From NCBI GenBank assembly GCA_964620935.1, contig CAZUHW010000004.1, positions 14,362 through 78,361 on the forward strand: a DNA stretch of 64,000 nt. The letters run 5' to 3'. The notes under the pieces were generated by a model. That model ran no database searches. It was not told the origin of the DNA and saw only the letters and a program-made list of their open reading frames with translations. The position numbers were made by a program, and so were the translations under genes. Shown piece after piece: positions 1-64,000 of this stretch (within the stretch, counting starts at the first letter, position 1; every line of letters begins with the position of its first letter). The stretch is from an uncultured Dehalococcoidales bacterium (GTDB lineage Bacteria; Chloroflexota; Dehalococcoidia; Lucifugimonadales; Lucifugimonadaceae).

Positions 1-902
1 AAAAGGTCACTCTATCTAATCTCGGCTGGATAAGAACTTACTGGAACAGCAATGAAGATAATCTCTTATTAGAAAATATAAATGATTCTATAGAAGAAAT
101 GGTTGATTTTAAATCAAATGGAGGACAGAGTTTAGTTGAAGTGACTCCTTTAGGTCCCACTAGAGTAACAGATCAACATAAGAAGCTTAAGCTAATAAGT
201 GAAAAGACAGGAGTTAACATAATTATGGGGACAGGTTTTTATGTAGATAATTCGCTTCCTGATTACTTCAATAACAAATCTACAGAAGAGCTTGCCTTAA
301 TAATCATAGAAGATATCTTAAAAGGCAATTCTGGAATTCACTCGGGAATTATTGGAGAAGTTGGTTGCAGTTTCCCTTTGACTGATAATGAAAGGAAAAG
401 TTTAAAATCTGCAATTCTTGCCCAAAAAGAAACAGGGGCTGCAATTTTAATTCACCCAGGAAGGCATGAATCTTCACCTTTAGAAATAATTGATTTCATT
501 CAATCTAATGGAGGGACTATAGAAAGGACAATAATGGGTCATATAGAAAGGACAATATATGATTACGATACATTGGAGTCATTAGCTAAAACAGGGGCGT
601 ATTTAAATTTTGATCAACTAGGAATTGAATCATCTTATTACCCCTTAAACCCAAAAAGTTATATGCCTAGCGATCGTCAAAAAATAGAATTTATTAAGGC
701 TATTTCTGACGCCGGCTTTAATGACAAATTACTATTAGGTCATGATATTTATTCAAAAAATAGATTAAAAAAATATGGGGGGCATGGCTATAGCCATACT
801 TTCGAAAGTCTTTTGGATAGGATGGAATCTATAGGGATAAAGAAAGAAAAAATTAATGAAATTATTATTGAAAACCCCAAAAAAATATTAGCTTTTGGAT
901 AA
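1..902 (+). CDS. phosphotriesterase-related (PTER/YhfV-like) amidohydrolase, N-terminus outside window
   Basis: ORF track gives 99..902, but the same frame has no stop back to base 3, so the gene starts upstream. Motifs GIIGEVG, ILIHPGRHE and LLLGHDI resemble the phosphotriesterase family. Confidence 0.6.
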   Translation, partial: KVTLSNLGWIRTYWNSNEDNLLLENINDSIEEMVDFKSNGGQSLVEVTPLGPTRVTDQHKKLKLISEKTGVNIIMGTGFYVDNSLPDYFNNKSTEELALIIIEDILKGNSGIHSGIIGEVGCSFPLTDNERKSLKSAILAQKETGAAILIHPGRHESSPLEIIDFIQSNGGTIERTIMGHIERTIYDYDTLESLAKTGAYLNFDQLGIESSYYPLNPKSYMPSDRQKIEFIKAISDAGFNDKLLLGHDIYSKNRLKKYGGHGYSHTFESLLDRMESIGIKKEKINEIIIENPKKILAFG

Positions 903-909
903 GATTGTT

Positions 910-1752
910 ATGAAGTCAACCTATTTAGCTACCATTCTTTCATTAATAATATTAACTATCTCATGTTCTAATAATTCAGAATTAACTGATAATAATTTAT
1001 CAGTCATGGTGATTTCTTCTGACCATTCATTAGGCAATAATAAATTTAGATTCGCTTTATTAGACCAAAAAGGAAAGTTGGTAGAGGAAAAACTCAAAGA
1101 AGTAACAATCAAAAACTTAAATTCAAATGAATTGCAAAAAATCGACCCAATTTATGAAGAATGGTTTTCAGGAAAAGGAGCATATTACTCAGAAACAATT
1201 TTCAATGAATTTGGAAACTTCGAAGTTAAAGCTATCAGAAATAACAATTCTTTTGGGACAGCACTTTTTCAGGTAAACAAAGAATCTTTAACTCCAAAAA
1301 TAGGATCATCTCCTCCCCTAGTAAATACCAAGACAGCTAATGGTTTGGAAGATATAAAATATATTTCATCTGATCCAGATCCCAATATAAATTTTTATAG
1401 CATAAATTACATAGATGCAATTAAAAATGAATTGCCAACTATCATTATTTTTTCTACTCCAGCATTATGCGTATCGGGGACTTGCGGACCATTATTAGAT
1501 CACGTAAAAGAGATATCAACTGACTATCCTAACTGCAATTATATACACGTAGAGGTATACGAAAATTTTATTGGAAAGAATTTAAATGATATAGATTCAT
1601 TAACAGTTACGGAGCCAACTAAATTATGGGGATTGCCTACAGAGCCATGGATATTTTTCATAGATAAAGAAGGAATATTGAAATATAAATTAGAAGGTTT
1701 TGCTAAATACCAAGAACTACTCAAATTAACTAAAGATATAATTTTAAATTAA
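910..1752 (+). CDS. lipoprotein with thioredoxin-like C-terminal region (hypothetical)
   Basis: ORF 895..1752. The ATG at 910 gives MKSTYLATILSLIILTISC, a signal peptide with a lipobox Cys. The C-terminal segment IIIFSTPALCVSGTCGPLLDH looks thioredoxin-fold-like. Confidence 0.5.
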   Translation: MKSTYLATILSLIILTISCSNNSELTDNNLSVMVISSDHSLGNNKFRFALLDQKGKLVEEKLKEVTIKNLNSNELQKIDPIYEEWFSGKGAYYSETIFNEFGNFEVKAIRNNNSFGTALFQVNKESLTPKIGSSPPLVNTKTANGLEDIKYISSDPDPNINFYSINYIDAIKNELPTIIIFSTPALCVSGTCGPLLDHVKEISTDYPNCNYIHVEVYENFIGKNLNDIDSLTVTEPTKLWGLPTEPWIFFIDKEGILKYKLEGFAKYQELLKLTKDIILN

Positions 1753-2522
1753 TTATTTTTCGTTTCTTCATATAATGCTTTTGCTTCTGAATAAAATAAA
1801 GGGATTTTAGGATCTTTGCTTATATCCATAGCTTCTTTAAAATTAACATTTGCTTCTCCTGCTCTCCCTTGATCAAGAAGAATATTTCCAATAAGTAAAT
1901 ATGCCTCTGCATTTTCATTTTCATTAATAAAATCATAAATCAAGCTTAAAGATTTATCAGGATTATTTAAATAAAATTCGTATTCAGCCTCAATAAGATT
2001 TGTTTTTATAGACTTAATACCCTCATTAGAAAAAATTTCATTTGCTTCTTTACTTTTACCTTCTATCTCAAAACATAAGCCCAACATTAAAATTAAAGGG
2101 CTATAGGAATAAGATTTATAATCTTTATTTTTTATAAACTTTGAACATTTATTTAATTTTTTATATATCAACCCACTTAGATATAAGGACTCTTCTAGGT
2201 CAGGTTTTAGACTCAAGGCTGAGTTGTTGTATTCTTTAGCTTCATCCAATTGGTTTGTTAAATATTTAACATTTGCTAGTCCCAAAAATCCTCTTGCAAA
2301 ATCAGGTTCTAATTCAATGACTTTTTTAAATCTGCTTTCTGCTGCACTAAGATTATTAATTTCAAGATATCTATGAGCTCTAACATAGTGGTACACACTA
2401 TCTATCTGACTCTCAGTATTTTTATTATCTAAGTTTTCTTCTAAAAAAACTTTTTCGGAAGATTCACTATTACAACTCAATAAAAAAATAATAAGTGCTG
2501 AAACCAATAACTTCTTTTTCAT
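1749..2522 (-). CDS. TPR-repeat lipoprotein
   Basis: N-terminus MKKKLLVSALIIFLLSC (lipobox). Repeated TPR-like A/L/Y/P patterns, e.g. AESRFKKVIELEPDFARGFLGLANV. Confidence 0.55.
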   Translation of the reverse strand: MKKKLLVSALIIFLLSCNSESSEKVFLEENLDNKNTESQIDSVYHYVRAHRYLEINNLSAAESRFKKVIELEPDFARGFLGLANVKYLTNQLDEAKEYNNSALSLKPDLEESLYLSGLIYKKLNKCSKFIKNKDYKSYSYSPLILMLGLCFEIEGKSKEANEIFSNEGIKSIKTNLIEAEYEFYLNNPDKSLSLIYDFINENENAEAYLLIGNILLDQGRAGEANVNFKEAMDISKDPKIPLFYSEAKALYEETKNN

Positions 2523-3484
2523 AATTTCGAAATTAATAATAATTCTAATTCAAGCTCTTGCTTAAAACTTTCAGTTTTACTTTTAATATCAAATTTTAAT
2601 AAAGCATTCTGAGTATTAATTAATCTTGAAAGATCTATTTTTTTTGCAGTGGAAAAAAGCTTGTCAAAATAATATTTACTCCTAATACCAGTAATTTTAG
2701 AAATTTCTTGGACTGATTTTTTTTCAATTATCAAATATTTAATTTGCAATACCTTGTGAATCTCTGAATTCATTAAGCCAATAATTTCATTTGATTGAAT
2801 TCCATTAGAAAATAAATTAGTAAGAATTTTAGAAATTTCATCAATTTTATTAGCAAAAAACATATCTAACAGATCGAATATTTTATAATTTCTTGAAAAA
2901 GAAACTAGTTTGTCAAAGTCATCATCAGATATCTGCTCTCCCTTTGAAAAGGTTGCTAGCTTTTTTAGTTCGTTATCGAGCAGAGAATAATCTTTATTTG
3001 ATTCATAAGTCATATACATTCTTTGATTATTACTTAAAATTAACTCTAAATCTTCTTCTCTTGATCTAATCCAATCAGTAATTTCTCTGGATCCACCTCT
3101 TCCAGAAGGCGTATTAACAGTTTCAATTTCACAATCTAGATCTAATATAACTTTCTTTCTCAAAAACGAATTTAATTCATTTTCATCGTTAAATTTTTCA
3201 ACAAAAAAAACAGAATTAGGAGATTCAGGGGGAATTATTTTAGTAAATAAATTATCCCAATTTCCTGTTTTTTCTTCATCAATTAGTCTTATTAAAAAAC
3301 CATCAATTATTTGAATTTTCTTTTCTTCAAACATAGAAAAAGATGACAAAGACACAGAGAGCTCATCTTTCGTAATAGATGTTCCTTCCATTCTCAATAC
3401 TTCACCTAAACTATTTTCTTTTATTCTTTTTAGCTTTTCTTCAATTAGAAAATGATTTGTGCCACAAATAACTTTAATTTCCAT
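2519..3484 (-). CDS. holA: DNA polymerase III delta subunit-like
   Basis: 321 aa, the right size for HolA, with a HolA-like N-terminal region (ICGTNHFLIEEKLKRIK). Weak similarity judged by eye only. Confidence 0.4.
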   Translation of the reverse strand: MEIKVICGTNHFLIEEKLKRIKENSLGEVLRMEGTSITKDELSVSLSSFSMFEEKKIQIIDGFLIRLIDEEKTGNWDNLFTKIIPPESPNSVFFVEKFNDENELNSFLRKKVILDLDCEIETVNTPSGRGGSREITDWIRSREEDLELILSNNQRMYMTYESNKDYSLLDNELKKLATFSKGEQISDDDFDKLVSFSRNYKIFDLLDMFFANKIDEISKILTNLFSNGIQSNEIIGLMNSEIHKVLQIKYLIIEKKSVQEISKITGIRSKYYFDKLFSTAKKIDLSRLINTQNALLKFDIKSKTESFKQELELELLLISKL

Positions 3485-3546
3485 AGTAATTTAATAATAT
3501 TTATATTAAATTCTAATATTAACCAATAACTTAGAAAATAACACAA

Positions 3547-4626
3547 ATGAACTTCTTAATTATGGGTTTGCCAAAAAGCGGCAAATCAGCTTTATTCAAT
3601 ACTTTAACTAAATCTGTAAGGCAAGATATCTATGCTGATATAAGAATTGGAACAGTAAAAGTGCCTGATGATAACTTAGATAAAGTCTCAGAATGGCATA
3701 AAACAGAAAAAAAAGTAAATGGAGAAATCGATATAACTGATCCAGCAACTAATTTAAACTTTGATTCATCAAGTGACTTCATTGAAAAAAAATATTTACA
3801 AGAAATTCAAAAATATGATGGGGTAATTTTATTAATAAGGTCTTTCAAAAATGATTCTGTTCCTCACCCTTATGGAGAAGTTAACCTTGAAAATGACTTA
3901 GAGCAATTCACAATTGAATCTAGACTTATAGATGTTCAGATAATAGAAAAGAGAATAGAAAATATTGAAAAAACATTTAAATCTCTGACCAAGCAAGAAA
4001 GAGAATCTAATGAAAAAAATATAGAAGTGCTTAAAGAGGTATCCAAATTAATTGAGCAAGGAGAACCTTATAATTCAGAATTGTATACTGAGGCTCATAA
4101 GTCAGCTATAGGCAGTTCATTCTTAATCGCAAAATCTCCAATGGTAGTAATTATAAATACAGATGAAAATCAAAGCATTCCTGAAGAAGAAATGAATAAA
4201 ATTGGATCTTTGATTAGAAAAGATTCTTCCTTAATTCAAGTGCCATTAAGCTTCGAAGAGGACATGGTATCTCTAAATGATGATGAGGTAAATGAATTTA
4301 GAGATGCTTCTGAAATAACCATAAATAATTTTGATGAGATTTTCAATAATTTATTAAAAGTTTCTAACTCAATTTGTTTTTTAACTGCAGGAAAAAAAGA
4401 ATGTAGATCTTGGATTGTTAAAAAAGAATCTAGTGCTGTTGATGCAGCAGGAAAAATACATAGTGATATTGCAAGAGGATTTGTTAGGGCTGAAGTAATA
4501 AATGTTGAAGATTTACTAAAATTTTCAAATGAGAGAGAAGCTAAAGAGAAAGGTTTAATTAGAGGGGAAGGTAAAAATTACATCATAAAAACAGGAGATG
4601 TAGTAAACTTTCTTTTTTCTGTATAG
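3547..4626 (+). CDS. ychF: YchF/OLA1-like ribosome-binding ATPase (divergent)
   Basis: P-loop GLPKSGKS. The C-terminal part AAGKIHSDIARGFVRAEVI...GEGKNYIIKTGDVVNFLFSV matches the YchF C-terminal domain pattern. Confidence 0.6.
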   Translation: MNFLIMGLPKSGKSALFNTLTKSVRQDIYADIRIGTVKVPDDNLDKVSEWHKTEKKVNGEIDITDPATNLNFDSSSDFIEKKYLQEIQKYDGVILLIRSFKNDSVPHPYGEVNLENDLEQFTIESRLIDVQIIEKRIENIEKTFKSLTKQERESNEKNIEVLKEVSKLIEQGEPYNSELYTEAHKSAIGSSFLIAKSPMVVIINTDENQSIPEEEMNKIGSLIRKDSSLIQVPLSFEEDMVSLNDDEVNEFRDASEITINNFDEIFNNLLKVSNSICFLTAGKKECRSWIVKKESSAVDAAGKIHSDIARGFVRAEVINVEDLLKFSNEREAKEKGLIRGEGKNYIIKTGDVVNFLFSV

Positions 4627-4641
4627 ATATAAAGGAGAACT

Positions 4642-5322
4642 ATGAGTGAAGAATTAGGAAAAATAACAAAGCCGTCTGCAGAGAATTCAGCTTTAAAAAG
4701 AAAATTATACTTAGTTCAAAATATCCAAAATTATTTTCCTGAAAACAAAGAATTTAAAGTTTTACTTGAAGAATACTGGTCTTCTATTTCAGATCAATTA
4801 GATAAATTAGAAAAAACTGCAGGGCTAATATCATATATACACATAGAAGGAATGTGGCAAGAATTTGATGATGCATCAAAAGCTATTTCTGAATCAAATC
4901 CAGATTGTATTAATATAGTAAAAGAAAGAGTAAAATCTGGATCTAAATATAAGGCCATAGAAGATGAAGCAATATATAAAACACTAATTGACTGGACCAG
5001 GATTGCACAACTAGGTTTTATTAGCGAAGACGTAAAGAAAATTGTTGAGGAAAATTATTCATTGGTTGCTACTAAAAGAGAAGAATCTATATCTGCAAAA
5101 ATAAATGAATTAAAAGAGAGCGAAGCAGCTTTATTTATAATATCTTCAGGAGGACATAAATATGCTGAAGACATTGAGATGTTTAACATAATACCTCCTA
5201 CATTAGACAAAATGAATAGATGGATTCAAGAAAATCAAGAATCTCTTGCAGCTCAAGAACAGGAACAAAAAGCATCTAATAATGAAGACTCACAAGAAAA
5301 ATCAGACCTCTGGACACCATAA
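4642..5322 (+). CDS. hypothetical protein, acidic C-terminus
   Basis: 226-aa ORF preceded by AAGGAGA 6 nt upstream. No family recognised. Confidence 0.5.
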   Translation: MSEELGKITKPSAENSALKRKLYLVQNIQNYFPENKEFKVLLEEYWSSISDQLDKLEKTAGLISYIHIEGMWQEFDDASKAISESNPDCINIVKERVKSGSKYKAIEDEAIYKTLIDWTRIAQLGFISEDVKKIVEENYSLVATKREESISAKINELKESEAALFIISSGGHKYAEDIEMFNIIPPTLDKMNRWIQENQESLAAQEQEQKASNNEDSQEKSDLWTP

Positions 5323-6475
5323 AGATCTTTCAATATATATACATATTCCTTTCTGTGAAATAATTTGCCCTTATTGCGATTTCAATAAATATTCAAAAGT
5401 TGATGATCTAATACCTAATTTCATCCAATCATTAATCAGTGAAATTCAAAGAAATTCAAAGAAATTTGCCAGTTCAAAAATTGTTTCTATTTCATTAGGA
5501 GGGGGCACCCCCTCTTATATAAATAATAAAGACTTAATGGCAATATTTAATTCCCTAAAAAACAATTATCTCATTGATAATAAATTTGAATTTTCTATCG
5601 AAGTTAATCCTGCTGATATAAGTAATTCTAGACTAGAACTTTATGAAAAAATTGGAATAAATAGGGTAAGTGTTGGAGGTCAAAGTTTTAATAAAAATGT
5701 TTTGAGTAAATTAGGAAGAAACCATGATGTGGAAACATTAAAAAAATCATTAGATTTATTATCAGGTAGCTATATAAATAACATTAATTTAGATTTGATT
5801 TTTGGGGTTCCTGGCCAGACGCTTGCGCAATGGGAAGAATCAATAAAAATGTTTCTTAATTATTCTTTTCCCCATCTATCTACTTATTTATTAACTTTTG
5901 AACCAAAAACAAAATTTTTCAGAGATCTTAATCTAAAGAAAATAATTGAACCAAAAGAAAATATAATAATTGAAATGTTTAATCTGGCCATAGAATTGCT
6001 AAATAATAATAATTATCACCAATATGAAATTTCAAATTGGGCTAAAACAGGAAGTGAATCTATACACAACTTAAGATATTGGAATTCGAACAATTATTTA
6101 GGATTTGGCCCAGGAGCATCTTCTTTAATAAATGGCACAAGAATGAAAAATATATCATCATTAAAAAAATATATTTATTTATCAAAAAATATAGATAATC
6201 AAAATGAATTATATAGTGAAGTAAATACAATAACCGAAGAAGAAAAAATGATTGAATACATTATGCTAAATCTACGGATGCATATGGGAATTAATCATAA
6301 ACATTTTGAGAAAATTTTTGGCAAGGTTTTTACACATATATTTAAAAGCTTAATAAATGAATTAAATAATGGCCTACTAATTGAGTCTGACTTAAAAACT
6401 ACATCTTTAACTAATAAGGGGAAGTTAGTAAGTGATTACATCTTCACTAAATTTACAGAAGAAATTGGTTCATAG
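5282..6475 (+). CDS. hemW: radical SAM heme chaperone / coproporphyrinogen III oxidase-like (HemW/HemN family)
   Basis: Radical SAM motif IHIPFCEIICPYCDF (CxxxCxxC) and a C-terminal HemN_C-like region. The start is uncertain: the ORF opens at 5246 and I chose the ATG at 5282. It overlaps the previous gene. Confidence 0.7.
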   Translation: MKTHKKNQTSGHHKDLSIYIHIPFCEIICPYCDFNKYSKVDDLIPNFIQSLISEIQRNSKKFASSKIVSISLGGGTPSYINNKDLMAIFNSLKNNYLIDNKFEFSIEVNPADISNSRLELYEKIGINRVSVGGQSFNKNVLSKLGRNHDVETLKKSLDLLSGSYINNINLDLIFGVPGQTLAQWEESIKMFLNYSFPHLSTYLLTFEPKTKFFRDLNLKKIIEPKENIIIEMFNLAIELLNNNNYHQYEISNWAKTGSESIHNLRYWNSNNYLGFGPGASSLINGTRMKNISSLKKYIYLSKNIDNQNELYSEVNTITEEEKMIEYIMLNLRMHMGINHKHFEKIFGKVFTHIFKSLINELNNGLLIESDLKTTSLTNKGKLVSDYIFTKFTEEIGS

Positions 6476-7387
6476 ATTTTTATCTCTGAACCCTTGTTCC
6501 CAAAAAACTAAAAATTGAGATGCAACAAATATAGAGCTATATGTACCTACGACCACTCCTAGGACCAAAACTACTAAGAAATCCCTTAAAGTAGAACCTC
6601 CTAAAAGTAGCATAGATAGCAACACCAATAGAGTAGTTATGCTAGTACCTAAAGATCTTGTTATTGATTCATTAATAGATCTATTAATATTTTGAGGCAG
6701 AGTAGAGCTTGAAAACTTTAAATTATTTTCTCTTATCCTGTCAAAAATAACTATTGTGTCATTGACGCTGTAACCTATTACGGTAAGTATAGCTACAATA
6801 AAAACTGAGTTAACCTGCAAGCCAAAAATATGTCCTAATAAAGCATAAAGGCCAGTAACTAAAATAACATCATGAATTAATGTAAAAACTGCTGAAAGTG
6901 CAAATCTAATTGAATTCTCAAGCTTTCTGAATGCATATAGAATATATATCATTACAAATAGGGAAGAAACAGTAATTGCTATTATGGAATTCCTTATGGT
7001 ACCTTCAGCAACCTTGGCTCCAACTGTTTCAACCTCTAAAATTCTATATTGATCGTCTATCTTCTTTAAAGATTTTTCAACATCCTCTCTTGATACAGAT
7101 GAGGAATCGCTTGAACTACTGAAATCTGACAATCTTTCTGTTCTAATAAAAAATGTGTCATCGCCTAAAGATTGAGTGTTAGTTGAATTTAGCCCTAAAC
7201 TATTGAATTCATTTTGTATTTGCTCTGTATTAATTTTCTTTTCAAAACTTACTGTAATTCCAGTTCCAGATAGAAAATCTATTCCTAAATTTAAATTAGG
7301 AGGTATAGCCAATGAAATTAAACCAATAATAAAAATTACTAATGAAAATCCTAAAAACCAAATTCTTTTTCCTACTACATCTATCAT
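6470..7387 (-). CDS. secF: protein translocase subunit SecF
   Basis: 305-aa multi-TM protein with the SecF pattern (GIDFLSGT, DTIVIFDRIREN), directly downstream of secD. Confidence 0.85.
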   Translation of the reverse strand: MIDVVGKRIWFLGFSLVIFIIGLISLAIPPNLNLGIDFLSGTGITVSFEKKINTEQIQNEFNSLGLNSTNTQSLGDDTFFIRTERLSDFSSSSDSSSVSREDVEKSLKKIDDQYRILEVETVGAKVAEGTIRNSIIAITVSSLFVMIYILYAFRKLENSIRFALSAVFTLIHDVILVTGLYALLGHIFGLQVNSVFIVAILTVIGYSVNDTIVIFDRIRENNLKFSSSTLPQNINRSINESITRSLGTSITTLLVLLSMLLLGGSTLRDFLVVLVLGVVVGTYSSIFVASQFLVFWEQGFRDKNL

Positions 7388-7388
7388 T

Positions 7389-9320
7389 CTAATCTTTCTT
7401 TTCGAATAATTTTCCTACAGGATCATAGAAATTTAACTTTTCTCCTATAGCTGTTTTAGATACGAGCCTCATCAATAATCTGCTTACAGTAAAAGCAGTA
7501 AACATACTTATTATTACTCCTATGCCAAGGGTAAGTGCAAAGCCTTGTATAACGCTTGTGGTAAATCTATCACCAAACCAATATAAAACTATACAAATTA
7601 TAATAGTAGATACATTACTATCACGAATTGAAGGCCATGCCCTACTAAAACCTTCATTTATAGAAGAAAAAATATTTCTACCTGACCTGATTTCTTCTTT
7701 AGTTCTTTCTGAAATTAATATATTTGCATCTACAGCCACTCCAATAGATAAAATAACAGCCGCTGCACCTGATAAAGTTAATGAAACAGGCACTAATTTA
7801 AAAACTGCAAACAATAAGGTTGCGTAAAAAATTAATGATAATGATGCAATAACACCAGGTACTCTGTAATAACTAATCATAAAAATTAATACTAAAATCA
7901 AACCTGAGCCACCTGCTATTAGACTTTTCTTTAACGAATCAGATCCCAGCGATGCGTCTACATTTCTTTCCTGAATCAAATTAAGACCAACTGGCAAAGC
8001 TCCAGATTTTAATTGAATCGCAATTGTCTTTACGCTTTCGCTGTCAAAAGTTGGTCCTTGTATATATGCTCTCCCTCCAGTAATTCCTGAGCTTGCACTT
8101 GGCGCAACTAGAGGCTCTCCATCTAAAAATATAGCTAACAAATCTTGATTTTTTGCTACCCTACTTGTTATATCAAAAAATTCATCTGCTCCATCCTCAT
8201 CAAAAACAATAGAAACTACTGGTCGTGCAATTCCAGGCTGAACATCTGGGAATGCATCTACTAAATCTCCCCCGGATAATGCAACCGCCTTGTCTTCATA
8301 ATAAGTAGGTATAATACACCTTAATTGCAACCATTCTTCCTTGTTTAAATTATCAGGAGGCCATTCCTCTTCATTATTTTCATTTTCAATAGGCAGGCAG
8401 TCCCTTTCTTTAAATTCTAGCTGAGCAGTTTCTCCTATTAATTTCTTTGCTTCTTCAACTCCTCCTGTAATTTTCCAAGAAGATACTCCTCCTGCAATAG
8501 ATGCTTGAAACAAAGTTCCAATTTCTTCAAAAGGTTTTGCTAGCAGAGAAGTTTCAGCTTGATCTAAGAATCTATAGTTCACATCGCCTGATCTAGGCAC
8601 ATAATCAGGGAAGATTATTCTAAAAACTCCTTGAGACAAATCTTCTACAATATAATCTGATTCCTCTGTTAGTGATGCGGCTGCTTCCATTTGATCTAAT
8701 GTAGGCAAATCAATAGGCTGATTTTGATCATCTAATGAAGTATAGGCTAGCAACATAGCTAAAGGAAATGATTTATCAAGCTCATGCAATAATAATAAGG
8801 GGTCATTTTCCCCGTCATTTCTTTTTATCCTAGGTCCGCTAATTGCAAATCTTCCATCTGCCTCTTCAATCTGAGAAACTTTTAATTCCTCATAACCCAA
8901 ATTTAAAATTATATCTTTTAACTCTTTTTCTGAGGCTTGCCCTGCTATTGTAATAGATATGTTTACCTGCTGAAGCCCCGGCAATTGAACTAATATTTTA
9001 GTAGGAACTCCTGTTCCAGACCCAATTAACTGAACAGAAGATTCTGATATCCCAAAAGAGTTGACTCTCTTCTCTAATATTCTCCTAGCACCTTCCATGT
9101 CATCAGAAGTTAATTCAGAGCCTTCTTTTGGCTCGGCTTCATATACTAAATGTGTTCCGCCTTTTAAATCTAATCCTAAAGTCAGACCAAGAAATGTTTC
9201 TGAATCACCTCTATTAAAATTTAATCCAGGTAAATCTACATCTATAACTTTAAATGAGATAGAAAGCACAGCAATTAAAAATATAATTGATGCAAAAACT
9301 ATTGTTCTTATCTTAATCAT
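7389..9320 (-). CDS. secD: protein translocase subunit SecD
   Basis: 643 aa. Motifs LGLDLKGGTHLVYE, a large periplasmic domain, and a C-terminal SecD/F TM bundle (GVAVDANILISERTKEE). Confidence 0.85.
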   Translation of the reverse strand: MIKIRTIVFASIIFLIAVLSISFKVIDVDLPGLNFNRGDSETFLGLTLGLDLKGGTHLVYEAEPKEGSELTSDDMEGARRILEKRVNSFGISESSVQLIGSGTGVPTKILVQLPGLQQVNISITIAGQASEKELKDIILNLGYEELKVSQIEEADGRFAISGPRIKRNDGENDPLLLLHELDKSFPLAMLLAYTSLDDQNQPIDLPTLDQMEAAASLTEESDYIVEDLSQGVFRIIFPDYVPRSGDVNYRFLDQAETSLLAKPFEEIGTLFQASIAGGVSSWKITGGVEEAKKLIGETAQLEFKERDCLPIENENNEEEWPPDNLNKEEWLQLRCIIPTYYEDKAVALSGGDLVDAFPDVQPGIARPVVSIVFDEDGADEFFDITSRVAKNQDLLAIFLDGEPLVAPSASSGITGGRAYIQGPTFDSESVKTIAIQLKSGALPVGLNLIQERNVDASLGSDSLKKSLIAGGSGLILVLIFMISYYRVPGVIASLSLIFYATLLFAVFKLVPVSLTLSGAAAVILSIGVAVDANILISERTKEEIRSGRNIFSSINEGFSRAWPSIRDSNVSTIIICIVLYWFGDRFTTSVIQGFALTLGIGVIISMFTAFTVSRLLMRLVSKTAIGEKLNFYDPVGKLFEKKD

Positions 9321-9945
9321 TTGCTTGCTCTACATCCTTAAGTATGTCTGCTCTATCTAGGGCCAATTTAAGATCGTCTATTCCGATCTTAGTATATAAT
9401 TTTTTATTAAATTCAGATTGATTATCCTGAACTTTTACAGAAACATTAATATCGTGGCTATGAGGCCTATATTCAGGGTTTACAGCAGATAGTTTCTCAT
9501 GCTCTCTTAAATGATCTACGAATAAAATTCCATTCAAATGATCAATTTCATGTTCCAATGCCTGAGATAATAACTCATCTGCAGTAATTTTTACTTTCCC
9601 TCCACTTTCATCCATATATCTTGCAGACACAGATATAGATCTTGTAACTATTCCTGAGTAACCAGGGAAACTAAGACATCCTTCAGTTACAGCCCTTTTC
9701 CCCTTTCTGTTAGTAATCTCAGGATTTATATATGCAATAATATCGCTTTCTGGAGAATCTGAAATTACTATGACTCTTTTTAATACACCAACCTGATTAG
9801 CAGCTAATCCTACACCTGAAGCTTCAGTTAAAGTATCTTTCATGTCTTTAATCAAATTCATAATCTCATTATCAATTTTCTTAACTGGCTCAGCTCTTTT
9901 TCTTAATAGGCTATTAGGAAAAGTCAGAACAGGACGAATTGACAT
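9313..9945 (-). CDS. def: peptide deformylase with about 45-60 aa C-terminal extension
   Basis: All three Def motifs are present: GVGLAANQVG, EGCLSFPG and HEIDHLNG. Confidence 0.9.
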   Translation of the reverse strand: MSIRPVLTFPNSLLRKRAEPVKKIDNEIMNLIKDMKDTLTEASGVGLAANQVGVLKRVIVISDSPESDIIAYINPEITNRKGKRAVTEGCLSFPGYSGIVTRSISVSARYMDESGGKVKITADELLSQALEHEIDHLNGILFVDHLREHEKLSAVNPEYRPHSHDINVSVKVQDNQSEFNKKLYTKIGIDDLKLALDRADILKDVEQAND

Positions 9946-9948
9946 CTC

Positions 9949-10443
9949 CTAGATTCTTCTTTCTTTAATTCTTGCGCTCTTACCAGATCTTTCTCTCATA
10001 TAAAAAATTCTTGCTTGCTTAACTTTACCTCTCCTATTAAGTTTTATAGATTCAATGGAAGGGGAAAAGTATGGAAAAATTCTTTCTACTCCTACCCCAC
10101 TGGCAATCCTTCTAACTAAAAAAGTGGATGAAATTTGTGGAGGGCTATTTTTAATAAATCTGCCCTTAATCACATCACCTTGAAATGCCTGTGTTCGCTG
10201 CCTGTCTCCTTCAATAATCTTCAAGTTTACAGTTACATTATCACCTGGCCTAAACTCATCAAATCCAAGTTCAGTTACTTTAGGGGCTTCTTCAGCTACA
10301 GGAGTTTCTTCTTTAGCTTCTTCTTCTTTAGCTTCTTCAGCTACAGGAGTTTCTTCTTTAGCTTCTTCTTCTTTAGCTTCTTCAGCTACAGGAGTTTCTT
10401 CTTTAGCTTCTTCTTCTTCTTTTTTATTATCTTGATCTAGCAT
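9949..10443 (-). CDS. rplS: 50S ribosomal protein L19 with repetitive acidic N-terminal extension
   Basis: L19 core FRPGDNVTVNLKIIEGDRQRTQAFQGDVI...RRGKVKQARIFYMR, in the conserved trmD-rplS order. The N-terminal ~55 aa is made of EEAKEETPVAEEAKE repeats. Confidence 0.85.
   Translation of the reverse strand: MLDQDNKKEEEEAKEETPVAEEAKEEEAKEETPVAEEAKEEEAKEETPVAEEAPKVTELGFDEFRPGDNVTVNLKIIEGDRQRTQAFQGDVIKGRFIKNSPPQISSTFLVRRIASGVGVERIFPYFSPSIESIKLNRRGKVKQARIFYMRERSGKSARIKERRI
10286..10420. repeat. 3 x 45-bp perfect in-frame tandem repeat inside rplS
   Basis: The unit GCTTCTTCAGCTACAGGAGTTTCTTCTTTAGCTTCTTCTTCTTTA occurs at 10286-10330, 10331-10375 and 10376-about 10418. The copies were aligned by hand. 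Confidence 0.9.
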
Positions 10444-10547
10444 ATTTATATTTGATTGTGTTAGAAATAACCTGACTATTCTATATCTATAAGCCCTCTT
10501 TTATCAATATATTTTTATTAATTAGAATTTAGAAAACAAAATGAGCA

Positions 10548-11249
10548 TTATTTTCTCATTTTTTTTCTCCAATCCTCTATTTTTTTATGATTGCCTTCTA
10601 GTAAAACTTCTGGAACGCTTAAACCTTTGAAGTTTCTTGGTTTTGTATATACTGGCTCCTTCTTTTTCCCAAAAATATTTTCTGAAAAAGTTTCATTCAA
10701 CATTGATTCAGATGAGCCCAATACATCCGGAACTTTTCTAATTAATGAATCTGCAATTACCATCGCAGGAATCTCTCCGCCACTCAAAATATAATTCCCC
10801 ACACTTATTTCTTCATCAATAATTAGTTCTTGGACTCTCTGATCTACACCTTCATATCTTCCACATAAAATATAAATGCACTTTTTTTTGCTCAATTGTT
10901 TAATTTTTTTCGAATCTAAGCTATTACCTTTTGGGCTAGTTAAAATTATGTAAGGCTTTTCTTTGTGTGTATTTTTTAAAAATTCAACTGCATCATAAAA
11001 CGGTTCTGGTCTCATGACCATTCCAGGCCCGCCTCCATATTGAGTATCATCAACGCTCATATGTTTGCCAATTCCAAATTTTCTTAAATCTTGAACACTA
11101 AAAGAAACTTTATTAGCCTGAATAGCTTTCCCAACAACCCCAATATTTGAAAAGGAATCAAACAAATCAGGGAAAATAGTTATTATTCTTAAAATATTTA
11201 ACAAATTAAGCACCTCGCCTATCTTATTTATGATGAATTTTATCAACAT
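10548..11249 (-). CDS. trmD: tRNA (guanine37-N1)-methyltransferase TrmD
   Basis: Motifs ITIFPDLF, YGGGPGMVM and GRYEGVDQRV. The true start is probably internal (GTG 11213 or TTG 11204, after a GCGAGG Shine-Dalgarno-like site). Confidence 0.85.
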   Translation of the reverse strand: MLIKFIINKIGEVLNLLNILRIITIFPDLFDSFSNIGVVGKAIQANKVSFSVQDLRKFGIGKHMSVDDTQYGGGPGMVMRPEPFYDAVEFLKNTHKEKPYIILTSPKGNSLDSKKIKQLSKKKCIYILCGRYEGVDQRVQELIIDEEISVGNYILSGGEIPAMVIADSLIRKVPDVLGSSESMLNETFSENIFGKKKEPVYTKPRNFKGLSVPEVLLEGNHKKIEDWRKKMRK

Positions 11250-11354
11250 AACTTAACAATTTCAGATTTAACCAAAATTTGTTCTAAAAATTATAGAAAT
11301 TTTAGAGTTAAATTTGTTAGAAATTAATCAAAGAGTTTTAAATTTGAAATTAAG

Positions 11355-12296
11355 TTGCACAAAATGATGAATATTAAAAGATATCACTATCCAGTAATGG
11401 TTACTGAAGTTGTAGAGAATCTTAATGTTGCTCAAGGGGGAAGATATATAGATGGAACTTTAGGAGAGGGAGGACATACTGAAGCAATACTAGAAATATC
11501 TCAACCAGGAGGCCAAGTATTGGGAATAGATGCTGATCATGAAGCTATAATAATTTCAAAAAAAAGACTTGCTAGGTTTTCTGACTGTTCTTTTTTTTCA
11601 AATTCAAAATTTTCTGAAATGAAAGATATAGCCTCTGAAATTAATTTTATACCTGTTCATGGAATTTTATTAGATCTAGGCATATCTTCACTTCAACTCG
11701 ATTTTGAAGATAGAGGATTTAGTTTTTCGAGAAACAGTAAATTAGATATGAGATTTAGCTTAGATTCTGAGTTAAACGCTAGTAAAATTGTAAATGATTA
11801 TTCAGAAAAATCTCTATCAGATTTAATTTATAAATATAGCGAAGATCCAAATTCTAGAAGAATTGCAGCAGCTATTTGTAAGAATAGGCCTATTTTTTCA
11901 TCTACTGAACTATCTAATATAATTGAGTCGGCTAATCTAAAAGTCAGAAGAAAACACCATCCAGCAACTTTAACTTTCCAAGCATTAAGAATTGCAGTCA
12001 ATGGTGAAATTAAAGAATTAGAAAATACTCTTGCTGACTCTTTAAGTTTGCTTGGAATAGGCGGAAGACTAGCTGTTATAACTTACCATTCATTAGAAGA
12101 CAGGATTGTCAAAAATTTTATAAAAAAGGGCACATCTGAATGCAATTGTCCTCCATTGAATTTAGAATGCACTTGCTCTGCTGAACCATATATAAAAATT
12201 ATAAACAAAAAACCTATAACCCCCTCAAACATTGAAATAACTTCTAATCCAAGAAGCAGAAGTGCAAAAATGAGAGTAATAGAAAGGATAATATAA
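11355..12296 (+). CDS. rsmH: 16S rRNA (cytosine1402-N4)-methyltransferase RsmH
   Basis: Motifs HYPVMVTEVVENL, DGTLGEGGHTEAIL and SNPRSRSAKMRV. The start is ambiguous (TTG 11355, ATG 11364 or 11367). Confidence 0.9.
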   Translation: MHKMMNIKRYHYPVMVTEVVENLNVAQGGRYIDGTLGEGGHTEAILEISQPGGQVLGIDADHEAIIISKKRLARFSDCSFFSNSKFSEMKDIASEINFIPVHGILLDLGISSLQLDFEDRGFSFSRNSKLDMRFSLDSELNASKIVNDYSEKSLSDLIYKYSEDPNSRRIAAAICKNRPIFSSTELSNIIESANLKVRRKHHPATLTFQALRIAVNGEIKELENTLADSLSLLGIGGRLAVITYHSLEDRIVKNFIKKGTSECNCPPLNLECTCSAEPYIKIINKKPITPSNIEITSNPRSRSAKMRVIERII

Positions 12297-13505
12297 ATGA
12301 AAAATAATAGATTAATAATGAATTTATCATCTGAAGAAGCAGAAATAGCAGTATTATCAAAAAATCAGCAAGTTGAAAGTTTAAATTTAATGGTTTCTGG
12401 AATTTCAAAGGGCAGTATTGTTGATAACGATTCTTTTATAGACTCATTTCAAGATCCTAAATTTCTAAGAATAATCAATACCTATAATTTTGAAGATATT
12501 ATAGTAGGCATATCTCCATCAAAAATATCAACAATGACCCAAAAAAATACTATCTTTGATTCACAAGAAGTAAAAGCTATAAACGAAGAAGATATATCAA
12601 CAATTCAGCATGAATTAAGCCAAATTAAAGATGAAATGACACTAATTCATAGTTATACTCTTGGGTTTATTTTGGATGGGAAAGATATAGTTTCTAATCC
12701 TTTAGGGATGCACGCTAGAAAATTTGAAACTTACAAATTAAAAGTATTTATTGAATCTAATATTTCTAAGTCTTTGAAAAGTCTTTTAGATAACATCGGA
12801 TTTAATTGCCCATTAAGCATAGTTTCAAATACGTTAGCAAAATCATTAATTTTGGTTGACGAAGATAATAAGGATTTTGGTTGTTATTACATAAATGTTG
12901 GAAAAGATGTTACTGAATTATCAATTATTCATAAGGATAAGGTTGTGTATATGGATGCGATACCAGTGGGGCAACAAAATTTTATAAATGATATCGCCTT
13001 AACATTAAACATAAATAAAAAAGATTCAAAAATATTAGTTGATAAATTTGGCACAATTACACCTGAATTAATCAAAGACAAAGAAACAATAAACATCACA
13101 ACTAAAACAGGGCAAGAAGAAAGAATCTCTAATAAAAAAATTGGGGCTATTATGCGAGAGCGAGCTCATGAATTGCTTAACATAGCCAAAAAATATTTTG
13201 AGGAAAATACCAATAATAAATTATCTATAAATAGATTGGTTATTTCTGGTTCTGGAGCTAACTATGAAGGTTTTGAGTCACTATCCAAGTATATTTTTCA
13301 ATTCTTTGTTTATAAGAAAGATAAAGAAAATTTAGTATCAGATGACATTTTTTGCTTAAGTAATTTTGATAAAAAATTTAGGGATCTTAGACTAAATATT
13401 GAACAATTATCTAAGAAAAAGTTTATTGAAAAAGAAATTGAAAGAAATACAAATGCAATGAAAGACAAAATAAAGAAAATTTTTAATTTAAGCTTAGGGG
13501 GTTAA
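12297..13505 (+). CDS. ftsA: cell division protein FtsA-like (divergent actin-fold)
   Basis: Located immediately upstream of ftsZ. FtsA-like blocks SGISKGSIVD and YYINVGKDVTELSII...IPVGQQNFINDIA. The first phosphate-binding motif is degenerate (MNLSS instead of DIGT). Confidence 0.65.
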   Translation: MKNNRLIMNLSSEEAEIAVLSKNQQVESLNLMVSGISKGSIVDNDSFIDSFQDPKFLRIINTYNFEDIIVGISPSKISTMTQKNTIFDSQEVKAINEEDISTIQHELSQIKDEMTLIHSYTLGFILDGKDIVSNPLGMHARKFETYKLKVFIESNISKSLKSLLDNIGFNCPLSIVSNTLAKSLILVDEDNKDFGCYYINVGKDVTELSIIHKDKVVYMDAIPVGQQNFINDIALTLNINKKDSKILVDKFGTITPELIKDKETINITTKTGQEERISNKKIGAIMRERAHELLNIAKKYFEENTNNKLSINRLVISGSGANYEGFESLSKYIFQFFVYKKDKENLVSDDIFCLSNFDKKFRDLRLNIEQLSKKKFIEKEIERNTNAMKDKIKKIFNLSLGG

Positions 13506-14585
13506 ATGACAATGACAGAAGATAATAAAAATATTGAAAGAACTACAGCTACCATAAAGGTGTTAGGTGTTGGAGGTGGTGGTTCGAATGCTGTAAAAAG
13601 GATGTATCGAAATAAAATTGAGCAAGTTGAATACATGATATTCAATACAGACGCACAAGCTTTAGAAACAAGTGATATGGGAGTAGCTGTAAAAATCGGT
13701 GAAAAAACCGCTAGAGGACTAGGTGTTGGAGGAGATCCTTCAAAAGGTCGAGAATGCGCTGAAGAAAGCAGAGGTATGGTTAGAGAATTAATCGATGATA
13801 CAGATCTTGTTTTTGTTGCTGCTGGAATGGGTGGTGGAACTGGAACTGGAGCAGCTCCTGTAATTGCTGAAATAGCTAGAGAGTCTGGTGCATTAACTGT
13901 TGGGGTTGTCACTAAGCCATTTGGGTTCGAGGGAATAAATAGGCAAAAGCAAGCACTAGAAGGTATTAATACACTTCGAAATTATTGTGATACTTTAGTT
14001 GTTATACCAAATGATAGATTAATGCTTATAGCTGATGATGACCTAACTATGGATGCAGGCTTTAAGCTTGCTGATGATGTATTAAGGCAGGGAGTTCAAT
14101 CAATTGCAGAAGTTGTAGTTAATCCTGGAGAAATCAACTTAGATTTTGCTGATGTAAAAACAATAATGAAAAATGCTGGGGCTGCTTGGATGGGTATTGG
14201 AGAATCTAAAGGAGAAAATAGAGCTGTTGAGGCAGCAAAAGAAGCTATTCAAAGTCCACTTTTAGAGACATCAATAGAAGGTTCAAGAGGTGTAATTTTT
14301 AATATAACTGGGCCTGAAAATGAAAATCAGTTAACCATGAAAGAAATAGAGGATGCTTCAGGATTAATATCTAAAGAAGCGCACCCAGAAGCAAAAATAA
14401 TTTTTGGTACAGCATTTGATTCGGCACTAACGGATGAAGTGAAAGTTACAGTAATAGCAACGGGATTCCCAGAGTCAGAATTTATGTATAATGAGTCTGC
14501 AAGATTTGAAGAAAATATTACTTCAACTAAGCCAGAACAATTAGATTTAGATTTACCTCCATTCCTTAGAAATTCAGCTCAATAA
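13506..14585 (+). CDS. ftsZ: cell division GTPase FtsZ
   Basis: IKVLGVGGGGSNAV, the tubulin signature GMGGGTGTGAAPVIA, and NLDFADV. A GGGGG Shine-Dalgarno site lies upstream. Confidence 0.95.
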   Translation: MTMTEDNKNIERTTATIKVLGVGGGGSNAVKRMYRNKIEQVEYMIFNTDAQALETSDMGVAVKIGEKTARGLGVGGDPSKGRECAEESRGMVRELIDDTDLVFVAAGMGGGTGTGAAPVIAEIARESGALTVGVVTKPFGFEGINRQKQALEGINTLRNYCDTLVVIPNDRLMLIADDDLTMDAGFKLADDVLRQGVQSIAEVVVNPGEINLDFADVKTIMKNAGAAWMGIGESKGENRAVEAAKEAIQSPLLETSIEGSRGVIFNITGPENENQLTMKEIEDASGLISKEAHPEAKIIFGTAFDSALTDEVKVTVIATGFPESEFMYNESARFEENITSTKPEQLDLDLPPFLRNSAQ

Positions 14586-14600
14586 TTAGTTAATTAGGTA

Positions 14601-14629
14601 TTGAAAATACACTATAATTGGTGTATATT
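14601..14629 (+). promoter_or_regulatory. candidate sigma-70-type promoter of nrdR-nrdJ (TTGAAA-17-TATATT)
   Basis: TTGAAA at 14601-14606, a 17-bp spacer, and TATATT at 14624-14629, about 50 nt upstream of the nrdR ATG. Confidence 0.5.
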
Positions 14630-14655
14630 CTGTTTTTACACACTATATTTAGTGT
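14609..14655 (+). promoter_or_regulatory. two NrdR boxes
   Basis: ACACTATAATTGGTGT (14609-14624) and ACACTATATTTAGTGT (14640-14655) both fit the 16-bp NrdR palindrome acaCwAtATaTwGtgt. The starts are 31 bp apart (three helical turns). Box 1 lies in the promoter spacer and box 2 lies around or after the predicted transcription start. Confidence 0.75.
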
Positions 14656-14679
14656 TTTATCAAAATTGACAAAATTAAT

Positions 14680-15126
14680 ATGAATTGCCCTTCTTGTAGT
14701 TTAAAAAATACAAAAGTTATTGAATCTAGAGAATCTTCTGACTCTATTAGAAGAAGAAGAGAGTGCCTTGATTGCTCTAAAAGATTTACAACTTATGAAA
14801 AAATTCAAATTTCTTCAATAATTGTAATAAAAAATGACTACACAAAAGAGTCTTTTTCACTTGATAAACTTGAAAAAAGCATCACGATAGCTTGTACAAA
14901 AAGGCCAGTAGACAATGAAGATATTAATAAATTGATTTTGGAAGTTGAAAAAGAAGTCAATTCTCTGAACCAACCAACAATAGAGAGTAAAAAAATCGGG
15001 GAAATAGTTATAAATAAACTACGTACTCTTGACGATGTCGCATATATTAGATTCGCATCAGTATACAAAGATTTTAAAGACTTAAGTAATTTTGAGAATG
15101 AACTAAATCAATTGTTAAAAAAGTAA
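14680..15126 (+). CDS. nrdR: transcriptional repressor NrdR
   Basis: N-terminal zinc ribbon MNCPSCS...ECLDCSKRFTTYE followed by an ATP-cone; 148 aa. Confidence 0.9.
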   Translation: MNCPSCSLKNTKVIESRESSDSIRRRRECLDCSKRFTTYEKIQISSIIVIKNDYTKESFSLDKLEKSITIACTKRPVDNEDINKLILEVEKEVNSLNQPTIESKKIGEIVINKLRTLDDVAYIRFASVYKDFKDLSNFENELNQLLKK

Positions 15127-15153
15127 GTATCTTAGAAAAGAAAGGAAATAATA

Positions 15154-17535
15154 GTGAATCAAGAAGATATAAGCAAAGCACAATCATCATTGGACTTAGA
15201 ACAAGAACAGGGGTCAGGTGATTTTTTTTCACAAACAGAACAATCTAGTATTGAAGAGAATTTTAAGCCAGCTGAGATTAGCGAGAATGCAAAAGTTGTA
15301 CTAGAGCATAGATATCTACTTAAGAATGACAATGGGGACGTAAATGAAGATCCTGATGGACTTTTTAGGAGAGTGGCTAGTGCCTTAGCTAAGCCAGATA
15401 AGGCTTATGGAGCTTCCACTGAAGAAATCAAGGAAACTACCGAAGAGTTTTATCAAATGCTATCTAGTTTAGAATTTTTAGCAAATTCACCTACATTAAT
15501 GAATGCAGGGACAAAAGCAGGGACATTATCAGCCTGCTTCGTATTGCCGCTTGAAGATAGCATGGAAGGAATAATGAAAACTGCACATGATGCAGCAATG
15601 GTTCAGAAATATGGTGGTGGAACAGGATTTGCGTTATCAGAATTGAGACCTAAAGGATCCACTATTAAAACTACCCATGGAAAGGCTTGCGGGCCAATAG
15701 CTGCCCTCAAACTGCTTTCTTCAGTATCTACCCTTGTTACTCAGGGCGGAAAGAGAGATGGCGCAAACATGGCGGTTATGAATGTTCATCACCCTGACAT
15801 CGAAGAATTTATTGATTGTAAAACTCAAGAAGGAGAAATCCATAACTTCAATATATCTGTTGGAGCAACTGATGAATTCATGAAAGCTGTAAAAGAAAAG
15901 AAAGATTACAATTTAATTGACCCAAAAACTAAAGAGGTGATTGGCACAAAAGATGCGTATAAACTTTTCAGAAAAATTGTTAAAGGCGCATGGAAAAATG
16001 GTGAGCCTGGAATGATATTTTTAGACGAAGTTAACAGAAGAAGCCCTGTTAATCATTTGGGGGAAATGACAGCTACTAACCCATGCGGAGAACAACCTTT
16101 ACTTCCTAATGAATCATGCAATTTAGGTTCTATAGATTTAGCTAAATTTGTCACTGAAGATGCAACTGATATTCATTGGGATAAGCTAAAGAAATCAACA
16201 AGAACCGCTGTGCATTTCTTGGATAACACAATAGACGCCAATAAATATGCCATTCCCGAGATAAAAAAAGCTAATAAATTAAGCAGAAAGATTGGTTTAG
16301 GTGTTATGGGATTTGCAGACATGCTTATAAAAATGAAAATGAGTTATGATTCTGAAGAAGCAGTTGATATAGGAAGAAAAGTAATGAAATTCATCCAAAC
16401 AGAAGCTGATATTAAATCAGAAGAACTTGCAGAAAAAAGAGGTCCTTTTGAAGGCTGGGAAGGAAGCAGGCCTCAAATAAATGGTGACAAACCAATTAGA
16501 AATGCCTGCAGATTAACTGTTGCACCTACAGGAACTATATCTATGATTGCCGGGTGTTCATCTGGAATAGAGCCTGTATTCTCACTAGCTTACAGAAAGC
16601 AAAATATTCTAGAAGGAAAAACTTTATATTACGTAGATAAAAATTTAGAAAAAGTAGCAAAAGAAAAAGGTTTTTATAGCGAAGATTTGCTCGAGCACCT
16701 TTCTAATGGAGGCTCCCTTCAGGACCGAGAAGATGTGCCCTCTGATGTAAAAATGGTGTTCAGGACTGCTCCAGATATAAGCCCAGAATACCATGTCAGG
16801 ATGCAGGCAGCTTTCCAAGAAAGTGTTGACGCGGGTATATCAAAAACAATAAATTTTCCTAACGAAGCTTCAGAAGATGATGTTACAACTACATACATGC
16901 TAGCTTGGGAGCTAAAATGTAAAGGGATAACAGTATACAGATCTGGAAGCAGGGAAAAAGAAGTTTTAGCCAGTGGAACCACAGAGAATGAAACAGAAAG
17001 TTCTGTTGACTCTAATATAGGATTTGTCTCTGCTACAGAAAGACCTTCAGAATTATTTGGAGTTACAAGAAGAGTATATACAGGTAGAGGAAATTTATAT
17101 GTAACTGTAAATATGTCAGAAGATGGGAAACCTTTTGAAATATTTGCTGCTCTTGGAAAAGCAGGCGGGAATGACTCAGCAATGGCTGAAGCAGTTTCTA
17201 GAATGGTTTCTTTAACACTAAGATCGGGAATAGATCCTAAAGCATCAATTGAGCAACTAAAGGGGATAACAGATGTTCCAGCATGGAATGAAGGGGAACT
17301 AATTAGATCTGTGCCTGATGCAATAGCAAATGTTCTAGAAAAAATATATGAACCAAAAAAAGAACCTTCTCCTTTATCAATTAACGAATTAAATGACGAC
17401 ACATTAATGTCAGGAAATAAAGATAGTGACTTTACCAACGTATTACAAAGCGAAACTTGCCCTGAATGTGAGTCTAATTTGGCATTCGAAGAAGGTTGCC
17501 AAAAATGCTATTCATGCGGGTACAGTAAATGTTAG
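15154..17535 (+). CDS. nrdJ: adenosylcobalamin-dependent (class II) ribonucleotide reductase NrdJ
   Basis: GTG start with an AGGAAA Shine-Dalgarno-like site. Active-site block TNPCGEQPLLPNESCNLGSIDL. No adjacent nrdB. Cys-rich C-terminal tail CPEC...CQKCYSCGYSKC. Confidence 0.85.
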   Translation: MNQEDISKAQSSLDLEQEQGSGDFFSQTEQSSIEENFKPAEISENAKVVLEHRYLLKNDNGDVNEDPDGLFRRVASALAKPDKAYGASTEEIKETTEEFYQMLSSLEFLANSPTLMNAGTKAGTLSACFVLPLEDSMEGIMKTAHDAAMVQKYGGGTGFALSELRPKGSTIKTTHGKACGPIAALKLLSSVSTLVTQGGKRDGANMAVMNVHHPDIEEFIDCKTQEGEIHNFNISVGATDEFMKAVKEKKDYNLIDPKTKEVIGTKDAYKLFRKIVKGAWKNGEPGMIFLDEVNRRSPVNHLGEMTATNPCGEQPLLPNESCNLGSIDLAKFVTEDATDIHWDKLKKSTRTAVHFLDNTIDANKYAIPEIKKANKLSRKIGLGVMGFADMLIKMKMSYDSEEAVDIGRKVMKFIQTEADIKSEELAEKRGPFEGWEGSRPQINGDKPIRNACRLTVAPTGTISMIAGCSSGIEPVFSLAYRKQNILEGKTLYYVDKNLEKVAKEKGFYSEDLLEHLSNGGSLQDREDVPSDVKMVFRTAPDISPEYHVRMQAAFQESVDAGISKTINFPNEASEDDVTTTYMLAWELKCKGITVYRSGSREKEVLASGTTENETESSVDSNIGFVSATERPSELFGVTRRVYTGRGNLYVTVNMSEDGKPFEIFAALGKAGGNDSAMAEAVSRMVSLTLRSGIDPKASIEQLKGITDVPAWNEGELIRSVPDAIANVLEKIYEPKKEPSPLSINELNDDTLMSGNKDSDFTNVLQSETCPECESNLAFEEGCQKCYSCGYSKC

Positions 17536-17557
17536 CAAATAAATACAAAGTTTAGTT

Positions 17558-18370
17558 GTGAAAATTCTTCTGATAGGCGGAGGAAGTATGGGTGAAGCCT
17601 TTGCTTCCAGCATTATTAAATCTAGTAATAACGATGTATATGTAGCAGAACCAGATAAAGATCGCAAACAATATTTAAATACAAAACTTAATATTAATAT
17701 CTCAAAAGAAGAGGATGTTTACGATCAAATTACTGAATTGCTCCCAATATCAGAGATAGTAATATTATGTATAAAACCTCAACTTTTTAACGAAGTATCC
17801 AGAAAATTAAAAGGTTCTATTGATTCAAAAAAAATAGTAATTTCAATTTTAGCAGGAACAAGGCTTGATAAAATATGTGATTACCTAAAAATTGATAATG
17901 CTATAAGAGTTATGCCAAATACTCCGAGTCAAATTGGGAAGGGTATATCAATGTGGAAATCAAGAAAGCCATTATTAGAAGAGGAAGAGGAAGAAGTAAC
18001 AAAAATCCTGGAATGCTTAGGAGTTTCTATTAAAACTGATAAGGAATCTGATATAGATAAAGCAACTGCAATAAGCGGTAGTGGCCCAGGATATTTATTT
18101 TTAATTATGGAAATAATTGAAAATATTGGAATTGAGTTAGGGCTTAGTGAGGAAGTAACCAAAAAATTAGTTATTGAGACTTTTGTTGGAAGTAGCATTC
18201 TTGCTAAAGAAAAAGGTAAAAGCTTTAAAGAGTTAAGAGAAGAAGTTACTTCTCCAAACGGAACTACAGATTCTGGGATAAAAGAAATGATAAAAAATAA
18301 ATTAGATGATTCAATTAAATTAGGAATTATAAAGGCTCATGAAAGATCTAGGGAAATAAGCAATGATTAG
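17558..18370 (+). CDS. proC: pyrroline-5-carboxylate reductase
   Basis: Rossmann motif ILLIGGGSMG; MPNTPSQIGKG; TSPNGTT. Confidence 0.85.
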   Translation: MKILLIGGGSMGEAFASSIIKSSNNDVYVAEPDKDRKQYLNTKLNINISKEEDVYDQITELLPISEIVILCIKPQLFNEVSRKLKGSIDSKKIVISILAGTRLDKICDYLKIDNAIRVMPNTPSQIGKGISMWKSRKPLLEEEEEEVTKILECLGVSIKTDKESDIDKATAISGSGPGYLFLIMEIIENIGIELGLSEEVTKKLVIETFVGSSILAKEKGKSFKELREEVTSPNGTTDSGIKEMIKNKLDDSIKLGIIKAHERSREISND

Positions 18371-18599
18371 TTCTTTTTTAATTTATATTTTAGAGATAAT
18401 GTCGTGGGGGATAGTTGCACGTGCGCTTTCTTCATGGATTCCAGATGCAGGAAAATATACTGCTGTTCAAATATTATTTAAATTAACCGATCCTCTCATA
18501 AAACCAATTCAGAAAGTGCTTCCTACTCCTGGAATGATAGATTTTAGCCCCTTGGTAAGCATAATACTTATACAAATAATGATACGAATTATTCAATAG
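18363..18599 (+). CDS. yggT: YggT family membrane protein
   Basis: 78 aa with 2 TM segments. ARALSSWIP...LTDPLIKPIQKVLP matches the YggT pattern, and proC-yggT linkage is common. Confidence 0.7.
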   Translation: MISSFLIYILEIMSWGIVARALSSWIPDAGKYTAVQILFKLTDPLIKPIQKVLPTPGMIDFSPLVSIILIQIMIRIIQ

Positions 18600-19390
18600 T
18601 GAAATGTTACTTCCTCGGAGGTTAACTCTAAGCGATCCCCCCCTTCTGTCTCAACTACTAATAGACCCTCGCCATTTATTCCAATAGGCTTGCAGTAAAT
18701 ACTACCTGAAGATCCTAAACTGCTAATATTAATATTTGTTTTTGGAATTAATATATTCTCTTTCCAGTAATTAAAAATATTAAGATAATCTGATTTCAAG
18801 CTATCTGATAATGACATAATTAACTTACAAAATACATGATAAATATCAAAAATTAATCCGCTCTCAATTTTCAAACTAGTTGCATTAAAATCAGAATTTT
18901 TATAATCAGATGATTCTGTATTAATGTTTATACCTATACCTAAATTAACAATCGAATATTTTTGGCTGGAAAATGTTTTAATAATAATACCGCTTATTTT
19001 TTTTTCTTTTACTAAAATATCATTTGGCCACTTTATTGATATATTTTCCTTATCTTTTAAAAAAAATTTAATTGCATTAAGAACAGATACAGTAGAAATT
19101 ATCGGAATTCTATTTAAATTTTGAGAATCTATTTCTACAGGCAAGGACAATAGTAAATTTTTTCCAATTGGAGATTCCCATTGCCTCCCAAATCTGCCTT
19201 GACCTTTATCTTGGTGATTGGCAACTATTATTTTATTAAAAATATTTTTTTTAATATTTTCATCAACAATAGTCATAGTTGAAGGAACATTATCAAGCCA
19301 CTCGATATCATATTTATTAAAATAATTAGATTCAAATTTCCCTGAAACAGATTCGTATTTTTTTGTTAATTCATCTAGTTCGATTTTCAT
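18593..19390 (-). CDS. birA: biotin--[acetyl-CoA-carboxylase] ligase (no HTH domain)
   Basis: GQGRFGRQWESPIGKNL (the GRGRxGRxW motif) and KWPNDI. At 265 aa it lacks an N-terminal repressor domain. Confidence 0.75.
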   Translation of the reverse strand: MKIELDELTKKYESVSGKFESNYFNKYDIEWLDNVPSTMTIVDENIKKNIFNKIIVANHQDKGQGRFGRQWESPIGKNLLLSLPVEIDSQNLNRIPIISTVSVLNAIKFFLKDKENISIKWPNDILVKEKKISGIIIKTFSSQKYSIVNLGIGININTESSDYKNSDFNATSLKIESGLIFDIYHVFCKLIMSLSDSLKSDYLNIFNYWKENILIPKTNINISSLGSSGSIYCKPIGINGEGLLVVETEGGDRLELTSEEVTFHY

Positions 19391-19445
19391 ATTGACATTA
19401 AGACTACATGTTTTATATTAATTAATGTAAATAAATGGAGTATTA

Positions 19446-20378
19446 GTGAACTATAGAGAATATACTAAGGCTAGAAGGCAGCGAGAGAAATTAGCTATCC
19501 TGACATTAAGATCTATTAGTCTAATATCTGTAATAACAACAATTGCAATACTCTTTTTTCTTTTTTTTGAAACATTCAATTTCTTTACAACCGAGATGGA
19601 TGATGGAGGGTTTGTGAAGCCTTGGGATTTCTTGTTTGGAACAAAGTGGACCCCTATGTTTAAACCTCAAAGTTTTGGAATTCTTCCTTTAGTAGCAGGA
19701 ACTTTATTAGTTACAATTATTGCTGTTTCAGTGGCTATACTGCTTGGGCTGTCTACTGCTATATTTCTATCAGAATATGCACCAGAAAATCTAAGAAGAG
19801 TGATAAAACCAATACTTGAGATCTTAGCAGGTATACCTACTGTAGTTTATGGCTATTTTGCTTTGACTTTTATTACTCCTATATTAATAGATCTGTCTGG
19901 TGTATTTGGACTCAACATGATTATATTCAATGCATTAAGCGCAGGTCTAGTTATGGGCATAATGATTACTCCTATGGTGTCTACAATTAGTGAAGATGCA
20001 CTAATATCTGTACCGCAGCATCTAAGAGATGCCTCCTATGCAATGGGAGCAAAAAAATTCCAGACAGCATTCAGGGTAGTTGTGCCCGCTGCCTTATCAG
20101 GGATTGCAGCATCGCTTGTTTTAGGAATATCTAGAGCTATAGGGGAAACCATGATAGTAACTATAGCTGCAGGCTCTACTCCAAATTTTACACTCAACCC
20201 TCTAGAATCAATTCAAGCAATGACAGCATTTATTGTTCAAATAAGTTTAGGTGAAGCTCCTCATGGCTCTCTAGAATACACCACAATATTTGCGGTGGGG
20301 CTAGTGCTATTTATCATGACATTATCATTAAACATATTTGGGAAATGGCTGGTAGGCAGATATTCAGAAAATTATTAA
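19446..20378 (+). CDS. pstC: phosphate ABC transporter permease PstC
   Basis: GTG start after GGAG. Six-TM permease with the EAA-type loop [25 protein letters not shown]. Confidence 0.85.
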
Positions 20379-20379
20379 T

Positions 20380-21249
20380 ATGACAACAATAAATTCAGAC
20401 AGTAAATTTAAAATTCGAGAAAGAGTAGATAAAGGGGTTAATGCTCTTCTTGCTCTTTCTATTTTTATAGCATTTGCAACTCTTATAGCATTAATATTTG
20501 ATATATTGAGTGATGGGTGGGAATGGTTTGATTGGCAATTTATTAATAGCTTCCCATCAAGAAAGCCAGAAATATCTGGGATTAAAGCAGCATTTTTTGG
20601 CACTATTTGGGTTATGTCTATAACTGCTCTTCTATCTATTCCAATAGGAGTCTGCACCGCTTTATACTTAGAAATGTTTGCTGAAGACACAAGATTTAAT
20701 AGATTTATTAAATTAAATATAAGCAATCTTGCAGGAGTTCCATCAATAATATATGGAATTATAGGAATGGCTATATTCGTAGAATTTTTCCAAATGGGGA
20801 GAGTTATACTCGCCGGATCATTAACAATGACATTACTTATTCTTCCAATAATAATTATTGCTAGCCAAGAAGCAATCAAGCAAGTGCCTAGTTACTATAT
20901 GGATGCGGCTTTAGCTCTTGGCTCTACAAAGTGGCAAGCTGTGATAAAAGTAATATTACCTCAAGCCATACCTGGAATTGTTAGTGGTTTTATTCTAGCA
21001 ATGTCTAGAGCCATTGGAGAATCTGCACCTATGATCGCAATAAGTGCATTGGTTTATTTAACTTTCTTGCCATCAAGCCCATTAGATAGATTTACTGTAA
21101 TGCCTATACAAATATATAACTGGATATCTCAGCCTCAAGATGATTTCAGGGGATTAGCTGCTGCAGGGATAATATTGCTACTAATAATGCTTTTGTCATT
21201 AAATTCGTTCGCAATCTTTCTTAGAGACTACTTTCAAAGAAGGAATTAA
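20380..21249 (+). CDS. pstA: phosphate ABC transporter permease PstA
   Basis: Directly follows pstC. Loop AALALGSTKWQAVIKVILPQAIPGIV. Confidence 0.85.
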   Translation: MTTINSDSKFKIRERVDKGVNALLALSIFIAFATLIALIFDILSDGWEWFDWQFINSFPSRKPEISGIKAAFFGTIWVMSITALLSIPIGVCTALYLEMFAEDTRFNRFIKLNISNLAGVPSIIYGIIGMAIFVEFFQMGRVILAGSLTMTLLILPIIIIASQEAIKQVPSYYMDAALALGSTKWQAVIKVILPQAIPGIVSGFILAMSRAIGESAPMIAISALVYLTFLPSSPLDRFTVMPIQIYNWISQPQDDFRGLAAAGIILLLIMLLSLNSFAIFLRDYFQRRN

Positions 21250-21250
21250 A

Positions 21251-21664
21251 TTGGCTAATACTTACTGGTTGATAAATTTAAAATCAGAGGAATATATAAA
21301 AAATTCTTCAAATAAAAGAAGTCAGATTTTTATGAATAATGATAAAAGAAAGGTTGGAAGAATGTCTATTGGGGATAAGCTAATTTTTTATATTAGTGAT
21401 AAAAATTGCTTTGTTGGAATTTCTGAAATCAAGAGTGATGATGCAGAAGAGTTAAGCAATAAAACTTTATCTATAAAAATTAAAAGGTCTACCCATCTAA
21501 ATATAAATAATTCAGTAGACGGAGATCAGATAGGGCCTAGCCTAGATTATGTAAAAAGATGGGCGCCAGAGAGGTGGAAGCTAGCAATGGTGGGGTCTTT
21601 GCATATCGTATCTCAAAATGACTATAACCTAATTAATGCATCAATTAAGTCTCACCTGAATTAA
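21251..21664 (+). CDS. EVE/PUA-like domain protein (tentative)
   Basis: TTG start 1 nt after the pstA stop. YWLINLK...GDKLIFYIS...FVGISEI resembles the EVE-domain pattern yWllK...GDlvffYhS...ivGiaev. Confidence 0.4.
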   Translation: MANTYWLINLKSEEYIKNSSNKRSQIFMNNDKRKVGRMSIGDKLIFYISDKNCFVGISEIKSDDAEELSNKTLSIKIKRSTHLNINNSVDGDQIGPSLDYVKRWAPERWKLAMVGSLHIVSQNDYNLINASIKSHLN

Positions 21665-22412
21665 ATTTTATAAATGACTTAAAGTTATCATTGGTCTTCT
21701 CTCCAACTAACTCAATAGTTAATTTTTTTATGACAGATAATTCATTAGCCACTAAAACAACATCTTTTGGTTCGGTCCATCTTTCCCTATTTTTTTTAAA
21801 ATATTGAGGGTAAGAATCAGTTTCTATAACAATATCATCTATAGAAATTTTCTTTGCAATTTCTTTAAGATAATCATTTCTAATTAATGTTTTAGCAAAA
21901 GATATTTTGAAGCCTAAACTTATCATTTTTTTTGCTTCCTCATAATTGCCATCAAAATAATGCACAGCGCCCCCATTCATATTACCTTTAAAATTTGCTA
22001 GCACATCATATGAATCTTTCATTGAAAACCTAGTATGAAATACTATTGGCAAATTATTATCAATAGCAATCTGTATTTGCTCCTCAAACGCCTTAATCTG
22101 TACTTTCTTATTCGGTGAAGAATCTTGATAATCTAATCCGATTTCACTAATCATTGAAATGTTTTCATTTGATATCTTCTTTAATTCTAATAAGTCACCT
22201 TCCCAGTTATTTGTAAGATCCGAAGGATGAAGCCCTATTCCTGCCAATATATCTGGATATTTTTTTGCTAGTTCAATAGATTTTATTGAATCCTTAATTG
22301 TAGTCCCGCTAGAAACTACCAATTCAACACCAGCTTCCCTCCATCTTTTAACTATAGAAGGAATTTCTTCATCATTATATTGAGACAAATGTGTGTGAAT
22401 ATCTATAAACAT
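21645..22412 (-). CDS. tatD: TatD-family metal-dependent hydrolase
   Basis: The ORF extends to 22481, but the conserved N-terminus MFIDIHTHL starts at 22412. Also GIGLHP, IGLDY and VFHTR. Confidence 0.8.
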   Translation of the reverse strand: MFIDIHTHLSQYNDEEIPSIVKRWREAGVELVVSSGTTIKDSIKSIELAKKYPDILAGIGLHPSDLTNNWEGDLLELKKISNENISMISEIGLDYQDSSPNKKVQIKAFEEQIQIAIDNNLPIVFHTRFSMKDSYDVLANFKGNMNGGAVHYFDGNYEEAKKMISLGFKISFAKTLIRNDYLKEIAKKISIDDIVIETDSYPQYFKKNRERWTEPKDVVLVANELSVIKKLTIELVGEKTNDNFKSFIKFNSGET

Positions 22413-22439
22413 AATATAATTTATGATAAGGCATATTAC

Positions 22440-23027
22440 ATGGATGAAAAAGAAAAAATATATATAATTAAACAAATGCAAGATTCAAATATTCAGCTTT
22501 GCATCAGTTTCTCTGGCGTAGGATTTCAATTTTTGAACAATATATTAAAGCTAGAGGGCGCCTCAAAGTGTTTATTGAATGCAGAAATTCCCTACTCCAA
22601 AGAAGCATTAAATGAAAATTTTCAAATAAAAGAACCTTTTATAACAAAAAATAATTCTGAAAAGCTATCAAGAATTTCATTGGATAGGTTTTCAAAGAAA
22701 CTTAAAAGTGATGTTTTGATCTCTATAGGGTGCATAGGGTCAATTAAAACTTATTATAAAAAACAAGGAGATGAGAAAGCTTGGATTTATTTTTTAACTT
22801 CTAATCAACAGGAACATAATTTATTTATAAAATTTCATAAAGATTTAATGAATCCAACTTCTAGAGAAAGGCAAGATGAAATAATAAATATTTCAATACT
22901 ATTAACTATCAGAGATTTCATTAATAATAATTATAATTTTCCATTGAATGATTTAGATGAAAATCAAACACTAAAACTTGAGTCTCAAGATGTTGCGACC
23001 ATATGTTCTAAACCTAAAGATTTATAA
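22440..23027 (+). CDS. CinA/PncC C-terminal-domain-like protein (tentative)
   Basis: The ORF opens at 22380 but that part overlaps tatD, so I use the ATG at 22440. CISFSGVGFQFLNNILKLEGASKCLLNAEIPYS resembles the AESCTGG...vpGsS...vtYs pattern of nicotinamide-nucleotide amidase domains. Catalytic residues are not clearly conserved. Confidence 0.35.
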   Translation: MDEKEKIYIIKQMQDSNIQLCISFSGVGFQFLNNILKLEGASKCLLNAEIPYSKEALNENFQIKEPFITKNNSEKLSRISLDRFSKKLKSDVLISIGCIGSIKTYYKKQGDEKAWIYFLTSNQQEHNLFIKFHKDLMNPTSRERQDEIINISILLTIRDFINNNYNFPLNDLDENQTLKLESQDVATICSKPKDL

Positions 23028-23028
23028 A

Positions 23029-23616
23029 ATGGACGAACTAGACTACTTAGCAATATTAAAAGGCATTAATAATTATATTATTATTGAAAATAGCCAAAAA
23101 AAACCACATAAGTCTGTCGAAAAATCTCTTATTCTCTCTGGCTCTTTCAATCCATTGCATGATGGTCATGTAGGATTATTAAAGGCGGCTAGAGACATAA
23201 CCAACCTGGACCCATTCTTCGAAATATCTATATCTAATGTAGATAAAAAAACCATAAATTTAAATGATTTAAATATTAGAATTAAACAATTTGATAATGT
23301 CGGAAAATTAATAATTACTAATAGCCCAGCTTTTGAAGATAAGAGTAATATATTCAAAAAAAGTATATTTGCAATTGGTTACGATACTGCCATAAGAATT
23401 ATGGATGAGAAATACTACAAAGACGACATACTTAAGTCTTTTTCAAATATAAATAATAACGAATGTGGCTTTATAGTTTCTGGGAGATCAGTAAATGGGG
23501 ACTATAAAGACTTGAATGATATCAATATTGCAGGATTTGAAGAATTATTTACTCCTCTGCCAAAAGAAAATTTTAGATTTGATATTTCCTCTACTGAATT
23601 AAGAAAAGATTTATAA
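23029..23616 (+). CDS. cytidylyltransferase-fold nucleotidyltransferase (NadD/NMNAT-like)
   Basis: The ATG at 23029 lies 1 nt after the preceding stop. SGSFNPLHDGHVGLL contains the (H/T)xGH nucleotidyltransferase motif, and the C-terminal ISSTELRK resembles the ISSTxxR motif. Confidence 0.55.
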   Translation: MDELDYLAILKGINNYIIIENSQKKPHKSVEKSLILSGSFNPLHDGHVGLLKAARDITNLDPFFEISISNVDKKTINLNDLNIRIKQFDNVGKLIITNSPAFEDKSNIFKKSIFAIGYDTAIRIMDEKYYKDDILKSFSNINNNECGFIVSGRSVNGDYKDLNDINIAGFEELFTPLPKENFRFDISSTELRKDL

Positions 23617-24903
23617 TTCCGAAAATGATATATCTGCAGCTCTTATCGTTTTCTCAATATCATTAATATCATGCGCGGATGACATATGCCACCTACCATT
23701 TTGAGATAATCTAACTCCGTTCAGCAGCATTAATTTAGAAAATTCTTTATATTTTTCCTGATCTACATTATTAGCATGATCTCTATAATTTTTTATGCTA
23801 TCCAATTTAGTAAAACTTAAATAAAAAACACTCCCTAAACCCTGAATTAATATATCAATATTTTTCTTTTTTGCTGACTCTTCGAGGCCTTTTATAAGTA
23901 AATCTCCATTTTTATTTAATGAATTATAGAAATTTTTATTATTTAACAAATGATCTAATGTTGCATGAGCTGCTGAAACTGACATTACATTTGTATTAAA
24001 ACTTCCTCCGTGGACTACTTCTCCGCTTGACATGTAATCCATTATCTCTGGTTTTCCAGCAAGCATAGCAATAGGGAATCCGCCTGCCATTGATTTAGCA
24101 TAAGTTGATAGATCAGGTTCAATATTGTAAATTTCTTGAGCTCCTCCTAATGCAACTCTAAATCCTGTCCCTACTTCATCAAGAATTAATAAAATATCAT
24201 ATTTATCACATAGTTCTCTTAATTTTTCTAAATAGCCCGGGTTAGGAAGTATAACATTTGAATTCCATAAAATTGGCTCGGTTATTATTGCTGAAATATC
24301 CTCATGTTGAACTTTTAAAATATTTTCAAGTGCTTCAGGATCATTCCATGGAGCTATCACCACTTCATCTGCTGTTCCTTTAGCAATTCCTCCAGATTCA
24401 GCTACAGGATCAAATAAAGTCTCTTCAGAAGATACGTCAGGGTGGGAATTGTATAAAACAGAATCCATCCATCCATGATAATGTCCTTCAAATTTAAGAA
24501 ACTTATTTTTATTGGTATATGACCTAGCAAGACGCAATGCTATTTGTACAATTTCTGTTCCTGAACTTGCATATCTAAATTTACGTTTAAATGGCAAAGT
24601 CTTTTCTACAAACTCTGAGAGTTCATTCTCTTTCTTTGATTGGCCGGTTAAACAAAAGCCATCTTGCATATCTTTATAAACTGAGTTGGTAATAAAATCT
24701 GGAGAATGGCCAAAAATATTTGGCCCCATTCCCATAACATAATCTATAAATTCATTTCCATCTACATCTGTCATCTTGCTACCTTTTGCAGATTTAAAAA
24801 ATAGAGGAACTGGCCACTCTGATTGCCTTATGCTGCTACTAACTCCTCCGGGTACCATTTTTTTGGCGTCTTCATAAAGTTTTTTGCTATTATCAAATTT
24901 CAT
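23611..24903 (-). CDS. class-III (PLP) aminotransferase, glutamate-1-semialdehyde aminomutase-like
   Basis: 430 aa with SGTEIVQIALRLAR, LILDEVGTGFR and the Lys region YAKSMAGG. Confidence 0.8.
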   Translation of the reverse strand: MKFDNSKKLYEDAKKMVPGGVSSSIRQSEWPVPLFFKSAKGSKMTDVDGNEFIDYVMGMGPNIFGHSPDFITNSVYKDMQDGFCLTGQSKKENELSEFVEKTLPFKRKFRYASSGTEIVQIALRLARSYTNKNKFLKFEGHYHGWMDSVLYNSHPDVSSEETLFDPVAESGGIAKGTADEVVIAPWNDPEALENILKVQHEDISAIITEPILWNSNVILPNPGYLEKLRELCDKYDILLILDEVGTGFRVALGGAQEIYNIEPDLSTYAKSMAGGFPIAMLAGKPEIMDYMSSGEVVHGGSFNTNVMSVSAAHATLDHLLNNKNFYNSLNKNGDLLIKGLEESAKKKNIDILIQGLGSVFYLSFTKLDSIKNYRDHANNVDQEKYKEFSKLMLLNGVRLSQNGRWHMSSAHDINDIEKTIRAADISFSEL

Positions 24904-24929
24904 AATTAAATCCTTTAAATCTTAAATTA

Positions 24930-26570
24930 TTAATAATTATTTCTCTGATAATAACTCAGAGGGTCAAAATTAAAGTCTAGATAATTCTTTAACCAATCGA
25001 TTCCTAAATTTCTAGCTCTTTCATATATTTCATTTTTTTCAGGGCGAATATTTATTATATCTTGAAATTCTTGATTGAACATTTCTTCAACAATTTTTTT
25101 GCTATGAACTTCTCCGGTATCTTTACATATTGAATTATGGATTATTCTTTGTGCTGTTTGGGCAATTGAAATCCTTGCAGTTGCTAGATCCTCCATTAAT
25201 GCTGGTCTTTTACCTGGAACTCCTTCAAGGCTATCTATTCCTTTGGCACCCCTTCCATTAAACCATCCTTCTAGGTATTCGATAATGGTTCTAATATTTC
25301 TTCTAGTTCCTTCTTTAGTCAGGTCTCCTTCAGGCCTAAGATTTAAGTTAGATAATGAATGCAAATCAGGATTTTTCATATCTTCTGAAGGAGTCCATCC
25401 CGACGAATGCAAATCTTTGAAAGGTTTGGCTGCAGTCTCCATATGATAAATATGAGCAACCCAACCTCTAAGGAACCCATTTTCAGCTTCCCAAGTTTTA
25501 TCTAAAGCTATTGATGAAGCAGCCATTTTATTTATCTCTTCATCTCTACTTGGCAAGGCTGTAGCCATCCCTCCAATGGGAACCCCGCCATGCTTTAAAC
25601 ATACTGCAACTAAATGCCTAAAAATACTAACCATAAAAGGAGTAGATGCAACATTAACATCAAATCTATCTGGCCACACAAGGTCAGGTCTGCCCATTAT
25701 GAATTCTAGTACACTAGCCTTCAAATCCCATCTTGCAGCGTTGAATCCTGCTGCATATTTACCAAGAGAAAATAAAATATTCTCCATATTTAAAGCTATT
25801 GGTAGTGACTCAACTAACATAATAGCTTTTATCTTATTGCTATCTAAATTATCTATAATAATACAGGCTTCATCAAAAAATTCTTTCCAAAAAATTGCTT
25901 CCTTTTCTGTTTCTAATTTTGGAAGATAAAAATATATAAAGTTTCCTTTTTTTTGCTGCTCTCTTCCGCAATGCATAAGGGTCAAGACTGTTCCTAAAAT
26001 TGATGCTGAAATTGGTTTCCCATCAATTAAGAAATCTTCTTCGTCTAATAATAAGCCTCTTTCCCTGTGCATAAAAAAAGGCAACTTGCCAGGAGCTACT
26101 TCATACTTTTTCTTCTTTTTATCGTCATAAAACTCAAGATTCCCGGTCACAGCACCTTTACGATTAATTGCAGAATTAACAGTATCTTGAAGTGTGTGCC
26201 CTGCTGCATCTTCGTCATCATCTAGATCTCCATCTGCCCTAAATCCGCTAGGGGTTGGATTTAATCCATTAATAAACATAGAAGTCTGAGAAGAAGGTCC
26301 GGATATTTCTATTCCAGGAGTGAATAATTCATCTGGCACATCTAACTTCCACTCATTATGATTAGATGATTCAGTGAAAAGCTTATCGACTGGATTAATA
26401 GCAGAATCTTTTATAATTTCATGCAAACTTTTCTTTCTGATAGACCTAAACTCATTGATCTTATTTGAAAATTTATCATGAAGTTTTTCTATTACATCTA
26501 GGACTTCAGAAGTAAATACAATATCAGAACCAACACACTCATTAAATTCTATTCTGCCATTTTTTTTCAT
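24930..26570 (-). CDS. aceB: malate synthase A
   Basis: 546 aa with FYLPKLE, NAARWD and ALMEDLATARISIAQ, all characteristic of malate synthase. Confidence 0.85.
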   Translation of the reverse strand: MKKNGRIEFNECVGSDIVFTSEVLDVIEKLHDKFSNKINEFRSIRKKSLHEIIKDSAINPVDKLFTESSNHNEWKLDVPDELFTPGIEISGPSSQTSMFINGLNPTPSGFRADGDLDDDEDAAGHTLQDTVNSAINRKGAVTGNLEFYDDKKKKKYEVAPGKLPFFMHRERGLLLDEEDFLIDGKPISASILGTVLTLMHCGREQQKKGNFIYFYLPKLETEKEAIFWKEFFDEACIIIDNLDSNKIKAIMLVESLPIALNMENILFSLGKYAAGFNAARWDLKASVLEFIMGRPDLVWPDRFDVNVASTPFMVSIFRHLVAVCLKHGGVPIGGMATALPSRDEEINKMAASSIALDKTWEAENGFLRGWVAHIYHMETAAKPFKDLHSSGWTPSEDMKNPDLHSLSNLNLRPEGDLTKEGTRRNIRTIIEYLEGWFNGRGAKGIDSLEGVPGKRPALMEDLATARISIAQTAQRIIHNSICKDTGEVHSKKIVEEMFNQEFQDIINIRPEKNEIYERARNLGIDWLKNYLDFNFDPLSYYQRNNY

Positions 26571-26571
26571 G

Positions 26572-27330
26572 CTATCTCTCAGACCTTTGAATAGTTATCT
26601 CTGATAAGTAAAGTTCACCTGTTATAAGTTCATTTTCTCCAAAAGTACTATATAAACTTGGAGCTTCCACACTATTTGGAATAATTGTTAACTCAAACGA
26701 GTCATAAGTATTGGAATCCCCTAGTCCTGAATCAATTGCTTCTAATTTATATTTAATTATTTCAAAGGCAGCATTCTCAGAGGTGTCTCCAGTTTTACTA
26801 ATTGGAACTACAAGTCCAGTATCCTCAATATCGAATTTAAATCTTACTTCAGCCAGCCCGGTCATAATCAAAGAATTTGAGTTTAAATCATAAGGCTTCG
26901 AAACATAGCTATCGACTGTAGTTGCCTTAAATGCCAGATTAAAATTATTAAATACAACTGAGCCTTTGTTCCTTGTCTCCCACTTAAAGGGAGAGCCAAA
27001 ACTATCAGAAATATAAACTAGGTGATACCTATCAAAAGAAAAAGAGTCTTTTAACTCTACAACTCCACTATTATCACTTAATTCGAAAACCCTTTTGATT
27101 GATCCTCCCCCAGATGCATAATTATTAGTTACCTTTTCTACTCTCTCTTTAAGTTCTAGAGAAGTCATTTTATAAGATTCAATTTCTGCCTTAGCATTAA
27201 TAATCTGATCAGACGATCTGGCATTAACAAGATATTGATAAACGTTCAGTGCAATCAATATCAACAAAATTATAAAAATTAATAATACTAATGGGTTTTT
27301 ATATAAATTATTTTTCTGGATCAAGCTCAT
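26572..27330 (-). CDS. membrane-anchored hypothetical protein
   Basis: 252 aa with a single N-terminal TM segment (PLVLLIFIILLILIALNV). Its stop abuts aceB. No family recognised. Confidence 0.5.
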   Translation of the reverse strand: MSLIQKNNLYKNPLVLLIFIILLILIALNVYQYLVNARSSDQIINAKAEIESYKMTSLELKERVEKVTNNYASGGGSIKRVFELSDNSGVVELKDSFSFDRYHLVYISDSFGSPFKWETRNKGSVVFNNFNLAFKATTVDSYVSKPYDLNSNSLIMTGLAEVRFKFDIEDTGLVVPISKTGDTSENAAFEIIKYKLEAIDSGLGDSNTYDSFELTIIPNSVEAPSLYSTFGENELITGELYLSEITIQRSER

Positions 27331-27413
27331 TTTTACATTAAGTATTTTAATTAATCATATTTTATATTAATTTAAATTATATAATTTAAAAACAAATACT
27401 ATCGGGGATTAAA

Positions 27414-28355
27414 ATGTCACATCAAATAAACTCAAATTATTCACCAGTTCCTAATTGGTGCAAACTACCATACGGAATGACTTTTAAAAACGATGCAACA
27501 TCGGTCGCTGTAGATTCAAAAGATAATGTATATGTTTTTTGCAGAGGCCCTATTCCCTTATTTATTTTTGATTCAGAAGGTAACTATTTAGATAGTTGGG
27601 GTGAGGGAGAGTATTTAAGACCTCATGGTATCTGTGTTGATAATAATAATGATCTTTATCTAATTGATGATCAAGGCCATATGATAGAAAAAAGAACTAA
27701 GGAAGGGGAGTTAATATTTAGGTTGGGAGAGAAAGGGAAATCCTCAGAAAGACAGAGTGGTGAGATTTTCAATTTGCCGACAGATGCAGTAGTAGATCCT
27801 GACACTGGCGATATATTTATAAGCGATGGATATGGAAATTCTAGAGTTCATAAGTTCGATATTCAAGGCAAATATATTAAATCTTGGGGAGAGCCAGGAT
27901 CGGATGCAGGCAAATTTAGTTTGCCTCATAATATAGCTATCACATCAGACAAAAGATTAATTGTTGCGGATAGAGAAAACTTTAGGTTGCAGATTTTTGA
28001 TACTGACGGTAATTTTATTGACCAATGGCATATACATCACCCCATGTCAGTTACTACAGACAGCAAAGACAACATATATGTTGGAGAAATGGGCCCTCCT
28101 CCGGTTCAAGAAGGGGTTAAAAATTTAGGTAATTGTGTTTCTATTTTAAGCCCTGAAGGAGAGCTTATAGAAAGATTGGGTCACGAACTACCAGGATCAA
28201 ATGACGATCAATTTGTTGCTCCTCATGGAATAGCTGTAGATTCTAAAGGATCAATATACGTTGCAGAAGTAGCTTGGACATACTGGTTTTCACGACAAGA
28301 AAATCCTCCTATAGGTGAAATACCTAGCCTAAGAAAATGGAAGATAAATGACTGA
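27414..28355 (+). CDS. NHL-repeat beta-propeller protein
   Basis: Repeated blocks HGICVDNNNDLYLID, PTDAVVDPDTGDIFISD, PHNIAITSDKRLIVADRENFRLQIFD and PHGIAVDSKGSIYVAE. Confidence 0.7.
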   Translation: MSHQINSNYSPVPNWCKLPYGMTFKNDATSVAVDSKDNVYVFCRGPIPLFIFDSEGNYLDSWGEGEYLRPHGICVDNNNDLYLIDDQGHMIEKRTKEGELIFRLGEKGKSSERQSGEIFNLPTDAVVDPDTGDIFISDGYGNSRVHKFDIQGKYIKSWGEPGSDAGKFSLPHNIAITSDKRLIVADRENFRLQIFDTDGNFIDQWHIHHPMSVTTDSKDNIYVGEMGPPPVQEGVKNLGNCVSILSPEGELIERLGHELPGSNDDQFVAPHGIAVDSKGSIYVAEVAWTYWFSRQENPPIGEIPSLRKWKIND

Positions 28356-29373
28356 TTTAGTATATATTATTTTAATAGCAATATTGATCTTAATAATTAT
28401 ACTATTCCTATTTTTTAGAAAATCTTTTTCAAGAGAAAATTATAATGATATTAATAATGATCTAGTAAAAGAACTTACCAAGAAAATGGACAATTTGCAT
28501 ACCAAGCTAGAGGTAGAGCAAACAACAATTCTAAATAACATTGAAGGTAGTTCTAACAACCTAAAAGATATAATGAAGCTAACAGCAGAAAATACTGAGA
28601 GAACTACTAATGCAATCAGGGTAGAGGCACAAAAAATTTCAAATATTCTCCAGGATAATAGTAAAAGAGGCGCATGGGGAGAAAAAATTGCTGATGATTT
28701 ATTAAAAAATATGGGCATGATAGAGGGCAAGTCTTATCAGAAACAGAAGAAGTTGCCGTGGATTTCAGAAGATAATAAAGAGTTAAAGCCAGATTTCACA
28801 TTCAATATTGATGGAGATGGAAAACTTTTTATAATGGATTCAAAATTTCCTCTAAGCAATTACAATAGAATGTTTGATGAAAATGGTAATCCAGTTAGTG
28901 ATATTGATATTCAAAAGAAAGCTTACATAAAAGAATTTAGAAAAAGAATCGATGAGGTAAAAAAATATATTAATACTTCAGAAAATACCCTTGATCTAGC
29001 AGCAATGTTCATACCAGTTTCAACTATTCTTGACGAAACTCTTCAGATGGATTCAGCAATTGTTGATTACGCAATTGAAAATAAAGTCGTTCTAGTTTCT
29101 CCAGCAAATTTTTATGCTCTTATAAGTTTTTTAAAATATTCAGAAACCTTATTTCAGGTTACTAGAGAACAGCAAACAATAATGAAAATATTTACATCAC
29201 TAAAAGAACAGTGGATGAAATACGAAGCATCTTTTGAAGATGTAGAAAAAAAACTGGAAAAATTATCTGAATCCATAGATTCAGTGAAAAGCACAAGAAC
29301 AAATGCTATGAGCAGAGAAATAAAAAAGGTAGATGAGATTTTAAGTATGGATTCTAAGAAACTAAACGATTAG
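28348..29373 (+). CDS. rmuC: DNA recombination protein RmuC
   Basis: N-terminal TM segment and coiled coil, then the RmuC core RGAWGEKIADDLL...KPDFTF...IMDSKFPL. Confidence 0.8.
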   Translation: MTDLVYIILIAILILIIILFLFFRKSFSRENYNDINNDLVKELTKKMDNLHTKLEVEQTTILNNIEGSSNNLKDIMKLTAENTERTTNAIRVEAQKISNILQDNSKRGAWGEKIADDLLKNMGMIEGKSYQKQKKLPWISEDNKELKPDFTFNIDGDGKLFIMDSKFPLSNYNRMFDENGNPVSDIDIQKKAYIKEFRKRIDEVKKYINTSENTLDLAAMFIPVSTILDETLQMDSAIVDYAIENKVVLVSPANFYALISFLKYSETLFQVTREQQTIMKIFTSLKEQWMKYEASFEDVEKKLEKLSESIDSVKSTRTNAMSREIKKVDEILSMDSKKLND

Positions 29374-30256
29374 AACCAGATACATAACCACATAATTCGC
29401 ATTCATCGCCAGATTCGGGTATTTCATTACTATTCAATGCCTCATATATCTCTTTTAAAAGTTCATCAACCCAAGAAAAGTCCCCTTCGTGTTTAAGCAG
29501 AGTAACTTCAAAATCTAGCACACTGTTAAATTCCTGTTTATCTTTATGAGCATTAGCATAAACAATATAACAATCAGAAGAGACAGGAAATCCTTTTTCA
29601 GAAAGTAACCATTGATAAATTTCTAACTGTCTCTTATACATTTTCCCTCCACTCCAAACATCATCCCATGTATTAATTGGATGAAATTGATTATCAACAG
29701 ATTTTGAAGTTGACTTGTAATCAACTACTACTAGGTCACCATTGGGGTAAATCCAAATATCATCAACAGCTCCAAAAATTTCAATATCTGTTTTTATATT
29801 ATCTCCAGTTTTTTCTAAATCATTATCCATAAGATCATCAAAAGAAGCTTGAGGGTTATCATCTTTCTTTTTATTTTCACTCTTAAGGGTCAAGTCAACT
29901 CTAACTCCACTAAAATTATGCCTCCAAATGTCTAATTCAGCATGAGAATATGGAATAGCATCTACCTCATACTTTTCCATTATTGGATGCTTGCTTTTCA
30001 TTCTTCTGTGATTATCAAACTCATTCTTAAAAAGATTATCAACTGCAGAGTTTAGGTTAAAAGGAATTTGTGATGGTTTCTTTAATCCGAGTCTTCTATT
30101 TAAATAAAAACATTTTTTGCAATCCAAATACTCATCTATTCCCGACCTACTTAACTGAAATTTTTTATCTGTATAAGAGCCAGGTTTATAGGTATATTTA
30201 GGATTGCTCCCTTTCATCATGTTCTTTGTCATCATAAAATAATAACAATTACCCAC
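29354..30256 (-). CDS. PD-(D/E)XK nuclease superfamily protein with CxxC pairs (Cas4/RecB-like fold)
   Basis: DDIW...VVVDYKSTSK fits D...(D/E)xK, and QLEIYQWL fits the QxxxY motif. CKKC lies near the N-terminus and CELC near the C-terminus, suggesting a 4-Cys cluster. Confidence 0.5.
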   Translation of the reverse strand: MGNCYYFMMTKNMMKGSNPKYTYKPGSYTDKKFQLSRSGIDEYLDCKKCFYLNRRLGLKKPSQIPFNLNSAVDNLFKNEFDNHRRMKSKHPIMEKYEVDAIPYSHAELDIWRHNFSGVRVDLTLKSENKKKDDNPQASFDDLMDNDLEKTGDNIKTDIEIFGAVDDIWIYPNGDLVVVDYKSTSKSVDNQFHPINTWDDVWSGGKMYKRQLEIYQWLLSEKGFPVSSDCYIVYANAHKDKQEFNSVLDFEVTLLKHEGDFSWVDELLKEIYEALNSNEIPESGDECELCGYVSGSNRLVS

Positions 30257-30303
30257 TAGAAAAAGGGGGAATATAATATTAGAATAACATCTTCGTTAAT
30301 TGT

Positions 30304-30379
30304 GGGGCTGTAGCTCAGCCGGTAGAGCACCTGCTTTGCAAGCAGGGGGTCAGGAGTTCGAGCCTCCTCAGCTCCACCA
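30304..30379 (+). tRNA. tRNA-Ala (anticodon UGC), CCA encoded
   Basis: 76-nt cloverleaf folded by hand: acceptor GGGGCUG/CAGCUCC with G3:U70, anticodon loop UUUGCAA, T-loop GUUCGAGC, 3' ACCA. Confidence 0.95.
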
Positions 30380-30503
30380 TTAATTTAAACCTATATCTTT
30401 ATTATTTTCTTAAATTATTTCTTATTTGTTATTCTGTAATTATGTTTGATGATTATTTTGGTAGAAAAAGGAAAAGTTTTTCTAAAAGAGAAAAGGAATT
30501 ATT

Positions 30504-31700
30504 ATGAAAATATTATGCGTTTTATACGATGATCCGGTTGATGGCATGCCTAAATCATATCCAATGAATGATCTTCCTCATTTAGACAAATATCCTGACG
30601 GCATGTCATTACCAAATCCAAAGAGTATAGATTTTACCCCTGGTGAACTTTTGGGTTGTGTTTCAGGTGAGTTGGGCCTAAGAAAATTTTTAGAAGAAAA
30701 TGGACATAGTTTAGTTGTAACATCTGATAAAGATGCTAAAGGATGTGTAGCAGATAAAGAACTAGTAGATTCAGACATAGTTATTTCTCAACCTTTTTGG
30801 CCTTATTACCTAACAAGAGAAAGAATTGAATCTGCAAAAAACTTGAAAATGGCAATAACTGCTGGAATAGGATCTGATCATGTTGATCTGCAAGCAGCTA
30901 TTGACAACAAAGTTGATGTAGTAGAAGTCACTTATTGTAATTCAAGATCAGTATCTGAGCATATTGTAATGATGATTCTCGCTATGGTTAGGGATTATCA
31001 TAACCAACACAAAATAGTTAATGATGGTGGTTGGCATATAGCAGATGCAGTAAAAAGATCTTATGATGTCGAAGGTATGAACGTTGGCACGATAGCAGCA
31101 GGAAGAATTGGATATGATGTATTAAGAAAGATGCACCCTTTTGATGTTCACCTTCATTATAACGATCGGCATAGATTACCTATAGAAAAAGAAAAGGAAT
31201 TGAACTTAACATATCATGAAACTGTTGAATCTTTAGTCTCTGTGTGTGACGTTATAAACATTAGTTGCCCATTACACTCAGAAACCGAAAATCTTTTTGA
31301 TGAAGAGATGATTAGCAAATGTAAAAAAGGAGCATATGTAATTAATACAGCAAGAGGAAAAATCGTTAATAGAGAGGCTATGGCTAAGGCATTAAAATCA
31401 GGTCATATAAGCGGTTATGCAGGAGATGTTTGGTTTCCTCAACCTGCCCCAAATGATCACATTTGGAGAAAAATGCCAAATCACGGAATGACCCCTCATA
31501 CTAGTGGAACTTCATTATCTGCTCAATCAAGATATGCATCTGGTGTCAGAGAAATTCTTGAATGTTTTTTTGATGGAAATCCTATAAGAAATGAATATCT
31601 TATTGTTGAAAATGGCGACTTGGCAGGAATGGGGGCACATTCATACTCTAAGGGTAGTGCTACAGGAGGATCAGAAGAGGCTGCAAACTTTAAGAAGTGA
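30504..31700 (+). CDS. fdh: NAD-dependent formate dehydrogenase
   Basis: MKILCVLYDDPVDGMPKSYP..., Rossmann motif GTIAAGRIG, and the C-terminus HSYSKGSATGGSEEAANFKK typical of soluble NAD-FDH. Confidence 0.9.
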   Translation: MKILCVLYDDPVDGMPKSYPMNDLPHLDKYPDGMSLPNPKSIDFTPGELLGCVSGELGLRKFLEENGHSLVVTSDKDAKGCVADKELVDSDIVISQPFWPYYLTRERIESAKNLKMAITAGIGSDHVDLQAAIDNKVDVVEVTYCNSRSVSEHIVMMILAMVRDYHNQHKIVNDGGWHIADAVKRSYDVEGMNVGTIAAGRIGYDVLRKMHPFDVHLHYNDRHRLPIEKEKELNLTYHETVESLVSVCDVINISCPLHSETENLFDEEMISKCKKGAYVINTARGKIVNREAMAKALKSGHISGYAGDVWFPQPAPNDHIWRKMPNHGMTPHTSGTSLSAQSRYASGVREILECFFDGNPIRNEYLIVENGDLAGMGAHSYSKGSATGGSEEAANFKK

Positions 31701-31734
31701 AATCTGATAAGGATTAATTATTGAAATTTTGTTT

Positions 31735-32337
31735 CTAAGGCAGTTTGCTTACTAGATTTTCTAAAAATTTTTTTGAATCTTCTCCTGATGTTCTTAGTGG
31801 CTCTATTAGAAAAACAATATTTCCATAAATTATATATTCTGTATAAAGAGGTTCCCTTCTTGGGCAAGAAATTTCTTTATCTAAATATTCAACCTTATCG
31901 TCATTAAAGATTTTTAACTTATTTATTATAAACGTATTGCCCATGCCTAAATTGGAACTTATGTCTTCACTTAATTTTTGATTTTCAAGAACTATATCGC
32001 CATATCCTCTACACGCAGTCTTTTCTACTTTTCTTCCAAACGCAATATTTTTTTCTATTACTTCTATTAACTCAGTTTGCTCTTCTGCTGCAATTTTTCC
32101 TTTTGTATTTGCTAAATCTAGAGAAGGATACATAAGAATTCCTACCTCTCTTCCTTTATAGTAAGCCCAACTTGATTCTATTGATTCAGGAAAATCGGTT
32201 TCAAACTTACCTTGAATTTTTATTCCAGTAGATTTGATATCCTCAACAGAATAAACTTTGTTTGATTCGAGTTTAGAGTTACCTGAGCAACTTAGTAATA
32301 ATATCAGTACTATAAATAAAAGTTTCTTCATTTTCAT
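31735..32337 (-). CDS. lipoprotein, hypothetical
   Basis: MKMKKLLFIVLILLLSC lipobox. No family recognised. Confidence 0.5.
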   Translation of the reverse strand: MKMKKLLFIVLILLLSCSGNSKLESNKVYSVEDIKSTGIKIQGKFETDFPESIESSWAYYKGREVGILMYPSLDLANTKGKIAAEEQTELIEVIEKNIAFGRKVEKTACRGYGDIVLENQKLSEDISSNLGMGNTFIINKLKIFNDDKVEYLDKEISCPRREPLYTEYIIYGNIVFLIEPLRTSGEDSKKFLENLVSKLP

Positions 32338-32394
32338 AATTTACCAAGTTAACTTTCCAGATATTTCTTGTTAAATTCGCTTGCAGAGATTATT

Positions 32395-33876
32395 TTAATC
32401 ATAAGAGGCTTCATCTTTTTGAAAAGGAAACATTGGTTTCCTTATATTTTTAAAATTAAAATTATGAAGTCCAGATGCAGTAACCCCTGGAGAATCTAAA
32501 GCAATTATTTTTGAAGCTATTGGCTCAAAAGCTGGTCTCGGCGACATTACTCCTTTGGCTACTATTATTGGATAATTCATTGGATCTAATCCCAATGAAT
32601 AATATAACTGGATACTAGTATTTCCAATTCTCTTACTAGTTAGTATTAACGTATTCTCATCCTCAGTCTCAATAACAACTGAATCACCCGCATCAAAATA
32701 TCTATACCCTCCATGAGTTTTTCCAAGGTCTTCAAATTCTCCTTCAAAATATTTTTTTACTGTTCCTGTTACCTCAATGGGATCCCCATGCAATGAGTCG
32801 CTTTTCCCTCCCACTTTTAGTGTAACCATGGAACCAATTTTATTCATACATTTTTCAACAGCTTCAGGGTCATATAGAGTTTGAAGAATACCGCTAACAC
32901 CTATTTCTCTTGCCTTGTGGAGTATGTGAGTAGAATCTGCTGAAGACCCTGCCCCTATATTATCTCCGGAGTCCATTAAAACTACCGGTTTTTCTCTAAT
33001 TGATACCGCTTCTCTTAAGCCCTTTTCTATTGATGGAGCTGAAGAATCCATTTCAAATCTTTTATCCCAAGCATATTTTGCTATTTTTTTTGAATATTCT
33101 TTGGCTTTATCCATATTATTGTTGGTAATTACAACGAATGACATTCCCATTTTTTTAATATCTGAGTATGGATATCCTTCAGCAACACTTACTGAAAGAA
33201 CTTCATCGTCAGAATATAGTTTTCTAGATTCTGAAAGAATTGATTTCATGGGATCCTCATTAGTATTGTGATTTACTATATTGATTATCATTGGAGGTGT
33301 TTCAATTGATTGCACTGGAATAATTTCCTTTTCAACAGTTTTATATATTAGTTCTGCGCATTTATATCCAGTTTCATCTGCGTCTAAATGTGGAGTTGTT
33401 TGATATACATTAGTAATGTCTGTGCTCAATATCATTTGCTCAGAAACATTTGCATGCATATCAAGATTAATGCCAAAAGGCACCTCAGGACCTATAAGAT
33501 TTCTTACCCTTCTTGTAATTTCGCCGTCCATATCATGAAATTCTTCTGAAACCGCAGCTCCATGAAGATTCATTAGGATTGCATCAAAAGGGCCATTACT
33601 TTCTATCAGATCTAATATTTCTGAAATTAATTTTTCAAATGTTTCAGATGTTATCGTTCCAAGAGGTCCAGTATTAGCAAATAATAAAGGCACTATATCA
33701 AACCCGAAATCTTGAGAAGCTTTGTAAAAACCACCTATTGTAGAAGGGGTTTCATAAAGTTTTTCTATTTCATTTCCTCTTAGCAGTATTCCGCTTTTTT
33801 CAAAATTCTCATATTCAGTTGGGATGCTGTGAAATGTATTTGTTTCGTGACTAATTCCTGCCAATCCAAATCTCAT
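32395..33876 (-). CDS. M81-family metallopeptidase (MlrC-like)
   Basis: N-terminus MRFGLAGISHETNTF is typical of the MlrC N-terminal domain; 493 aa. Confidence 0.7.
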   Translation of the reverse strand: MRFGLAGISHETNTFHSIPTEYENFEKSGILLRGNEIEKLYETPSTIGGFYKASQDFGFDIVPLLFANTGPLGTITSETFEKLISEILDLIESNGPFDAILMNLHGAAVSEEFHDMDGEITRRVRNLIGPEVPFGINLDMHANVSEQMILSTDITNVYQTTPHLDADETGYKCAELIYKTVEKEIIPVQSIETPPMIINIVNHNTNEDPMKSILSESRKLYSDDEVLSVSVAEGYPYSDIKKMGMSFVVITNNNMDKAKEYSKKIAKYAWDKRFEMDSSAPSIEKGLREAVSIREKPVVLMDSGDNIGAGSSADSTHILHKAREIGVSGILQTLYDPEAVEKCMNKIGSMVTLKVGGKSDSLHGDPIEVTGTVKKYFEGEFEDLGKTHGGYRYFDAGDSVVIETEDENTLILTSKRIGNTSIQLYYSLGLDPMNYPIIVAKGVMSPRPAFEPIASKIIALDSPGVTASGLHNFNFKNIRKPMFPFQKDEASYD

Positions 33877-33893
33877 AATTACTCCTTTTTGTT

Positions 33894-35609
33894 CTAATTA
33901 TTTTTTTTAGTCATTAAATCCTTTATTAATATATCAACTGATATTTTAGAAGGCACGAATGTTTCTTCTTTATCAGAATTGCTGAACTTAAAACCTAAAT
34001 AATTTTGATTTGCAACATAATTACAAATGGCTTTATATCTCGACATTCCGCCTGCATAAGGCATGAAGCCTCTTGGTTTACCGGGTATATTCGCACCATA
34101 ATACCAAGATTTCTTAGCATGAATAAATAATGTTTCATTTGCAACATCATTAACATGCTTTGTCCAATTATTCATAGATTCTTTGGAAGCTTCTACATAA
34201 TCAATATTATTTTTTTCTACATAAGATATACAATCATTAATCCATTCAACATGCTGTTCTATTGGCACAACCATATTACATAAAACTGAAGGGCTACCTG
34301 GACCAGTAATTGTAAATAAATTTGGAAACCCTGAAACCTGTATGCCAAGGAAAGTTTGCGGACCTTCTCTCCATACGTCTTTTAATTTTAAACCTTCTCG
34401 GCCTCTTATATCTATATTTAAAAGTGGGCCAGTCATTGCATCAAACCCTGTCGCATAAACCAAAATATCTAGTTCGTATTCTTTATTTTTAGTCTTCACT
34501 CCTTTAGGGGTAATAGATTCAATTGGAGATGATTTAAGATCAACCAAAGTAACATTATCTTTATTAAAAGTTTCAAAATAATTTGTATCGATAGGAGGCC
34601 TTTTAGAAGCAAAGGCATGGTCAATATCAGTTAAAATTTTAGCATTTTTAGGGTCTTTCACTATTTTACGAATTTTCCTTTTTATAAAATCTGATGCGAG
34701 ATCATTAGCCTTTTTATCAAACGCAATGTCATTAAAGCAGGCCCTAAAACCCAACCCCCCATTAATCCATGCCTCTTCAAATATTTTTTCACGCTCTTCT
34801 TCGCTTGCATCAAATATTTTCTGTTCAGAAAATTTAAAAAAATGCCCATTGGTATTGGATTGAATAGTGTTTTTTATTTCTTCATAATTTTCTTTAATAT
34901 ATTTTTTAAATTCTGGACTTAATTGATGATTACTTGCAGGCACGCTGAAATTTGCTGAACGCTGAAAAATAGTAAGGTGTTTTGATTTTTCAGCTATTTC
35001 AGGCGCTGACTGTATCCCAGTTGATCCCGTACCTATTTGCCCTACCCTTTTATCGTTAAAATCTACTTCTTCATGCGGCCAATCGCCTGTATGATAACTT
35101 TCGCCTAAAAAGCTATCTAATCCAGTAAAATTGGGTATATTTTTTGAAGATAAACAACCTACTGCTGTTATAAGATATTTGCATTCAAATTCTTCTAAAG
35201 AGTCAGTTTTAACTAGCCATTTATTATTATTTTCATTGTAATGAGATGAAATAACTTTTTTATCAAAGTAAATATCTTTCTTTAGGCTAAATTTATCAGC
35301 TACATGATTTAAGTATTTAACTACCTCTGAATGACCTGGATATCTTTCAGACCATTCCCATTCTTCAAATAAATCTTTGCTAAATGTATATGAATAAGTA
35401 AAGCTCTCTGAATCACATCTAGCACCAGGATACCTATTCCAAAACCATGTGCCTCCAACACCACTACCAGCCTCAATTACTTTTACAGAAAGTCCTAAAT
35501 CACGCAAGGAATACAATTGATATAAACCTGAAAATCCTGCGCCTATTATAATAGCGTCAAGAATAGGTCTTTGAGTATCTTTAATATTATTAAGTGGTTC
35601 ATTGTCCAT
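33894..35609 (-). CDS. Baeyer-Villiger (flavin, NADPH-dependent) monooxygenase
   Basis: FAD motif IIGAGFSGL, BVMO fingerprint FLGESYHTGDWP (FxGxxxHxxxWP), and second Rossmann motif GTGSTGIQ. Confidence 0.85.
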   Translation of the reverse strand: MDNEPLNNIKDTQRPILDAIIIGAGFSGLYQLYSLRDLGLSVKVIEAGSGVGGTWFWNRYPGARCDSESFTYSYTFSKDLFEEWEWSERYPGHSEVVKYLNHVADKFSLKKDIYFDKKVISSHYNENNNKWLVKTDSLEEFECKYLITAVGCLSSKNIPNFTGLDSFLGESYHTGDWPHEEVDFNDKRVGQIGTGSTGIQSAPEIAEKSKHLTIFQRSANFSVPASNHQLSPEFKKYIKENYEEIKNTIQSNTNGHFFKFSEQKIFDASEEEREKIFEEAWINGGLGFRACFNDIAFDKKANDLASDFIKRKIRKIVKDPKNAKILTDIDHAFASKRPPIDTNYFETFNKDNVTLVDLKSSPIESITPKGVKTKNKEYELDILVYATGFDAMTGPLLNIDIRGREGLKLKDVWREGPQTFLGIQVSGFPNLFTITGPGSPSVLCNMVVPIEQHVEWINDCISYVEKNNIDYVEASKESMNNWTKHVNDVANETLFIHAKKSWYYGANIPGKPRGFMPYAGGMSRYKAICNYVANQNYLGFKFSNSDKEETFVPSKISVDILIKDLMTKKNN

Positions 35610-35673
35610 AATTCAATTCTTGATCCCTTAGGGATTATTAAACTATAGTATAAAAAAATAAAAAAGTTTTCTT

Positions 35674-36438
35674 ATGAGATTAAATGATAAATCAGTAATA
35701 ATAACTGGAGCCGGGTCTGGCATCGGCAAAGCTTGCGCTCAACTATTTAATAAAGAGGGAGCAAACATTGTTCTTGCAGATATAAATGAAGAAGATTTAA
35801 ATAAAACAAAAGAAATTTTAGATCCGACCAAAAAATCCATCACGTATAAATGTGATGTTTCCTCAAAAAAAGACACCAAAGATTTAGTTAATTTTTCTAT
35901 AAAATCCTTAGGTTCTGTGGACATTTTAATTAATAGCGCAGGGGTTAATCCAAGAAATGCTCCTAAGGAATATGATTTTGAAGAAATATGGAATTGGGTA
36001 ATAGATGTAAACCTAAAAGGTTCATATCTAATGTCTTATTTTGCTGTAGAAAAAATGAAAGAAAATGGAGGGGGCGCAATACTAAACATAGCATCAATCA
36101 TAGGATTAGTAGGCTACGACCCAAAGATTAGTTCAGGCCTAAATTCTTATGCTCACTCTAAAGGTGGCGTTGTTCAACTGACCAGAGATATGGCAGTAGG
36201 TTTTGCCAAATCTAATATAAGGGTTAATTCATTATGCCCAGGATATGCCAAAACAAAACTTACCGAGCAATTATTTAAAGATGACAAAATTTTAGATCAT
36301 ATGAAATCACTTCATCCTATGGGTAGATTAGCTGAGCTAGAAGAAATCGCTAATGCAGCCTTATTTCTTTGTTCTGATGAAGCATCGTTTATAACAGGAG
36401 TTAACTTGCCTGTAGATGGCGGATACACAGCAAGATAA
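35674..36438 (+). CDS. short-chain dehydrogenase/reductase
   Basis: TGAGSGIG, NSAG and YAHSKGG (YxxxK); 254 aa. Confidence 0.9.
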   Translation: MRLNDKSVIITGAGSGIGKACAQLFNKEGANIVLADINEEDLNKTKEILDPTKKSITYKCDVSSKKDTKDLVNFSIKSLGSVDILINSAGVNPRNAPKEYDFEEIWNWVIDVNLKGSYLMSYFAVEKMKENGGGAILNIASIIGLVGYDPKISSGLNSYAHSKGGVVQLTRDMAVGFAKSNIRVNSLCPGYAKTKLTEQLFKDDKILDHMKSLHPMGRLAELEEIANAALFLCSDEASFITGVNLPVDGGYTAR

Positions 36439-36520
36439 TCTCATAAAAAAAGATAAACTTTTAGCGTAATCTACTTTAAGTTATTATTAATTTATAAAAC
36501 CAAATTATCTAAGGAGGCTT

Positions 36521-37702
36521 ATGGATTTTTCCATGTTTATGATGCCTTTGCATTTACCTTCTGAAAATCCTTCCCTTGCTTATAAGAGAGATCTTGATCT
36601 TATAAGTTATGCAGAAGATTTAGGATTTGATGAGTTCTGGGTAGGAGAACACCATTCTGCAGCTTGGGAAACTATACCTTCCCCTGAAATGTTTCTTGCA
36701 GCAGCCAGCCAGAGAACATCAAAAATAAAATTAGGTACTTCTATGATTAGTTTGCCTTTCCATCATCCATTTAATGTGGCAGAAAGGATGGCCTTTCTAG
36801 ATCACTTAACTGAAGGAAGAGCGTTATTTGGAATTGGAAGGTGCAGTCTGCCTACAGATATTAAATTATATCAAATCCCGTATTCTGACTTACAGCCCAT
36901 GATGGAAGAGTCTTTAAAAATAATTTCTTTGCTTTTTGAAAGTAATGAACCTATATCTTTTAATGGTAAATTCTGGACAATCAAAGATATGGTGCTACAA
37001 CTTAAATCTTATCAAAGACCCAAAATGCCAATAGCCATTGCATGTTCTGGCTCAAAAAACTCACTAGAATTTGCAGGGAAAAATGGCCTGAAAGCATTAT
37101 CTTTAGCAAAACCTCCTGGACCAAACTCAATACCCTTATCAAATCAATGGGATGTCATTTCAAGCACGGCGAAAAATGCTGGAGCAAAAGTTGATAGAAA
37201 AGAATGGGAGCTAGTTACTTATGTATATTTAGCTGACACCAAGAAACAAGCTTTGAGTGACATAGAATCAGGTGCCCACAGAGATATACATGAATATTTT
37301 TCTACTATAAATGACTACGGAATACAGCAATATAAATCTTCTCCTGAACAATCTGATGATGACGTAACTGTCTCATCTGTAATAAATGAAAGATCCTGGA
37401 TTATTGGGACTCCAGATGATGCAATTGAGCAAATAGAAAAGCTAGAAAAAGAAGCTGGAGGAATAGGCGGATTAATGATTACAACCCACGAATGGGTCAG
37501 CGAAAAGAAAAGCAAGTATTCAGCTGAACTTTTTGCAAGATATGTAATGCCTCATTTTAGAGGCCATAGTGCAGATCTTAAAAAAGAATGGGAAAGAACT
37601 AAGCAAGACTCAAAAGACGGCAAGTTAGCGCATGCCTCCGGCAAAAAAGTTGAAAATCCCTTTAATAAAGATCATAAAAGTAACCTACATACTGAAATAT
37701 AA
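36521..37702 (+). CDS. luciferase-like (LLM class) flavin-dependent monooxygenase
   Basis: Strong AAGGAGG Shine-Dalgarno site. AEDLGFDEFWVGEHH, the typical LLM N-terminal pattern. Confidence 0.75.
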   Translation: MDFSMFMMPLHLPSENPSLAYKRDLDLISYAEDLGFDEFWVGEHHSAAWETIPSPEMFLAAASQRTSKIKLGTSMISLPFHHPFNVAERMAFLDHLTEGRALFGIGRCSLPTDIKLYQIPYSDLQPMMEESLKIISLLFESNEPISFNGKFWTIKDMVLQLKSYQRPKMPIAIACSGSKNSLEFAGKNGLKALSLAKPPGPNSIPLSNQWDVISSTAKNAGAKVDRKEWELVTYVYLADTKKQALSDIESGAHRDIHEYFSTINDYGIQQYKSSPEQSDDDVTVSSVINERSWIIGTPDDAIEQIEKLEKEAGGIGGLMITTHEWVSEKKSKYSAELFARYVMPHFRGHSADLKKEWERTKQDSKDGKLAHASGKKVENPFNKDHKSNLHTEI

Positions 37703-37711
37703 CCCTCTTAA

Positions 37712-38866
37712 ATGAAGATAACAAATATAAAACCTTACGCGGCCCAATTTATCTCACAGTCTAGGTCATCTAAATCACATCCAAAAAAATGGGTTTTCAT
37801 TAAAATTGAAACTGATGAAGGAATTTACGGCTGGGGAGAAATTGGCACAGGCTCTTCGATTAGTGAAAAGCTAATGAGTACTGCAGTTAATGAAGTAACA
37901 GAACTGTTTATTGGTGAAAATCCGATAGATACAGAAAGATTATGGCATAAGCTTTTTAGAAAATTTTCTTATGTAGGTTCAAAAGGATTTACCACTTCTC
38001 TGATTGCGGGTTTCGATATTGCACTTTGGGACATTAAAGGGAAATACAGCAATATGCCAATTTATGATTTACTGGGGGGGAGGTTCAGAGATCCAGTAAG
38101 ACTTTATTGTAATTCGTGGTTTGATGGTTGTGATACTCCTGAAGATTATGCAAAAGCTGCAAAAACCAATCTCTTAGAAAAAGGTTATAGTGCTTGTAAA
38201 TTAGATCCATTTCTTGAGATGGTTCCTTATCACACTATGTATCAAGATGGATTTATTTCGCAAGATGGAGAAGAAGAAGGTTATGAGATTGTATCTGCTG
38301 TTAGAGATACCGTTGGTCCTAAATTTGAAATCCTAATAGATGCTCATGGTCACTATAACGTACCAAATGCAATACGGTTAGCAAATAATCTATACGATAG
38401 ATTCAAAATAGGATGGTTTGAAGAACCTCTGCCTCCTGAGAGCATTAAGGGATTAAAGCAAGTTAAAGAAAATACTGATGCTCCAATCTGTGTCGGAGAG
38501 CGACTTTATACTAGGTACGATTTTTTACCTGTTCTGGAAAATGGCTTATCTGACTACATAATGCCTGATACCGTATGGACCGGCGGAATTTCTGAAACAA
38601 TCAAAATAGCAAACATGGCTGAAACATATAATGTGCCTGTTTCTCCCCATGTTATCCCAGGAGGGCCAATAGAACTTATATCTGCTGCTCATGTTGTAAG
38701 TGCAATCCCAAATTTTTATAGACTAGAACACTCCTTGTCTCTTATCCCTGTTCACAATAGTTATCTAAAAGAGCCTTACAAGATTATTAATGGAGAATTT
38801 CACCTCAATAGCAACCCTGGCTTGGGATTCGATCTCAATGAAGAAAAATTGGAAAAGCTCTTTTAG
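37712..38866 (+). CDS. enolase-superfamily enzyme (mandelate racemase/muconate lactonizing family)
   Basis: GIYGWGE, DIALWDIKGK, metal ligands in IDAHG...FEEP...GER, and the C-terminus PGLGFDLNEE. Confidence 0.85.
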   Translation: MKITNIKPYAAQFISQSRSSKSHPKKWVFIKIETDEGIYGWGEIGTGSSISEKLMSTAVNEVTELFIGENPIDTERLWHKLFRKFSYVGSKGFTTSLIAGFDIALWDIKGKYSNMPIYDLLGGRFRDPVRLYCNSWFDGCDTPEDYAKAAKTNLLEKGYSACKLDPFLEMVPYHTMYQDGFISQDGEEEGYEIVSAVRDTVGPKFEILIDAHGHYNVPNAIRLANNLYDRFKIGWFEEPLPPESIKGLKQVKENTDAPICVGERLYTRYDFLPVLENGLSDYIMPDTVWTGGISETIKIANMAETYNVPVSPHVIPGGPIELISAAHVVSAIPNFYRLEHSLSLIPVHNSYLKEPYKIINGEFHLNSNPGLGFDLNEEKLEKLF

Positions 38867-38969
38867 CTTGTTATTGCAAAAGATCAAAAGGAATAAATAA
38901 AGTAGATAATATTCACTGGGGAATGATTATGATAAGAAAGGCATGAATTTATTCGTGTTGATACGGAAT

Positions 38970-39004
38970 CAGACCCTTAATTTTTTAAGGGTCTGAAATT
39001 TTTT
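38970..39004 (+). terminator. intrinsic terminator after the enolase-family gene
   Basis: 9-11 bp stem CAGACCCTTAA/TTAAGGGTCTG with a T-rich loop, followed by AAATTTTTT. Confidence 0.65.
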
Positions 39005-39013
39005 AAATCACTA

Positions 39014-39042
39014 TTGACATCATATACGTAACCGTGTAATAT
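39014..39042 (+). promoter_or_regulatory. near-consensus sigma-70 promoter, unit 1
   Basis: TTGACA at 39014-39019, a 17-bp spacer, and TAATAT at 39037-39042. Confidence 0.7.
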
Positions 39043-39049
39043 CTATTTC

Positions 39050-39176
39050 AACGTTAGACGTAACGAGTGGGAAATTGGAAGGGTGAACTCAAGGGACGCT
39101 GCATCTGGAAGAAGAACCACTATTCCGTATCGGGAGGATAGCTCTCACTCAGCAATGAGTGAGAGTTCTTTCTTTT
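39050..39176 (+). ncRNA. unclassified structured RNA, copy 1 (sRNA or cis-regulatory leader)
   Basis: The 5' end is inferred about 7-8 nt after the -10 hexamer. About 49% G+C (hand count) against an AT-rich background. Helices: 39052-56/39061-65, 39066-70/39117-21 and 39120-25/39136-41. Terminator: 10-bp stem 39142-51/39156-65 with a GCAA loop, then UUCUUUCUUUU. No credible ORF. Confidence 0.65.
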
Positions 39177-39230
39177 GTGCAACAAAAATACACGGAAAAG
39201 TTTAAGGAAATACACGGAAAAATTTGTCTA

Positions 39231-39259
39231 TTGACATCATATACGTAACCGTGTAATAT
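39231..39259 (+). promoter_or_regulatory. near-consensus sigma-70 promoter, unit 2
   Basis: TTGACA at 39231-39236, a 17-bp spacer, and TAATAT at 39254-39259. Confidence 0.7.
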
Positions 39260-39266
39260 CTATTTC

Positions 39267-39394
39267 AACGTTAGACGTAACGAGTGGGAAATTGGAAGGG
39301 TGAACTCAAGGGACGCTGCATCTGGAAGAAGAACCACTATTCCGTATCGGGAGGATAGCTCTCACTCAGCAATGAGTGAGAGTTCTTTCTTTTT
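39267..39394 (+). ncRNA. unclassified structured RNA, copy 2
   Basis: Identical to copy 1. The terminator stem is 39359-68/39373-82 and the U-tract runs to 39394, ending 27 nt before the ParB-like ATG. Confidence 0.65.
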
Positions 39395-39420
39395 GTATCA
39401 ATTCTTTATAATGTTTGTTA

Positions 39421-39978
39421 ATGAAAGAAATTCAAGAATTTAAAAACATTTCTCTAGAAAAAATTAATATATCTACTACTCATGAAGATTTAATAGATGA
39501 GGCAGATATAGATAATATTGTTGCTGATATAAAAGAAAAAGGTTTATCTAGGCCTATAATTGTTTCATTAGAAGACGATAAATACTCACTTATGCTTGGA
39601 ACTAAAAGACTTATGGCTGCAAAAAAAGTTAGTAGCAGTTCAATTTTTTGCGGTGTAATTAATGGAAAAGTAGATAAGTCCGAAGTGGCAGCAATTGCTT
39701 TATGTTACACCAGTCTGGAAGATATGCTAAACGATGAAGATAGAACATTAGCTATACATTATCTCAATAAAAACTTCAAAGGTGATTTAAACAAAATGTC
39801 ATCTGTTACAAATTTAAGTACTGAAGAAATAAAATCTTATTTAAATTTTTATGAAGATGCAGAAAAAGCAAAAAGTTATTTAAACAGTATTAATGCAAAA
39901 GACTTTGAAAAAAAATTAAGTTCTTTAGCCCCAGAAGAACTAGGCGACTTAATTAAATTATTAGAAAAATTAAACTAA
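39421..39978 (+). CDS. orphan ParB/Srx-like N-terminal-domain protein
   Basis: The ORF opens at TTG 39415 and the ATG at 39421 is more likely. ISLEKINIS...IVADIKEKGLSRPIIVSLEDDKYSLMLGTKRLMAAKKV follows the ParB N-domain pattern (GxxR box retained as GTKR). Helical C-terminal half. No Shine-Dalgarno site seen. Confidence 0.6.
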   Translation: MKEIQEFKNISLEKINISTTHEDLIDEADIDNIVADIKEKGLSRPIIVSLEDDKYSLMLGTKRLMAAKKVSSSSIFCGVINGKVDKSEVAAIALCYTSLEDMLNDEDRTLAIHYLNKNFKGDLNKMSSVTNLSTEEIKSYLNFYEDAEKAKSYLNSINAKDFEKKLSSLAPEELGDLIKLLEKLN

Positions 39979-39990
39979 AGTATTTCTATA

Positions 39991-40083
39991 TTATCTTCCG
40001 CCTGTAGCTACAGCAAAAACAACAATAATTGCCACTATCAAACAAGCAATAAGAAACGGTGGGCTAGTTAAAAACTTTATCAT
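39991..40083 (-). CDS. possible 30-aa single-TM micro-protein
   Basis: Not in the ORF track. ATG at 40083 with AAAGGA 7 nt upstream, 24 nt downstream of the bcp stop. Peptide MIKFLTSPPFLIACLIVAIIVVFAVATGGR. Confidence 0.25.
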   Translation of the reverse strand: MIKFLTSPPFLIACLIVAIIVVFAVATGGR

Positions 40084-40107
40084 AATGAATCCTTTCTTAT
40101 TTACATA

Positions 40108-40575
40108 TTATGTTTTTACCCTATTTTGTACGAATTTAAGTACTTCAAGCGGATGATTTTCTGGGTCATTAATTTCTTTCCATGTTTCAATTACAATGCC
40201 AGCTTCATCTATAAAATAAGTTTCTCTTTTAATCGAATTACCAAACTGTTCGCTTACAAAAAAGGTCCCAAATTCTTTTGAAATCTTATAATGAGTATCA
40301 GACAACAAATCAAAATTTAAATTAAAATCTTTTGAAAATTTCTTATGAGAATCATTATTGTCAGCACTTATTCCTATTACTTCACAATTGAATTCTTTAA
40401 ATTCTGAATAAATATCTCTAAATTTACAAGATTCTCTTGTGCATCCCGGAGTATTATCTTTAGGATAAAAATAAATAACCAATAACTTTCGGGAATAATC
40501 TTCTAATTTCTTTTTAAAACCTGAAGTATTAATTAATTCAAAACTTGGACAGTTATCTCCAATCTCTATAGACAT
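40108..40575 (-). CDS. bcp: thioredoxin-dependent peroxiredoxin Bcp
   Basis: YFYPKDNTPGCTRESC is the peroxidatic-Cys motif of the Bcp/PrxQ family; 155 aa. Confidence 0.85.
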   Translation of the reverse strand: MSIEIGDNCPSFELINTSGFKKKLEDYSRKLLVIYFYPKDNTPGCTRESCKFRDIYSEFKEFNCEVIGISADNNDSHKKFSKDFNLNFDLLSDTHYKISKEFGTFFVSEQFGNSIKRETYFIDEAGIVIETWKEINDPENHPLEVLKFVQNRVKT

Positions 40576-40627
40576 ATTAGTAAAATCCTTCTATAACTAT
40601 TATTAGTAAAATAAATTTTTTAATTCT

Positions 40628-41914
40628 ATGAATAAAAAACCAAATATAATTTTTATATTATCAGATGATCTTGGATACGAAACTTTAGGTTGCTATGGTG
40701 GCACTTCCTACAAAACACCTAATCTAGATAATTTGGCTAAAACAGGAGCTCGCTTTAATAATGCTCACGTACAGCCTCTTTGTACACCAACTAGAGTGCA
40801 ATTAATGTCAGGAAAATACAATTTTAGAAATTATATTGGATTTGGATTAATGGATCCTAAAGAAAGAACATTTGGTCATATATATTCTGAAAGTGGCTAT
40901 AAAACTTGTATAGCTGGAAAGTGGCAATTGTATTCTTATAATCCTCCTGGTGAAAAACCTGAAGATAGAAATAAGGGTCAAAAAATTGAAGATGCAGGTT
41001 TTGATGAATATTGTGTATGGCATGCTCATCAAACTGAAGAAAAAGGTTCTAGATATAAAGATCCAATAATTTACCAAAACGGTGAATATTTAAAAGATAC
41101 AAAAGAACAGTACGGAGATGATATATTTACTGACTATATCAATAATTTTATTGAAAAAAATCAAGATGATCCTTTCTTTGTTTATTTTCCCATGGCACTA
41201 ACTCATGACCCAAAAGAGCCAACTCCTGATAGTGAAGAATATAAACTTTTTGAGCCTCCATCAAACAAAACCCTAGGCGGGACAACATTTGATGAACTTG
41301 AAAACTGGGATGATGATCCAAAGTTCTACAAGGATATGGTTGAATATCATGACAAAATAATTGGCAGAATAGTTTCAAAATTAGAATCACTTAATTTAAG
41401 AGATGACACTTTAATAATTTATGCAGGCGACAATGGAACAACAAGAGGGATTGTTTCTATGATGGGTGATAAAGAAATTATCGGAGGAAAAGGGCTTACA
41501 AGCGACACAGGGACACACGTACCTTTAATATGCAATTGGCCAAAAGCTGTTCCTCAAGAAACAGTAATTGATGACCTTGTAGATGCATCAGATTTTTTAC
41601 CTACAATGTTAGATATAAGCAATATTGAACATAATGACATAACCGATGGCAGATCTTTTTACTCTCAAATTAGCGGAGGAAAAGGAAATCCAAGAGAATG
41701 GATTTACTTTTATTTTGATCCGAATAGCCCTAGACTCAAAAGACCTGTCTCAGAGTTTGTAAGAGAAAGAAAATGGAAGTTATACTCGGATGACAGAATG
41801 TTTAATGTATTAGATGATCCAGATGAAAAAAATATAATATCCTGCAATGAAACCGAAGAAACAAAAGAAGTTTATAAAAAACTAAAAAAAATACTTGCTG
41901 ATATAAAAAATTAA
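40628..41914 (+). CDS. sulfatase (formylglycine-dependent)
   Basis: NIIFILSDDLGYE and the sulfatase signature LCTPTRVQLMSG (CxPxR). Confidence 0.85.
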   Translation: MNKKPNIIFILSDDLGYETLGCYGGTSYKTPNLDNLAKTGARFNNAHVQPLCTPTRVQLMSGKYNFRNYIGFGLMDPKERTFGHIYSESGYKTCIAGKWQLYSYNPPGEKPEDRNKGQKIEDAGFDEYCVWHAHQTEEKGSRYKDPIIYQNGEYLKDTKEQYGDDIFTDYINNFIEKNQDDPFFVYFPMALTHDPKEPTPDSEEYKLFEPPSNKTLGGTTFDELENWDDDPKFYKDMVEYHDKIIGRIVSKLESLNLRDDTLIIYAGDNGTTRGIVSMMGDKEIIGGKGLTSDTGTHVPLICNWPKAVPQETVIDDLVDASDFLPTMLDISNIEHNDITDGRSFYSQISGGKGNPREWIYFYFDPNSPRLKRPVSEFVRERKWKLYSDDRMFNVLDDPDEKNIISCNETEETKEVYKKLKKILADIKN

Positions 41915-41915
41915 T

Positions 41916-42473
41916 TTATCTTTTGAATATTCTAGGATCTAATTTATTCGGCTCTATTTTTTCTACTACTGTTCCAGATAAAATATCATGACCACATCTC
42001 CTATCAGATCTGAATATTAATAATGTTTGCACAAGCACTAAAAGAGCTACAAATGAAATTACATTCTCTGAAGTAGAAAAAGATTGAGTAGATGAGTTAA
42101 ATTGAAAACTATCATCATTGATAAAAAATACGCTTAAGAAGTTAGGTATTTGCCAGATCATTAAATAACGAATAATAAAAATATTTCTTATACTAGGAAC
42201 TTGAAGTGTACTTGAATCAATAATTCTAATAGAAATTAATCTTTTTCCGATGGTTTGGCCATCCTTAATTAAAAAATTTCCTTGAACAATAATTACTATC
42301 AATAAGCTAATGATTGACACAATGTTTCCAGATTTAACTGAAAATAATGAAAAAAATAATGGAATTACAAAGCTAATACCAAATGAAAAAATTGCATCAA
42401 TAAAAAAAGCATAAAATCTCTGCGATCTTTCTGCTAGGTAAACTTCATTTCTCTGATCAGTAGTATTTTCCAT
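41916..42473 (-). CDS. RDD-family membrane protein
   Basis: RFYAFFIDAI..., three TM segments, QTIGKRLISIRI and CGHDILSGTVV are typical of the RDD family. Confidence 0.65.
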   Translation of the reverse strand: MENTTDQRNEVYLAERSQRFYAFFIDAIFSFGISFVIPLFFSLFSVKSGNIVSIISLLIVIIVQGNFLIKDGQTIGKRLISIRIIDSSTLQVPSIRNIFIIRYLMIWQIPNFLSVFFINDDSFQFNSSTQSFSTSENVISFVALLVLVQTLLIFRSDRRCGHDILSGTVVEKIEPNKLDPRIFKR

Positions 42474-42577
42474 ATTTTATTACTATTAATATTATTTATA
42501 ACTATATATATATATTTTACAGTAAGAAATATTTTTTTGATTACTAATAATATATATTATATATTTATTTTATATCC

Positions 42578-43402
42578 ATGGAGGTTAAAGTGCTACCTAA
42601 TAAATTAAAAGAGACTCTCAATTCTGGCGGAAAAGTTTATGGAACAATGCTATGGGGAATTCAAGGAACAAGATTAATCCAGTCTTTAAGCTCAGAATAT
42701 TTAGATTATGTTGTTATAGAGGCAGAGCATGCAGCAAGAACAAGGTTAGAAATTAGCGAGCTGACTGCAGCGTTAAGGTCTGTTGAAATTACTAGTATCG
42801 TAAGAATCACTTCACCAAATCCAGAAGTTGCTGGAGCAATGATAGATGCAGGCGCAGATGGAATTTTAGTTCCATATACAGAAAATATAGAAGAGCTGAA
42901 ACTTTCATTTGGAAGGGCATACTTTAACCCATTAAAAGGTGAATATCTAAAAAAAGTCCTAGATACAGGTGAATTTCCAAGCAAAAAGTCTGAAGATTAT
43001 CTAAGGAATAGAAATAAAGATAAGATTTTTATATTAGGAATTGAAAGTGTACCGGCTGTAGAGAATCTTGAAAAATTAATTAATTCTGTAGAAAAAATTG
43101 ATGGAATATTCATTGGACCTAATGACTTAACAACTTCAATGGGGATCCCGGATGAAAGAGAATCTGAGGAATACATAAATATGCTTAAAAAGGTTATAAA
43201 AATATCAGAATCATATTCAATACCTGTAATGATCCATCATCACACTCCAGAGGAATCAAAGCTAACAGTTGATATAGGGTCTAGGTTCGTTTTACACGGA
43301 AATGATTCTTCAATGTTAAGTCAAAAAATTGCCGAAGATTTTACTAAATTAAGAAACAAAAAGAATAGCAAATCAAAAGATGATTTGTCAGACAAAATCT
43401 AA
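42578..43402 (+). CDS. HpcH/HpaI-family aldolase
   Basis: DYVVIEAEHAA, VRITSPNPEVAGAMIDAGADGILVPY and FIGPNDL follow the HpaI/HpcH pattern. Confidence 0.75.
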   Translation: MEVKVLPNKLKETLNSGGKVYGTMLWGIQGTRLIQSLSSEYLDYVVIEAEHAARTRLEISELTAALRSVEITSIVRITSPNPEVAGAMIDAGADGILVPYTENIEELKLSFGRAYFNPLKGEYLKKVLDTGEFPSKKSEDYLRNRNKDKIFILGIESVPAVENLEKLINSVEKIDGIFIGPNDLTTSMGIPDERESEEYINMLKKVIKISESYSIPVMIHHHTPEESKLTVDIGSRFVLHGNDSSMLSQKIAEDFTKLRNKKNSKSKDDLSDKI

Positions 43403-43842
43403 TACTTATTCAGTATTTCATTAAGCGCAGACCATGAAAGCAATGCACACTTAATCCTAACTGGGAATTTTTTTACACCTTCTATAGCGTAAGAGTCTCC
43501 AATAGAATCTAGGTCTCCATCAGATAATTCCTCATCTTTAAGCATTGACCTAATATTTAGATTAATATTTCTTGCTTCTTTAATTGATTTACCACGAATT
43601 GAATCTCCCATTAGAGAACCTGATGATTGGCTTATTGCACAACCTCTTCCAATAACACTAATCCCTTCTATTATTCCATCATCAGAAATCATCAATTGAA
43701 GTTCTATTTCATCTCCACAAAATGGATTGTGAGCCTTAGTCTCATCATATCTACCTGATAATTTTTTTGAATTTCTAGGATTTTTATAATGATCTATAAT
43801 CACTTCCTGGTACATATCATCAAAATCTGACAGGTCACTCAT
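43399..43842 (-). CDS. sufU: Fe-S cluster sulfur-transfer protein SufU
   Basis: NPFCGDEIEL, GRGCAISQSS and RIKCALL (three conserved Cys), last gene of the suf operon. Confidence 0.8.
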   Translation of the reverse strand: MSDLSDFDDMYQEVIIDHYKNPRNSKKLSGRYDETKAHNPFCGDEIELQLMISDDGIIEGISVIGRGCAISQSSGSLMGDSIRGKSIKEARNINLNIRSMLKDEELSDGDLDSIGDSYAIEGVKKFPVRIKCALLSWSALNEILNKY

Positions 43843-45062
43843 TATTTGAAATACTCCTCAACTTCTAAAAGGTGATCAATAAAAATATCTATTTCTTTCT
43901 TGGTATTGTAAATATAAACACTTGCTCTAGAAGCAGCAACTATGCCGTAGCTTCGAACTAAAGGCATAGCACAATGATGGCCTGTTCTAATTGCTATTCC
44001 AAATCTATCTAAGCCACTTCCTATATCATGAGGATGAATTTTATTATGACTAAAAGAAACTACTCCTCCTCTTTTCTCTTTTGATTTTTCTCCTAATATT
44101 TCAAAGTTATCTAACGACTTAAATTTATTAAATATATACTCACCAATTTCTACTTCATGATTCCATACATTTTTCATTCCAATGCTTTTTAAATAATCAC
44201 AAGCAACTCCTAAACCAATCGCATCAGCTATATTAGGAGTTCCTGCTTCAAATTTATAAGGAAGGTCATTCCATTTAGCATCTTCATATGTGACTTCACT
44301 AATCATGTCTCCACCAAAAAGAAATGGAGGCATTTCACTTAAAATATCAAATCTTCCATATAAAACTCCTATTCCAGTTGGGCCAAGCATTTTATGCCCA
44401 GAGAAACAAAGAAAATCGCAATCTAGATCTTTAACATCAACGGGCATGTGCGGAACACTTTGGCAAGCATCTATTACTGTCACAGCTGAAGTAGACTTGG
44501 CCATATCCATTATTTCTTTTACAGGCAACACAGTCCCTAATACATTTGACATATGTGTAACTGAAATAAGCTTAGTTTTTGCACTAATCATAGATTTAAA
44601 TTTATTTAAATCTACATCTCCAGATTCAGTTAGAGGAATATATTTTAAGTTTGCTTTGTTGTTTTTACACAATTCTTGCCATGGAACTATATTAGAATGA
44701 TGCTCAAATGGTGTTATAAAAATATCATCACCTTTATTGATATTTTTAGAGCCCCAACTATGAGCAATAATATTTAGAGATTCTGATGCATTTCTTGTAT
44801 AAATTATTTCTTCATCTCTGTCAGCATTTATAAACTCTCTAACTTTAGATCTTGATTTTTCATATTCATCAGTAGCTTTTACACTCAAAGAGTGAACTCC
44901 CCTGTGAACATTAGAGTTATATTTTTCATAATAATCAACCAAAGAATTTATAACTGATTTAGGTTTTTGCGAAGTGGCTGCATTATCAAGATAAATCAAA
45001 TTATTTCCATTGATTTTAGTTTCCAATATTGGAAAATCTTTTCTTATTCTTTCTAAGTCCAT
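43842..45062 (-). CDS. sufS: cysteine desulfurase SufS
   Basis: YLDNAATSQKP, SGHKMLGPTGIG (PLP Lys) and RTGHHCAMP (active-site Cys). Confidence 0.9.
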   Translation of the reverse strand: MDLERIRKDFPILETKINGNNLIYLDNAATSQKPKSVINSLVDYYEKYNSNVHRGVHSLSVKATDEYEKSRSKVREFINADRDEEIIYTRNASESLNIIAHSWGSKNINKGDDIFITPFEHHSNIVPWQELCKNNKANLKYIPLTESGDVDLNKFKSMISAKTKLISVTHMSNVLGTVLPVKEIMDMAKSTSAVTVIDACQSVPHMPVDVKDLDCDFLCFSGHKMLGPTGIGVLYGRFDILSEMPPFLFGGDMISEVTYEDAKWNDLPYKFEAGTPNIADAIGLGVACDYLKSIGMKNVWNHEVEIGEYIFNKFKSLDNFEILGEKSKEKRGGVVSFSHNKIHPHDIGSGLDRFGIAIRTGHHCAMPLVRSYGIVAASRASVYIYNTKKEIDIFIDHLLEVEEYFK

Positions 45063-45063
45063 T

Positions 45064-46350
45064 TTATTTAAATGATAGGCTTGGCAAAATTAATTCAGTT
45101 TGATTTGATGCAAATTTTCTTATCTTGCTGTCAGAAATTGAATCAATAATTTCATCAGCAAAGCCTCTAACAAGCATTTGCGTAGCTATTTCCTTTTCAA
45201 TCCCTCTAGACATCATATAATACAACCCGCTTTCATCTATATGTCCGGCTGTAGCTCCATGAAAACATTCAACATCATCTGCATATATTTCCAGGCTTGG
45301 CTTTGTGTCAATTTCTGCCCCTTTTGACATTAGTAAATTTAAATCCTTTTGTGTGGCATATGTTTTTTGTGCATCTCTCTCAACAAATATTTTTCCACTG
45401 AATACAGCTTTCGATTCATCTGAAAGAACTCCTTTATAGAATTGATTACTTTTGCAATTTGGAGCAAGATGATCAACTGTTACATGAGTATTAAATTGGG
45501 CTTTATTATTAGTGAAATATATTCCTCTCAAATCACATTCACTACCCTGCCCTGCCATAATAACTTTAATATCATTAGATCCAATAGAAGGAGAACTGCA
45601 GAAAGAAGTATTTTCATAGTAACTACCTTCTTCTTGAAAGACTCTAGTAAAGTTAAAGTTCATATCTTTTTCTGAACCTAAAATAACTTTGTTATGAATT
45701 AATTTTGCATCCTTATCAAGATATATTTCTAAAACAGGAATATTAAGGGTATTAAAATCTGAATCAAAATGAATCTCATTTATTGTAACTTCTGTATTTG
45801 CATGTATTTTTATGCATATTCTTTCAGTAGATAAGCGATCACCCTGACTTTGACCAGCAAATACTATATTAAGAGCTTTTTGTGAGAAATTTTCATCAAT
45901 CCAAAAACTTGTTATATCAGCAACTGCTGCATTCAATGCGATAAAACCATCTTCTTCTGGATCAGCAATTTCACCAATAATTGTTTTAGAAGGGCTGGAA
46001 GCCCCTATTCCTTCAGGCTCAATAAAATTTCTTCCAGACAAATGATTTTCATAATCACCAACTATTAAGATCTCATCTTCTACAATATTAATTCCGCACG
46101 AGGCTAATTTTTCTAGAACTGAATCGAAGTCATTAGATATCCTCTCTTCATAAATACTTTTGGTAAAGTTCGAGTTTGCTACATTTCTAAGGTCAAGATA
46201 TTTCCATCTCTCATTTCCTTTTTTCTTTAGCGGAAATCCATTTTCAATAAAATAATCTGCCCCTGGAGCAACAGCTCTCATAAAGTAAAAGTTTTTATTG
46301 GCTTTAAATTCAGCTTCAATCAGCTTTTTATAATGATCTATATAACTCAT
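45064..46350 (-). CDS. sufD: Fe-S cluster assembly protein SufD
   Basis: 428 aa between sufC and sufS. C-terminal SufB/D beta-helix pattern (PSLEIYADDVECFHGATAG). Confidence 0.85.
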   Translation of the reverse strand: MSYIDHYKKLIEAEFKANKNFYFMRAVAPGADYFIENGFPLKKKGNERWKYLDLRNVANSNFTKSIYEERISNDFDSVLEKLASCGINIVEDEILIVGDYENHLSGRNFIEPEGIGASSPSKTIIGEIADPEEDGFIALNAAVADITSFWIDENFSQKALNIVFAGQSQGDRLSTERICIKIHANTEVTINEIHFDSDFNTLNIPVLEIYLDKDAKLIHNKVILGSEKDMNFNFTRVFQEEGSYYENTSFCSSPSIGSNDIKVIMAGQGSECDLRGIYFTNNKAQFNTHVTVDHLAPNCKSNQFYKGVLSDESKAVFSGKIFVERDAQKTYATQKDLNLLMSKGAEIDTKPSLEIYADDVECFHGATAGHIDESGLYYMMSRGIEKEIATQMLVRGFADEIIDSISDSKIRKFASNQTELILPSLSFK

Positions 46351-47108
46351 GAAAAACTTTCATACCCATCAGTTTCAATTTTTTTCACTAAGTCGTAATT
46401 TCCAGATTCAACAATCTTTCCGTTTATTAACACATGAACAAAATCAGGTTTTATATGATCTAGCAATCTTTGATAATGAGTAACAATTAAAAAGGATCTC
46501 TTGGAGTCTCTCATCTTATTAACTGCATCGCCTACTGCTTTGAGAGCATCTACATCAAGCCCTGAGTCAGTTTCATCTAATAATACAAGGTTAGGCTCAA
46601 GCATCATCATTTGGAATATCTCATTCTTTTTCTTTTCTCCTCCAGAAAAACCTTCATTCAGAGATCGCTTCATCAAGTCGGCGCTAATATTGATCTCTTT
46701 CAAATTATTATCATAAATTTTTGAAAATTCTCTAACGGATAATTCAGAATCTCCATTGGCCTTTCTTTTTGCATCAACTGCAGCTTTAACGAACTGCCAT
46801 GGCCTTACCCCAGGTATTTCAGAAGGATACTGAAAAGCTAAGAAAATTCCGTTCCTAGATCTTTCGTCAATAGTCATATCAAATAGATCTTTTGATTTAA
46901 ATTTAATAGAACCAGAATCAACTTCATAGATATCTCTCCCAGCAATTACATTTACAAGAGTGCTTTTACCCCCTCCATTAGGGCCCATAACTACATGAGT
47001 TTCCCCGCTTCCAATTTCTAAGTCTATTTCTGTCAATATTTCTTCTCCTGTTTCAGAAACCGATACTTTCAAATTTTTTATTTCTAATATTTTTTTATCC
47101 AACTGCAC
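46347..47108 (-). CDS. sufC: Fe-S cluster assembly ATPase SufC
   Basis: Walker [10 protein letters not shown], signature FSGGEKKK and Walker [13 protein letters not shown]. Confidence 0.9.
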
Positions 47109-48561
47109 CCTCCAAACTAACTTTTAATAATTGGCCTGCCTCAACAGCAAACTCAAAAGGAAGTTCCTTAAAAACTTCTTTGCTCCATCCAGTTATTATC
47201 ATATGATGTGCCTCCTCTTCATTAAGACCTCTCTGCATTAAATAAAAAAGTTGATCATCGCTTACCTTGGATGTAGATGCTTCATGTTCTAATTTAGCTG
47301 AAGGATTTTTTACTTCTATATATGGAACTGTATGAGATCCACATTTATCTCCTATAAGTAAAGAGTCGCATTGAGTAAAGTTTTTAGCATTTTCTGCCGA
47401 AGGAAGTATATTAACTTGACCACGATAAGTATTATTACCTTCACCAGCTGAAATACCTTTCGCAACTATATTACTCTTAGTATTTTTTCCAATGTGTATC
47501 ATTTTAGTTCCAGTATCAGCTTGCTGACGATTATTAGTTAAAGCTACAGAATAAAACTCGCCTACAGAATCATCTCCTTGAAGAATTACGCTTGGATATT
47601 TCCAAGTAATTGCAGATCCTGTCTCTACCTGAGTCCAACTAATTTTAGACCCTTTTCCTAAACACTTCCCTCTTTTTGTTACAAAGTTATAAACTCCTCC
47701 AACCCCTTCCTTGGTTCCGGGGTACCAATTTTGCAGTGTAGAATATTTTATTTCTGCATTTTCCAAGGCAACAAGTTCTACAACTGCCGCATGCAATTGA
47801 CTATTCTTTCTTATTGGGGCAGTACATCCTTCTAAATAACTAACATAAGAATCTTTATCCGCCACAATGAGAGTTCTCTCAAATTGACCTGTGTCGGCAG
47901 TATTAATCCTAAAATAAGTCATTAATTCTATTGGACACCTAATTCCAGGAGGTACATAAATAAATGATCCTTCTGAAAAAACTGCAGAATTTAAGTTAGC
48001 AAAATAATTATCAGAATAAGGAACAACACTTCCTAAATATTTTTTAACCAAATCAGGATGATTTTTTATTGCTTCACTTAATGGGCAAAAAATAATTCCC
48101 AGCTCCTTTAATTGTTTCTCATAAGTTGTAGCAACAGAAACACTGTCAAAAACTGCATCTACGGCAACTCCAGCAAGTTGAGCTCTTTCTTCTAGAGGTA
48201 TCCCTAATTTTTCAAATGCTTCTAGCATTTCCGGATCGACTTCATCGAGAGATTTAGGTGAATCAGAGGAATTAGGAGCTGCATAGTAATGAATGTCTTG
48301 ATAATCAATCGGAGGATAATCAACCATTGCCCATTCAGGTTCGCCTTCTTTTTCATCTTGGCTAAGCCAATGATTATATGCCTTGAGCCTCCAATCTAAT
48401 AACCATTTAGGCTCTAATTTTTTCTTGCTAATCATCTTAACAACTTCTTCGTTAAGCCCTTTAGGAGCAACTTCAGTTTCTACATCTGTTGAAAATCCCC
48501 ATTTATAATCTTTATCTTCTAATTTTGTTTTCCGAGATATTGAATTGTTATCGGATGCCAT
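47095..48561 (-). CDS. sufB: Fe-S cluster assembly scaffold SufB
   Basis: 488 aa with KYKWGF and [22 protein letters not shown], typical of SufB. Confidence 0.9.
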
Positions 48562-48626
48562 ACTAAATTTCCAATCTAAACAAATATTCTTATTAATATA
48601 CTAATTCTATCTTAATTTTTATTAAA

Positions 48627-50096
48627 ATGAAGTATAATGTTCTGATGTCATTTGAACCCGTAATTGGACTAGAAGTCCATGTGCAACTTAATACGAACAG
48701 CAAAATGTTTTGTTCCTGCTCTGGATCATATCAAGAAATGGAACCTAATAGCTTAGTTTGCGAAGTTTGCCTTGGGCTACCCGGCTCACTGCCTTCGGTT
48801 AATTTTGAAGCTGTTAATTCAGCAATTAAACTTGGGTTATCGCTAGGTTGTGATATATCAGATGTAACAAAATTTGATAGAAAAAATTATGTTTACCCTG
48901 ACTTAATGAAAGGATACCAAATATCTCAATTTGATATGCCAATAGCCACAAACGGAAAAATCAGTGTTGAAAATAAATCATCAGAAAATAAATCATCAAT
49001 ACGTATAAATAGGGTGCACATGGAAGAAGACGTGGCTAAATTAATTCATAATGAATTAAACGATTCCGTATTTATGGATTTAAATCGTTCAGGCATGCCA
49101 CTCCTAGAAGTAGTCACAGAACCCGATTTTAGATCTTCTGAAGAAGCTGAAAACTACCTAATAAAGTTGCAATCAATAGTTAGATATCTTGGAATAGGCA
49201 CAGCAAATATGGAAGAGGGAAGCTTTAGATGTGATGCAAATGTAAGTATCCGAGAAAAAGGAACTGAAAAGCTTAATGAAAAAGTTGAAATAAAAAATAT
49301 GAATAGGGTTAAGGCTGTAGCAAGAGCTATAGAGTATGAAATTATAAGACAAAAAAAGGCTGTTGCTACTGGAGAAAGAATAGTCCAAGAAACAAGAGGC
49401 TGGGATGACATAGAATCAAAGAGTATTCCTCAAAGATCAAAAGAAGATGCTCATGACTACAGATATTTCCCAGAACCAGATATACCAGCCATAAAAATAA
49501 CTGAAAAATTTATAAATGAGATTAAAAAAGCTCTTCCAGAACTCCCTGAAGATAAACAGGCTAGATACATAAATGATTTCAATCTATCTTCATATGATGC
49601 AGGAATTTTAGTGTCTAACCAGAAAAAGGCTAAATTTTTTGATCAGGTACTAGATTCATCGACCAAATTAGATGGAAAATATGTAGCCAATTGGATAAAT
49701 GTAGATTTAAATGCTATTTCTAATGCTCAGAAAGACGATGAATTAGAAAAAATGAAAATCTCTCCGGAGAATTTCGGAAAATTAATCATGCTTGTTAAAG
49801 AAAATAAAATAAATAAAAATACTGCTAAAGATTTATTATCAGAAATATACTTAACCAATGAAGACGCAGAAAATATTTCTAAATCTAGAGGTCTTCAAAA
49901 AATGGAGGATTCTAATGAGCTCTCTAACATTGTCGAAAATGCAATTAAGTCTAATCGGGCTGCGGTAAATGATTATAAAAATGGAAAAGAAACTGCTGTA
50001 AGATTCCTGATTGGGCAAGTCATGAAACAATCTAAGGGAACTGCCAATCCTAATTCTGCTGAAACTGAAATCATCAAACAATTAAAAAATGAATAA
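48627..50096 (+). CDS. gatB: Asp/Glu-tRNA amidotransferase subunit B
   Basis: FEPVIGLEVHVQL and HMEEDVAKL. The start may be the ATG at 48645 (MSFEPVIGLE). Confidence 0.9.
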   Translation: MKYNVLMSFEPVIGLEVHVQLNTNSKMFCSCSGSYQEMEPNSLVCEVCLGLPGSLPSVNFEAVNSAIKLGLSLGCDISDVTKFDRKNYVYPDLMKGYQISQFDMPIATNGKISVENKSSENKSSIRINRVHMEEDVAKLIHNELNDSVFMDLNRSGMPLLEVVTEPDFRSSEEAENYLIKLQSIVRYLGIGTANMEEGSFRCDANVSIREKGTEKLNEKVEIKNMNRVKAVARAIEYEIIRQKKAVATGERIVQETRGWDDIESKSIPQRSKEDAHDYRYFPEPDIPAIKITEKFINEIKKALPELPEDKQARYINDFNLSSYDAGILVSNQKKAKFFDQVLDSSTKLDGKYVANWINVDLNAISNAQKDDELEKMKISPENFGKLIMLVKENKINKNTAKDLLSEIYLTNEDAENISKSRGLQKMEDSNELSNIVENAIKSNRAAVNDYKNGKETAVRFLIGQVMKQSKGTANPNSAETEIIKQLKNE

Positions 50097-51021
50097 TAAG
50101 CCAAAAATAATTGGAATAGGAGGCGGAACAGGTCTTTCTACTTTATTTAGAGGGCTCAGAAATAAAGATATAGATATTTCAGGAATTATATCTGTGACAG
50201 ATGATGGAGGAAGTTCAGGAAGACTAAGAGAAGGATTTGGAATATTGCCTCCAGGAGATTTTAGGAATTGCTTGGTAGCATTGTCAGATACTGAGCCAAT
50301 ACTACAAAAATTATTTCAGCATAGATTTGAAGGAGATGACCCGCTATCTGGGCATTCTTTTGGCAATCTTTTTATACTTGCTATGGAAGAAATTACTGGT
50401 AGCTTTGAAGAAGCTCTAGAAGAATCTTGCAAAATTTTAAATGTTAAAGGTAAATTATTACCCTCAACTCTTGAACAGATAAACTTATCTGCCAACATGA
50501 AAGATGGGACTACAATTGATGGCGAATCAAATATTCAAAAAAATTCTTCAGGTATCTCCAAGTTAAACTTAAATCCTATTTCTCCCTCTGCAAATCCAAA
50601 AGCTACAGAAGCTATTATGAATTCAGATTATATTATAATAGGTCCTGGCTCACTATTTACTAGCATAATACCTAACTTTCTTGTGCCTGAAATTTCAGAA
50701 TCCCTCAAAAAGACTAATGCTAAAAAAATCTATATTTGCAATATAGCTACTCAATTAGGAGAAACTGTTGGGTTTGATGCATGCGATCACGTACAAACTC
50801 TGATAAATTACAGTGATAATTTAGGGTTGGACTACATAATTGTAAATAATAACATTGGCAACTTAGGAGAAGACTTTCCGACAAGTAAATGTGTGGAAAT
50901 TGGAAACTTAAATAAAGAGTGGGGAGAGATAATTCTAAAAGACTTAATGAATTCTAACTTTAAAGGACACCATGACTCTGATAAACTGTCGAACGTTATC
51001 ATGAATATAATCGAGAAATAA
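50089..51021 (+). CDS. yvcK: YvcK/CofD-family gluconeogenesis-factor-like protein
   Basis: IIGIGGGTGLSTLFRGLR and SVTDDGGSSGRLR. Confidence 0.8.
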   Translation: MNNKPKIIGIGGGTGLSTLFRGLRNKDIDISGIISVTDDGGSSGRLREGFGILPPGDFRNCLVALSDTEPILQKLFQHRFEGDDPLSGHSFGNLFILAMEEITGSFEEALEESCKILNVKGKLLPSTLEQINLSANMKDGTTIDGESNIQKNSSGISKLNLNPISPSANPKATEAIMNSDYIIIGPGSLFTSIIPNFLVPEISESLKKTNAKKIYICNIATQLGETVGFDACDHVQTLINYSDNLGLDYIIVNNNIGNLGEDFPTSKCVEIGNLNKEWGEIILKDLMNSNFKGHHDSDKLSNVIMNIIEK

Positions 51022-51224
51022 TGTTTACAATAATAGAAATAGTAATATCTTTAGCCTTAATAGCAATAATACTTTTGCAAGTTAGAGGAGGCGGAACTGC
51101 TCTTTTTGGTCAAGCTGAAAGTTCGTTTAGAGTCAGAAGAGGCTTTGAAAGACTTTTATTTAGAGGGACTATTGCCTTAGCGGTAATTTTTGTTGTTGTT
51201 GCTGTATTAAATGTTAGATTCTAA
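51021..51224 (+). CDS. secG: preprotein translocase subunit SecG
   Basis: 67 aa with 2 TM segments and LLQVRGGGTALFG, the SecG signature. Confidence 0.7.
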   Translation: MFTIIEIVISLALIAIILLQVRGGGTALFGQAESSFRVRRGFERLLFRGTIALAVIFVVVAVLNVRF

Positions 51225-52579
51225 ATTAACTCCCAATCAGTAATTCCATCTGGCTTATCAATTAATTTAACTCCCTTTTCTATTAATTCATCTCTTATTT
51301 GATCAGATTTATCAAATTCTTTATTTTTTCTGTAATACTCTCTTTTATTAATTAATTCTTTTATTCCCTCATCATCTATATCTTTTTTTAACTCATCTAT
51401 ATTCTGGCATAAACCAAGTATGGAAAGCATAGAATTCAGTTCTTCTCTTGCTTCAGAGGTATCATGGCCTTCGTTATTCCCAGAATTAATTTTCCTAGAC
51501 AACAAAAGCGCCTGAGAAAGAGCCACGGGAGTATTCAAATCAGAAGACAAAGCATTAATAAAAATTTCTTTTTCCTTTGTATAATCTGTCTTTTTTATAT
51601 TATTATTTTCTACATTTTTTAGAGATTCTCTTAATCTAGATAGAGGCTTTGACTGACTAGAAATTAGTTTCTCTGAATAAATTAATGGGCTCCTATAATG
51701 AGATGATAGTATCCACATCCTGATTTGGTCAGAATCAAACTTTTCTAATGCTTCCTTAACTGTAATAAGGTTTCCTAATGATTTGCTCATCTTTTCACCT
51801 GAAAGTTTTACCATTCCATTATGCATCCATATATTTGCAAATTTCTTACCAGTTAAAGATTCGCTTTGAGCTATTTCATTTTCATGATGAGGAAATATCA
51901 AATCAATTCCTCCGCCATGAATATCAACAGTCTCTCCGATAGTATTGATAACCATAGAGCTGCATTCTATATGCCAACCTGGCCTACCTAATCCCCAAGG
52001 AGACTCCCAGCCTGGTTCGTCACTTTTTGCTGATTTCCACAATGCAAAATCTTCTTGTGATTCTTTTTCTAGATCAACATTAATCCTAGTGCCAGTTTTG
52101 GCATCATCTAATTTTCTGCCACTGAGTTTCCCATAATCATTAAATTTATTTGTTTTAAAATAGACACTATTATTCCTAATATAAGTTAATTCTTTTTCTT
52201 CTAGTTCTAATATAAATGAAATTATATTTTCTATTTCTTCTGTAGCTTTTGGATAAATTGAAGCTCTTTTTATGCCAAGAGCATCCATGTCTTCAAAGAA
52301 AGCTTTAGTGTATTTTTCAGCAACCTCTTTCATAGATGAGCCTTCTTCAACTGATTTATTTAAAATTTTATCATCTACATCTGTAAAATTTTGCACTCTA
52401 TACACCTCAAAACCTTGGTGAGATAAAAATCTATCCAGAACTTCAAATACAATAGAAGAAAATGCGTGACCTAAATGACAATAATCTGAAGTAGTTATTC
52501 CACATACATACAAATTAATTTTCTTTGGAGGTCCTAATTCCTTATATTTTCGTGAAAAAGAGTCGTATGTTTCAATCAT
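51221..52579 (-). CDS. cysS: cysteine--tRNA ligase
   Basis: HIGH-type CHLGHA, KMSKS, and Zn/Cys-binding residues (WHIECS). Confidence 0.9.
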   Translation of the reverse strand: MIETYDSFSRKYKELGPPKKINLYVCGITTSDYCHLGHAFSSIVFEVLDRFLSHQGFEVYRVQNFTDVDDKILNKSVEEGSSMKEVAEKYTKAFFEDMDALGIKRASIYPKATEEIENIISFILELEEKELTYIRNNSVYFKTNKFNDYGKLSGRKLDDAKTGTRINVDLEKESQEDFALWKSAKSDEPGWESPWGLGRPGWHIECSSMVINTIGETVDIHGGGIDLIFPHHENEIAQSESLTGKKFANIWMHNGMVKLSGEKMSKSLGNLITVKEALEKFDSDQIRMWILSSHYRSPLIYSEKLISSQSKPLSRLRESLKNVENNNIKKTDYTKEKEIFINALSSDLNTPVALSQALLLSRKINSGNNEGHDTSEAREELNSMLSILGLCQNIDELKKDIDDEGIKELINKREYYRKNKEFDKSDQIRDELIEKGVKLIDKPDGITDWELI

Positions 52580-53747
52580 TAGATTTTCTCAATGTAACAG
52601 CACATAAAGCCCCAATAGCATCTCCAGATCCTATCAACCCAATATTATCAGTAGAAGTTACTTTTAAGTTTATTTTTTTAATATCCAAGTTTAGTAAATT
52701 TGATATATTTTGTTCAATTTTAATTAATAAATCTGACAATTTAGGTTCCTGTAAAATAACTTGAATATCTATATGAAAAATCTCGAATTTTAATTCATTC
52801 ATTAATTCTATTGCTTTAAATAAAAAAATCTTAGATGCTACATTCTTCCATTTATCCTGATTGGATGGAAAATATTTTCCTAAGTCTCCTTGTCCAAGCG
52901 CTCCGATAATTGAATCTGAAATTGCGTGAAGCACAACATCGGCATCACTATGTCCTTCTAAACATTTTTCAAATGGTATTTCTAGGCCTCCTAATATTAA
53001 TTTTTCTCCTTCAATTAGCTTATGCACATCTGAGGAAATGCCATTTTTAAATTTAATACCTCGATCAAAATCTTGTAATAATTTTAGGTCGTCCTGAGTA
53101 GTTATTTTTTGATTTTCTATATTTCCATTTATACAATTAACTTTATACCCATTTATTTCTAACAACTCTGACTCATCCGTATAATTAATTTTTTTTGAAG
53201 TCTTACTAATACACTCGCTTAAAATATTAAAATCAAAAAACTGAGGAGTTTGAGATCTAAATAATTCATTACGATTTAATGTTTTAATAACTTCATTAGA
53301 ATCAACTCTTTTTACTGTATCTTGAATAGGGATAATAGGAATTACTCCATTATTATTATCTAATAATTCCATTCCTTGAGTTAATATTGACTCATAAAAT
53401 AGTGGTCTTGCAGAATCATGAATTGCCACTTTATCAATAGAAAATTGATTTAGATAATCAACGGCAATTGACACAGAATCTTGGCGTCTCTTCCCTCCTA
53501 ATATCACTTCTTGAGGAAGCTTATAATCAGAAATTAATTTTTTTATATCTGCAATATTTTCTTTTGATGCGATCAAGACTATTTTTGAGAATAAGTTTGA
53601 GTCTATAAACTTAATTAAGGATTTTATAAATATTGGAATATTATCAAAAATTAAAGTGGGTTTATCTAACCCATTCATTCGAGAACTTCTACCACCACAT
53701 AATAAGACGGCTGCTGATGATTGGTTTTCATTTTGATTCAGATTCAC
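52572..53747 (-). CDS. ispDF: bifunctional IspD/IspF (MEP cytidylyltransferase / MEcPP synthase)
   Basis: N-terminal AAVLLCGGRSSRM (IspD) and C-terminal GHSDADVVLHAISDSIIGALGQGDLGKYFP (IspF). Confidence 0.85.
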   Translation of the reverse strand: MNLNQNENQSSAAVLLCGGRSSRMNGLDKPTLIFDNIPIFIKSLIKFIDSNLFSKIVLIASKENIADIKKLISDYKLPQEVILGGKRRQDSVSIAVDYLNQFSIDKVAIHDSARPLFYESILTQGMELLDNNNGVIPIIPIQDTVKRVDSNEVIKTLNRNELFRSQTPQFFDFNILSECISKTSKKINYTDESELLEINGYKVNCINGNIENQKITTQDDLKLLQDFDRGIKFKNGISSDVHKLIEGEKLILGGLEIPFEKCLEGHSDADVVLHAISDSIIGALGQGDLGKYFPSNQDKWKNVASKIFLFKAIELMNELKFEIFHIDIQVILQEPKLSDLLIKIEQNISNLLNLDIKKINLKVTSTDNIGLIGSGDAIGALCAVTLRKSND

Positions 53748-53787
53748 AAATCAAATTTTATCACAATTAAACCAAAGAATTTATCTT

Positions 53788-56247
53788 TCACTTAGCCTTA
53801 ACTCTGGTTTTATTTTTTTCAATCTTCTTGTCTTTATCAATTGATAAAATTCCATCTTTGACATTAATTGATACTGAATCCCCCTCCATAAATTCACTTG
53901 ATAACATTTTCTTAGCAAATTCATTTTCTATATTTCTTTGTACAACTCTTTTTAAGGGCCTTGCTCCATAAGACTTATCAAATCCATTTTTAACTAGCCA
54001 ATCTAGTGCTTTTTTAGATATCTTCATCAAGATTCCTAATTTCCCGACCCTTTCAATAAACTTATTGGTAACTATTAATGCTATTTTTGAAAGTTCCTCA
54101 TGAGTTAAAGAGTCAAAAATTATAGTTTCATCCACTCTGTTAAGAAATTCTGGCCTAAAGTGTTCAACTAAAGCATCTTCTACCTTTGATTTTCTATTTT
54201 GAATCTCACTATTTGATCCTGAGAATCCTATTGATTCTTTAGCAATATGAGTTGAACCCAGATTACTAGTCATAATTATTACTGTATTTCTAAAGTTAAC
54301 AGTTCTACCGTGACCATCTGTTAATCTGCCATCATCAAGTAATTGTAATAGTAAATTCATAACATCAGGATGAGCTTTTTCAATTTCATCAAATAAAATA
54401 ACCCTAAATGGTCTTTTTCTTACTGCTTCAGTTAATTGGCCAGCATCATCATAGCCGACATATCCAGGAGGAGCACCAATCAATCTTGTAGAAGATCCTT
54501 TATCCATATATTCAGACATATCGATTCTAACCATATTATCTTCGTCATCAAATAAGCTTTCTGCTAATGCTCTTGCCAGTTCTGTCTTCCCTACGCCAGT
54601 GGGACCTAAGAATATAAATGTTCCTACTGGCCTTTTGGGGTCACTAACACCAGATCTCTGCCTCCTGATAGCATTAGATAAAGCTATAACAGCATCTTCT
54701 TGACCAACCAATCTTTCATGAAGTCTGCTTTCTAAATTCAAAAGCCTCTCTTTATCTTTTTCTATTAATCTATCTACTGGAATATCAGTTCTTTCGGCTA
54801 TCAATGTAGCTATACTTTCAGAGTTTACAATTCTAGTTTTATCGACTTTTTCATTATTATCTTCTGAAATCATTTCTTTGTGCAGTCCTAGTCTTTCAGA
54901 TTTTAATTTTGCAGCTGCCTCAAAATCATTTCTGCCTGAAGCTGCCTCTTCTTTATCTAATAAATTTTTTATCTGATCATCATAACCCTTAATATTAGAT
55001 GGTAAGGACTCAGAGTTAATTCTAAGTTTGGCTGCTGCCTCATCTATTAAATCAATAGCCTTGTCAGGGAGATATCTTTCAGTGATATATCTTGCGCTTA
55101 AGTTTACTGAGGCTTCTAATGCGGAATCAGTGATCTGAATTTTATGATGCTTTTCATATCTTGGCCTCAGTATTTTTAACATTTCTATAGCTATTTCTTG
55201 GTCAGGCTCATTAACATTTACTGGAGTAAATCTTCTTTCAAGTGCTTTATCAGATTCTATATATTTTCTATATTCTTCTGGAGTTGTGGCCCCAATTAAT
55301 TGAACCTCTCCCCTAGCAAGCGCAGGCTTCATCATGTTTGCAGCATCTATTGCTCCCTCTGCGCCTCCAGCTCCAACTACTATATGTATCTCGTCAATAA
55401 ATAAAACAATTTCACCTGACGCTGCTCTTATTTCGTCCATTACAGCAGTTAATCTTTCTTCAAACTCACCTCTAAATTTTGCACCAGCTAGTAAAGATGC
55501 CATTTCCAATTTAAGTAATTTTCTATTCTTCAAAGATTCTGGAACATCATCTATTACTATACTTTGAGCAAGACCTTCTACAATAGCTGTTTTACCAACT
55601 CCAGCATCACCAATAATCACAGGATTATTTTTTGTTCTTCTAGTAAGAGTTTGAAGTACTCTTTGAATCTCCTTATCTCTCCCTATAACTGGATCAAGTT
55701 GTCCTGCTCTGGCTAATTTTGTCAAATCAACACTATATTTTTCTAATGCTTGATATTTCTTCTCGGCACCTTGGTCTGTAACTCTCTGGCTACCCCTAAT
55801 TTCTTTTAATGCATGATAAATTTTTTCAATAGTAATATCATAAAAATTAAATAGCTTATTAACTTCGCCATCCTCAAGTGAAACTAAGCCCTTCAATAGA
55901 TGTTCTATTGCAATAAAATCGTCATTTAACCTTATTCTTTCCTCTTGCGCTTCATCAAGAACTTTTTTTAATCTTGGTTCAATATAAATCATTCTGGTGG
56001 ATGACTGTTTTTGGCCTAAAGTAGGAAATTTTTTTAAAGAGAATTCTAAATCTTTCTTAATTTCTTCTAAGTCAGCGCCAAGAAAATCAAATATTTTAGT
56101 TGCCATGCCATCTTTAATAGACAACATTCCTAATGCCAAATGTTCAGCATCTAATTGAGCATTTCTCATATCTGATGCCCAAGCATGCGCTCTTTCAAGC
56201 GCCTCAGATGCCTCATTCGTATAATCTTCTCTTCTAGGTAAAACCAC
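53788..56247 (-). CDS. clpC: ATP-dependent Clp protease ATP-binding subunit ClpC
   Basis: GTG start. Two AAA+ modules (GDAGVGKT, GPTGVGKT), a short UVR-like middle domain (DFEAAAKLKSE), and a ClpP-docking IGF loop (KESIGFSG) that ClpB lacks. Confidence 0.8.
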   Translation of the reverse strand: MVLPRREDYTNEASEALERAHAWASDMRNAQLDAEHLALGMLSIKDGMATKIFDFLGADLEEIKKDLEFSLKKFPTLGQKQSSTRMIYIEPRLKKVLDEAQEERIRLNDDFIAIEHLLKGLVSLEDGEVNKLFNFYDITIEKIYHALKEIRGSQRVTDQGAEKKYQALEKYSVDLTKLARAGQLDPVIGRDKEIQRVLQTLTRRTKNNPVIIGDAGVGKTAIVEGLAQSIVIDDVPESLKNRKLLKLEMASLLAGAKFRGEFEERLTAVMDEIRAASGEIVLFIDEIHIVVGAGGAEGAIDAANMMKPALARGEVQLIGATTPEEYRKYIESDKALERRFTPVNVNEPDQEIAIEMLKILRPRYEKHHKIQITDSALEASVNLSARYITERYLPDKAIDLIDEAAAKLRINSESLPSNIKGYDDQIKNLLDKEEAASGRNDFEAAAKLKSERLGLHKEMISEDNNEKVDKTRIVNSESIATLIAERTDIPVDRLIEKDKERLLNLESRLHERLVGQEDAVIALSNAIRRQRSGVSDPKRPVGTFIFLGPTGVGKTELARALAESLFDDEDNMVRIDMSEYMDKGSSTRLIGAPPGYVGYDDAGQLTEAVRKRPFRVILFDEIEKAHPDVMNLLLQLLDDGRLTDGHGRTVNFRNTVIIMTSNLGSTHIAKESIGFSGSNSEIQNRKSKVEDALVEHFRPEFLNRVDETIIFDSLTHEELSKIALIVTNKFIERVGKLGILMKISKKALDWLVKNGFDKSYGARPLKRVVQRNIENEFAKKMLSSEFMEGDSVSINVKDGILSIDKDKKIEKNKTRVKAK

Positions 56248-56305
56248 TATTTCCTTTCAATATATAATTTATATATATCATATTCTATTTCTTATTGCAT
56301 AATGC

Positions 56306-56334
56306 ATATTATAACTTGATATAGATCATGTCAA
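56306..56334 (-). promoter_or_regulatory. candidate clpC promoter TTGACA-17-TAATAT
   Basis: On the minus strand, TTGACA is at 56334-56329, followed by a 17-bp spacer and TAATAT at 56311-56306, about 55 nt upstream of the clpC start. Confidence 0.55.
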
Positions 56335-56409
56335 CAATACTATTATTTATTTCTACTTATAAATATACTTAGTTTTTTGGCTCATTGGAATGTAAAATCT
56401 AATCTATAA

Positions 56410-57441
56410 ATGGAAAAATTTACTAAAAAACCTAATTTTTTAACAAAATATGAAGTAATGATTAGTGATTACTTGAAATCTTCAGTCCTTTCATATGATG
56501 GAGATATTTCAAAATATATTAATAATTATTTTGGATGGGAAGACAATGACAAAGAAAGCTCCTATCAAGGTAAGGCATTTAGGCCTGCTTTATGTATTGC
56601 TTTATGCGATTCACTATCTGGAAATATTAATGCCGCTTTACCATGTTCCATATCAATAGAATTAGTTCATAACTTCTCTTTAATTCATGATGATATAGAA
56701 GATAATGACAAATTAAGAAGGCACAAGCCTACATTATGGACTATTTGGGGGATACCAAAAGCCTTAATAACAGGAAATTCAATACTGGTGCTAGGAAATC
56801 AAAAATTAGAAAAATTACTTGAGCATGGGATTAGTCATGAAAAATTATTTTTTTCACAAAAACTACTTACTGAAAGTTACCTAAAAATGATGGAAGGACA
56901 ATTTCTAGATATATCTTTTGAAAAAAAATCTAGGATTTCAGAAAATGAATACCTAAAAATGATAGGTTTAAAAACTGGAGCATTAATTGAATGTTCAGTA
57001 ATTCTGGGTGCTATTTCATCAAATAAAAATCTTACTAAATCTGACATAAAATTAATTTCAGATTTTGGAAAAGATATAGGATTACTATTCCAAATAAGAG
57101 ACGATATTTTAGGTGTATGGGGGACTGACAAAACAGGAAAGCCTGTTGGAGGAGATATAAGAAAGAAGAAGAAAAGTCTTCCAATAATACTAACTATAAA
57201 TAGCGATTCAAATTACGACAAAGAAATAAATGAGATAATGGAAAAAAATGAAATATATGATAGAGATATCGATAAGTTTCTATATATAATGGATAAGATT
57301 AATATCAGGAATAAATGCGATGATATAGCTGAAGAATATTTATCAAAAATACAAAACACTATTTCAAATATACCAACTTCTGATGAACATAAAAAAACAT
57401 TCAATGAGATAACAAATTTTTTAATGAACAGAGAAACTTAA
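56410..57441 (+). CDS. polyprenyl diphosphate synthase (FPP/GGPP synthase family)
   Basis: First and second Asp-rich motifs LIHDDIEDND and QIRDDILG. Confidence 0.85.
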   Translation: MEKFTKKPNFLTKYEVMISDYLKSSVLSYDGDISKYINNYFGWEDNDKESSYQGKAFRPALCIALCDSLSGNINAALPCSISIELVHNFSLIHDDIEDNDKLRRHKPTLWTIWGIPKALITGNSILVLGNQKLEKLLEHGISHEKLFFSQKLLTESYLKMMEGQFLDISFEKKSRISENEYLKMIGLKTGALIECSVILGAISSNKNLTKSDIKLISDFGKDIGLLFQIRDDILGVWGTDKTGKPVGGDIRKKKKSLPIILTINSDSNYDKEINEIMEKNEIYDRDIDKFLYIMDKINIRNKCDDIAEEYLSKIQNTISNIPTSDEHKKTFNEITNFLMNRET

Positions 57442-58089
57442 ATGATATTAATTTGTACTAAAGAAGATATTAAAATAGAAGATTCACTAGAGTTATCAGG
57501 TTTAAAATTGACACATTGCCCAGGAGAAATGCAAATCTATATTGCTAACTCAAAAGTTTTAAAAGAAGAAATTCTGCTATTCAAATGCAATGAATCTATA
57601 GTTCAATGCAAAGTTGGAATCAAATGGTCATTAGATAATTATAATCAAATAAATTCATCAATATTTATTGGGTTTATCGAGCCAATAAATTCATCAATAT
57701 TAAAAAATCAGATAGTTATACCAAGTGATTTATCTAATATTAACCAAACAGAACTAGAATGGAGTAGAGGTATAATTTCTAATCCAATAAAAATTGAATC
57801 CTCCCAACAAAAAGCTATACGGCACTCTACATACAAATCTAATTTAGATTTTTCATATGCAAGAATAGTTAGCTTAAATAATAATAATCCATCTAAGTAT
57901 ATTATCGAAGAACTGAAATCACTAAATAAATTCGATGGAATAAATAACTTGTGCTTCACGATTAATGAAGTATTACTATCTTATAAAATAGATGTATATA
58001 ACATATTAATTGGAGACCCAAAAGAATACCTATCTTCAAAAAAGATTCAATTAAAGAGTATTTTTCAAAATTTAAATTTAAATAATTAA
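57442..58089 (+). CDS. hypothetical protein (possibly a degenerate PNP/UDP-type phosphorylase fold)
   Basis: 215 aa, start abuts the upstream stop and stop abuts the next start, so it is operonic. Only a faint resemblance to HpnG/MqnB-type nucleosidases. Confidence 0.4.
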   Translation: MILICTKEDIKIEDSLELSGLKLTHCPGEMQIYIANSKVLKEEILLFKCNESIVQCKVGIKWSLDNYNQINSSIFIGFIEPINSSILKNQIVIPSDLSNINQTELEWSRGIISNPIKIESSQQKAIRHSTYKSNLDFSYARIVSLNNNNPSKYIIEELKSLNKFDGINNLCFTINEVLLSYKIDVYNILIGDPKEYLSSKKIQLKSIFQNLNLNN

Positions 58090-58965
58090 ATGATTATTCA
58101 AAATAGAAATAATAAAAGAAAAATACAAGAAACTTACGAAAATTTTCCCCTTTGGTCATCTTTTTATCTGACAAATTTAATGCCTGACCTATCTGCAATT
58201 TACCATTTCTGCAGAACAGTTGATGATATTGGGGATATGAAAAAAAATATTGCGATAAAACAACTAAAAGATTTAAAAAGTGACTTAGATGAATGTTTTA
58301 ACAAAAATTGCAACCGAAATGATAGATTGTTCCCATTAATGAATACAATAATAAAATTTAATCTCTCTAAAAAACCCTTCGAAAATCTTATAAAAGCCAA
58401 CGACATGGACATAAAATATAATAGATACGAAACATACAATGACCTTGTAAATTATTGTAAACTTTCAGCAAATCCTGTCGGGGAAATTGTTTTACAGATT
58501 TTTGGTCATAATTCCCCAAAGAATATTAATTTTTCTAATGAGATATGCACAGGGCTACAAATTGCTAATTTTCTGCAAGATGTAAAAAGAGATTCGGAGC
58601 TTGGAAGAATATACATTCCTATTGAAGACTTAAATAAATTTAATGTAAAAGAAAGTGAAATTATCAATCATATCTCAACTGATAATTACAACAAGTTAAT
58701 AGAATTTGAATCTAGAAGATGCTGGGATATGTTTAATAATGGAGTGCAATTAGTAAACCATTTAAAGGGCTATAAAAAAATACCAATTAGTTTATTTATT
58801 AGCAGCGGAAGAAAATTGTTAAGAAAAATACATGAAATTAATTATGAAACTCTTCAGTCAAGACCAGTGATTACAAAGTCTGAAAAATCAATATTAACTT
58901 TTAAGACAATAACTATGTACTTATTTGGCCTTAATCTAGCAAAGAAAAAAACATACCTTGAATAA
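58090..58965 (+). CDS. squalene/phytoene synthase family enzyme (HpnC/HpnD/CrtB-like)
   Basis: YHFCRTVDDIGD (first Asp-rich region), IANFLQDVKRDSELGRIYIP (second region); 291 aa. Confidence 0.8.
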   Translation: MIIQNRNNKRKIQETYENFPLWSSFYLTNLMPDLSAIYHFCRTVDDIGDMKKNIAIKQLKDLKSDLDECFNKNCNRNDRLFPLMNTIIKFNLSKKPFENLIKANDMDIKYNRYETYNDLVNYCKLSANPVGEIVLQIFGHNSPKNINFSNEICTGLQIANFLQDVKRDSELGRIYIPIEDLNKFNVKESEIINHISTDNYNKLIEFESRRCWDMFNNGVQLVNHLKGYKKIPISLFISSGRKLLRKIHEINYETLQSRPVITKSEKSILTFKTITMYLFGLNLAKKKTYLE

Positions 58966-60274
58966 AAATTCAAAAAAATATGATGTTGTTATTGTAGGAG
59001 GAGGAATATCTGGGCTATCTTCATTAGTTGCTCTCAACAAAAAAGGGTTAAAAGTTTTGCTTCTAGAGAAATCAGCTTTCCTGGGAGGAAGAGCTTTTTC
59101 ATTTGAAGATCAAAAAACAGGCGAAATAGTAGATAACGGACAGCATGTTATTGTAGGTGCTTGTACCGAGTTTCTTGATTTAATAAATGATATAGATTCT
59201 GAAAATAAAATAATTAAAATCAATAATTTTCAAGTTCCTGTAATTTATGGAGGGAAGACTTCATATCTTGGCTCTAAATATTTTAAATCAATCTTGGGCC
59301 TTTTCTTCTCATTAATAAGATATAAACATTTACACCTTATTGAAAAATATTACCTACTAATTACGTTGATAAAAATAAAATTTACAGATATAGATAATAC
59401 AAATTTTAAAGAAAAAAACTTTGGGGACTGGCTTAATAAGAACAAACAAAATTATAAATCAATCAAATGTTTCTGGGAATTAATTATAAAGCCTGCACTT
59501 AATGATAATTTAGAAGTTATCGAAACAAATGCGGCGCTATCTGTGATTAAAAGAAGTTTTTTTGGAAAAGATAAACTCTATCTTGGTTTGCCTAGCACAA
59601 ATTTATCTTTGTTTTGGAAATCCATTGAAAGAATTATAGAAGGTAGCTCATCAAGAATTTTTAAAAAAACAAATGTAGAAAGTTTCATTTCAATAGATAA
59701 AAAATTAGTTGGGGTTAAACTATCTAGCGGGGATATCATTAGGGCTGATAATTTCATAATATCTACATCCCAAAGTGCAGCAATAAAATTATTATCTGAT
59801 TCAAATATTAAAACCAATAGCATTCCTCTCGAAACAGCTCCAATTATTGGAATACACTTTTGGTTCAAAAAACCAGTTATTAAGGAAAGATATATAGCAT
59901 TAGCAGGTAGTAAAATTCAATGGATATTTAACGTTTCTAGGAACCATAATAAAAAAGATAACCATATAGTCATATCTCAAAGTGCAGCATGGGAATGGAT
60001 AGATAAAAATAAATCTTATTTAAAAAAATCGTTTCTGAATGAAATAATCTCATTATTTCCTCATATAAAACCTGATGATTTAAAAAAATATTGCATAGTA
60101 AAACAACCTAATGCAACCTTTAGATGTATTGATAATTCATCTAGCAAGAGGAATTTAAATACTCCATTTATTAATTTATTTTTTGCTGGAGACTGGACAG
60201 ACACTTCATGGCCATCAACTATGGAAAGTGCTGTAATTAGCGGAAGAAAAGCGGCTAAATTAATTACTAACTAA
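58958..60274 (+). CDS. FAD-dependent amine-oxidase-fold desaturase (HpnE-like)
   Basis: TTG start. YDVVIVGGGISGLS dinucleotide fold. The C-terminus FFAGDWTDTSWPSTMESAVISGRKAA resembles HpnE/amine-oxidase-type enzymes rather than the longer CrtI. Confidence 0.65.
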   Translation: MNKNSKKYDVVIVGGGISGLSSLVALNKKGLKVLLLEKSAFLGGRAFSFEDQKTGEIVDNGQHVIVGACTEFLDLINDIDSENKIIKINNFQVPVIYGGKTSYLGSKYFKSILGLFFSLIRYKHLHLIEKYYLLITLIKIKFTDIDNTNFKEKNFGDWLNKNKQNYKSIKCFWELIIKPALNDNLEVIETNAALSVIKRSFFGKDKLYLGLPSTNLSLFWKSIERIIEGSSSRIFKKTNVESFISIDKKLVGVKLSSGDIIRADNFIISTSQSAAIKLLSDSNIKTNSIPLETAPIIGIHFWFKKPVIKERYIALAGSKIQWIFNVSRNHNKKDNHIVISQSAAWEWIDKNKSYLKKSFLNEIISLFPHIKPDDLKKYCIVKQPNATFRCIDNSSSKRNLNTPFINLFFAGDWTDTSWPSTMESAVISGRKAAKLITN

Positions 60275-60669
60275 AAAATTCCTACTACGTCTTTCAATTC
60301 AAATGGACCTAATTTTCTGCTGTCTATTGAATCAATTCTATTGTCCCCCATCAAGAAAATTTCCTTATTTCCTAAGCTAATTTCTAAAGGAGAATATTCT
60401 GTTTCAATAAATTCATATTTTTCTACTAACTCCTTATTATTTATGCAAACTATATTATTATTCAGTTTTAAATTTTCATTAGGTAACCCAATTACCCTCT
60501 TGATGTAGCTCAATTTACCTAGATTTACTTTTACAATATCAAATCTACTAGGTGCATATTTAAAAAATATTTTTTTTAACAAAATTTCATCGCCTTCTAA
60601 TAATGAAGGGTTCATGCTATTTTCTATTATTAAGTTTTTTTGAAATATAATGCTTTTAAAAATATTCAT
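60271..60669 (-). CDS. sodX: S26-family NiSOD maturation endopeptidase SodX
   Basis: Catalytic Ser box NSMNPSL, Lys box YIKRVIGLP, and GDNRIDSIDSR. Short (132 aa) and divergent from sodN. Confidence 0.7.
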   Translation of the reverse strand: MNIFKSIIFQKNLIIENSMNPSLLEGDEILLKKIFFKYAPSRFDIVKVNLGKLSYIKRVIGLPNENLKLNNNIVCINNKELVEKYEFIETEYSPLEISLGNKEIFLMGDNRIDSIDSRKLGPFELKDVVGIF

Positions 60670-60676
60670 AAATTCC

Positions 60677-60690
60677 TTTACATTTGTAAA
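60677..60690. promoter_or_regulatory. palindrome TTTACA-TT-TGTAAA in the sodX/sodN divergent region
   Basis: Perfect 6-2-6 inverted repeat. TTTACA may double as a -35 hexamer, with ATAATT about 17 bp downstream. Confidence 0.35.
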
Positions 60691-60738
60691 AAATCTCAGA
60701 TAATTAAATTATAAATATCAACTCTAGGAGTAATTATT

Positions 60739-61170
60739 ATGATAAGTTCAAATAGAATTAAAAACTACCTCAAAAAATCTGATAAAGTTTATGCCCATTG
60801 CGATATTCCGTGTGGAATTTATGATCCCAATGATGCAATTCAAGCAGCTCAAACTGTTATAAGGATGACAGAACTACTTGAGGAATTAGACTTTTCATCA
60901 GGCCCTTCTCCTTCTCTTGGAAACTCTATGGCTAGATTTGTGAATGCAAAAGAAGTGCATGCTAAAAAAGCAAAGGATGACATATTGATTATATGGACAG
61001 ACTACTTTAAGCCAGAGCATTTAGAAAAATACCCTGATCTTCATGAAAAAGTTTGGAATGCTTGCAAACTAGGATCCTTTGTAAAAGTAAATGTCGACTT
61101 GGCTAAGGCAAAAGAATTCAAAGCCGCTCTAGAGGAAATTGGCGAAATCTTTTGGGAAACCAAAAAATAG
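60739..61170 (+). CDS. sodN: nickel superoxide dismutase precursor
   Basis: 19-aa propeptide followed by the Ni-hook HCDIPCGIYDP (HCxxPCGxY) starting at 60796. 143 aa, with a GGAG Shine-Dalgarno site. Confidence 0.9.
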   Translation: MISSNRIKNYLKKSDKVYAHCDIPCGIYDPNDAIQAAQTVIRMTELLEELDFSSGPSPSLGNSMARFVNAKEVHAKKAKDDILIIWTDYFKPEHLEKYPDLHEKVWNACKLGSFVKVNVDLAKAKEFKAALEEIGEIFWETKK

Positions 61171-61500
61171 TTAGAGTTTTTTATAATCTTCTCTTGGCGG
61201 AGAAAATATATCCAGAGCAAGTGAATTGGAATCATTTCCATGAGCACTATGGGGAACATTAGGAGGTATTAAGTAGTGATCACCTTCTTTCAATAGCCTT
61301 TCTTCGCCATCAACTATCAATTTAAATGAGCCAGATAAAACTCTACCTGCTTGCTCATTTGGGTGGGTATGAGTCGGAACTTCAGCGTGAGGAGATATAT
61401 CAACTAGCATCATCATTATTTTTTCTCCCCACATTATCCTAACTTTAATTCCAGGGTGAATCTCTTTAGGTTCTAGGTCATTTTGATCAAAAAAAGGCAT
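61171..61500 (-). CDS. cupin-domain protein
   Basis: 109 aa with HTHPNEQAG...GDHYLIPPNVPH, the two cupin motifs. Confidence 0.7.
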   Translation of the reverse strand: MPFFDQNDLEPKEIHPGIKVRIMWGEKIMMMLVDISPHAEVPTHTHPNEQAGRVLSGSFKLIVDGEERLLKEGDHYLIPPNVPHSAHGNDSNSLALDIFSPPREDYKKL

Positions 61501-63182
61501 TATCCGTGAGTTCCTAACTTTCTAGTAACAGCTGCATCTGCAACAGGGCTAGATATTTTTTTTACAATAGAATTAATCAATGAAATTTTATTTGAATTTA
61601 ACGACTTCTGAATTTCTTTTTTTAGATCTAATGGATTATCCACAATTACTCCATTGGCTCCAAAGCCTTTAGCAATAAGTTCATAATTTGTTTGATCTAA
61701 TTTTGTCCATACATCTCTATTATATAGCCCTTTCTGTATCCAATAGTCAATTCCCCACAAACTATTATTTCCAACAACAATTGTAACCGGCAAATCATGT
61801 CTTACTGATGTATCTAGTTCAGGGACATGAAAACCCAAAGAGCCGTCTCCAACCACTAAAACAACTTTCTTGTCTGGCAATGCAGCCTTGGCTCCTATTG
61901 CATAAGGAAGTCCAACACCAATCATCCCAAAACTACTCACATACATTGTTCTGAGATAATTTTCTATTGGGATAGTTGCTCTAGAATAATGACAATAATC
62001 TCCTCCATCAAAAACCACAAAGGTGTCTTCATCAATGCTTTCTCTAATCGCTTTGCTTATTTCCATGGGATGCATAGGAAGAGAATTGTCAGCCAAATTA
62101 TCCATCTCATTTAAGTAAGCTTTCTTTGTTTCTTTCAAAGATTTTACCCAATCTCTATTTTGCCATTCAAATTCTTCAGATTTACCAGATATTTTTTCTA
62201 CAAAAGATCCCACATCACTATTTATAGCTAGGCTAACTGTTCTTGGGCGATTAATTTGTGAAATTTCAGGATCAACAATTATTATTATTGCTTCCTTGCT
62301 AAATGGCGGAGAGCCTCCAAATCCTAATTGATAATCTAGCTTCACTCCAAGCAACAAAACTACATCACATTCATCTAATCTTTGAGCAGCTTTATTAAGA
62401 GGAATATACCCAATACCTAGAGAATTTGGATGAGAATCTCCCACCAAACCTCTTCCGGTGTCTACTCCCATAAATGGAATATTTGTATTAAGTAAAAATT
62501 TATCCAAGTCTTTTTCAGATACTGTAGCTCCAGCCCCAAGGCCAGCAATTATCATTGGCTTTTTTGCTTTACTTAATAAATTCAGGCATTTATTAACCTG
62601 TGTTGGATTAGGATATGTGAGCCAATTATCATTATCATCTAAAGAACTTTTCTTAAATCTTACAAAAACTTCTTCATCCACTTCAGCTTCCTGTAAGTCG
62701 TGAGGTATAGTCAAATGAACTGGGCCTCTACGCCCTTCCATTGCGGTTCTAAAGGCTAAAGATATATATTCAGGAATTCTTTCCACTGAAGGTATTTCCC
62801 AAGACCCTTTAGTCACAGGATTAGCAATACCTATTTGATCAAATTCTTGCATAGCTCCTCTACCAATATTTGAAGAATCTGCTGACCCTGCAATATTAAT
62901 AACAGGCGCCTCAGAATGCATAGCATTTGCAAGACCGGCCAGAGCATTTGCATGACCTGGTGTCGTAGACATAACGACTCCAGGTTTTCTTAAAATTCTG
63001 GAGTATGCATTAGCCATATGAACTGATGCTGCTTCATGCCTACCGTCTATCATCCTAAAATCTTGGTCAATAAGTTTATCTAGAAGATGAAGAATATGAT
63101 CACCAGCAATACCAAATATGGTATCAACACCATACATTTTAAGGCATTTAATTATTAAATCGCTTCCAGTAATTTTAGTCAT
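61500..63182 (-). CDS. thiamine-diphosphate-dependent enzyme (acetolactate synthase / oxalyl-CoA decarboxylase-like)
   Basis: N-terminal PYR domain (GVDTIFGIAGDH...RHEAASVHMANAY) and ThDP motif GDGSLGF...NN. Confidence 0.8.
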   Translation of the reverse strand: MTKITGSDLIIKCLKMYGVDTIFGIAGDHILHLLDKLIDQDFRMIDGRHEAASVHMANAYSRILRKPGVVMSTTPGHANALAGLANAMHSEAPVINIAGSADSSNIGRGAMQEFDQIGIANPVTKGSWEIPSVERIPEYISLAFRTAMEGRRGPVHLTIPHDLQEAEVDEEVFVRFKKSSLDDNDNWLTYPNPTQVNKCLNLLSKAKKPMIIAGLGAGATVSEKDLDKFLLNTNIPFMGVDTGRGLVGDSHPNSLGIGYIPLNKAAQRLDECDVVLLLGVKLDYQLGFGGSPPFSKEAIIIIVDPEISQINRPRTVSLAINSDVGSFVEKISGKSEEFEWQNRDWVKSLKETKKAYLNEMDNLADNSLPMHPMEISKAIRESIDEDTFVVFDGGDYCHYSRATIPIENYLRTMYVSSFGMIGVGLPYAIGAKAALPDKKVVLVVGDGSLGFHVPELDTSVRHDLPVTIVVGNNSLWGIDYWIQKGLYNRDVWTKLDQTNYELIAKGFGANGVIVDNPLDLKKEIQKSLNSNKISLINSIVKKISSPVADAAVTRKLGTHG

Positions 63183-63904
63183 TACAATATTTCCCTTATC
63201 AACATTAAGAAACCCATTATAAATAATAAAATATAAAGTGTCTTTAATATAAATGAATTTGAGTATTTATTTACATGTTTTGAACCAAAATACGATCCTA
63301 TAAAGCCCGAAATAGCTAGAGGTAAAAATAATATAAAATTAAAATGACTATTCCCAGAAAACCCAGAAGTAACTAAATGTCCCATAAAAGCAAAAACTGT
63401 GAACATTAGATTAATATATGAATTTGTTGCTGATGCAGATTTAGCATCAGCCCTTAGATAATTTACCATTACCGGATACCTCAATGCTCCCAAAACCATT
63501 CCCACTGCTCCGCCTAATGCTCCAATAATCAAATTTAATAAAGATGCAACCACACTCTTTAGAAAGGGGATTTTTTTAGTGATTATTTTTTTAGAAGGAA
63601 AATGCACAGCTTTAAAAATTAAAAAACCTGACAAAAATATTAATATAGTTACACTCCATAGCAGGAAATCTTGAGAAAGTGCTTCGCTTAATAATCCTCC
63701 GAAAAATGGTCCTATAATAGCTCCTGAAATAAGAAACATAATGCCCATTCTTAAGTCTATCCTTTTGCTTCTAAAATTGTTCCAAACCGTAGGAATCATC
63801 ATAGAAAAACTTATTGCTAGATTTGTTCCAAATGCCACCAATGCTTCAACTCCAAATACCAACATAAAGAATACCCTAATTGGACCCAAAGGCATTCCTA
63901 CCAA
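63182..63904 (-). CDS. TauE/SafE-family anion (sulfite-type) exporter
   Basis: Polytopic membrane protein with two GxxxG-rich halves. The frame stays open upstream to about 63988, so the real start is probably beyond 63904. Confidence 0.7.
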   Translation of the reverse strand: MVGMPLGPIRVFFMLVFGVEALVAFGTNLAISFSMMIPTVWNNFRSKRIDLRMGIMFLISGAIIGPFFGGLLSEALSQDFLLWSVTILIFLSGFLIFKAVHFPSKKIITKKIPFLKSVVASLLNLIIGALGGAVGMVLGALRYPVMVNYLRADAKSASATNSYINLMFTVFAFMGHLVTSGFSGNSHFNFILFLPLAISGFIGSYFGSKHVNKYSNSFILKTLYILLFIMGFLMLIREIL

Positions 63905-64000
63905 TCCAGCAAAATATCCAGAGACTAAAAGACAAAAGGATAAAAAAATAAAATTTATTATACTTATTTCGATCAGGTTTCTAGCCTTTCAATTATCCTA

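Follow-up and report, generated by a model that had tools for sequence, protein, structure and literature searches.

In the 64,000-nt stretch of DNA analysed here (the window), we found two identical tandem units that we read, with a probability of roughly 0.45, as genes of a new family of independently transcribed small RNAs. The RNA, here called R, is present as sibling copies and would probably act by base pairing, and a second conserved RNA element directly upstream, U, is the first candidate for its partner. Both lie within 38867-39414, which at 548 nt (median gap 63 nt) is the window's largest stretch without an ORF of 110 aa or more, in agreement with an earlier sequence-only reading of this DNA that had singled out the gap as the largest. 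The second-largest 'gap', 61171-61499, reads on its translation alone as a 109-aa ORF on the minus strand. The exact direct repeat described in that reading was recovered by both blastn and nhmmer, positions 39011-39176 and 39228-39393 being the same 166 nt with a period of 217, and the RNA body is indeed rich in G+C (0.49 at 39050-39149 vs 0.318 for the whole window). Searches of the window by blastn, nhmmer and model R1 returned these two copies of R and no further ones. The parts of R are as follows:

39014..39042, plus strand: promoter of R copy 1, TTGACA-17-TAATAT, from the sequence; hexamers and spacing conserved in all relatives
39049..39176, plus strand: R copy 1, ~125 nt; model R1, 150.4 bits, with pair counts and alignments
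39052-56 / 39061-65, plus strand: helix P1, with a GACG loop
39066-70 / 39117-21, plus strand: helix P2, from covariation
39081-85 / 39102-06, plus strand: helix P3, the best-covarying helix, with a 16-nt loop containing the invariant AAGGGACGCUG
39122-31, plus strand: single-stranded linker AUUCCGUAUC between P2 and the 3' hairpin, invariant as AUUCCGUAUC(GG)
39132-38 (GGGAGGA) with 39167-73 (UCUUUCU), plus strand: extension of the terminator onto its C-bearing U-tract
39142-51 / 39156-65, plus strand: terminator stem, with a GCAA loop
39231..39259, plus strand: promoter of R copy 2, TTGACA-17-TAATAT, from the sequence
39266..39393, plus strand: R copy 2, identical across the repeat with its sub-features displaced by +217; model R1, 150.4 bits

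The view that the unit belongs to no known RNA family withstood comparison with the 4227 models of Rfam 15, those for SRP, 6S, tmRNA, RNase P, riboswitches, Csr/Rsm, IMES and Chloroflexi-1 among them. At gathering scores only a tRNA was returned for the whole window, at E<=10 the top match in the gap reached 19.9 bits against a threshold of 49 with all matches at E>1, and nothing significant was returned for the clade-2 locus L063. Some 45 related marine Dehalococcoidia/Chloroflexota contigs, from independent metagenomes and 5 GTDB species, carry R at this same position, either singly or as a pair, and the family appears to be confined to a lineage of low-G+C marine Dehalococcoidia. Four matches to a 19-mer pattern in genome contigs (two in Vulcanimicrobiota, one in 'Chitinophaga' and one in Spirochaetota) proved to be unrelated sequence, and a single match in a viral contig was G+C-rich, unlike R beyond the pattern and without a match to model R1. 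R also differs from ToxI-like type III antitoxins, which are built of ~34-36 nt tandem repeats followed by a terminator and then an endoribonuclease toxin gene: its unit is 166-217 nt long with a promoter of its own, many loci have a single copy, and the gene that follows encodes a ParB/Noc-type helix-turn-helix protein rather than an endoribonuclease toxin.

The body of R is almost invariant while identity of the adjacent ParB-like protein falls to 32-50%, placing R among the most conserved sequences of its neighbourhood, above the adjacent proteins. This conservation, the near-consensus promoter and the presence of two copies in many lineages all speak for an RNA that is abundant and strongly selected. 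The low-G+C lineage consists of uncultured marine Dehalococcoidia that are widespread in the sampled Tara and JGI ocean metagenomes, and the R covariance model offers a new annotation aid for ocean metagenomes and metatranscriptomes. Many related contigs end inside R, and R could explain why so many contigs of the lineage stop at this locus. No paper dealing with small RNAs from the lineage turned up in the literature searches; as an sRNA, R would possibly be the first described for the group, and as an attenuator it would represent a new cis-regulatory class.

The promoter that had been proposed, TTGACA-17-TAATAT, is present ahead of both copies, and the same hexamers and spacing do recur on the minus strand ahead of clpC, at 56334. 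It stands 6-7 nt before P1, which by sequence is where the promoter of an sRNA gene would lie. Every copy in both clades keeps the -35 box, the -10 box and the distance between them (as TTGACA-17-TATTCT or TATAGT in clade 2), and this extends to upstream copies with only a further R behind them.

The suggestion that the unit is a structured RNA gained support from covariation, since the relatives conserve R, its promoter, its terminator and its fold. Across five helices 99.4% of cells are paired, with compensatory changes in 14 of the 32 pairs. Among 500 shuffles none matched the percentage paired, the pairs or cells changed on both sides, or the covariation score (73 did match the number of extra pair types), and slid controls were 45-57% paired. 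Clade 2 forms P1, P2 and P3 from sequences of its own, such as UGUGU/ACACA and CUCUC/GAGAG. Two of the helices drawn by hand in the sequence-only reading, CGUUA/UAACG (P1) and AGUGG/CCACU (P2), are thus backed by covariation; the third, CUAUUC/GGAUAG, had to be rejected because its 3' side varies without compensation and 3 bp alone are universal. P3, the pairing of GGGAGGA with the U-tract, and element U in the same gap had all been overlooked. Because the folding energy of the R body minus the terminator is no better than that of shuffled sequence (z = +0.42), the structure rests on covariation and not on energy. RNAalifold on a MAFFT alignment did not recover P2 and P3, since the clade-2 sequences were shifted there by one column, a fault that was fixed by covariance-model realignment.

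At the 3' end the terminator anticipated from the sequence was found in both copies (39140-39167 and 39357-39384) as 12 pairs (a stem of 10-12 bp) capped by a GCAA loop, with CTTTCTTTT coming next. Its stem is 100% paired across the relatives with compensatory changes in 4 of 10 pairs, consistent with a Rho-independent terminator. The helix between GGGAGGA and the U-tract is 99.6% paired, the C residues of the U-tract always lie opposite G residues of GGGAGGA, and one A-U pair has become G-C in one lineage. This pairing would leave the terminated RNA with a double-stranded 3' end, and the pattern is, as far as the alignment indicates, the mark of selection on the terminated product.

Tandem pairs are not peculiar to the window. 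They occur in relatives across at least 12 independent assemblies (L062, L012, L045/L050, L016, L030, L044, L049, L060, L008, L032, L052 and L029), and in several of these loci the two copies differ and have distinct spacers; the duplication is therefore genuine, as had been supposed, and not an artefact of assembly. In L062, whose ParB-like protein is 96% identical to that of the window, the same 217/218-nt arrangement is seen with copies 98% identical. The upstream copies of L016, L030, L044, L049 and L060 retain their own covarying terminator (AUCCUACUUAG.AAUAAGUAGGAU) and are 94% alike among themselves vs 89% to their downstream siblings, so that in these loci the duplication is old and both copies have been maintained. 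We infer a sibling-sRNA arrangement that is old in some lineages and was homogenised or newly duplicated in the window's own. As to the dosage-sensitive function suggested in the sequence-only reading, near-identical relatives have either one copy (L004, L011) or two (L045, L012). Provided that assemblers did not collapse some of the pairs, this speaks against any strict need for a given copy number.

Sibling or tandem trans-acting sRNAs include PrrF1/PrrF2 of Pseudomonas aeruginosa, OmrA/OmrB of E. coli and AbcR1/AbcR2 of the Rhizobiales. Like these, the R genes are near-identical and lie head to tail, each with a promoter and a Rho-independent terminator, a conserved single-stranded segment separates their structured modules, and copy number varies among relatives. 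Unlike them, R, a candidate sRNA, shows no sequence or Rfam relationship to any of the three, and a gene always lies close behind it on the same strand. Its body is also far more structured and conserved than that of a typical sRNA made up of a seed plus a terminator.

The second conserved RNA of the gap has the following parts:

38912..39009, plus strand: element U, a conserved structured RNA element; covariance model R2, 94.5 bits
38941-48 / 38951-58, plus strand: hairpin H1 of U
38958-38969, plus strand: invariant single-stranded linker UUGAUACGGAAU of U
38960..38969, plus strand: GATACGGAAT within the linker, the exact reverse complement of ATTCCGTATC in R
38970-79 / 38986-95, plus strand: hairpin H2 of U, then AAAUUUUUU

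In each locus with sufficient upstream sequence model R2 finds one U, invariably right ahead of the first R, and on the reverse strand it gives only 24-33 bits. Of its predicted pairs, 12 of 18 hold through changes on both sides, and the G-U pairs are consistent with the plus strand only. No promoter is consistently recognisable for U, and several lineages have no U-tract after H2.

In every locus the linker UUGAUACGGAAU is complementary to the invariant AUUCCGUAUCGG of R, with 10-13 contiguous pairs in 27 of 27 locus/copy combinations. Changes on the U side (U-G to C-G, A-U to G-U) preserve or improve the pairing, and with the variant GAUGCGGAA (L058, L063) it survives only as a G-U pair. Double compensatory changes between U and R were absent from all loci compared, because the R side never varies. 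The complementarity has to be read against a chance background that is not rare in so A+T-rich a window: 10-nt inverted repeats within 500 nt amount to 123 overlapping 10-mer matches over the 64 kb (roughly 90 distinct repeats), about 15 of them with at least four G/C. The energy of the U-R duplex is no better than that of U with shuffled R, and within the window no other target for the R linker was found. U and R nevertheless form a concrete candidate RNA-RNA pair that can be tested. Pairs of an sRNA and its sponge include GcvB with SroC, and RyhB and RybB with the 3'ETS of leuZ. U and R resemble them in sharing 10-13 nt of conserved complementarity in accessible single-stranded regions, and differ in that their interaction is predicted and that they are neighbours within a single conserved module.

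In the small-RNA reading, transcription would begin just before P1 at a near-consensus sigma-70-type promoter, and the transcript would fold into P1, then an arm of P2, internal loop and P3, and last the long 3' hairpin, with GGGAGGA folding back on the C-containing U-tract. The invariant single-stranded AUUCCGUAUC(GG) may serve as the seed for base pairing, with the linker UUGAUACGGAAU of the neighbouring U as its first candidate partner, and pairing of the two might titrate or destabilise one of the RNAs. The terminator is probably leaky, and polymerase running past it would provide some or all of the transcription of the following gene (the ParB-like gene here, or a Thr/Ser dehydratase gene in clade 2).

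That gene, and a possible promoter element ahead of it, are placed as follows:

39407..39412, plus strand: TATAAT, 8 nt before the ATG of the ParB-like gene, which has no Shine-Dalgarno
39421..39978, plus strand: ParB/Noc-type gene, 185 aa, with a ParB N-terminal domain and a helix-turn-helix region

The encoded protein matches Pfam PF02195 and the NCBIfam models parB_part and nucleoid_noc, and aligns to H. pylori Spo0J (4umk) over residues 52-164. As a component of a defence or toxin system it found no meaningful PADLOC match. A same-strand gene follows R in every locus extending past it, and a ParB-like gene lies downstream in every locus extending far enough; in clade 2 the genes after R are a PLP-dependent Thr/Ser dehydratase gene as well as the ParB-like one. 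In clade 1 the gene starts 21-47 nt past the ~165-nt unit of promoter and RNA. In clade 2 the start codon is about 12-17 nt past the U-tract (17-20 nt past the terminator by another count) and the Shine-Dalgarno directly abuts the terminator, leaving no room for a promoter; R, described as self-contained in the sequence-only reading, may therefore also serve as leader of the gene that follows. What comes next after the upstream tandem copies is a promoter, not a gene. The TATAAT ahead of the window's ParB-like gene is possibly, though weakly, indicative of a promoter of its own giving a leaderless mRNA. A -10-like box lies 6-10 nt before the ATG in most, not all, clade-1 loci, against a background in which TANNNT occurs at that distance in 12 of 55 window ORFs and a Shine-Dalgarno in 14 of 55.

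Because a gene always follows so closely, the main rival to an independent sRNA is a cis-acting attenuator leader, be it an orphan riboswitch or a protein- or RNA-binding leader, in which P1-P3 would sense an effector (U could be one) and set read-through of polymerase into the downstream gene. We regard this as possible, if on the doubtful side. It draws on the constant position of R directly 5' of a same-strand ORF, on the clade-2 layout with no separate promoter, and on the ParB-like gene itself, which is without a Shine-Dalgarno and has a -10 box of weak support. The three covarying stems P1, P2 and P3, with invariant loops (GACG, AAGGGACGCUG) and a 3' tail that is likewise invariant, look aptamer-like and are what the sensor domain of a riboswitch would show. 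As in riboswitch leaders that act by termination, a covarying multi-stem domain of invariant loops and junctions, high in G+C within an A+T-rich genome, precedes an intrinsic terminator and an ORF.

Against this, no pairing that would exclude the terminator stem is shared by the two clades or covaries between them, as would be expected of such leaders. Three antiterminator candidates, GAGUGGG/CUCACUC, CCACU/AGUGG and CUCUC with the 3' arm of P3, each occur in a single clade and show no covariation. Listed by position, the pairings sought (the 5' strand of P2 against the 5' arm of the terminator, its 3' strand against the 3' arm, the 3' arm of P3 against the terminator, and GGGAG/CUCUC) include none that is conserved with covariation. 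The G to A change in P2 of L030_491 and L044_274 is compensated within P2 and not in the terminator arm, and the resemblance of the P2 5' strand to the terminator 3' arm is missing in clade 2. Again unlike riboswitch leaders, each tandem copy has a promoter of its own, and through a long span of evolution none of these copies, those with only another R behind them included, has lost its full consensus promoter or its terminator; the U-tract is under selection for pairing with GGGAGGA, and such a pairing belongs to the terminated RNA; and the downstream genes are functionally and metabolically incoherent, being a DNA-binding ParB/Noc-like protein in one case and a PLP-dependent dehydratase in the other. 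A link to dehydratase orthologues was rejected, as a 53%-identical homologue on another Chloroflexi contig (L066/L067) is without R. The distribution over 5 GTDB species is also very narrow, and R matches none of the 4227 Rfam models, in which it differs from known riboswitches.

A more novel and tentative idea is that U and R form a conserved two-RNA module, in which pairing through the invariant 10-13-nt linkers would set either the amount of free R or terminator read-through, or else that R is a new orphan riboswitch class. As an attenuator gated by RNA and not by a metabolite, the module would control the ParB/Noc-like protein, plus the dehydratase in clade 2, in streamlined marine Dehalococcoidia. 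The odds for this idea as a whole seem to us somewhat unfavourable; such a module would be one that has not been described before.

An improbable account is that R sequesters a protein in the manner of CsrB/RsmZ, and that its GGA loop and Shine-Dalgarno-like tail would titrate a translational repressor such as CsrA. R is purine-rich like CsrB, RsmY and RsmZ, with a strong terminator and six GGA in its 93-nt body (the top 0.3% of the window's 93-nt windows), one of them invariant in the P3 hairpin loop and another in GGGAGGA ~40 nt downstream. Its sibling copies also fit, such copies being common among RsmX/Y/Z RNAs. Four of the six GGA are nonetheless not conserved (UUGGAAG becomes UUAGAAA and CUGGAAG becomes CUGAAAG). 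Where an RNA of this type would have several conserved loop GGA, and unlike CsrB, RsmY and RsmZ, R has two invariant ones alone and no Rfam match, and the GGGAGGA that pairs with the U-tract makes better sense as one strand of the extended 3' hairpin. In ~480 kb of partial genomes tblastn gave no match to CsrA or Hfq genes.

About as improbable, and if anything slightly more so, is that the conserved sequences act mainly as DNA, with GATACGGAAT and ATTCCGTATC as inverted operators for, e.g., the ParB/Noc-like protein and the RNA incidental. The two do form an inverted DNA repeat flanking the R promoter, CCGTATCGG is nearly palindromic, and the adjacent gene encodes a ParB-type helix-turn-helix protein. 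Yet the five helices of R and two of U keep their pairing via compensatory and G-U changes that are sensible only in plus-strand RNA, the GAUGCGGAA variant of U pairs with R only through G-U, and operators would leave the promoter, the terminator and the invariant loops unexplained.

That the duplication is an assembly artefact, or that the region encodes a small protein, is hardly credible: the copies are 100% identical, as an assembler can produce, related contigs often break off within R, and ORFs of 40 and 47 aa overlap the units, but independently assembled relatives (L062 among them) carry the pair, several with differing copies, and the short ORFs are not kept in frame among relatives, their sole ATG lying in the terminator loop and missing from variants with GCAAUAAG.

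The spacer between the two copies of R holds one further repeated feature:

39186..39225, plus strand: two direct repeats AAATACACGGAAAA(G/A)TTT

These TACACGG repeats were considered as a core operator and rejected, and they are not a core part of the element, because they are limited to the window's own sub-lineage. They are absent from the other tandem loci, and within the sub-lineage they occur twice in L062 and once each in L012 and L045.

No ORF-free stretch of the window is longer than 38867-39414 (548 nt, against a median gap of 63 nt), which holds two tandem copies of a structured RNA of ~125 nt, here called R, and a second structured element, U, 5' of the first copy. The sequence-only reading had singled out this gap, an exact 166-nt duplication within it and, in each copy, a promoter matching that of clpC, a G+C-rich body and a GCAA-loop terminator hairpin, all of which are indeed present. 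Segment 39011-39176 equals 39228-39393 base for base with a period of 217 nt (blastn and nhmmer agree), R body G+C is 0.49 (39050-39149) versus 0.318 for the whole window, and each copy has a 12-pair, terminator-like hairpin capped by a GCAA loop and then CTTTCTTTT. Upstream of clpC (56334, minus strand) lies a promoter with identical hexamers and spacing. The runner-up gap, 61171-61499, is by our own translation a minus-strand ORF of 109 aa with a possible cupin-like HxH...H pattern, falling just below our 110-aa ORF cut-off; it is probably not a non-coding region.

Features of the R locus in window positions (R sub-features are those of copy 1; copy 2 lies at +217)
38912-39009, plus strand (that of R): U, conserved, covarying and non-coding, just 5' of the promoter of R copy 1
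38958-69: invariant linker of U, UUGAUACGGAAU, complementary to the invariant single-stranded AUUCCGUAUCGG of R
39014-42 (copy 1) and 39231-59 (copy 2): promoter match TTGACA-17-TAATAT
39052-56 / 39061-65: helix P1
39066-70 / 39117-21: helix P2
39081-85 / 39102-06: helix P3, 16-nt loop with invariant AAGGGACGCUG
39122-31: single-stranded AUUCCGUAUC
39132-38 / 39167-73: GGGAGGA / UCUUUCU pairing
39142-51 / 39156-65: terminator stem
39407-39423: region with TATAAT 8 nt before the ParB-like ATG
39421-39978: ParB/Noc-type gene directly downstream of R, 185 aa, N-terminal domain and helix-turn-helix region
39991-40083, minus strand: 30-aa hydrophobic ORF MIKFLTSPPFLIACLIVAIIVVFAVATGGR, 25 nt past the AhpC gene, which has the same orientation

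Through a few ParB-like homologues and direct DNA-pattern scans we gathered ~45 related contigs, each near 30% G+C. Their sources are ocean metagenomes (Tara, JGI, ENA) and five GTDB species, and every contig is labelled as Dehalococcoidia or Chloroflexota. R was found once or twice in each contig that reaches the region, within a conserved order of luciferase-like monooxygenase, sometimes an enolase-family gene, the gap, ParB-like, AhpC on the opposite strand, sulfatase, RDD, HpcH and suf genes. Four 19-mer matches in other phyla and one viral match showed no likeness to R outside the searched pattern. The 19-mer ACTATTCCGTATCGGGAGG in two Vulcanimicrobiota MAGs (L018 4292-4310, L021 799-817) is a chance match; the surrounding region, similar between both contigs, bears no resemblance to R.

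In clade 1, which includes the window, the R body is nearly invariant while the ParB-like protein falls to 42-50% identity. In the more distant clade 2 (loci L025, L031/L036, L058, L063/L064 and L065; ParB-like protein 32-41% identical) the architecture is kept and the stem sequences differ: UGUGU-GACG-ACACA or UGCUU-GACG-AAGCA replaces CGUUA-GACG-UAACG in P1, GGAG/CUCC replaces AGUGG/CCACU in P2, and CUCUC/GAGAG or CUCUG/CAGAG replaces GGGUG/CAUCU in P3. When 53 R instances (46 distinct) were realigned to R1, the covariance model of R, and their base pairs tallied, the five-helix structure was paired in 99.4% of cells, with both sides changed in 14 of the 32 pairs. None of 500 shuffles reached the observed percentage paired, the both-side-changed pairs or cells, or the covariation score, although 73 of the 500 reached the observed count of extra pair types, and sliding the partners by 1-3 columns lowered pairing to 45-57%. 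Two hand-drawn helices of the sequence-only reading, P1 and P2, thus stand, whereas its third, CUAUUC/GGAUAG, is rejected because the 3' side varies freely. Energy alone could not have exposed this fold, as shuffles of the R body fold just as well (z = +0.42). R is a real element subject to strong selection; the earlier observation is confirmed, and its interpretation was largely right yet incomplete.

It had also matched R to no known RNA family, and searches of Rfam 15 agree: at gathering scores a tRNA was the sole match in the whole window, the gap alone gave no score above 20 bits at E<=10, the most divergent homologous locus likewise gave no match, and U matched no family. We conclude that R represents a genuine family of structured RNAs of marine Dehalococcoidia that was hitherto uncatalogued; this genome carries it as a tandem duplicate, together with a second conserved RNA element that bears a complementary linker.

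This second element accompanies R rather than the upstream gene, which may be enolase-family, luciferase-like or GMP-reductase-like. Of its two hairpins, H1 shows compensatory change in 8/8 pairs and H2 both-side changes in four, and R2, the covariance model of U, places one U at each locus, scoring 75-95 bits on the strand of R and 24-33 bits on the opposite one. Complementarity between U and R spans 10-13 contiguous pairs in all 27 locus/copy combinations, and where U differs between loci (C for U opposite G, G for A opposite U, an extra A opposite U) the pairing is preserved or lengthened. No double compensation occurs among the 27, because R's side never varies. Pairing of U with R is a well-motivated hypothesis, which we do not count as a result since R is invariant, inverted 10-mers are not rare in the window's A+T-rich DNA, and duplex energies are no better than those of shuffles.

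The invariant GGGAGGA resembles a Shine-Dalgarno sequence yet has no ORF behind it; the best explanation is that it forms the 5' side of a helix prolonging the terminator stem. Its G residues face, in every lineage, the C residues by which the U-tract is broken up, a change of A96 to G is matched by an opposing U to C in three sequences, and the helix is 99.6% paired. Such pairing points to the terminated transcript as the molecule under selection, which we take as evidence that the short RNA would be a functional product rather than a by-product of attenuation.

From these comparisons we infer, with a probability of roughly 0.45, that R acts as a base-pairing small RNA. R would primarily be a gene for a small RNA, with a leaky terminator that additionally feeds the downstream gene. 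A serious, though less probable, rival is a riboswitch-like attenuator leader: every locus extending past R has a same-strand ORF after it, 21-47 nt past the promoter and RNA unit in clade 1. In clade 2 a PLP-dependent Thr/Ser dehydratase gene lies between R and the ParB-like gene (L036 3269-5023, minus strand; L063 3904-5648; L065 3896-5651); its Shine-Dalgarno abuts the U-tract, with the start codon ~12-17 nt beyond, and, there being no promoter space after the U-tract, it must be transcribed through R. A dehydratase homologue of 53% identity on another Chloroflexi contig lacks R. Against a leader and for a small RNA gene, every copy carries a conserved consensus promoter and terminator, even upstream copies that precede only another promoter; the 3' end of the terminated RNA is under selection; no antiterminator is conserved or covarying among the clade 1 and 2 loci compared; and the downstream genes are functionally unrelated. 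The long-term maintenance of both sibling copies also favours a small RNA gene. In clade 1 a -10-like box lies 6-10 nt ahead of the ParB-like ATG, which lacks a Shine-Dalgarno; this would suit a leaderless mRNA, although such boxes are common by chance (12/55 window ORFs); a recognisable Shine-Dalgarno precedes just 14 of the window's 55 long ORFs. A CsrB/Rsm-like sponge is unlikely, as just two GGA motifs out of six show conservation, one of them in a paired tract. A tblastn search for CsrA and Hfq gave no match in ~480 kb of sequence from incomplete genomes. Were the inverted motifs of U and R to act solely as DNA, the RNA-specific covariation and G-U pairs would be left unexplained, and a type III antitoxin array misfits in unit size, promoters and downstream protein.

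At least 12 independent assemblies carry R in tandem. The window's copies are 100% identical over the 166-nt repeat, and identity over the RNA is 98% in its closest relative (L062, period also 217/218 nt), 96% in L045 and 87-91% in L030, L044 and L060. In the older pairs the upstream copies are 94% alike across genomes versus 89% to their own downstream siblings and retain a distinct, covarying terminator. Some members of the clade have therefore had two copies for a long time and maintain both, whereas the identical pair in the window reflects gene conversion or a recent duplication. Among near-identical strains some have one copy and others two (L004 versus L045; L011 versus L012), and many contigs end inside or beside R (L003, L006, L010, L013, L015, L019, L027, L034, L035, L038, L043, L051, L054 and L061), consistent with a tandem repeat breaking short-read assemblies. 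An assembly artefact is thus excluded as the origin of the arrangement, though the perfect identity of the window's pair could be partly due to consensus calling.

The spacer between the copies holds two direct repeats, AAATACACGGAAAA(G/A)TTT, at 39186-39203 and 39208-39225, whose TACACGG is the reverse complement of CCGTGTA within each R promoter spacer. Being limited to the window's own sub-lineage (L062, L012, L045), the repeats could represent an operator peculiar to it or a scar of duplication. The clade-2 ParB-like protein weakly matches SbnI, a ParB-fold serine kinase/regulator (31 bits versus a cut-off of 350), probably through a shared domain only. The 30-aa ORF at 39991-40083 had no match in NCBIfam; with an AAAGGA Shine-Dalgarno 8 nt upstream and ORFs of 30-35 aa called at the equivalent place in several related contigs, it probably encodes a real small membrane protein.

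Follow-up and report, generated by a model that had tools for sequence, protein, structure and literature searches.

The locus raises the question of why the gene of a short ParB-like protein should lie directly behind a duplicated structured RNA, and of how far the two belong together. It was studied in a window, i.e. the whole stretch of 64,000 nucleotides that was analysed, and the preliminary description of this DNA had regarded protein and RNA as a self-contained two-component module. The reading that we favour, with a probability of roughly 40%, is that a new small RNA also attenuates, as a leader, the gene behind it, and that an orphan ParB-type regulator follows. The neighbours named in the preliminary description, an enolase-family gene and bcp, were found in place, and the features of the locus are as follows.

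38917..38996, + strand: conserved upstream element, made of UGGGGAAUG, hairpin A (38942-38957), UUGAUACGGAAU as single strand (38958-38969) and hairpin B (38969-38996)
39014..39042, + strand: promoter of RNA copy 1 (TTGACA, 17-nt spacer, TAATAT)
39050..39176, + strand: structured RNA copy 1, ~125 nt (covariance-model (CM) score 151 bits, RNAalifold, pair counts, terminator scan)
39052-56/39061-65, + strand: helix P0 of copy 1, with a GACG loop
39066-70/39117-21, + strand: helix P1 of copy 1
39081-85/39102-06, + strand: helix P2 of copy 1, with loop AACUCAAGGGACGCUG
39122-31, + strand: linker AUUCCGUAUC of copy 1, then GGGAGGA and the terminator, made of a hairpin and an interrupted U-tract
39186..39225, + strand: inter-copy spacer, with the direct repeat AAATACACGGAAAAGTTT present twice
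39231..39259, + strand: promoter of RNA copy 2 (TTGACA, 17-nt spacer, TAATAT)
39267..39393, + strand: structured RNA copy 2, same sequence as copy 1
39269-73/39278-82, 39283-87/39334-38 and 39298-302/39319-23, + strand: helices P0, P1 and P2 of copy 2
39339-48 and 39349-90, + strand: linker and terminator of copy 2
39407..39412, + strand: TATAAT hexamer 8 nt 5' of the ATG, which may be the -10 of a leaderless promoter of the parB-like gene
39421..39978, + strand: mini-ParB gene (orphan, 185 aa), with ParB N domain (~residues 4-95), HTH (~105-141) and a helical tail
39991..40083, - strand: hydrophobic micro-ORF of 30 aa between the parB-like gene and bcp, called in homologous loci
40108..40575, - strand: bcp (AhpC-TSA/Redoxin peroxiredoxin), convergent with the parB-like gene

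The open reading frame of mini-ParB is real: it starts with the ATG at 39421, its stop codon ends at 39978 and the 185-residue product contains the motif GLSRPIIVSLEDDKYSLMLGTKRLMAAKKV, as previously reported. The ParB N-terminal-domain fold, which had been proposed from the residue pattern, was recovered by family models, by a profile search and by structure comparison. The protein matches Pfam ParB_N (E=6e-6; 26.7 bits vs. a cut-off of 26.3 bits; residues 8-94), and NCBIfam parB_part spans residues 23-161. When the profile of the mini-ParB family was compared to the PDB, the best match was Helicobacter pylori ParB (4umk, E=4e-8, residues 25-150), followed by Noc, Myxococcus xanthus ParB and Srx. 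A Foldseek search of the PDB with the AF2 model (pLDDT 84) gave Noc, ParB and KorB as top matches, spanning both the N domain and the HTH; Srx and SbnI aligned to the N domain only. The C-terminal half alone had no significant match in a PDB sequence search. The part of the protein that follows the N domain, described before simply as helical, does end in a helical tail, but it includes a ParB-type HTH DNA-binding domain and is not that of a bare Srx-like protein. Mini-ParB is an orphan, C-terminally truncated protein of the ParB/Noc/KorB type, consisting of N domain and ParB-type HTH.

Among the motifs of the ParB-CTPase fold, Box I is retained. Box II reads G-x-[K/R/L]-R across the family, with G60 and R63 invariant, and it is GTKR in the protein of the window; Box III (ENxxR) is replaced by an invariant CYTSL. 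The arginine patch had been called degenerate, which holds as far as the whole of Box III and two residues of GERR, the catalytic-type Glu and one Arg, are concerned, but not for GxxR, which is intact. GxxR is the minimal P-motif that defines the ParB-CTPase fold, and Box III is often divergent in orphan ParBs (PMC12704722), as it is here. Having this fold with GxxR and an HTH outside a parAB operon, mini-ParB is an orphan ParB-like HTH protein as defined in the same survey (PMC12704722). With the Noc, KorB, VirB and BisD orphans covered there it shares an N domain with Box I and GxxR, the ParB-type HTH and the lack of parA. It differs from them in being much shorter (185 aa, and 144 aa in some lineages), in having no C-terminal dimerisation domain, in the replacement of the Glu of GERR and in its occurrence in two small marine Dehalococcoidia clades only; moreover, it has neither the membrane-targeting helix of Noc nor a KorA-type partner such as that of KorB.

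The much smaller size with respect to chromosomal ParB was also verified, the canonical relatives being ~270 aa long. The protein ends ~40 residues past the HTH, after which no C-terminal dimerisation domain was found, and the 144-aa variants stop right after the HTH. The ParA-binding motif LG(R/K)GL is absent from all 12 family members examined; the sequence of mini-ParB sets in with the first strand of this domain (strand 1, MKEIQEFKNI of the N domain) and so leaves no place for such a peptide. The family proper comprises just ~6 clusters at 50% identity; past these, scores jump to ~270-aa canonical ParBs with GQRR (E~1e-14). In agreement with the preliminary description, the 64-kb window contains no Soj/ParA-like ORF and no canonical parS (a single site with three mismatches is at chance level), and there is no origin context around the gene. 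No parA was called in any homologous locus. The gene is chromosomal, is inherited vertically and is confined to a narrow low-GC marine Dehalococcoidia group made of two small clades, hereafter the main clade, which includes the window, and the sister clade, whose parB-like protein is 32-40% identical to that of the main clade.

The duplicated RNA with its own promoters, which the preliminary description had noticed, proved to be the better conserved part of the locus. Two 166-nt copies (39011-39176 and 39228-39393) are 100% identical, the repeat unit being 217 nt long, and the units have a GC content of 47% as compared to 32% of the window. In each of them a sigma-70-like promoter was recognised, together with an intrinsic terminator in which a C breaks the U-tract; both signals are present on one strand only. 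The consensus structure contains four helices (RNAalifold). Over 41 distinct sequences, 98.3% of the cells were paired vs. 45-54% in slid controls, and 18 pairs were changed on both sides vs. 2-5. P1 of L027 copy 2 shows compensatory changes (GAAUGG/CCAUU), P1 of the sister clade has undergone a register swap, and many helix positions are maintained via G-U wobble pairs. The sequence of the terminator hairpin is itself conserved between the clades; the internal loops beside P2 differ. Conservation starts exactly at the predicted +1 and stops at the U-tract. The RNA is 87-91% identical, as compared to 52-66% for the parB-like gene, 67-69% for bcp and 77-78% for a sulfatase. Both promoter hexamers and a CGTG just 5' of the -10 are kept in all lineages, the rest of the spacer being variable; the main clade has a conserved CG-N4-CCGTG in the spacer, a motif not shared with the sister clade. 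Finally, every RNA gene contains TTCCGTATCGGGA, a 13-bp imperfect palindrome, whose half-site recurs inverted in the upstream element.

The two-copy arrangement was observed directly or can be deduced for the window and for L006, L009, L016, L017, L018, L027, L028, L030, L031, L033, L038 and L040. The duplication is not an assembly artefact, because copies differ within independent contigs, by one base in L040 and by many in L027, L028, L031 and L038. The two-copy state is old, because diverged lineages have copy-specific terminators. Copy 1, with a promoter and a terminator to itself, lies 200 nt from any ORF and has kept every core position over deep divergence. The spacer repeat AAATACACGGAAAAGTTT is restricted to the sub-lineage of the window, and is single in L016, L028 and L040.

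A search of Rfam gave no match at E<=1 over 38000-41000; over the whole window only a tRNA passed the gathering threshold, and the sister-clade RNA gave chance-level matches only (E>1). Likenesses to SRP, 6S, T-box, guanidine-II, CsrA-sponge and L1-leader RNAs were considered and dropped, as they found no model support. A coding function, with a GTG ORF at 39083/39300, was discarded as well: the invariant blocks show no third-position variation, stop codons vary by lineage and two sister-clade loci, L044 and L046, have a disrupted ORF. From this sequence pattern we conclude that the RNA is non-coding. This ~125-nt structured RNA is a previously undescribed family, and is more novel than the protein.

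In every main-clade locus with enough DNA (about 30) the RNA lies immediately 5' of the parB-like gene, usually in two copies. In the sister clade a single copy is found 1.1 kb 5' of the gene, the order being RNA, PALP, parB-like gene, micro-ORF and bcp, with flanks wholly different from those of the main clade. PALP is a threonine/serine-dehydratase-like gene directly led by the RNA: its Shine-Dalgarno sequence starts 2-3 nt past the U-tract, and there is no room for a promoter of its own. An ortholog of this dehydratase from SAR202 (53% identical) has no RNA upstream. The same-strand order of RNA and parB-like gene is kept within 1.2 kb in both clades, both flanks being replaced. The co-occurrence of RNA and protein gene holds for all the main-clade loci that could be assessed. 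The linkage is conserved but not obligate, because the sister-clade RNA leads the dehydratase and lies 1.1 kb from the parB-like gene. As to the module suggested previously, the constant position of the RNA upstream supports it, whereas its self-containment is not established, given the interposed dehydratase and the separate promoter-like elements. In fact, a TANNNT hexamer, mainly an exact TATAAT, ends 6-9 nt 5' of the ATG in most diverged lineages despite differing flanks, which suggests an independent leaderless promoter of the main-clade gene. No -35 is recognisable at this candidate promoter, and the hexamer is missing in the L012 and L029 lineages. The sister-clade parB-like gene, too, appears from its sequence to have a promoter-like element of its own; no operator common to the promoters of both clades was found.

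The upstream element precedes RNA copy 1 in both clades, whichever gene lies upstream, and its hairpin B covaries, with four pairs changed on both sides. It includes the 10-mer GAUACGGAAU, whose reverse complement is exactly the linker of the RNA; the exact 10-mer occurs three times in 64 kb, always within the locus and once inverted. Complements of the RNA loop and linker, sought as trans targets, are absent from the window and from ~360 kb of homologous loci, except for the upstream element. The reading that we favour leaves this 10-nt complementarity unaccounted for.

According to the favoured reading, every RNA unit would have a strong sigma-70-type promoter to drive its transcription, which would stop at the intrinsic terminator. 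The short RNA itself would be the main product, because two full units with promoter and terminator are kept intact over deep divergence. The terminator would be leaky, and read-through may feed the gene right behind, i.e. the parB-like gene in the main clade, which probably also uses its leaderless promoter, and, in the sister clade, the dehydratase-like gene, which lacks its own promoter. Mini-ParB would act as a sequence-specific DNA-binding regulator or switch, and not as a partition protein. The coupling of RNA and protein would thus lie in their transcription and in the conserved position, and they may also be partners in a physical or regulatory sense. PrrF1/PrrF2 and OmrA/OmrB are tandem small RNA genes with their own promoters and Rho-independent terminators, and the locus resembles them in its two adjacent near-identical units of promoter, ~125-nt RNA and terminator, which evolved in concert in some lineages and diverged in others. 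It differs from them in the lack of an Rfam match, in conservation like that of a housekeeping RNA, in a terminator hairpin whose sequence is conserved between clades and in an ORF that abuts the terminator.

This last feature also speaks for an alternative that we hold to be unlikely, though not negligible: the RNA might be a riboswitch or another cis-acting attenuator, in which a metabolite, ion, tRNA or protein stabilises P1/P2, so that the terminator forms and the downstream gene is off. Its targets would be the parB-like gene in the main clade and the dehydratase, then the parB-like gene, in the sister clade, with the short RNA as a mere by-product. As in terminating and tandem riboswitches, a conserved covarying structure stands in the 5' leader of the downstream gene and is followed by an intrinsic terminator immediately 5' of a same-strand ORF, in both clades; the sister-clade dehydratase, as seen above, has no space for its own promoter, and riboswitch candidates typically stand out, as this RNA does, by a high local GC in AT-rich genomes. 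As in terminating riboswitches, moreover, a possible competing helix could sequester the 5' arm of the terminator, which can pair with a segment identical or near-identical to its 3' arm (GAGUGGGA in the P1 5' strand of the main clade, GAGAGGGAG at the P2 3' strand of the sister clade). This helix is predicted for about half of the main-clade sequences and 3/5 of the sister-clade ones, but its partner differs by clade and does not covary, and the compensatory change in P1 of L027 copy 2 disrupts one of its pairs. Further arguments against a riboswitch are that each unit is self-promoted, the promoter of copy 2 bypassing copy 1, which is nonetheless kept at every core position; that the P2-flanking loops are not conserved between clades; and that just two unrelated gene types are controlled, so that no ligand is suggested and no coherent regulon is apparent. 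More doubtful still is a dedicated pair, in which RNA and mini-ParB would form an RNP, the RNA would be a decoy or antitoxin-like inhibitor, or the protein would regulate the RNA genes as their dedicated transcription factor, with a high RNA:protein ratio set by the terminator. The constant gene order with replaced flanks, the main-clade promoter-spacer motif and the TTCCGTATCGGGA palindrome with its inverted half-site point this way, and so does the layout, which recalls Y RNA genes, which adjoin the Ro-protein gene rsr, and type III toxin-antitoxin loci. In ToxIN, RNA repeats, a terminator and the toxin gene follow one another, and ~36-nt repeats are processed from one precursor; the order of repeated RNA, terminator and protein gene on one strand is the same here. 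However, the protein has the ParB fold and not the ToxN/AbiQ RNase fold, the units are self-promoted and 217 nt long, inheritance is vertical with fixed synteny, where such toxin-antitoxins have a patchy mobile distribution, and PADLOC returned only weak ParB-domain noise and no defence system. A type III toxin-antitoxin was rejected on these grounds, and the addiction or defence roles considered in the preliminary description find the evidence against them. No plasmid or phage signal was found at the locus; a 20-mer had no match among viral contigs, and the 8 matches of a 16-mer were attributed to chance, judged by CM. The dedicated pair in general is further weakened by the intervening dehydratase and the promoter-like element of the sister-clade gene, by the absence of the spacer motif from that clade and by the lack of any detected RNA-binding domain in mini-ParB.

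Three other readings are far less probable. That the repeats act as DNA, i.e. as a centromere-like or operator array for mini-ParB with incidental RNA features, is very unlikely: tandem repeats adjoining parB are typical of plasmid ParB/SopB centromeres and the locus holds three 10-mer copies, one inverted, but helix positions are held by G-U wobble pairs, which are asymmetric in DNA, conservation spans exactly the predicted +1 to the U-tract, consensus promoter and terminator are confined to one strand, and just one copy, 1.1 kb from the gene, is found in the sister clade. We give equally little credit to an enzyme of the ParB/Srx fold, either a sulfiredoxin for Bcp or a SerK/SbnI-type serine kinase acting with the sister-clade dehydratase, for which the adjacency of bcp and parB-like gene in both clades, the Srx and SbnI matches and the match of the sister-clade protein to the SbnI model (E=1.6e-6) could be quoted. 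A sulfiredoxin was rejected, since GTKR lacks the catalytic Cys of GCHR, an HTH is present whereas sulfiredoxin is a single-domain protein, and Cys77 and Cys95, conserved in the main clade, are missing in the sister clade. In SerK/SbnI kinases the catalytic acidic residues are conserved and the box is of the D-G-x-H-R type; mini-ParB has L-G-T-K-R, its acidic residues ahead of Box I vary within the family and the SbnI matches are weak. Furthermore, the best full-length matches are the DNA-binding ParB, Noc and KorB, HTH included, bcp is convergent with the parB-like gene and not co-transcribed, and the PLP-dependent enzyme of the sister clade is of the Thr/Ser dehydratase type, not CysK or SbnA. 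Least probable of all is a conventional partition ParB with ParA and parS elsewhere. The sequence family is indeed ParB and the view is limited to a 64-kb window of the genome, but a canonical chromosomal ParB was rejected for want of LG(R/K)GL, of the C-terminal dimerisation domain (down to 144 aa in some lineages), of Box III, of an adjacent parA, of a nearby parS with fewer than three mismatches and of origin context, and the ~270-aa canonical ParBs stand apart as a group at a far greater distance.

Taken alone, mini-ParB would add a further member to the orphan ParBs, which are now recognised as common, although its minimal combination of N domain and HTH could help to learn what the fold can do once dimerisation domain and Box III are gone. 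Of greater value is the RNA, which has no Rfam match, strong covariation, housekeeping-level conservation and two promoter-bearing copies in a marine lineage that is uncultured and streamlined; it is a ready candidate for validation as riboswitch or small RNA. Its constant position 5' of mini-ParB offers a concrete test case for coupling between the ParB fold and RNA. We regard as doubtful a dedicated RNA-protein system, in which a ParB-fold clamp or regulator is set by an abundant structured RNA acting as decoy, guide or allosteric partner, with the upstream element, through its 10-nt complementarity to the linker, as third component; the ParB-CTPase family would, if this is true, gain its first member controlled by RNA. 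A less radical version, that of a new riboswitch class, is also conceivable.

The micro-ORF is also shared by the two clades: in the sister clade a homologous 32-aa micro-ORF has KF(L/F)TS(P/F)P in common with that of the main clade.

The open reading frame at 39421-39978 claimed in the preliminary description was confirmed, with an ATG at 39421, a stop at 39978 and a product of 185 aa. The duplication of the RNA upstream of it was also borne out, as two 166-nt segments identical to each other were found. The conserved features of the locus are the following:

38917-38996, plus strand, third conserved element, upstream of RNA copy 1, formed by two covarying hairpins flanking UUGAUACGGAAU
39011-39176, first RNA unit (RNA copy 1)
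39228-39393, second RNA unit (RNA copy 2)
39421-39978, plus strand, gene of the ParB-like protein (mini-ParB)
39991-40083, minus strand, hydrophobic 30-aa micro-ORF (MIKFLTSPPFLIACLIVAIIVVFAVATGGR) between the parB-like gene and bcp

Each RNA unit contains a TTGACA-17-TAATAT promoter and a 12-bp terminator hairpin, whose U-tract is interrupted by a C. Among homologous loci, conservation starts at the predicted +1 (AACGUU...) and stops at the U-tract, while the promoter spacer and the flanks are variable. RNAalifold gave four helices:

P0, a hairpin of 5 bp whose loop is GACG
P1, the closing helix of the RNA body, in which P2 lies
P2, whose loop AAGGGACGCUG is invariant
the terminator, the fourth helix

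The covariance model R1 retrieved 45 instances, in which 98.3% of cells hold standard pairs, as compared to 45-54% with slid partners, and pairs changed on both sides number 18 vs. 2-5 in the slid controls; these figures are somewhat inflated, because the alignment was fitted to the model. Independently of this fit, P1 is supported by copy 2 of locus L027 (GAAUGG/CCAUU). In a sister clade (loci L041, L044, L046 and L047) the helices are re-written with loops unchanged: P0 as UGUGU/ACACA and UGCUU/AAGCA, P2 as CUCUC/GAGAG and CUCUG/CAGAG, and P1 as GG-UG/CACC vs. GUGG/CCAC. In lineages where the parB-like coding sequence is 52-66% identical, bcp 67-69% and the sulfatase gene 77-78%, the RNA retains 87-91% identity to the window copy. 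The GC content of the RNA is 47% vs. 32% of the genome, the latter being also the value of the window. A coding role was rejected, since the overlapping ORF is not conserved, and no Rfam family matched the locus, the whole window or the sister-clade RNA. The covariation and the promoter and terminator signals uphold the earlier claim of a structured RNA with its own promoters. The evidence shows a new family of structured RNA with its own promoters and terminators. In the main clade, to which the window belongs, a conserved CG-N4-CCGTG lies in the promoter spacer directly before the -10 (39014-39042 in the window, and homologs), and in some lineages a palindrome, ACCTGTTGACAGGT, spans the -35; these may be an operator, and the sister clade shares neither.

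Within the 64-kb window the RNA occurs only as these two copies, and viral contigs yielded none. A tandem pair is observed or implied not only in the window but also in L006, L009, L016, L017, L018, L027, L028, L030, L031, L033, L038 and L040. The terminator stems of the two copies, identical in the window, are differing and copy-specific in deep lineages; therefore, the two-copy state is old, the copies being homogenised occasionally, and is not due to faulty assembly. Many contigs end within the RNA, as expected of a tandem repeat. The spacer between the copies (39186-39225, plus strand) carries an 18-nt direct repeat, AAATACACGGAAAAGTTT twice, which resembles GATACGGAA of the upstream element with AC inserted and is present once in the relatives L016, L028 and L040.

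In the upstream element, the single-stranded 10-mer GAUACGGAAU is the exact reverse complement of the single-stranded RNA linker AUUCCGUAUC (39122-31 and 39339-48) and occurs three times in 64 kb, always within this locus. Both clades retain the element whichever gene lies upstream, with L047 as an exception; the L041 version, GAUGCGGAAAU, still pairs with the linker via a G-U. The element may serve as a pairing partner or as a protein site, or may be a remnant.

The preliminary description had asked whether the RNA always accompanies homologs of the protein. In the loci sampled (27 from a 20-mer metagenome scan and 5 from a 22-mer genome scan), the parB-like gene starts 25-45 nt past the last RNA terminator wherever downstream DNA is present. 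In the sister clade, whose protein (P0018/P0166) has 215 aa and is 32-40% identical to that of the main clade, the RNA is present once (77-93 bits), 1.1 kb upstream of parB-like and directly before a gene for a threonine/serine-dehydratase-like PLP enzyme (PALP, named after the Pfam family). PALP has 320 aa, is without a regulatory ACT domain and has the RNA as its 5' leader in each case:

L041, 4904-5866
L044, 4896-5858
L046, 2248-3216
L047, 276-1235

The Shine-Dalgarno of PALP begins 2-3 nt beyond the U-tract of the RNA terminator, and therefore transcription must read through this terminator to reach the gene. No PALP ortholog is present in the window, and a SAR202 dehydratase ortholog (53% identical) has no RNA. 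The outer flanks of the sister clade are wholly different (purine-salvage genes upstream, a GFO/IDH/MocA-family oxidoreductase downstream), and it retains parB-like followed by the convergent micro-ORF and bcp. The conserved order is thus upstream element, RNA (one or two copies), dehydratase (one clade only), parB-like, convergent micro-ORF and bcp. This association of RNA and mini-ParB is new and worth testing. The trio of parB-like, micro-ORF and bcp is the sole part of the neighbourhood common to both clades; the sister-clade micro-ORF is homologous, has 32 aa and is accompanied by an additional conserved 49-aa membrane ORF.

A word-indexed search found 13 clusters of parB-like. When 1.84 billion representatives were searched exhaustively with a profile, about six clusters belonged to the true family, beyond which scores fall to E~1e-14 with canonical ParBs of about 270 aa carrying GQRR. 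Genome matches were marine Dehalococcoidia/Chloroflexota MAGs. PADLOC gave nothing meaningful and PHROGs only generic ParB-like families. Pfam ParB_N matched residues 8-94 (E=6e-6, barely over the gathering score) and NCBIfam parB_part residues 23-161. A 12-member family profile had H. pylori ParB (4umk) as top match (residues 25-150, E=4e-8), followed by Noc, M. xanthus ParB, T. thermophilus Spo0J, Srx, KorB, PadC and SbnI. As had been proposed, the domain was placed with an AlphaFold2 model (pLDDT 84, pTM 0.73), in which helices follow a beta-alpha N domain: the best PDB matches were C-terminally truncated Noc, ParB and KorB over 140-200 aligned columns, while Srx, SbnI and PadC matched the N domain only. 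Since the former matches continue past the N domain, the remainder, previously described as simply helical, is a ParB-type HTH domain plus a helical tail of about 40 residues. The tail is dispensable, because a 144-aa form in some lineages ends directly after the HTH. The C-terminal dimerisation domain is absent, and so is the ParA-binding LG(R/K)GL peptide, because the protein begins at strand 1. In agreement with the preliminary description, the 64-kb window contains no Soj/ParA-like ORF and no parS.

Box I (IVADIKEKGLSRPIIV) is kept in the family alignment. Box II has the consensus G-x-[K/R/L]-R, with G60 and R63 invariant (GTKR in the window protein; GNRR, GTRR or GMRR in relatives), and the position of Box III (ENxxR) holds an invariant AIALCYTSLEDML. 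GxxR is the P-motif needed for NTP binding, and Box III is frequently missing in orphan ParBs (PMC12704722, a 2025 fold survey). The CTP patch is therefore altered, GERR having become GTKR as described, but its GxxR core is not degenerate, and on these motifs the pocket may still bind NTP. An Srx-type or SerK-type enzyme was rejected on catalytic motifs. The protein is an HTH-bearing orphan mini-ParB that joins the orphan ParBs already known as a new member, and is most likely a DNA-binding regulator.

As to function, the observation of the preliminary description was confirmed and its interpretation supported in part. The short RNA would itself be a functional product, since copy 1 stays intact though bypassed by the promoter of copy 2. 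The interrupted U-tract would let part of transcription run on into the next gene, so that the RNA would double as an attenuating leader. A true riboswitch is possible: in both clades a segment matching the terminator 3' arm can pair with the terminator 5' arm. However, this segment is not the same in the two clades; the competing pairing shows no covariation and is disrupted by one compensatory P1 change. The self-contained RNA-protein module proposed earlier, that is, a dedicated partnership of RNA and mini-ParB, may exist, as the conserved gene order alone suggests, but a dehydratase gene intervenes in the sister clade. Helices maintained through G-U pairs and strand-specific promoter and terminator signals speak against a DNA-level role of the repeats, as a centromere or an operator. 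The addiction-like or defence-like roles also offered, as in a toxin-antitoxin or defence system, were rejected in view of the fold, the type of repeat and the vertical inheritance.

With regard to expression of parB-like, most main-clade lineages have TATAAT or a near match to it ending 6-9 nt ahead of the ATG; its conservation between differing flanks suggests a leaderless promoter. Ahead of the sister-clade gene lie a hairpin and a conserved TTTCAA-16-TGTTATTCT element. Shine-Dalgarno-like motifs are scarce in the window (13 of 51 long ORFs, about a quarter), and for many of its genes the start is AT-rich or possibly leaderless. The lineages with the protein of about 144 aa (protein P0012; L012, L029, L032 and L036) have no TATAAT ahead of the ATG.
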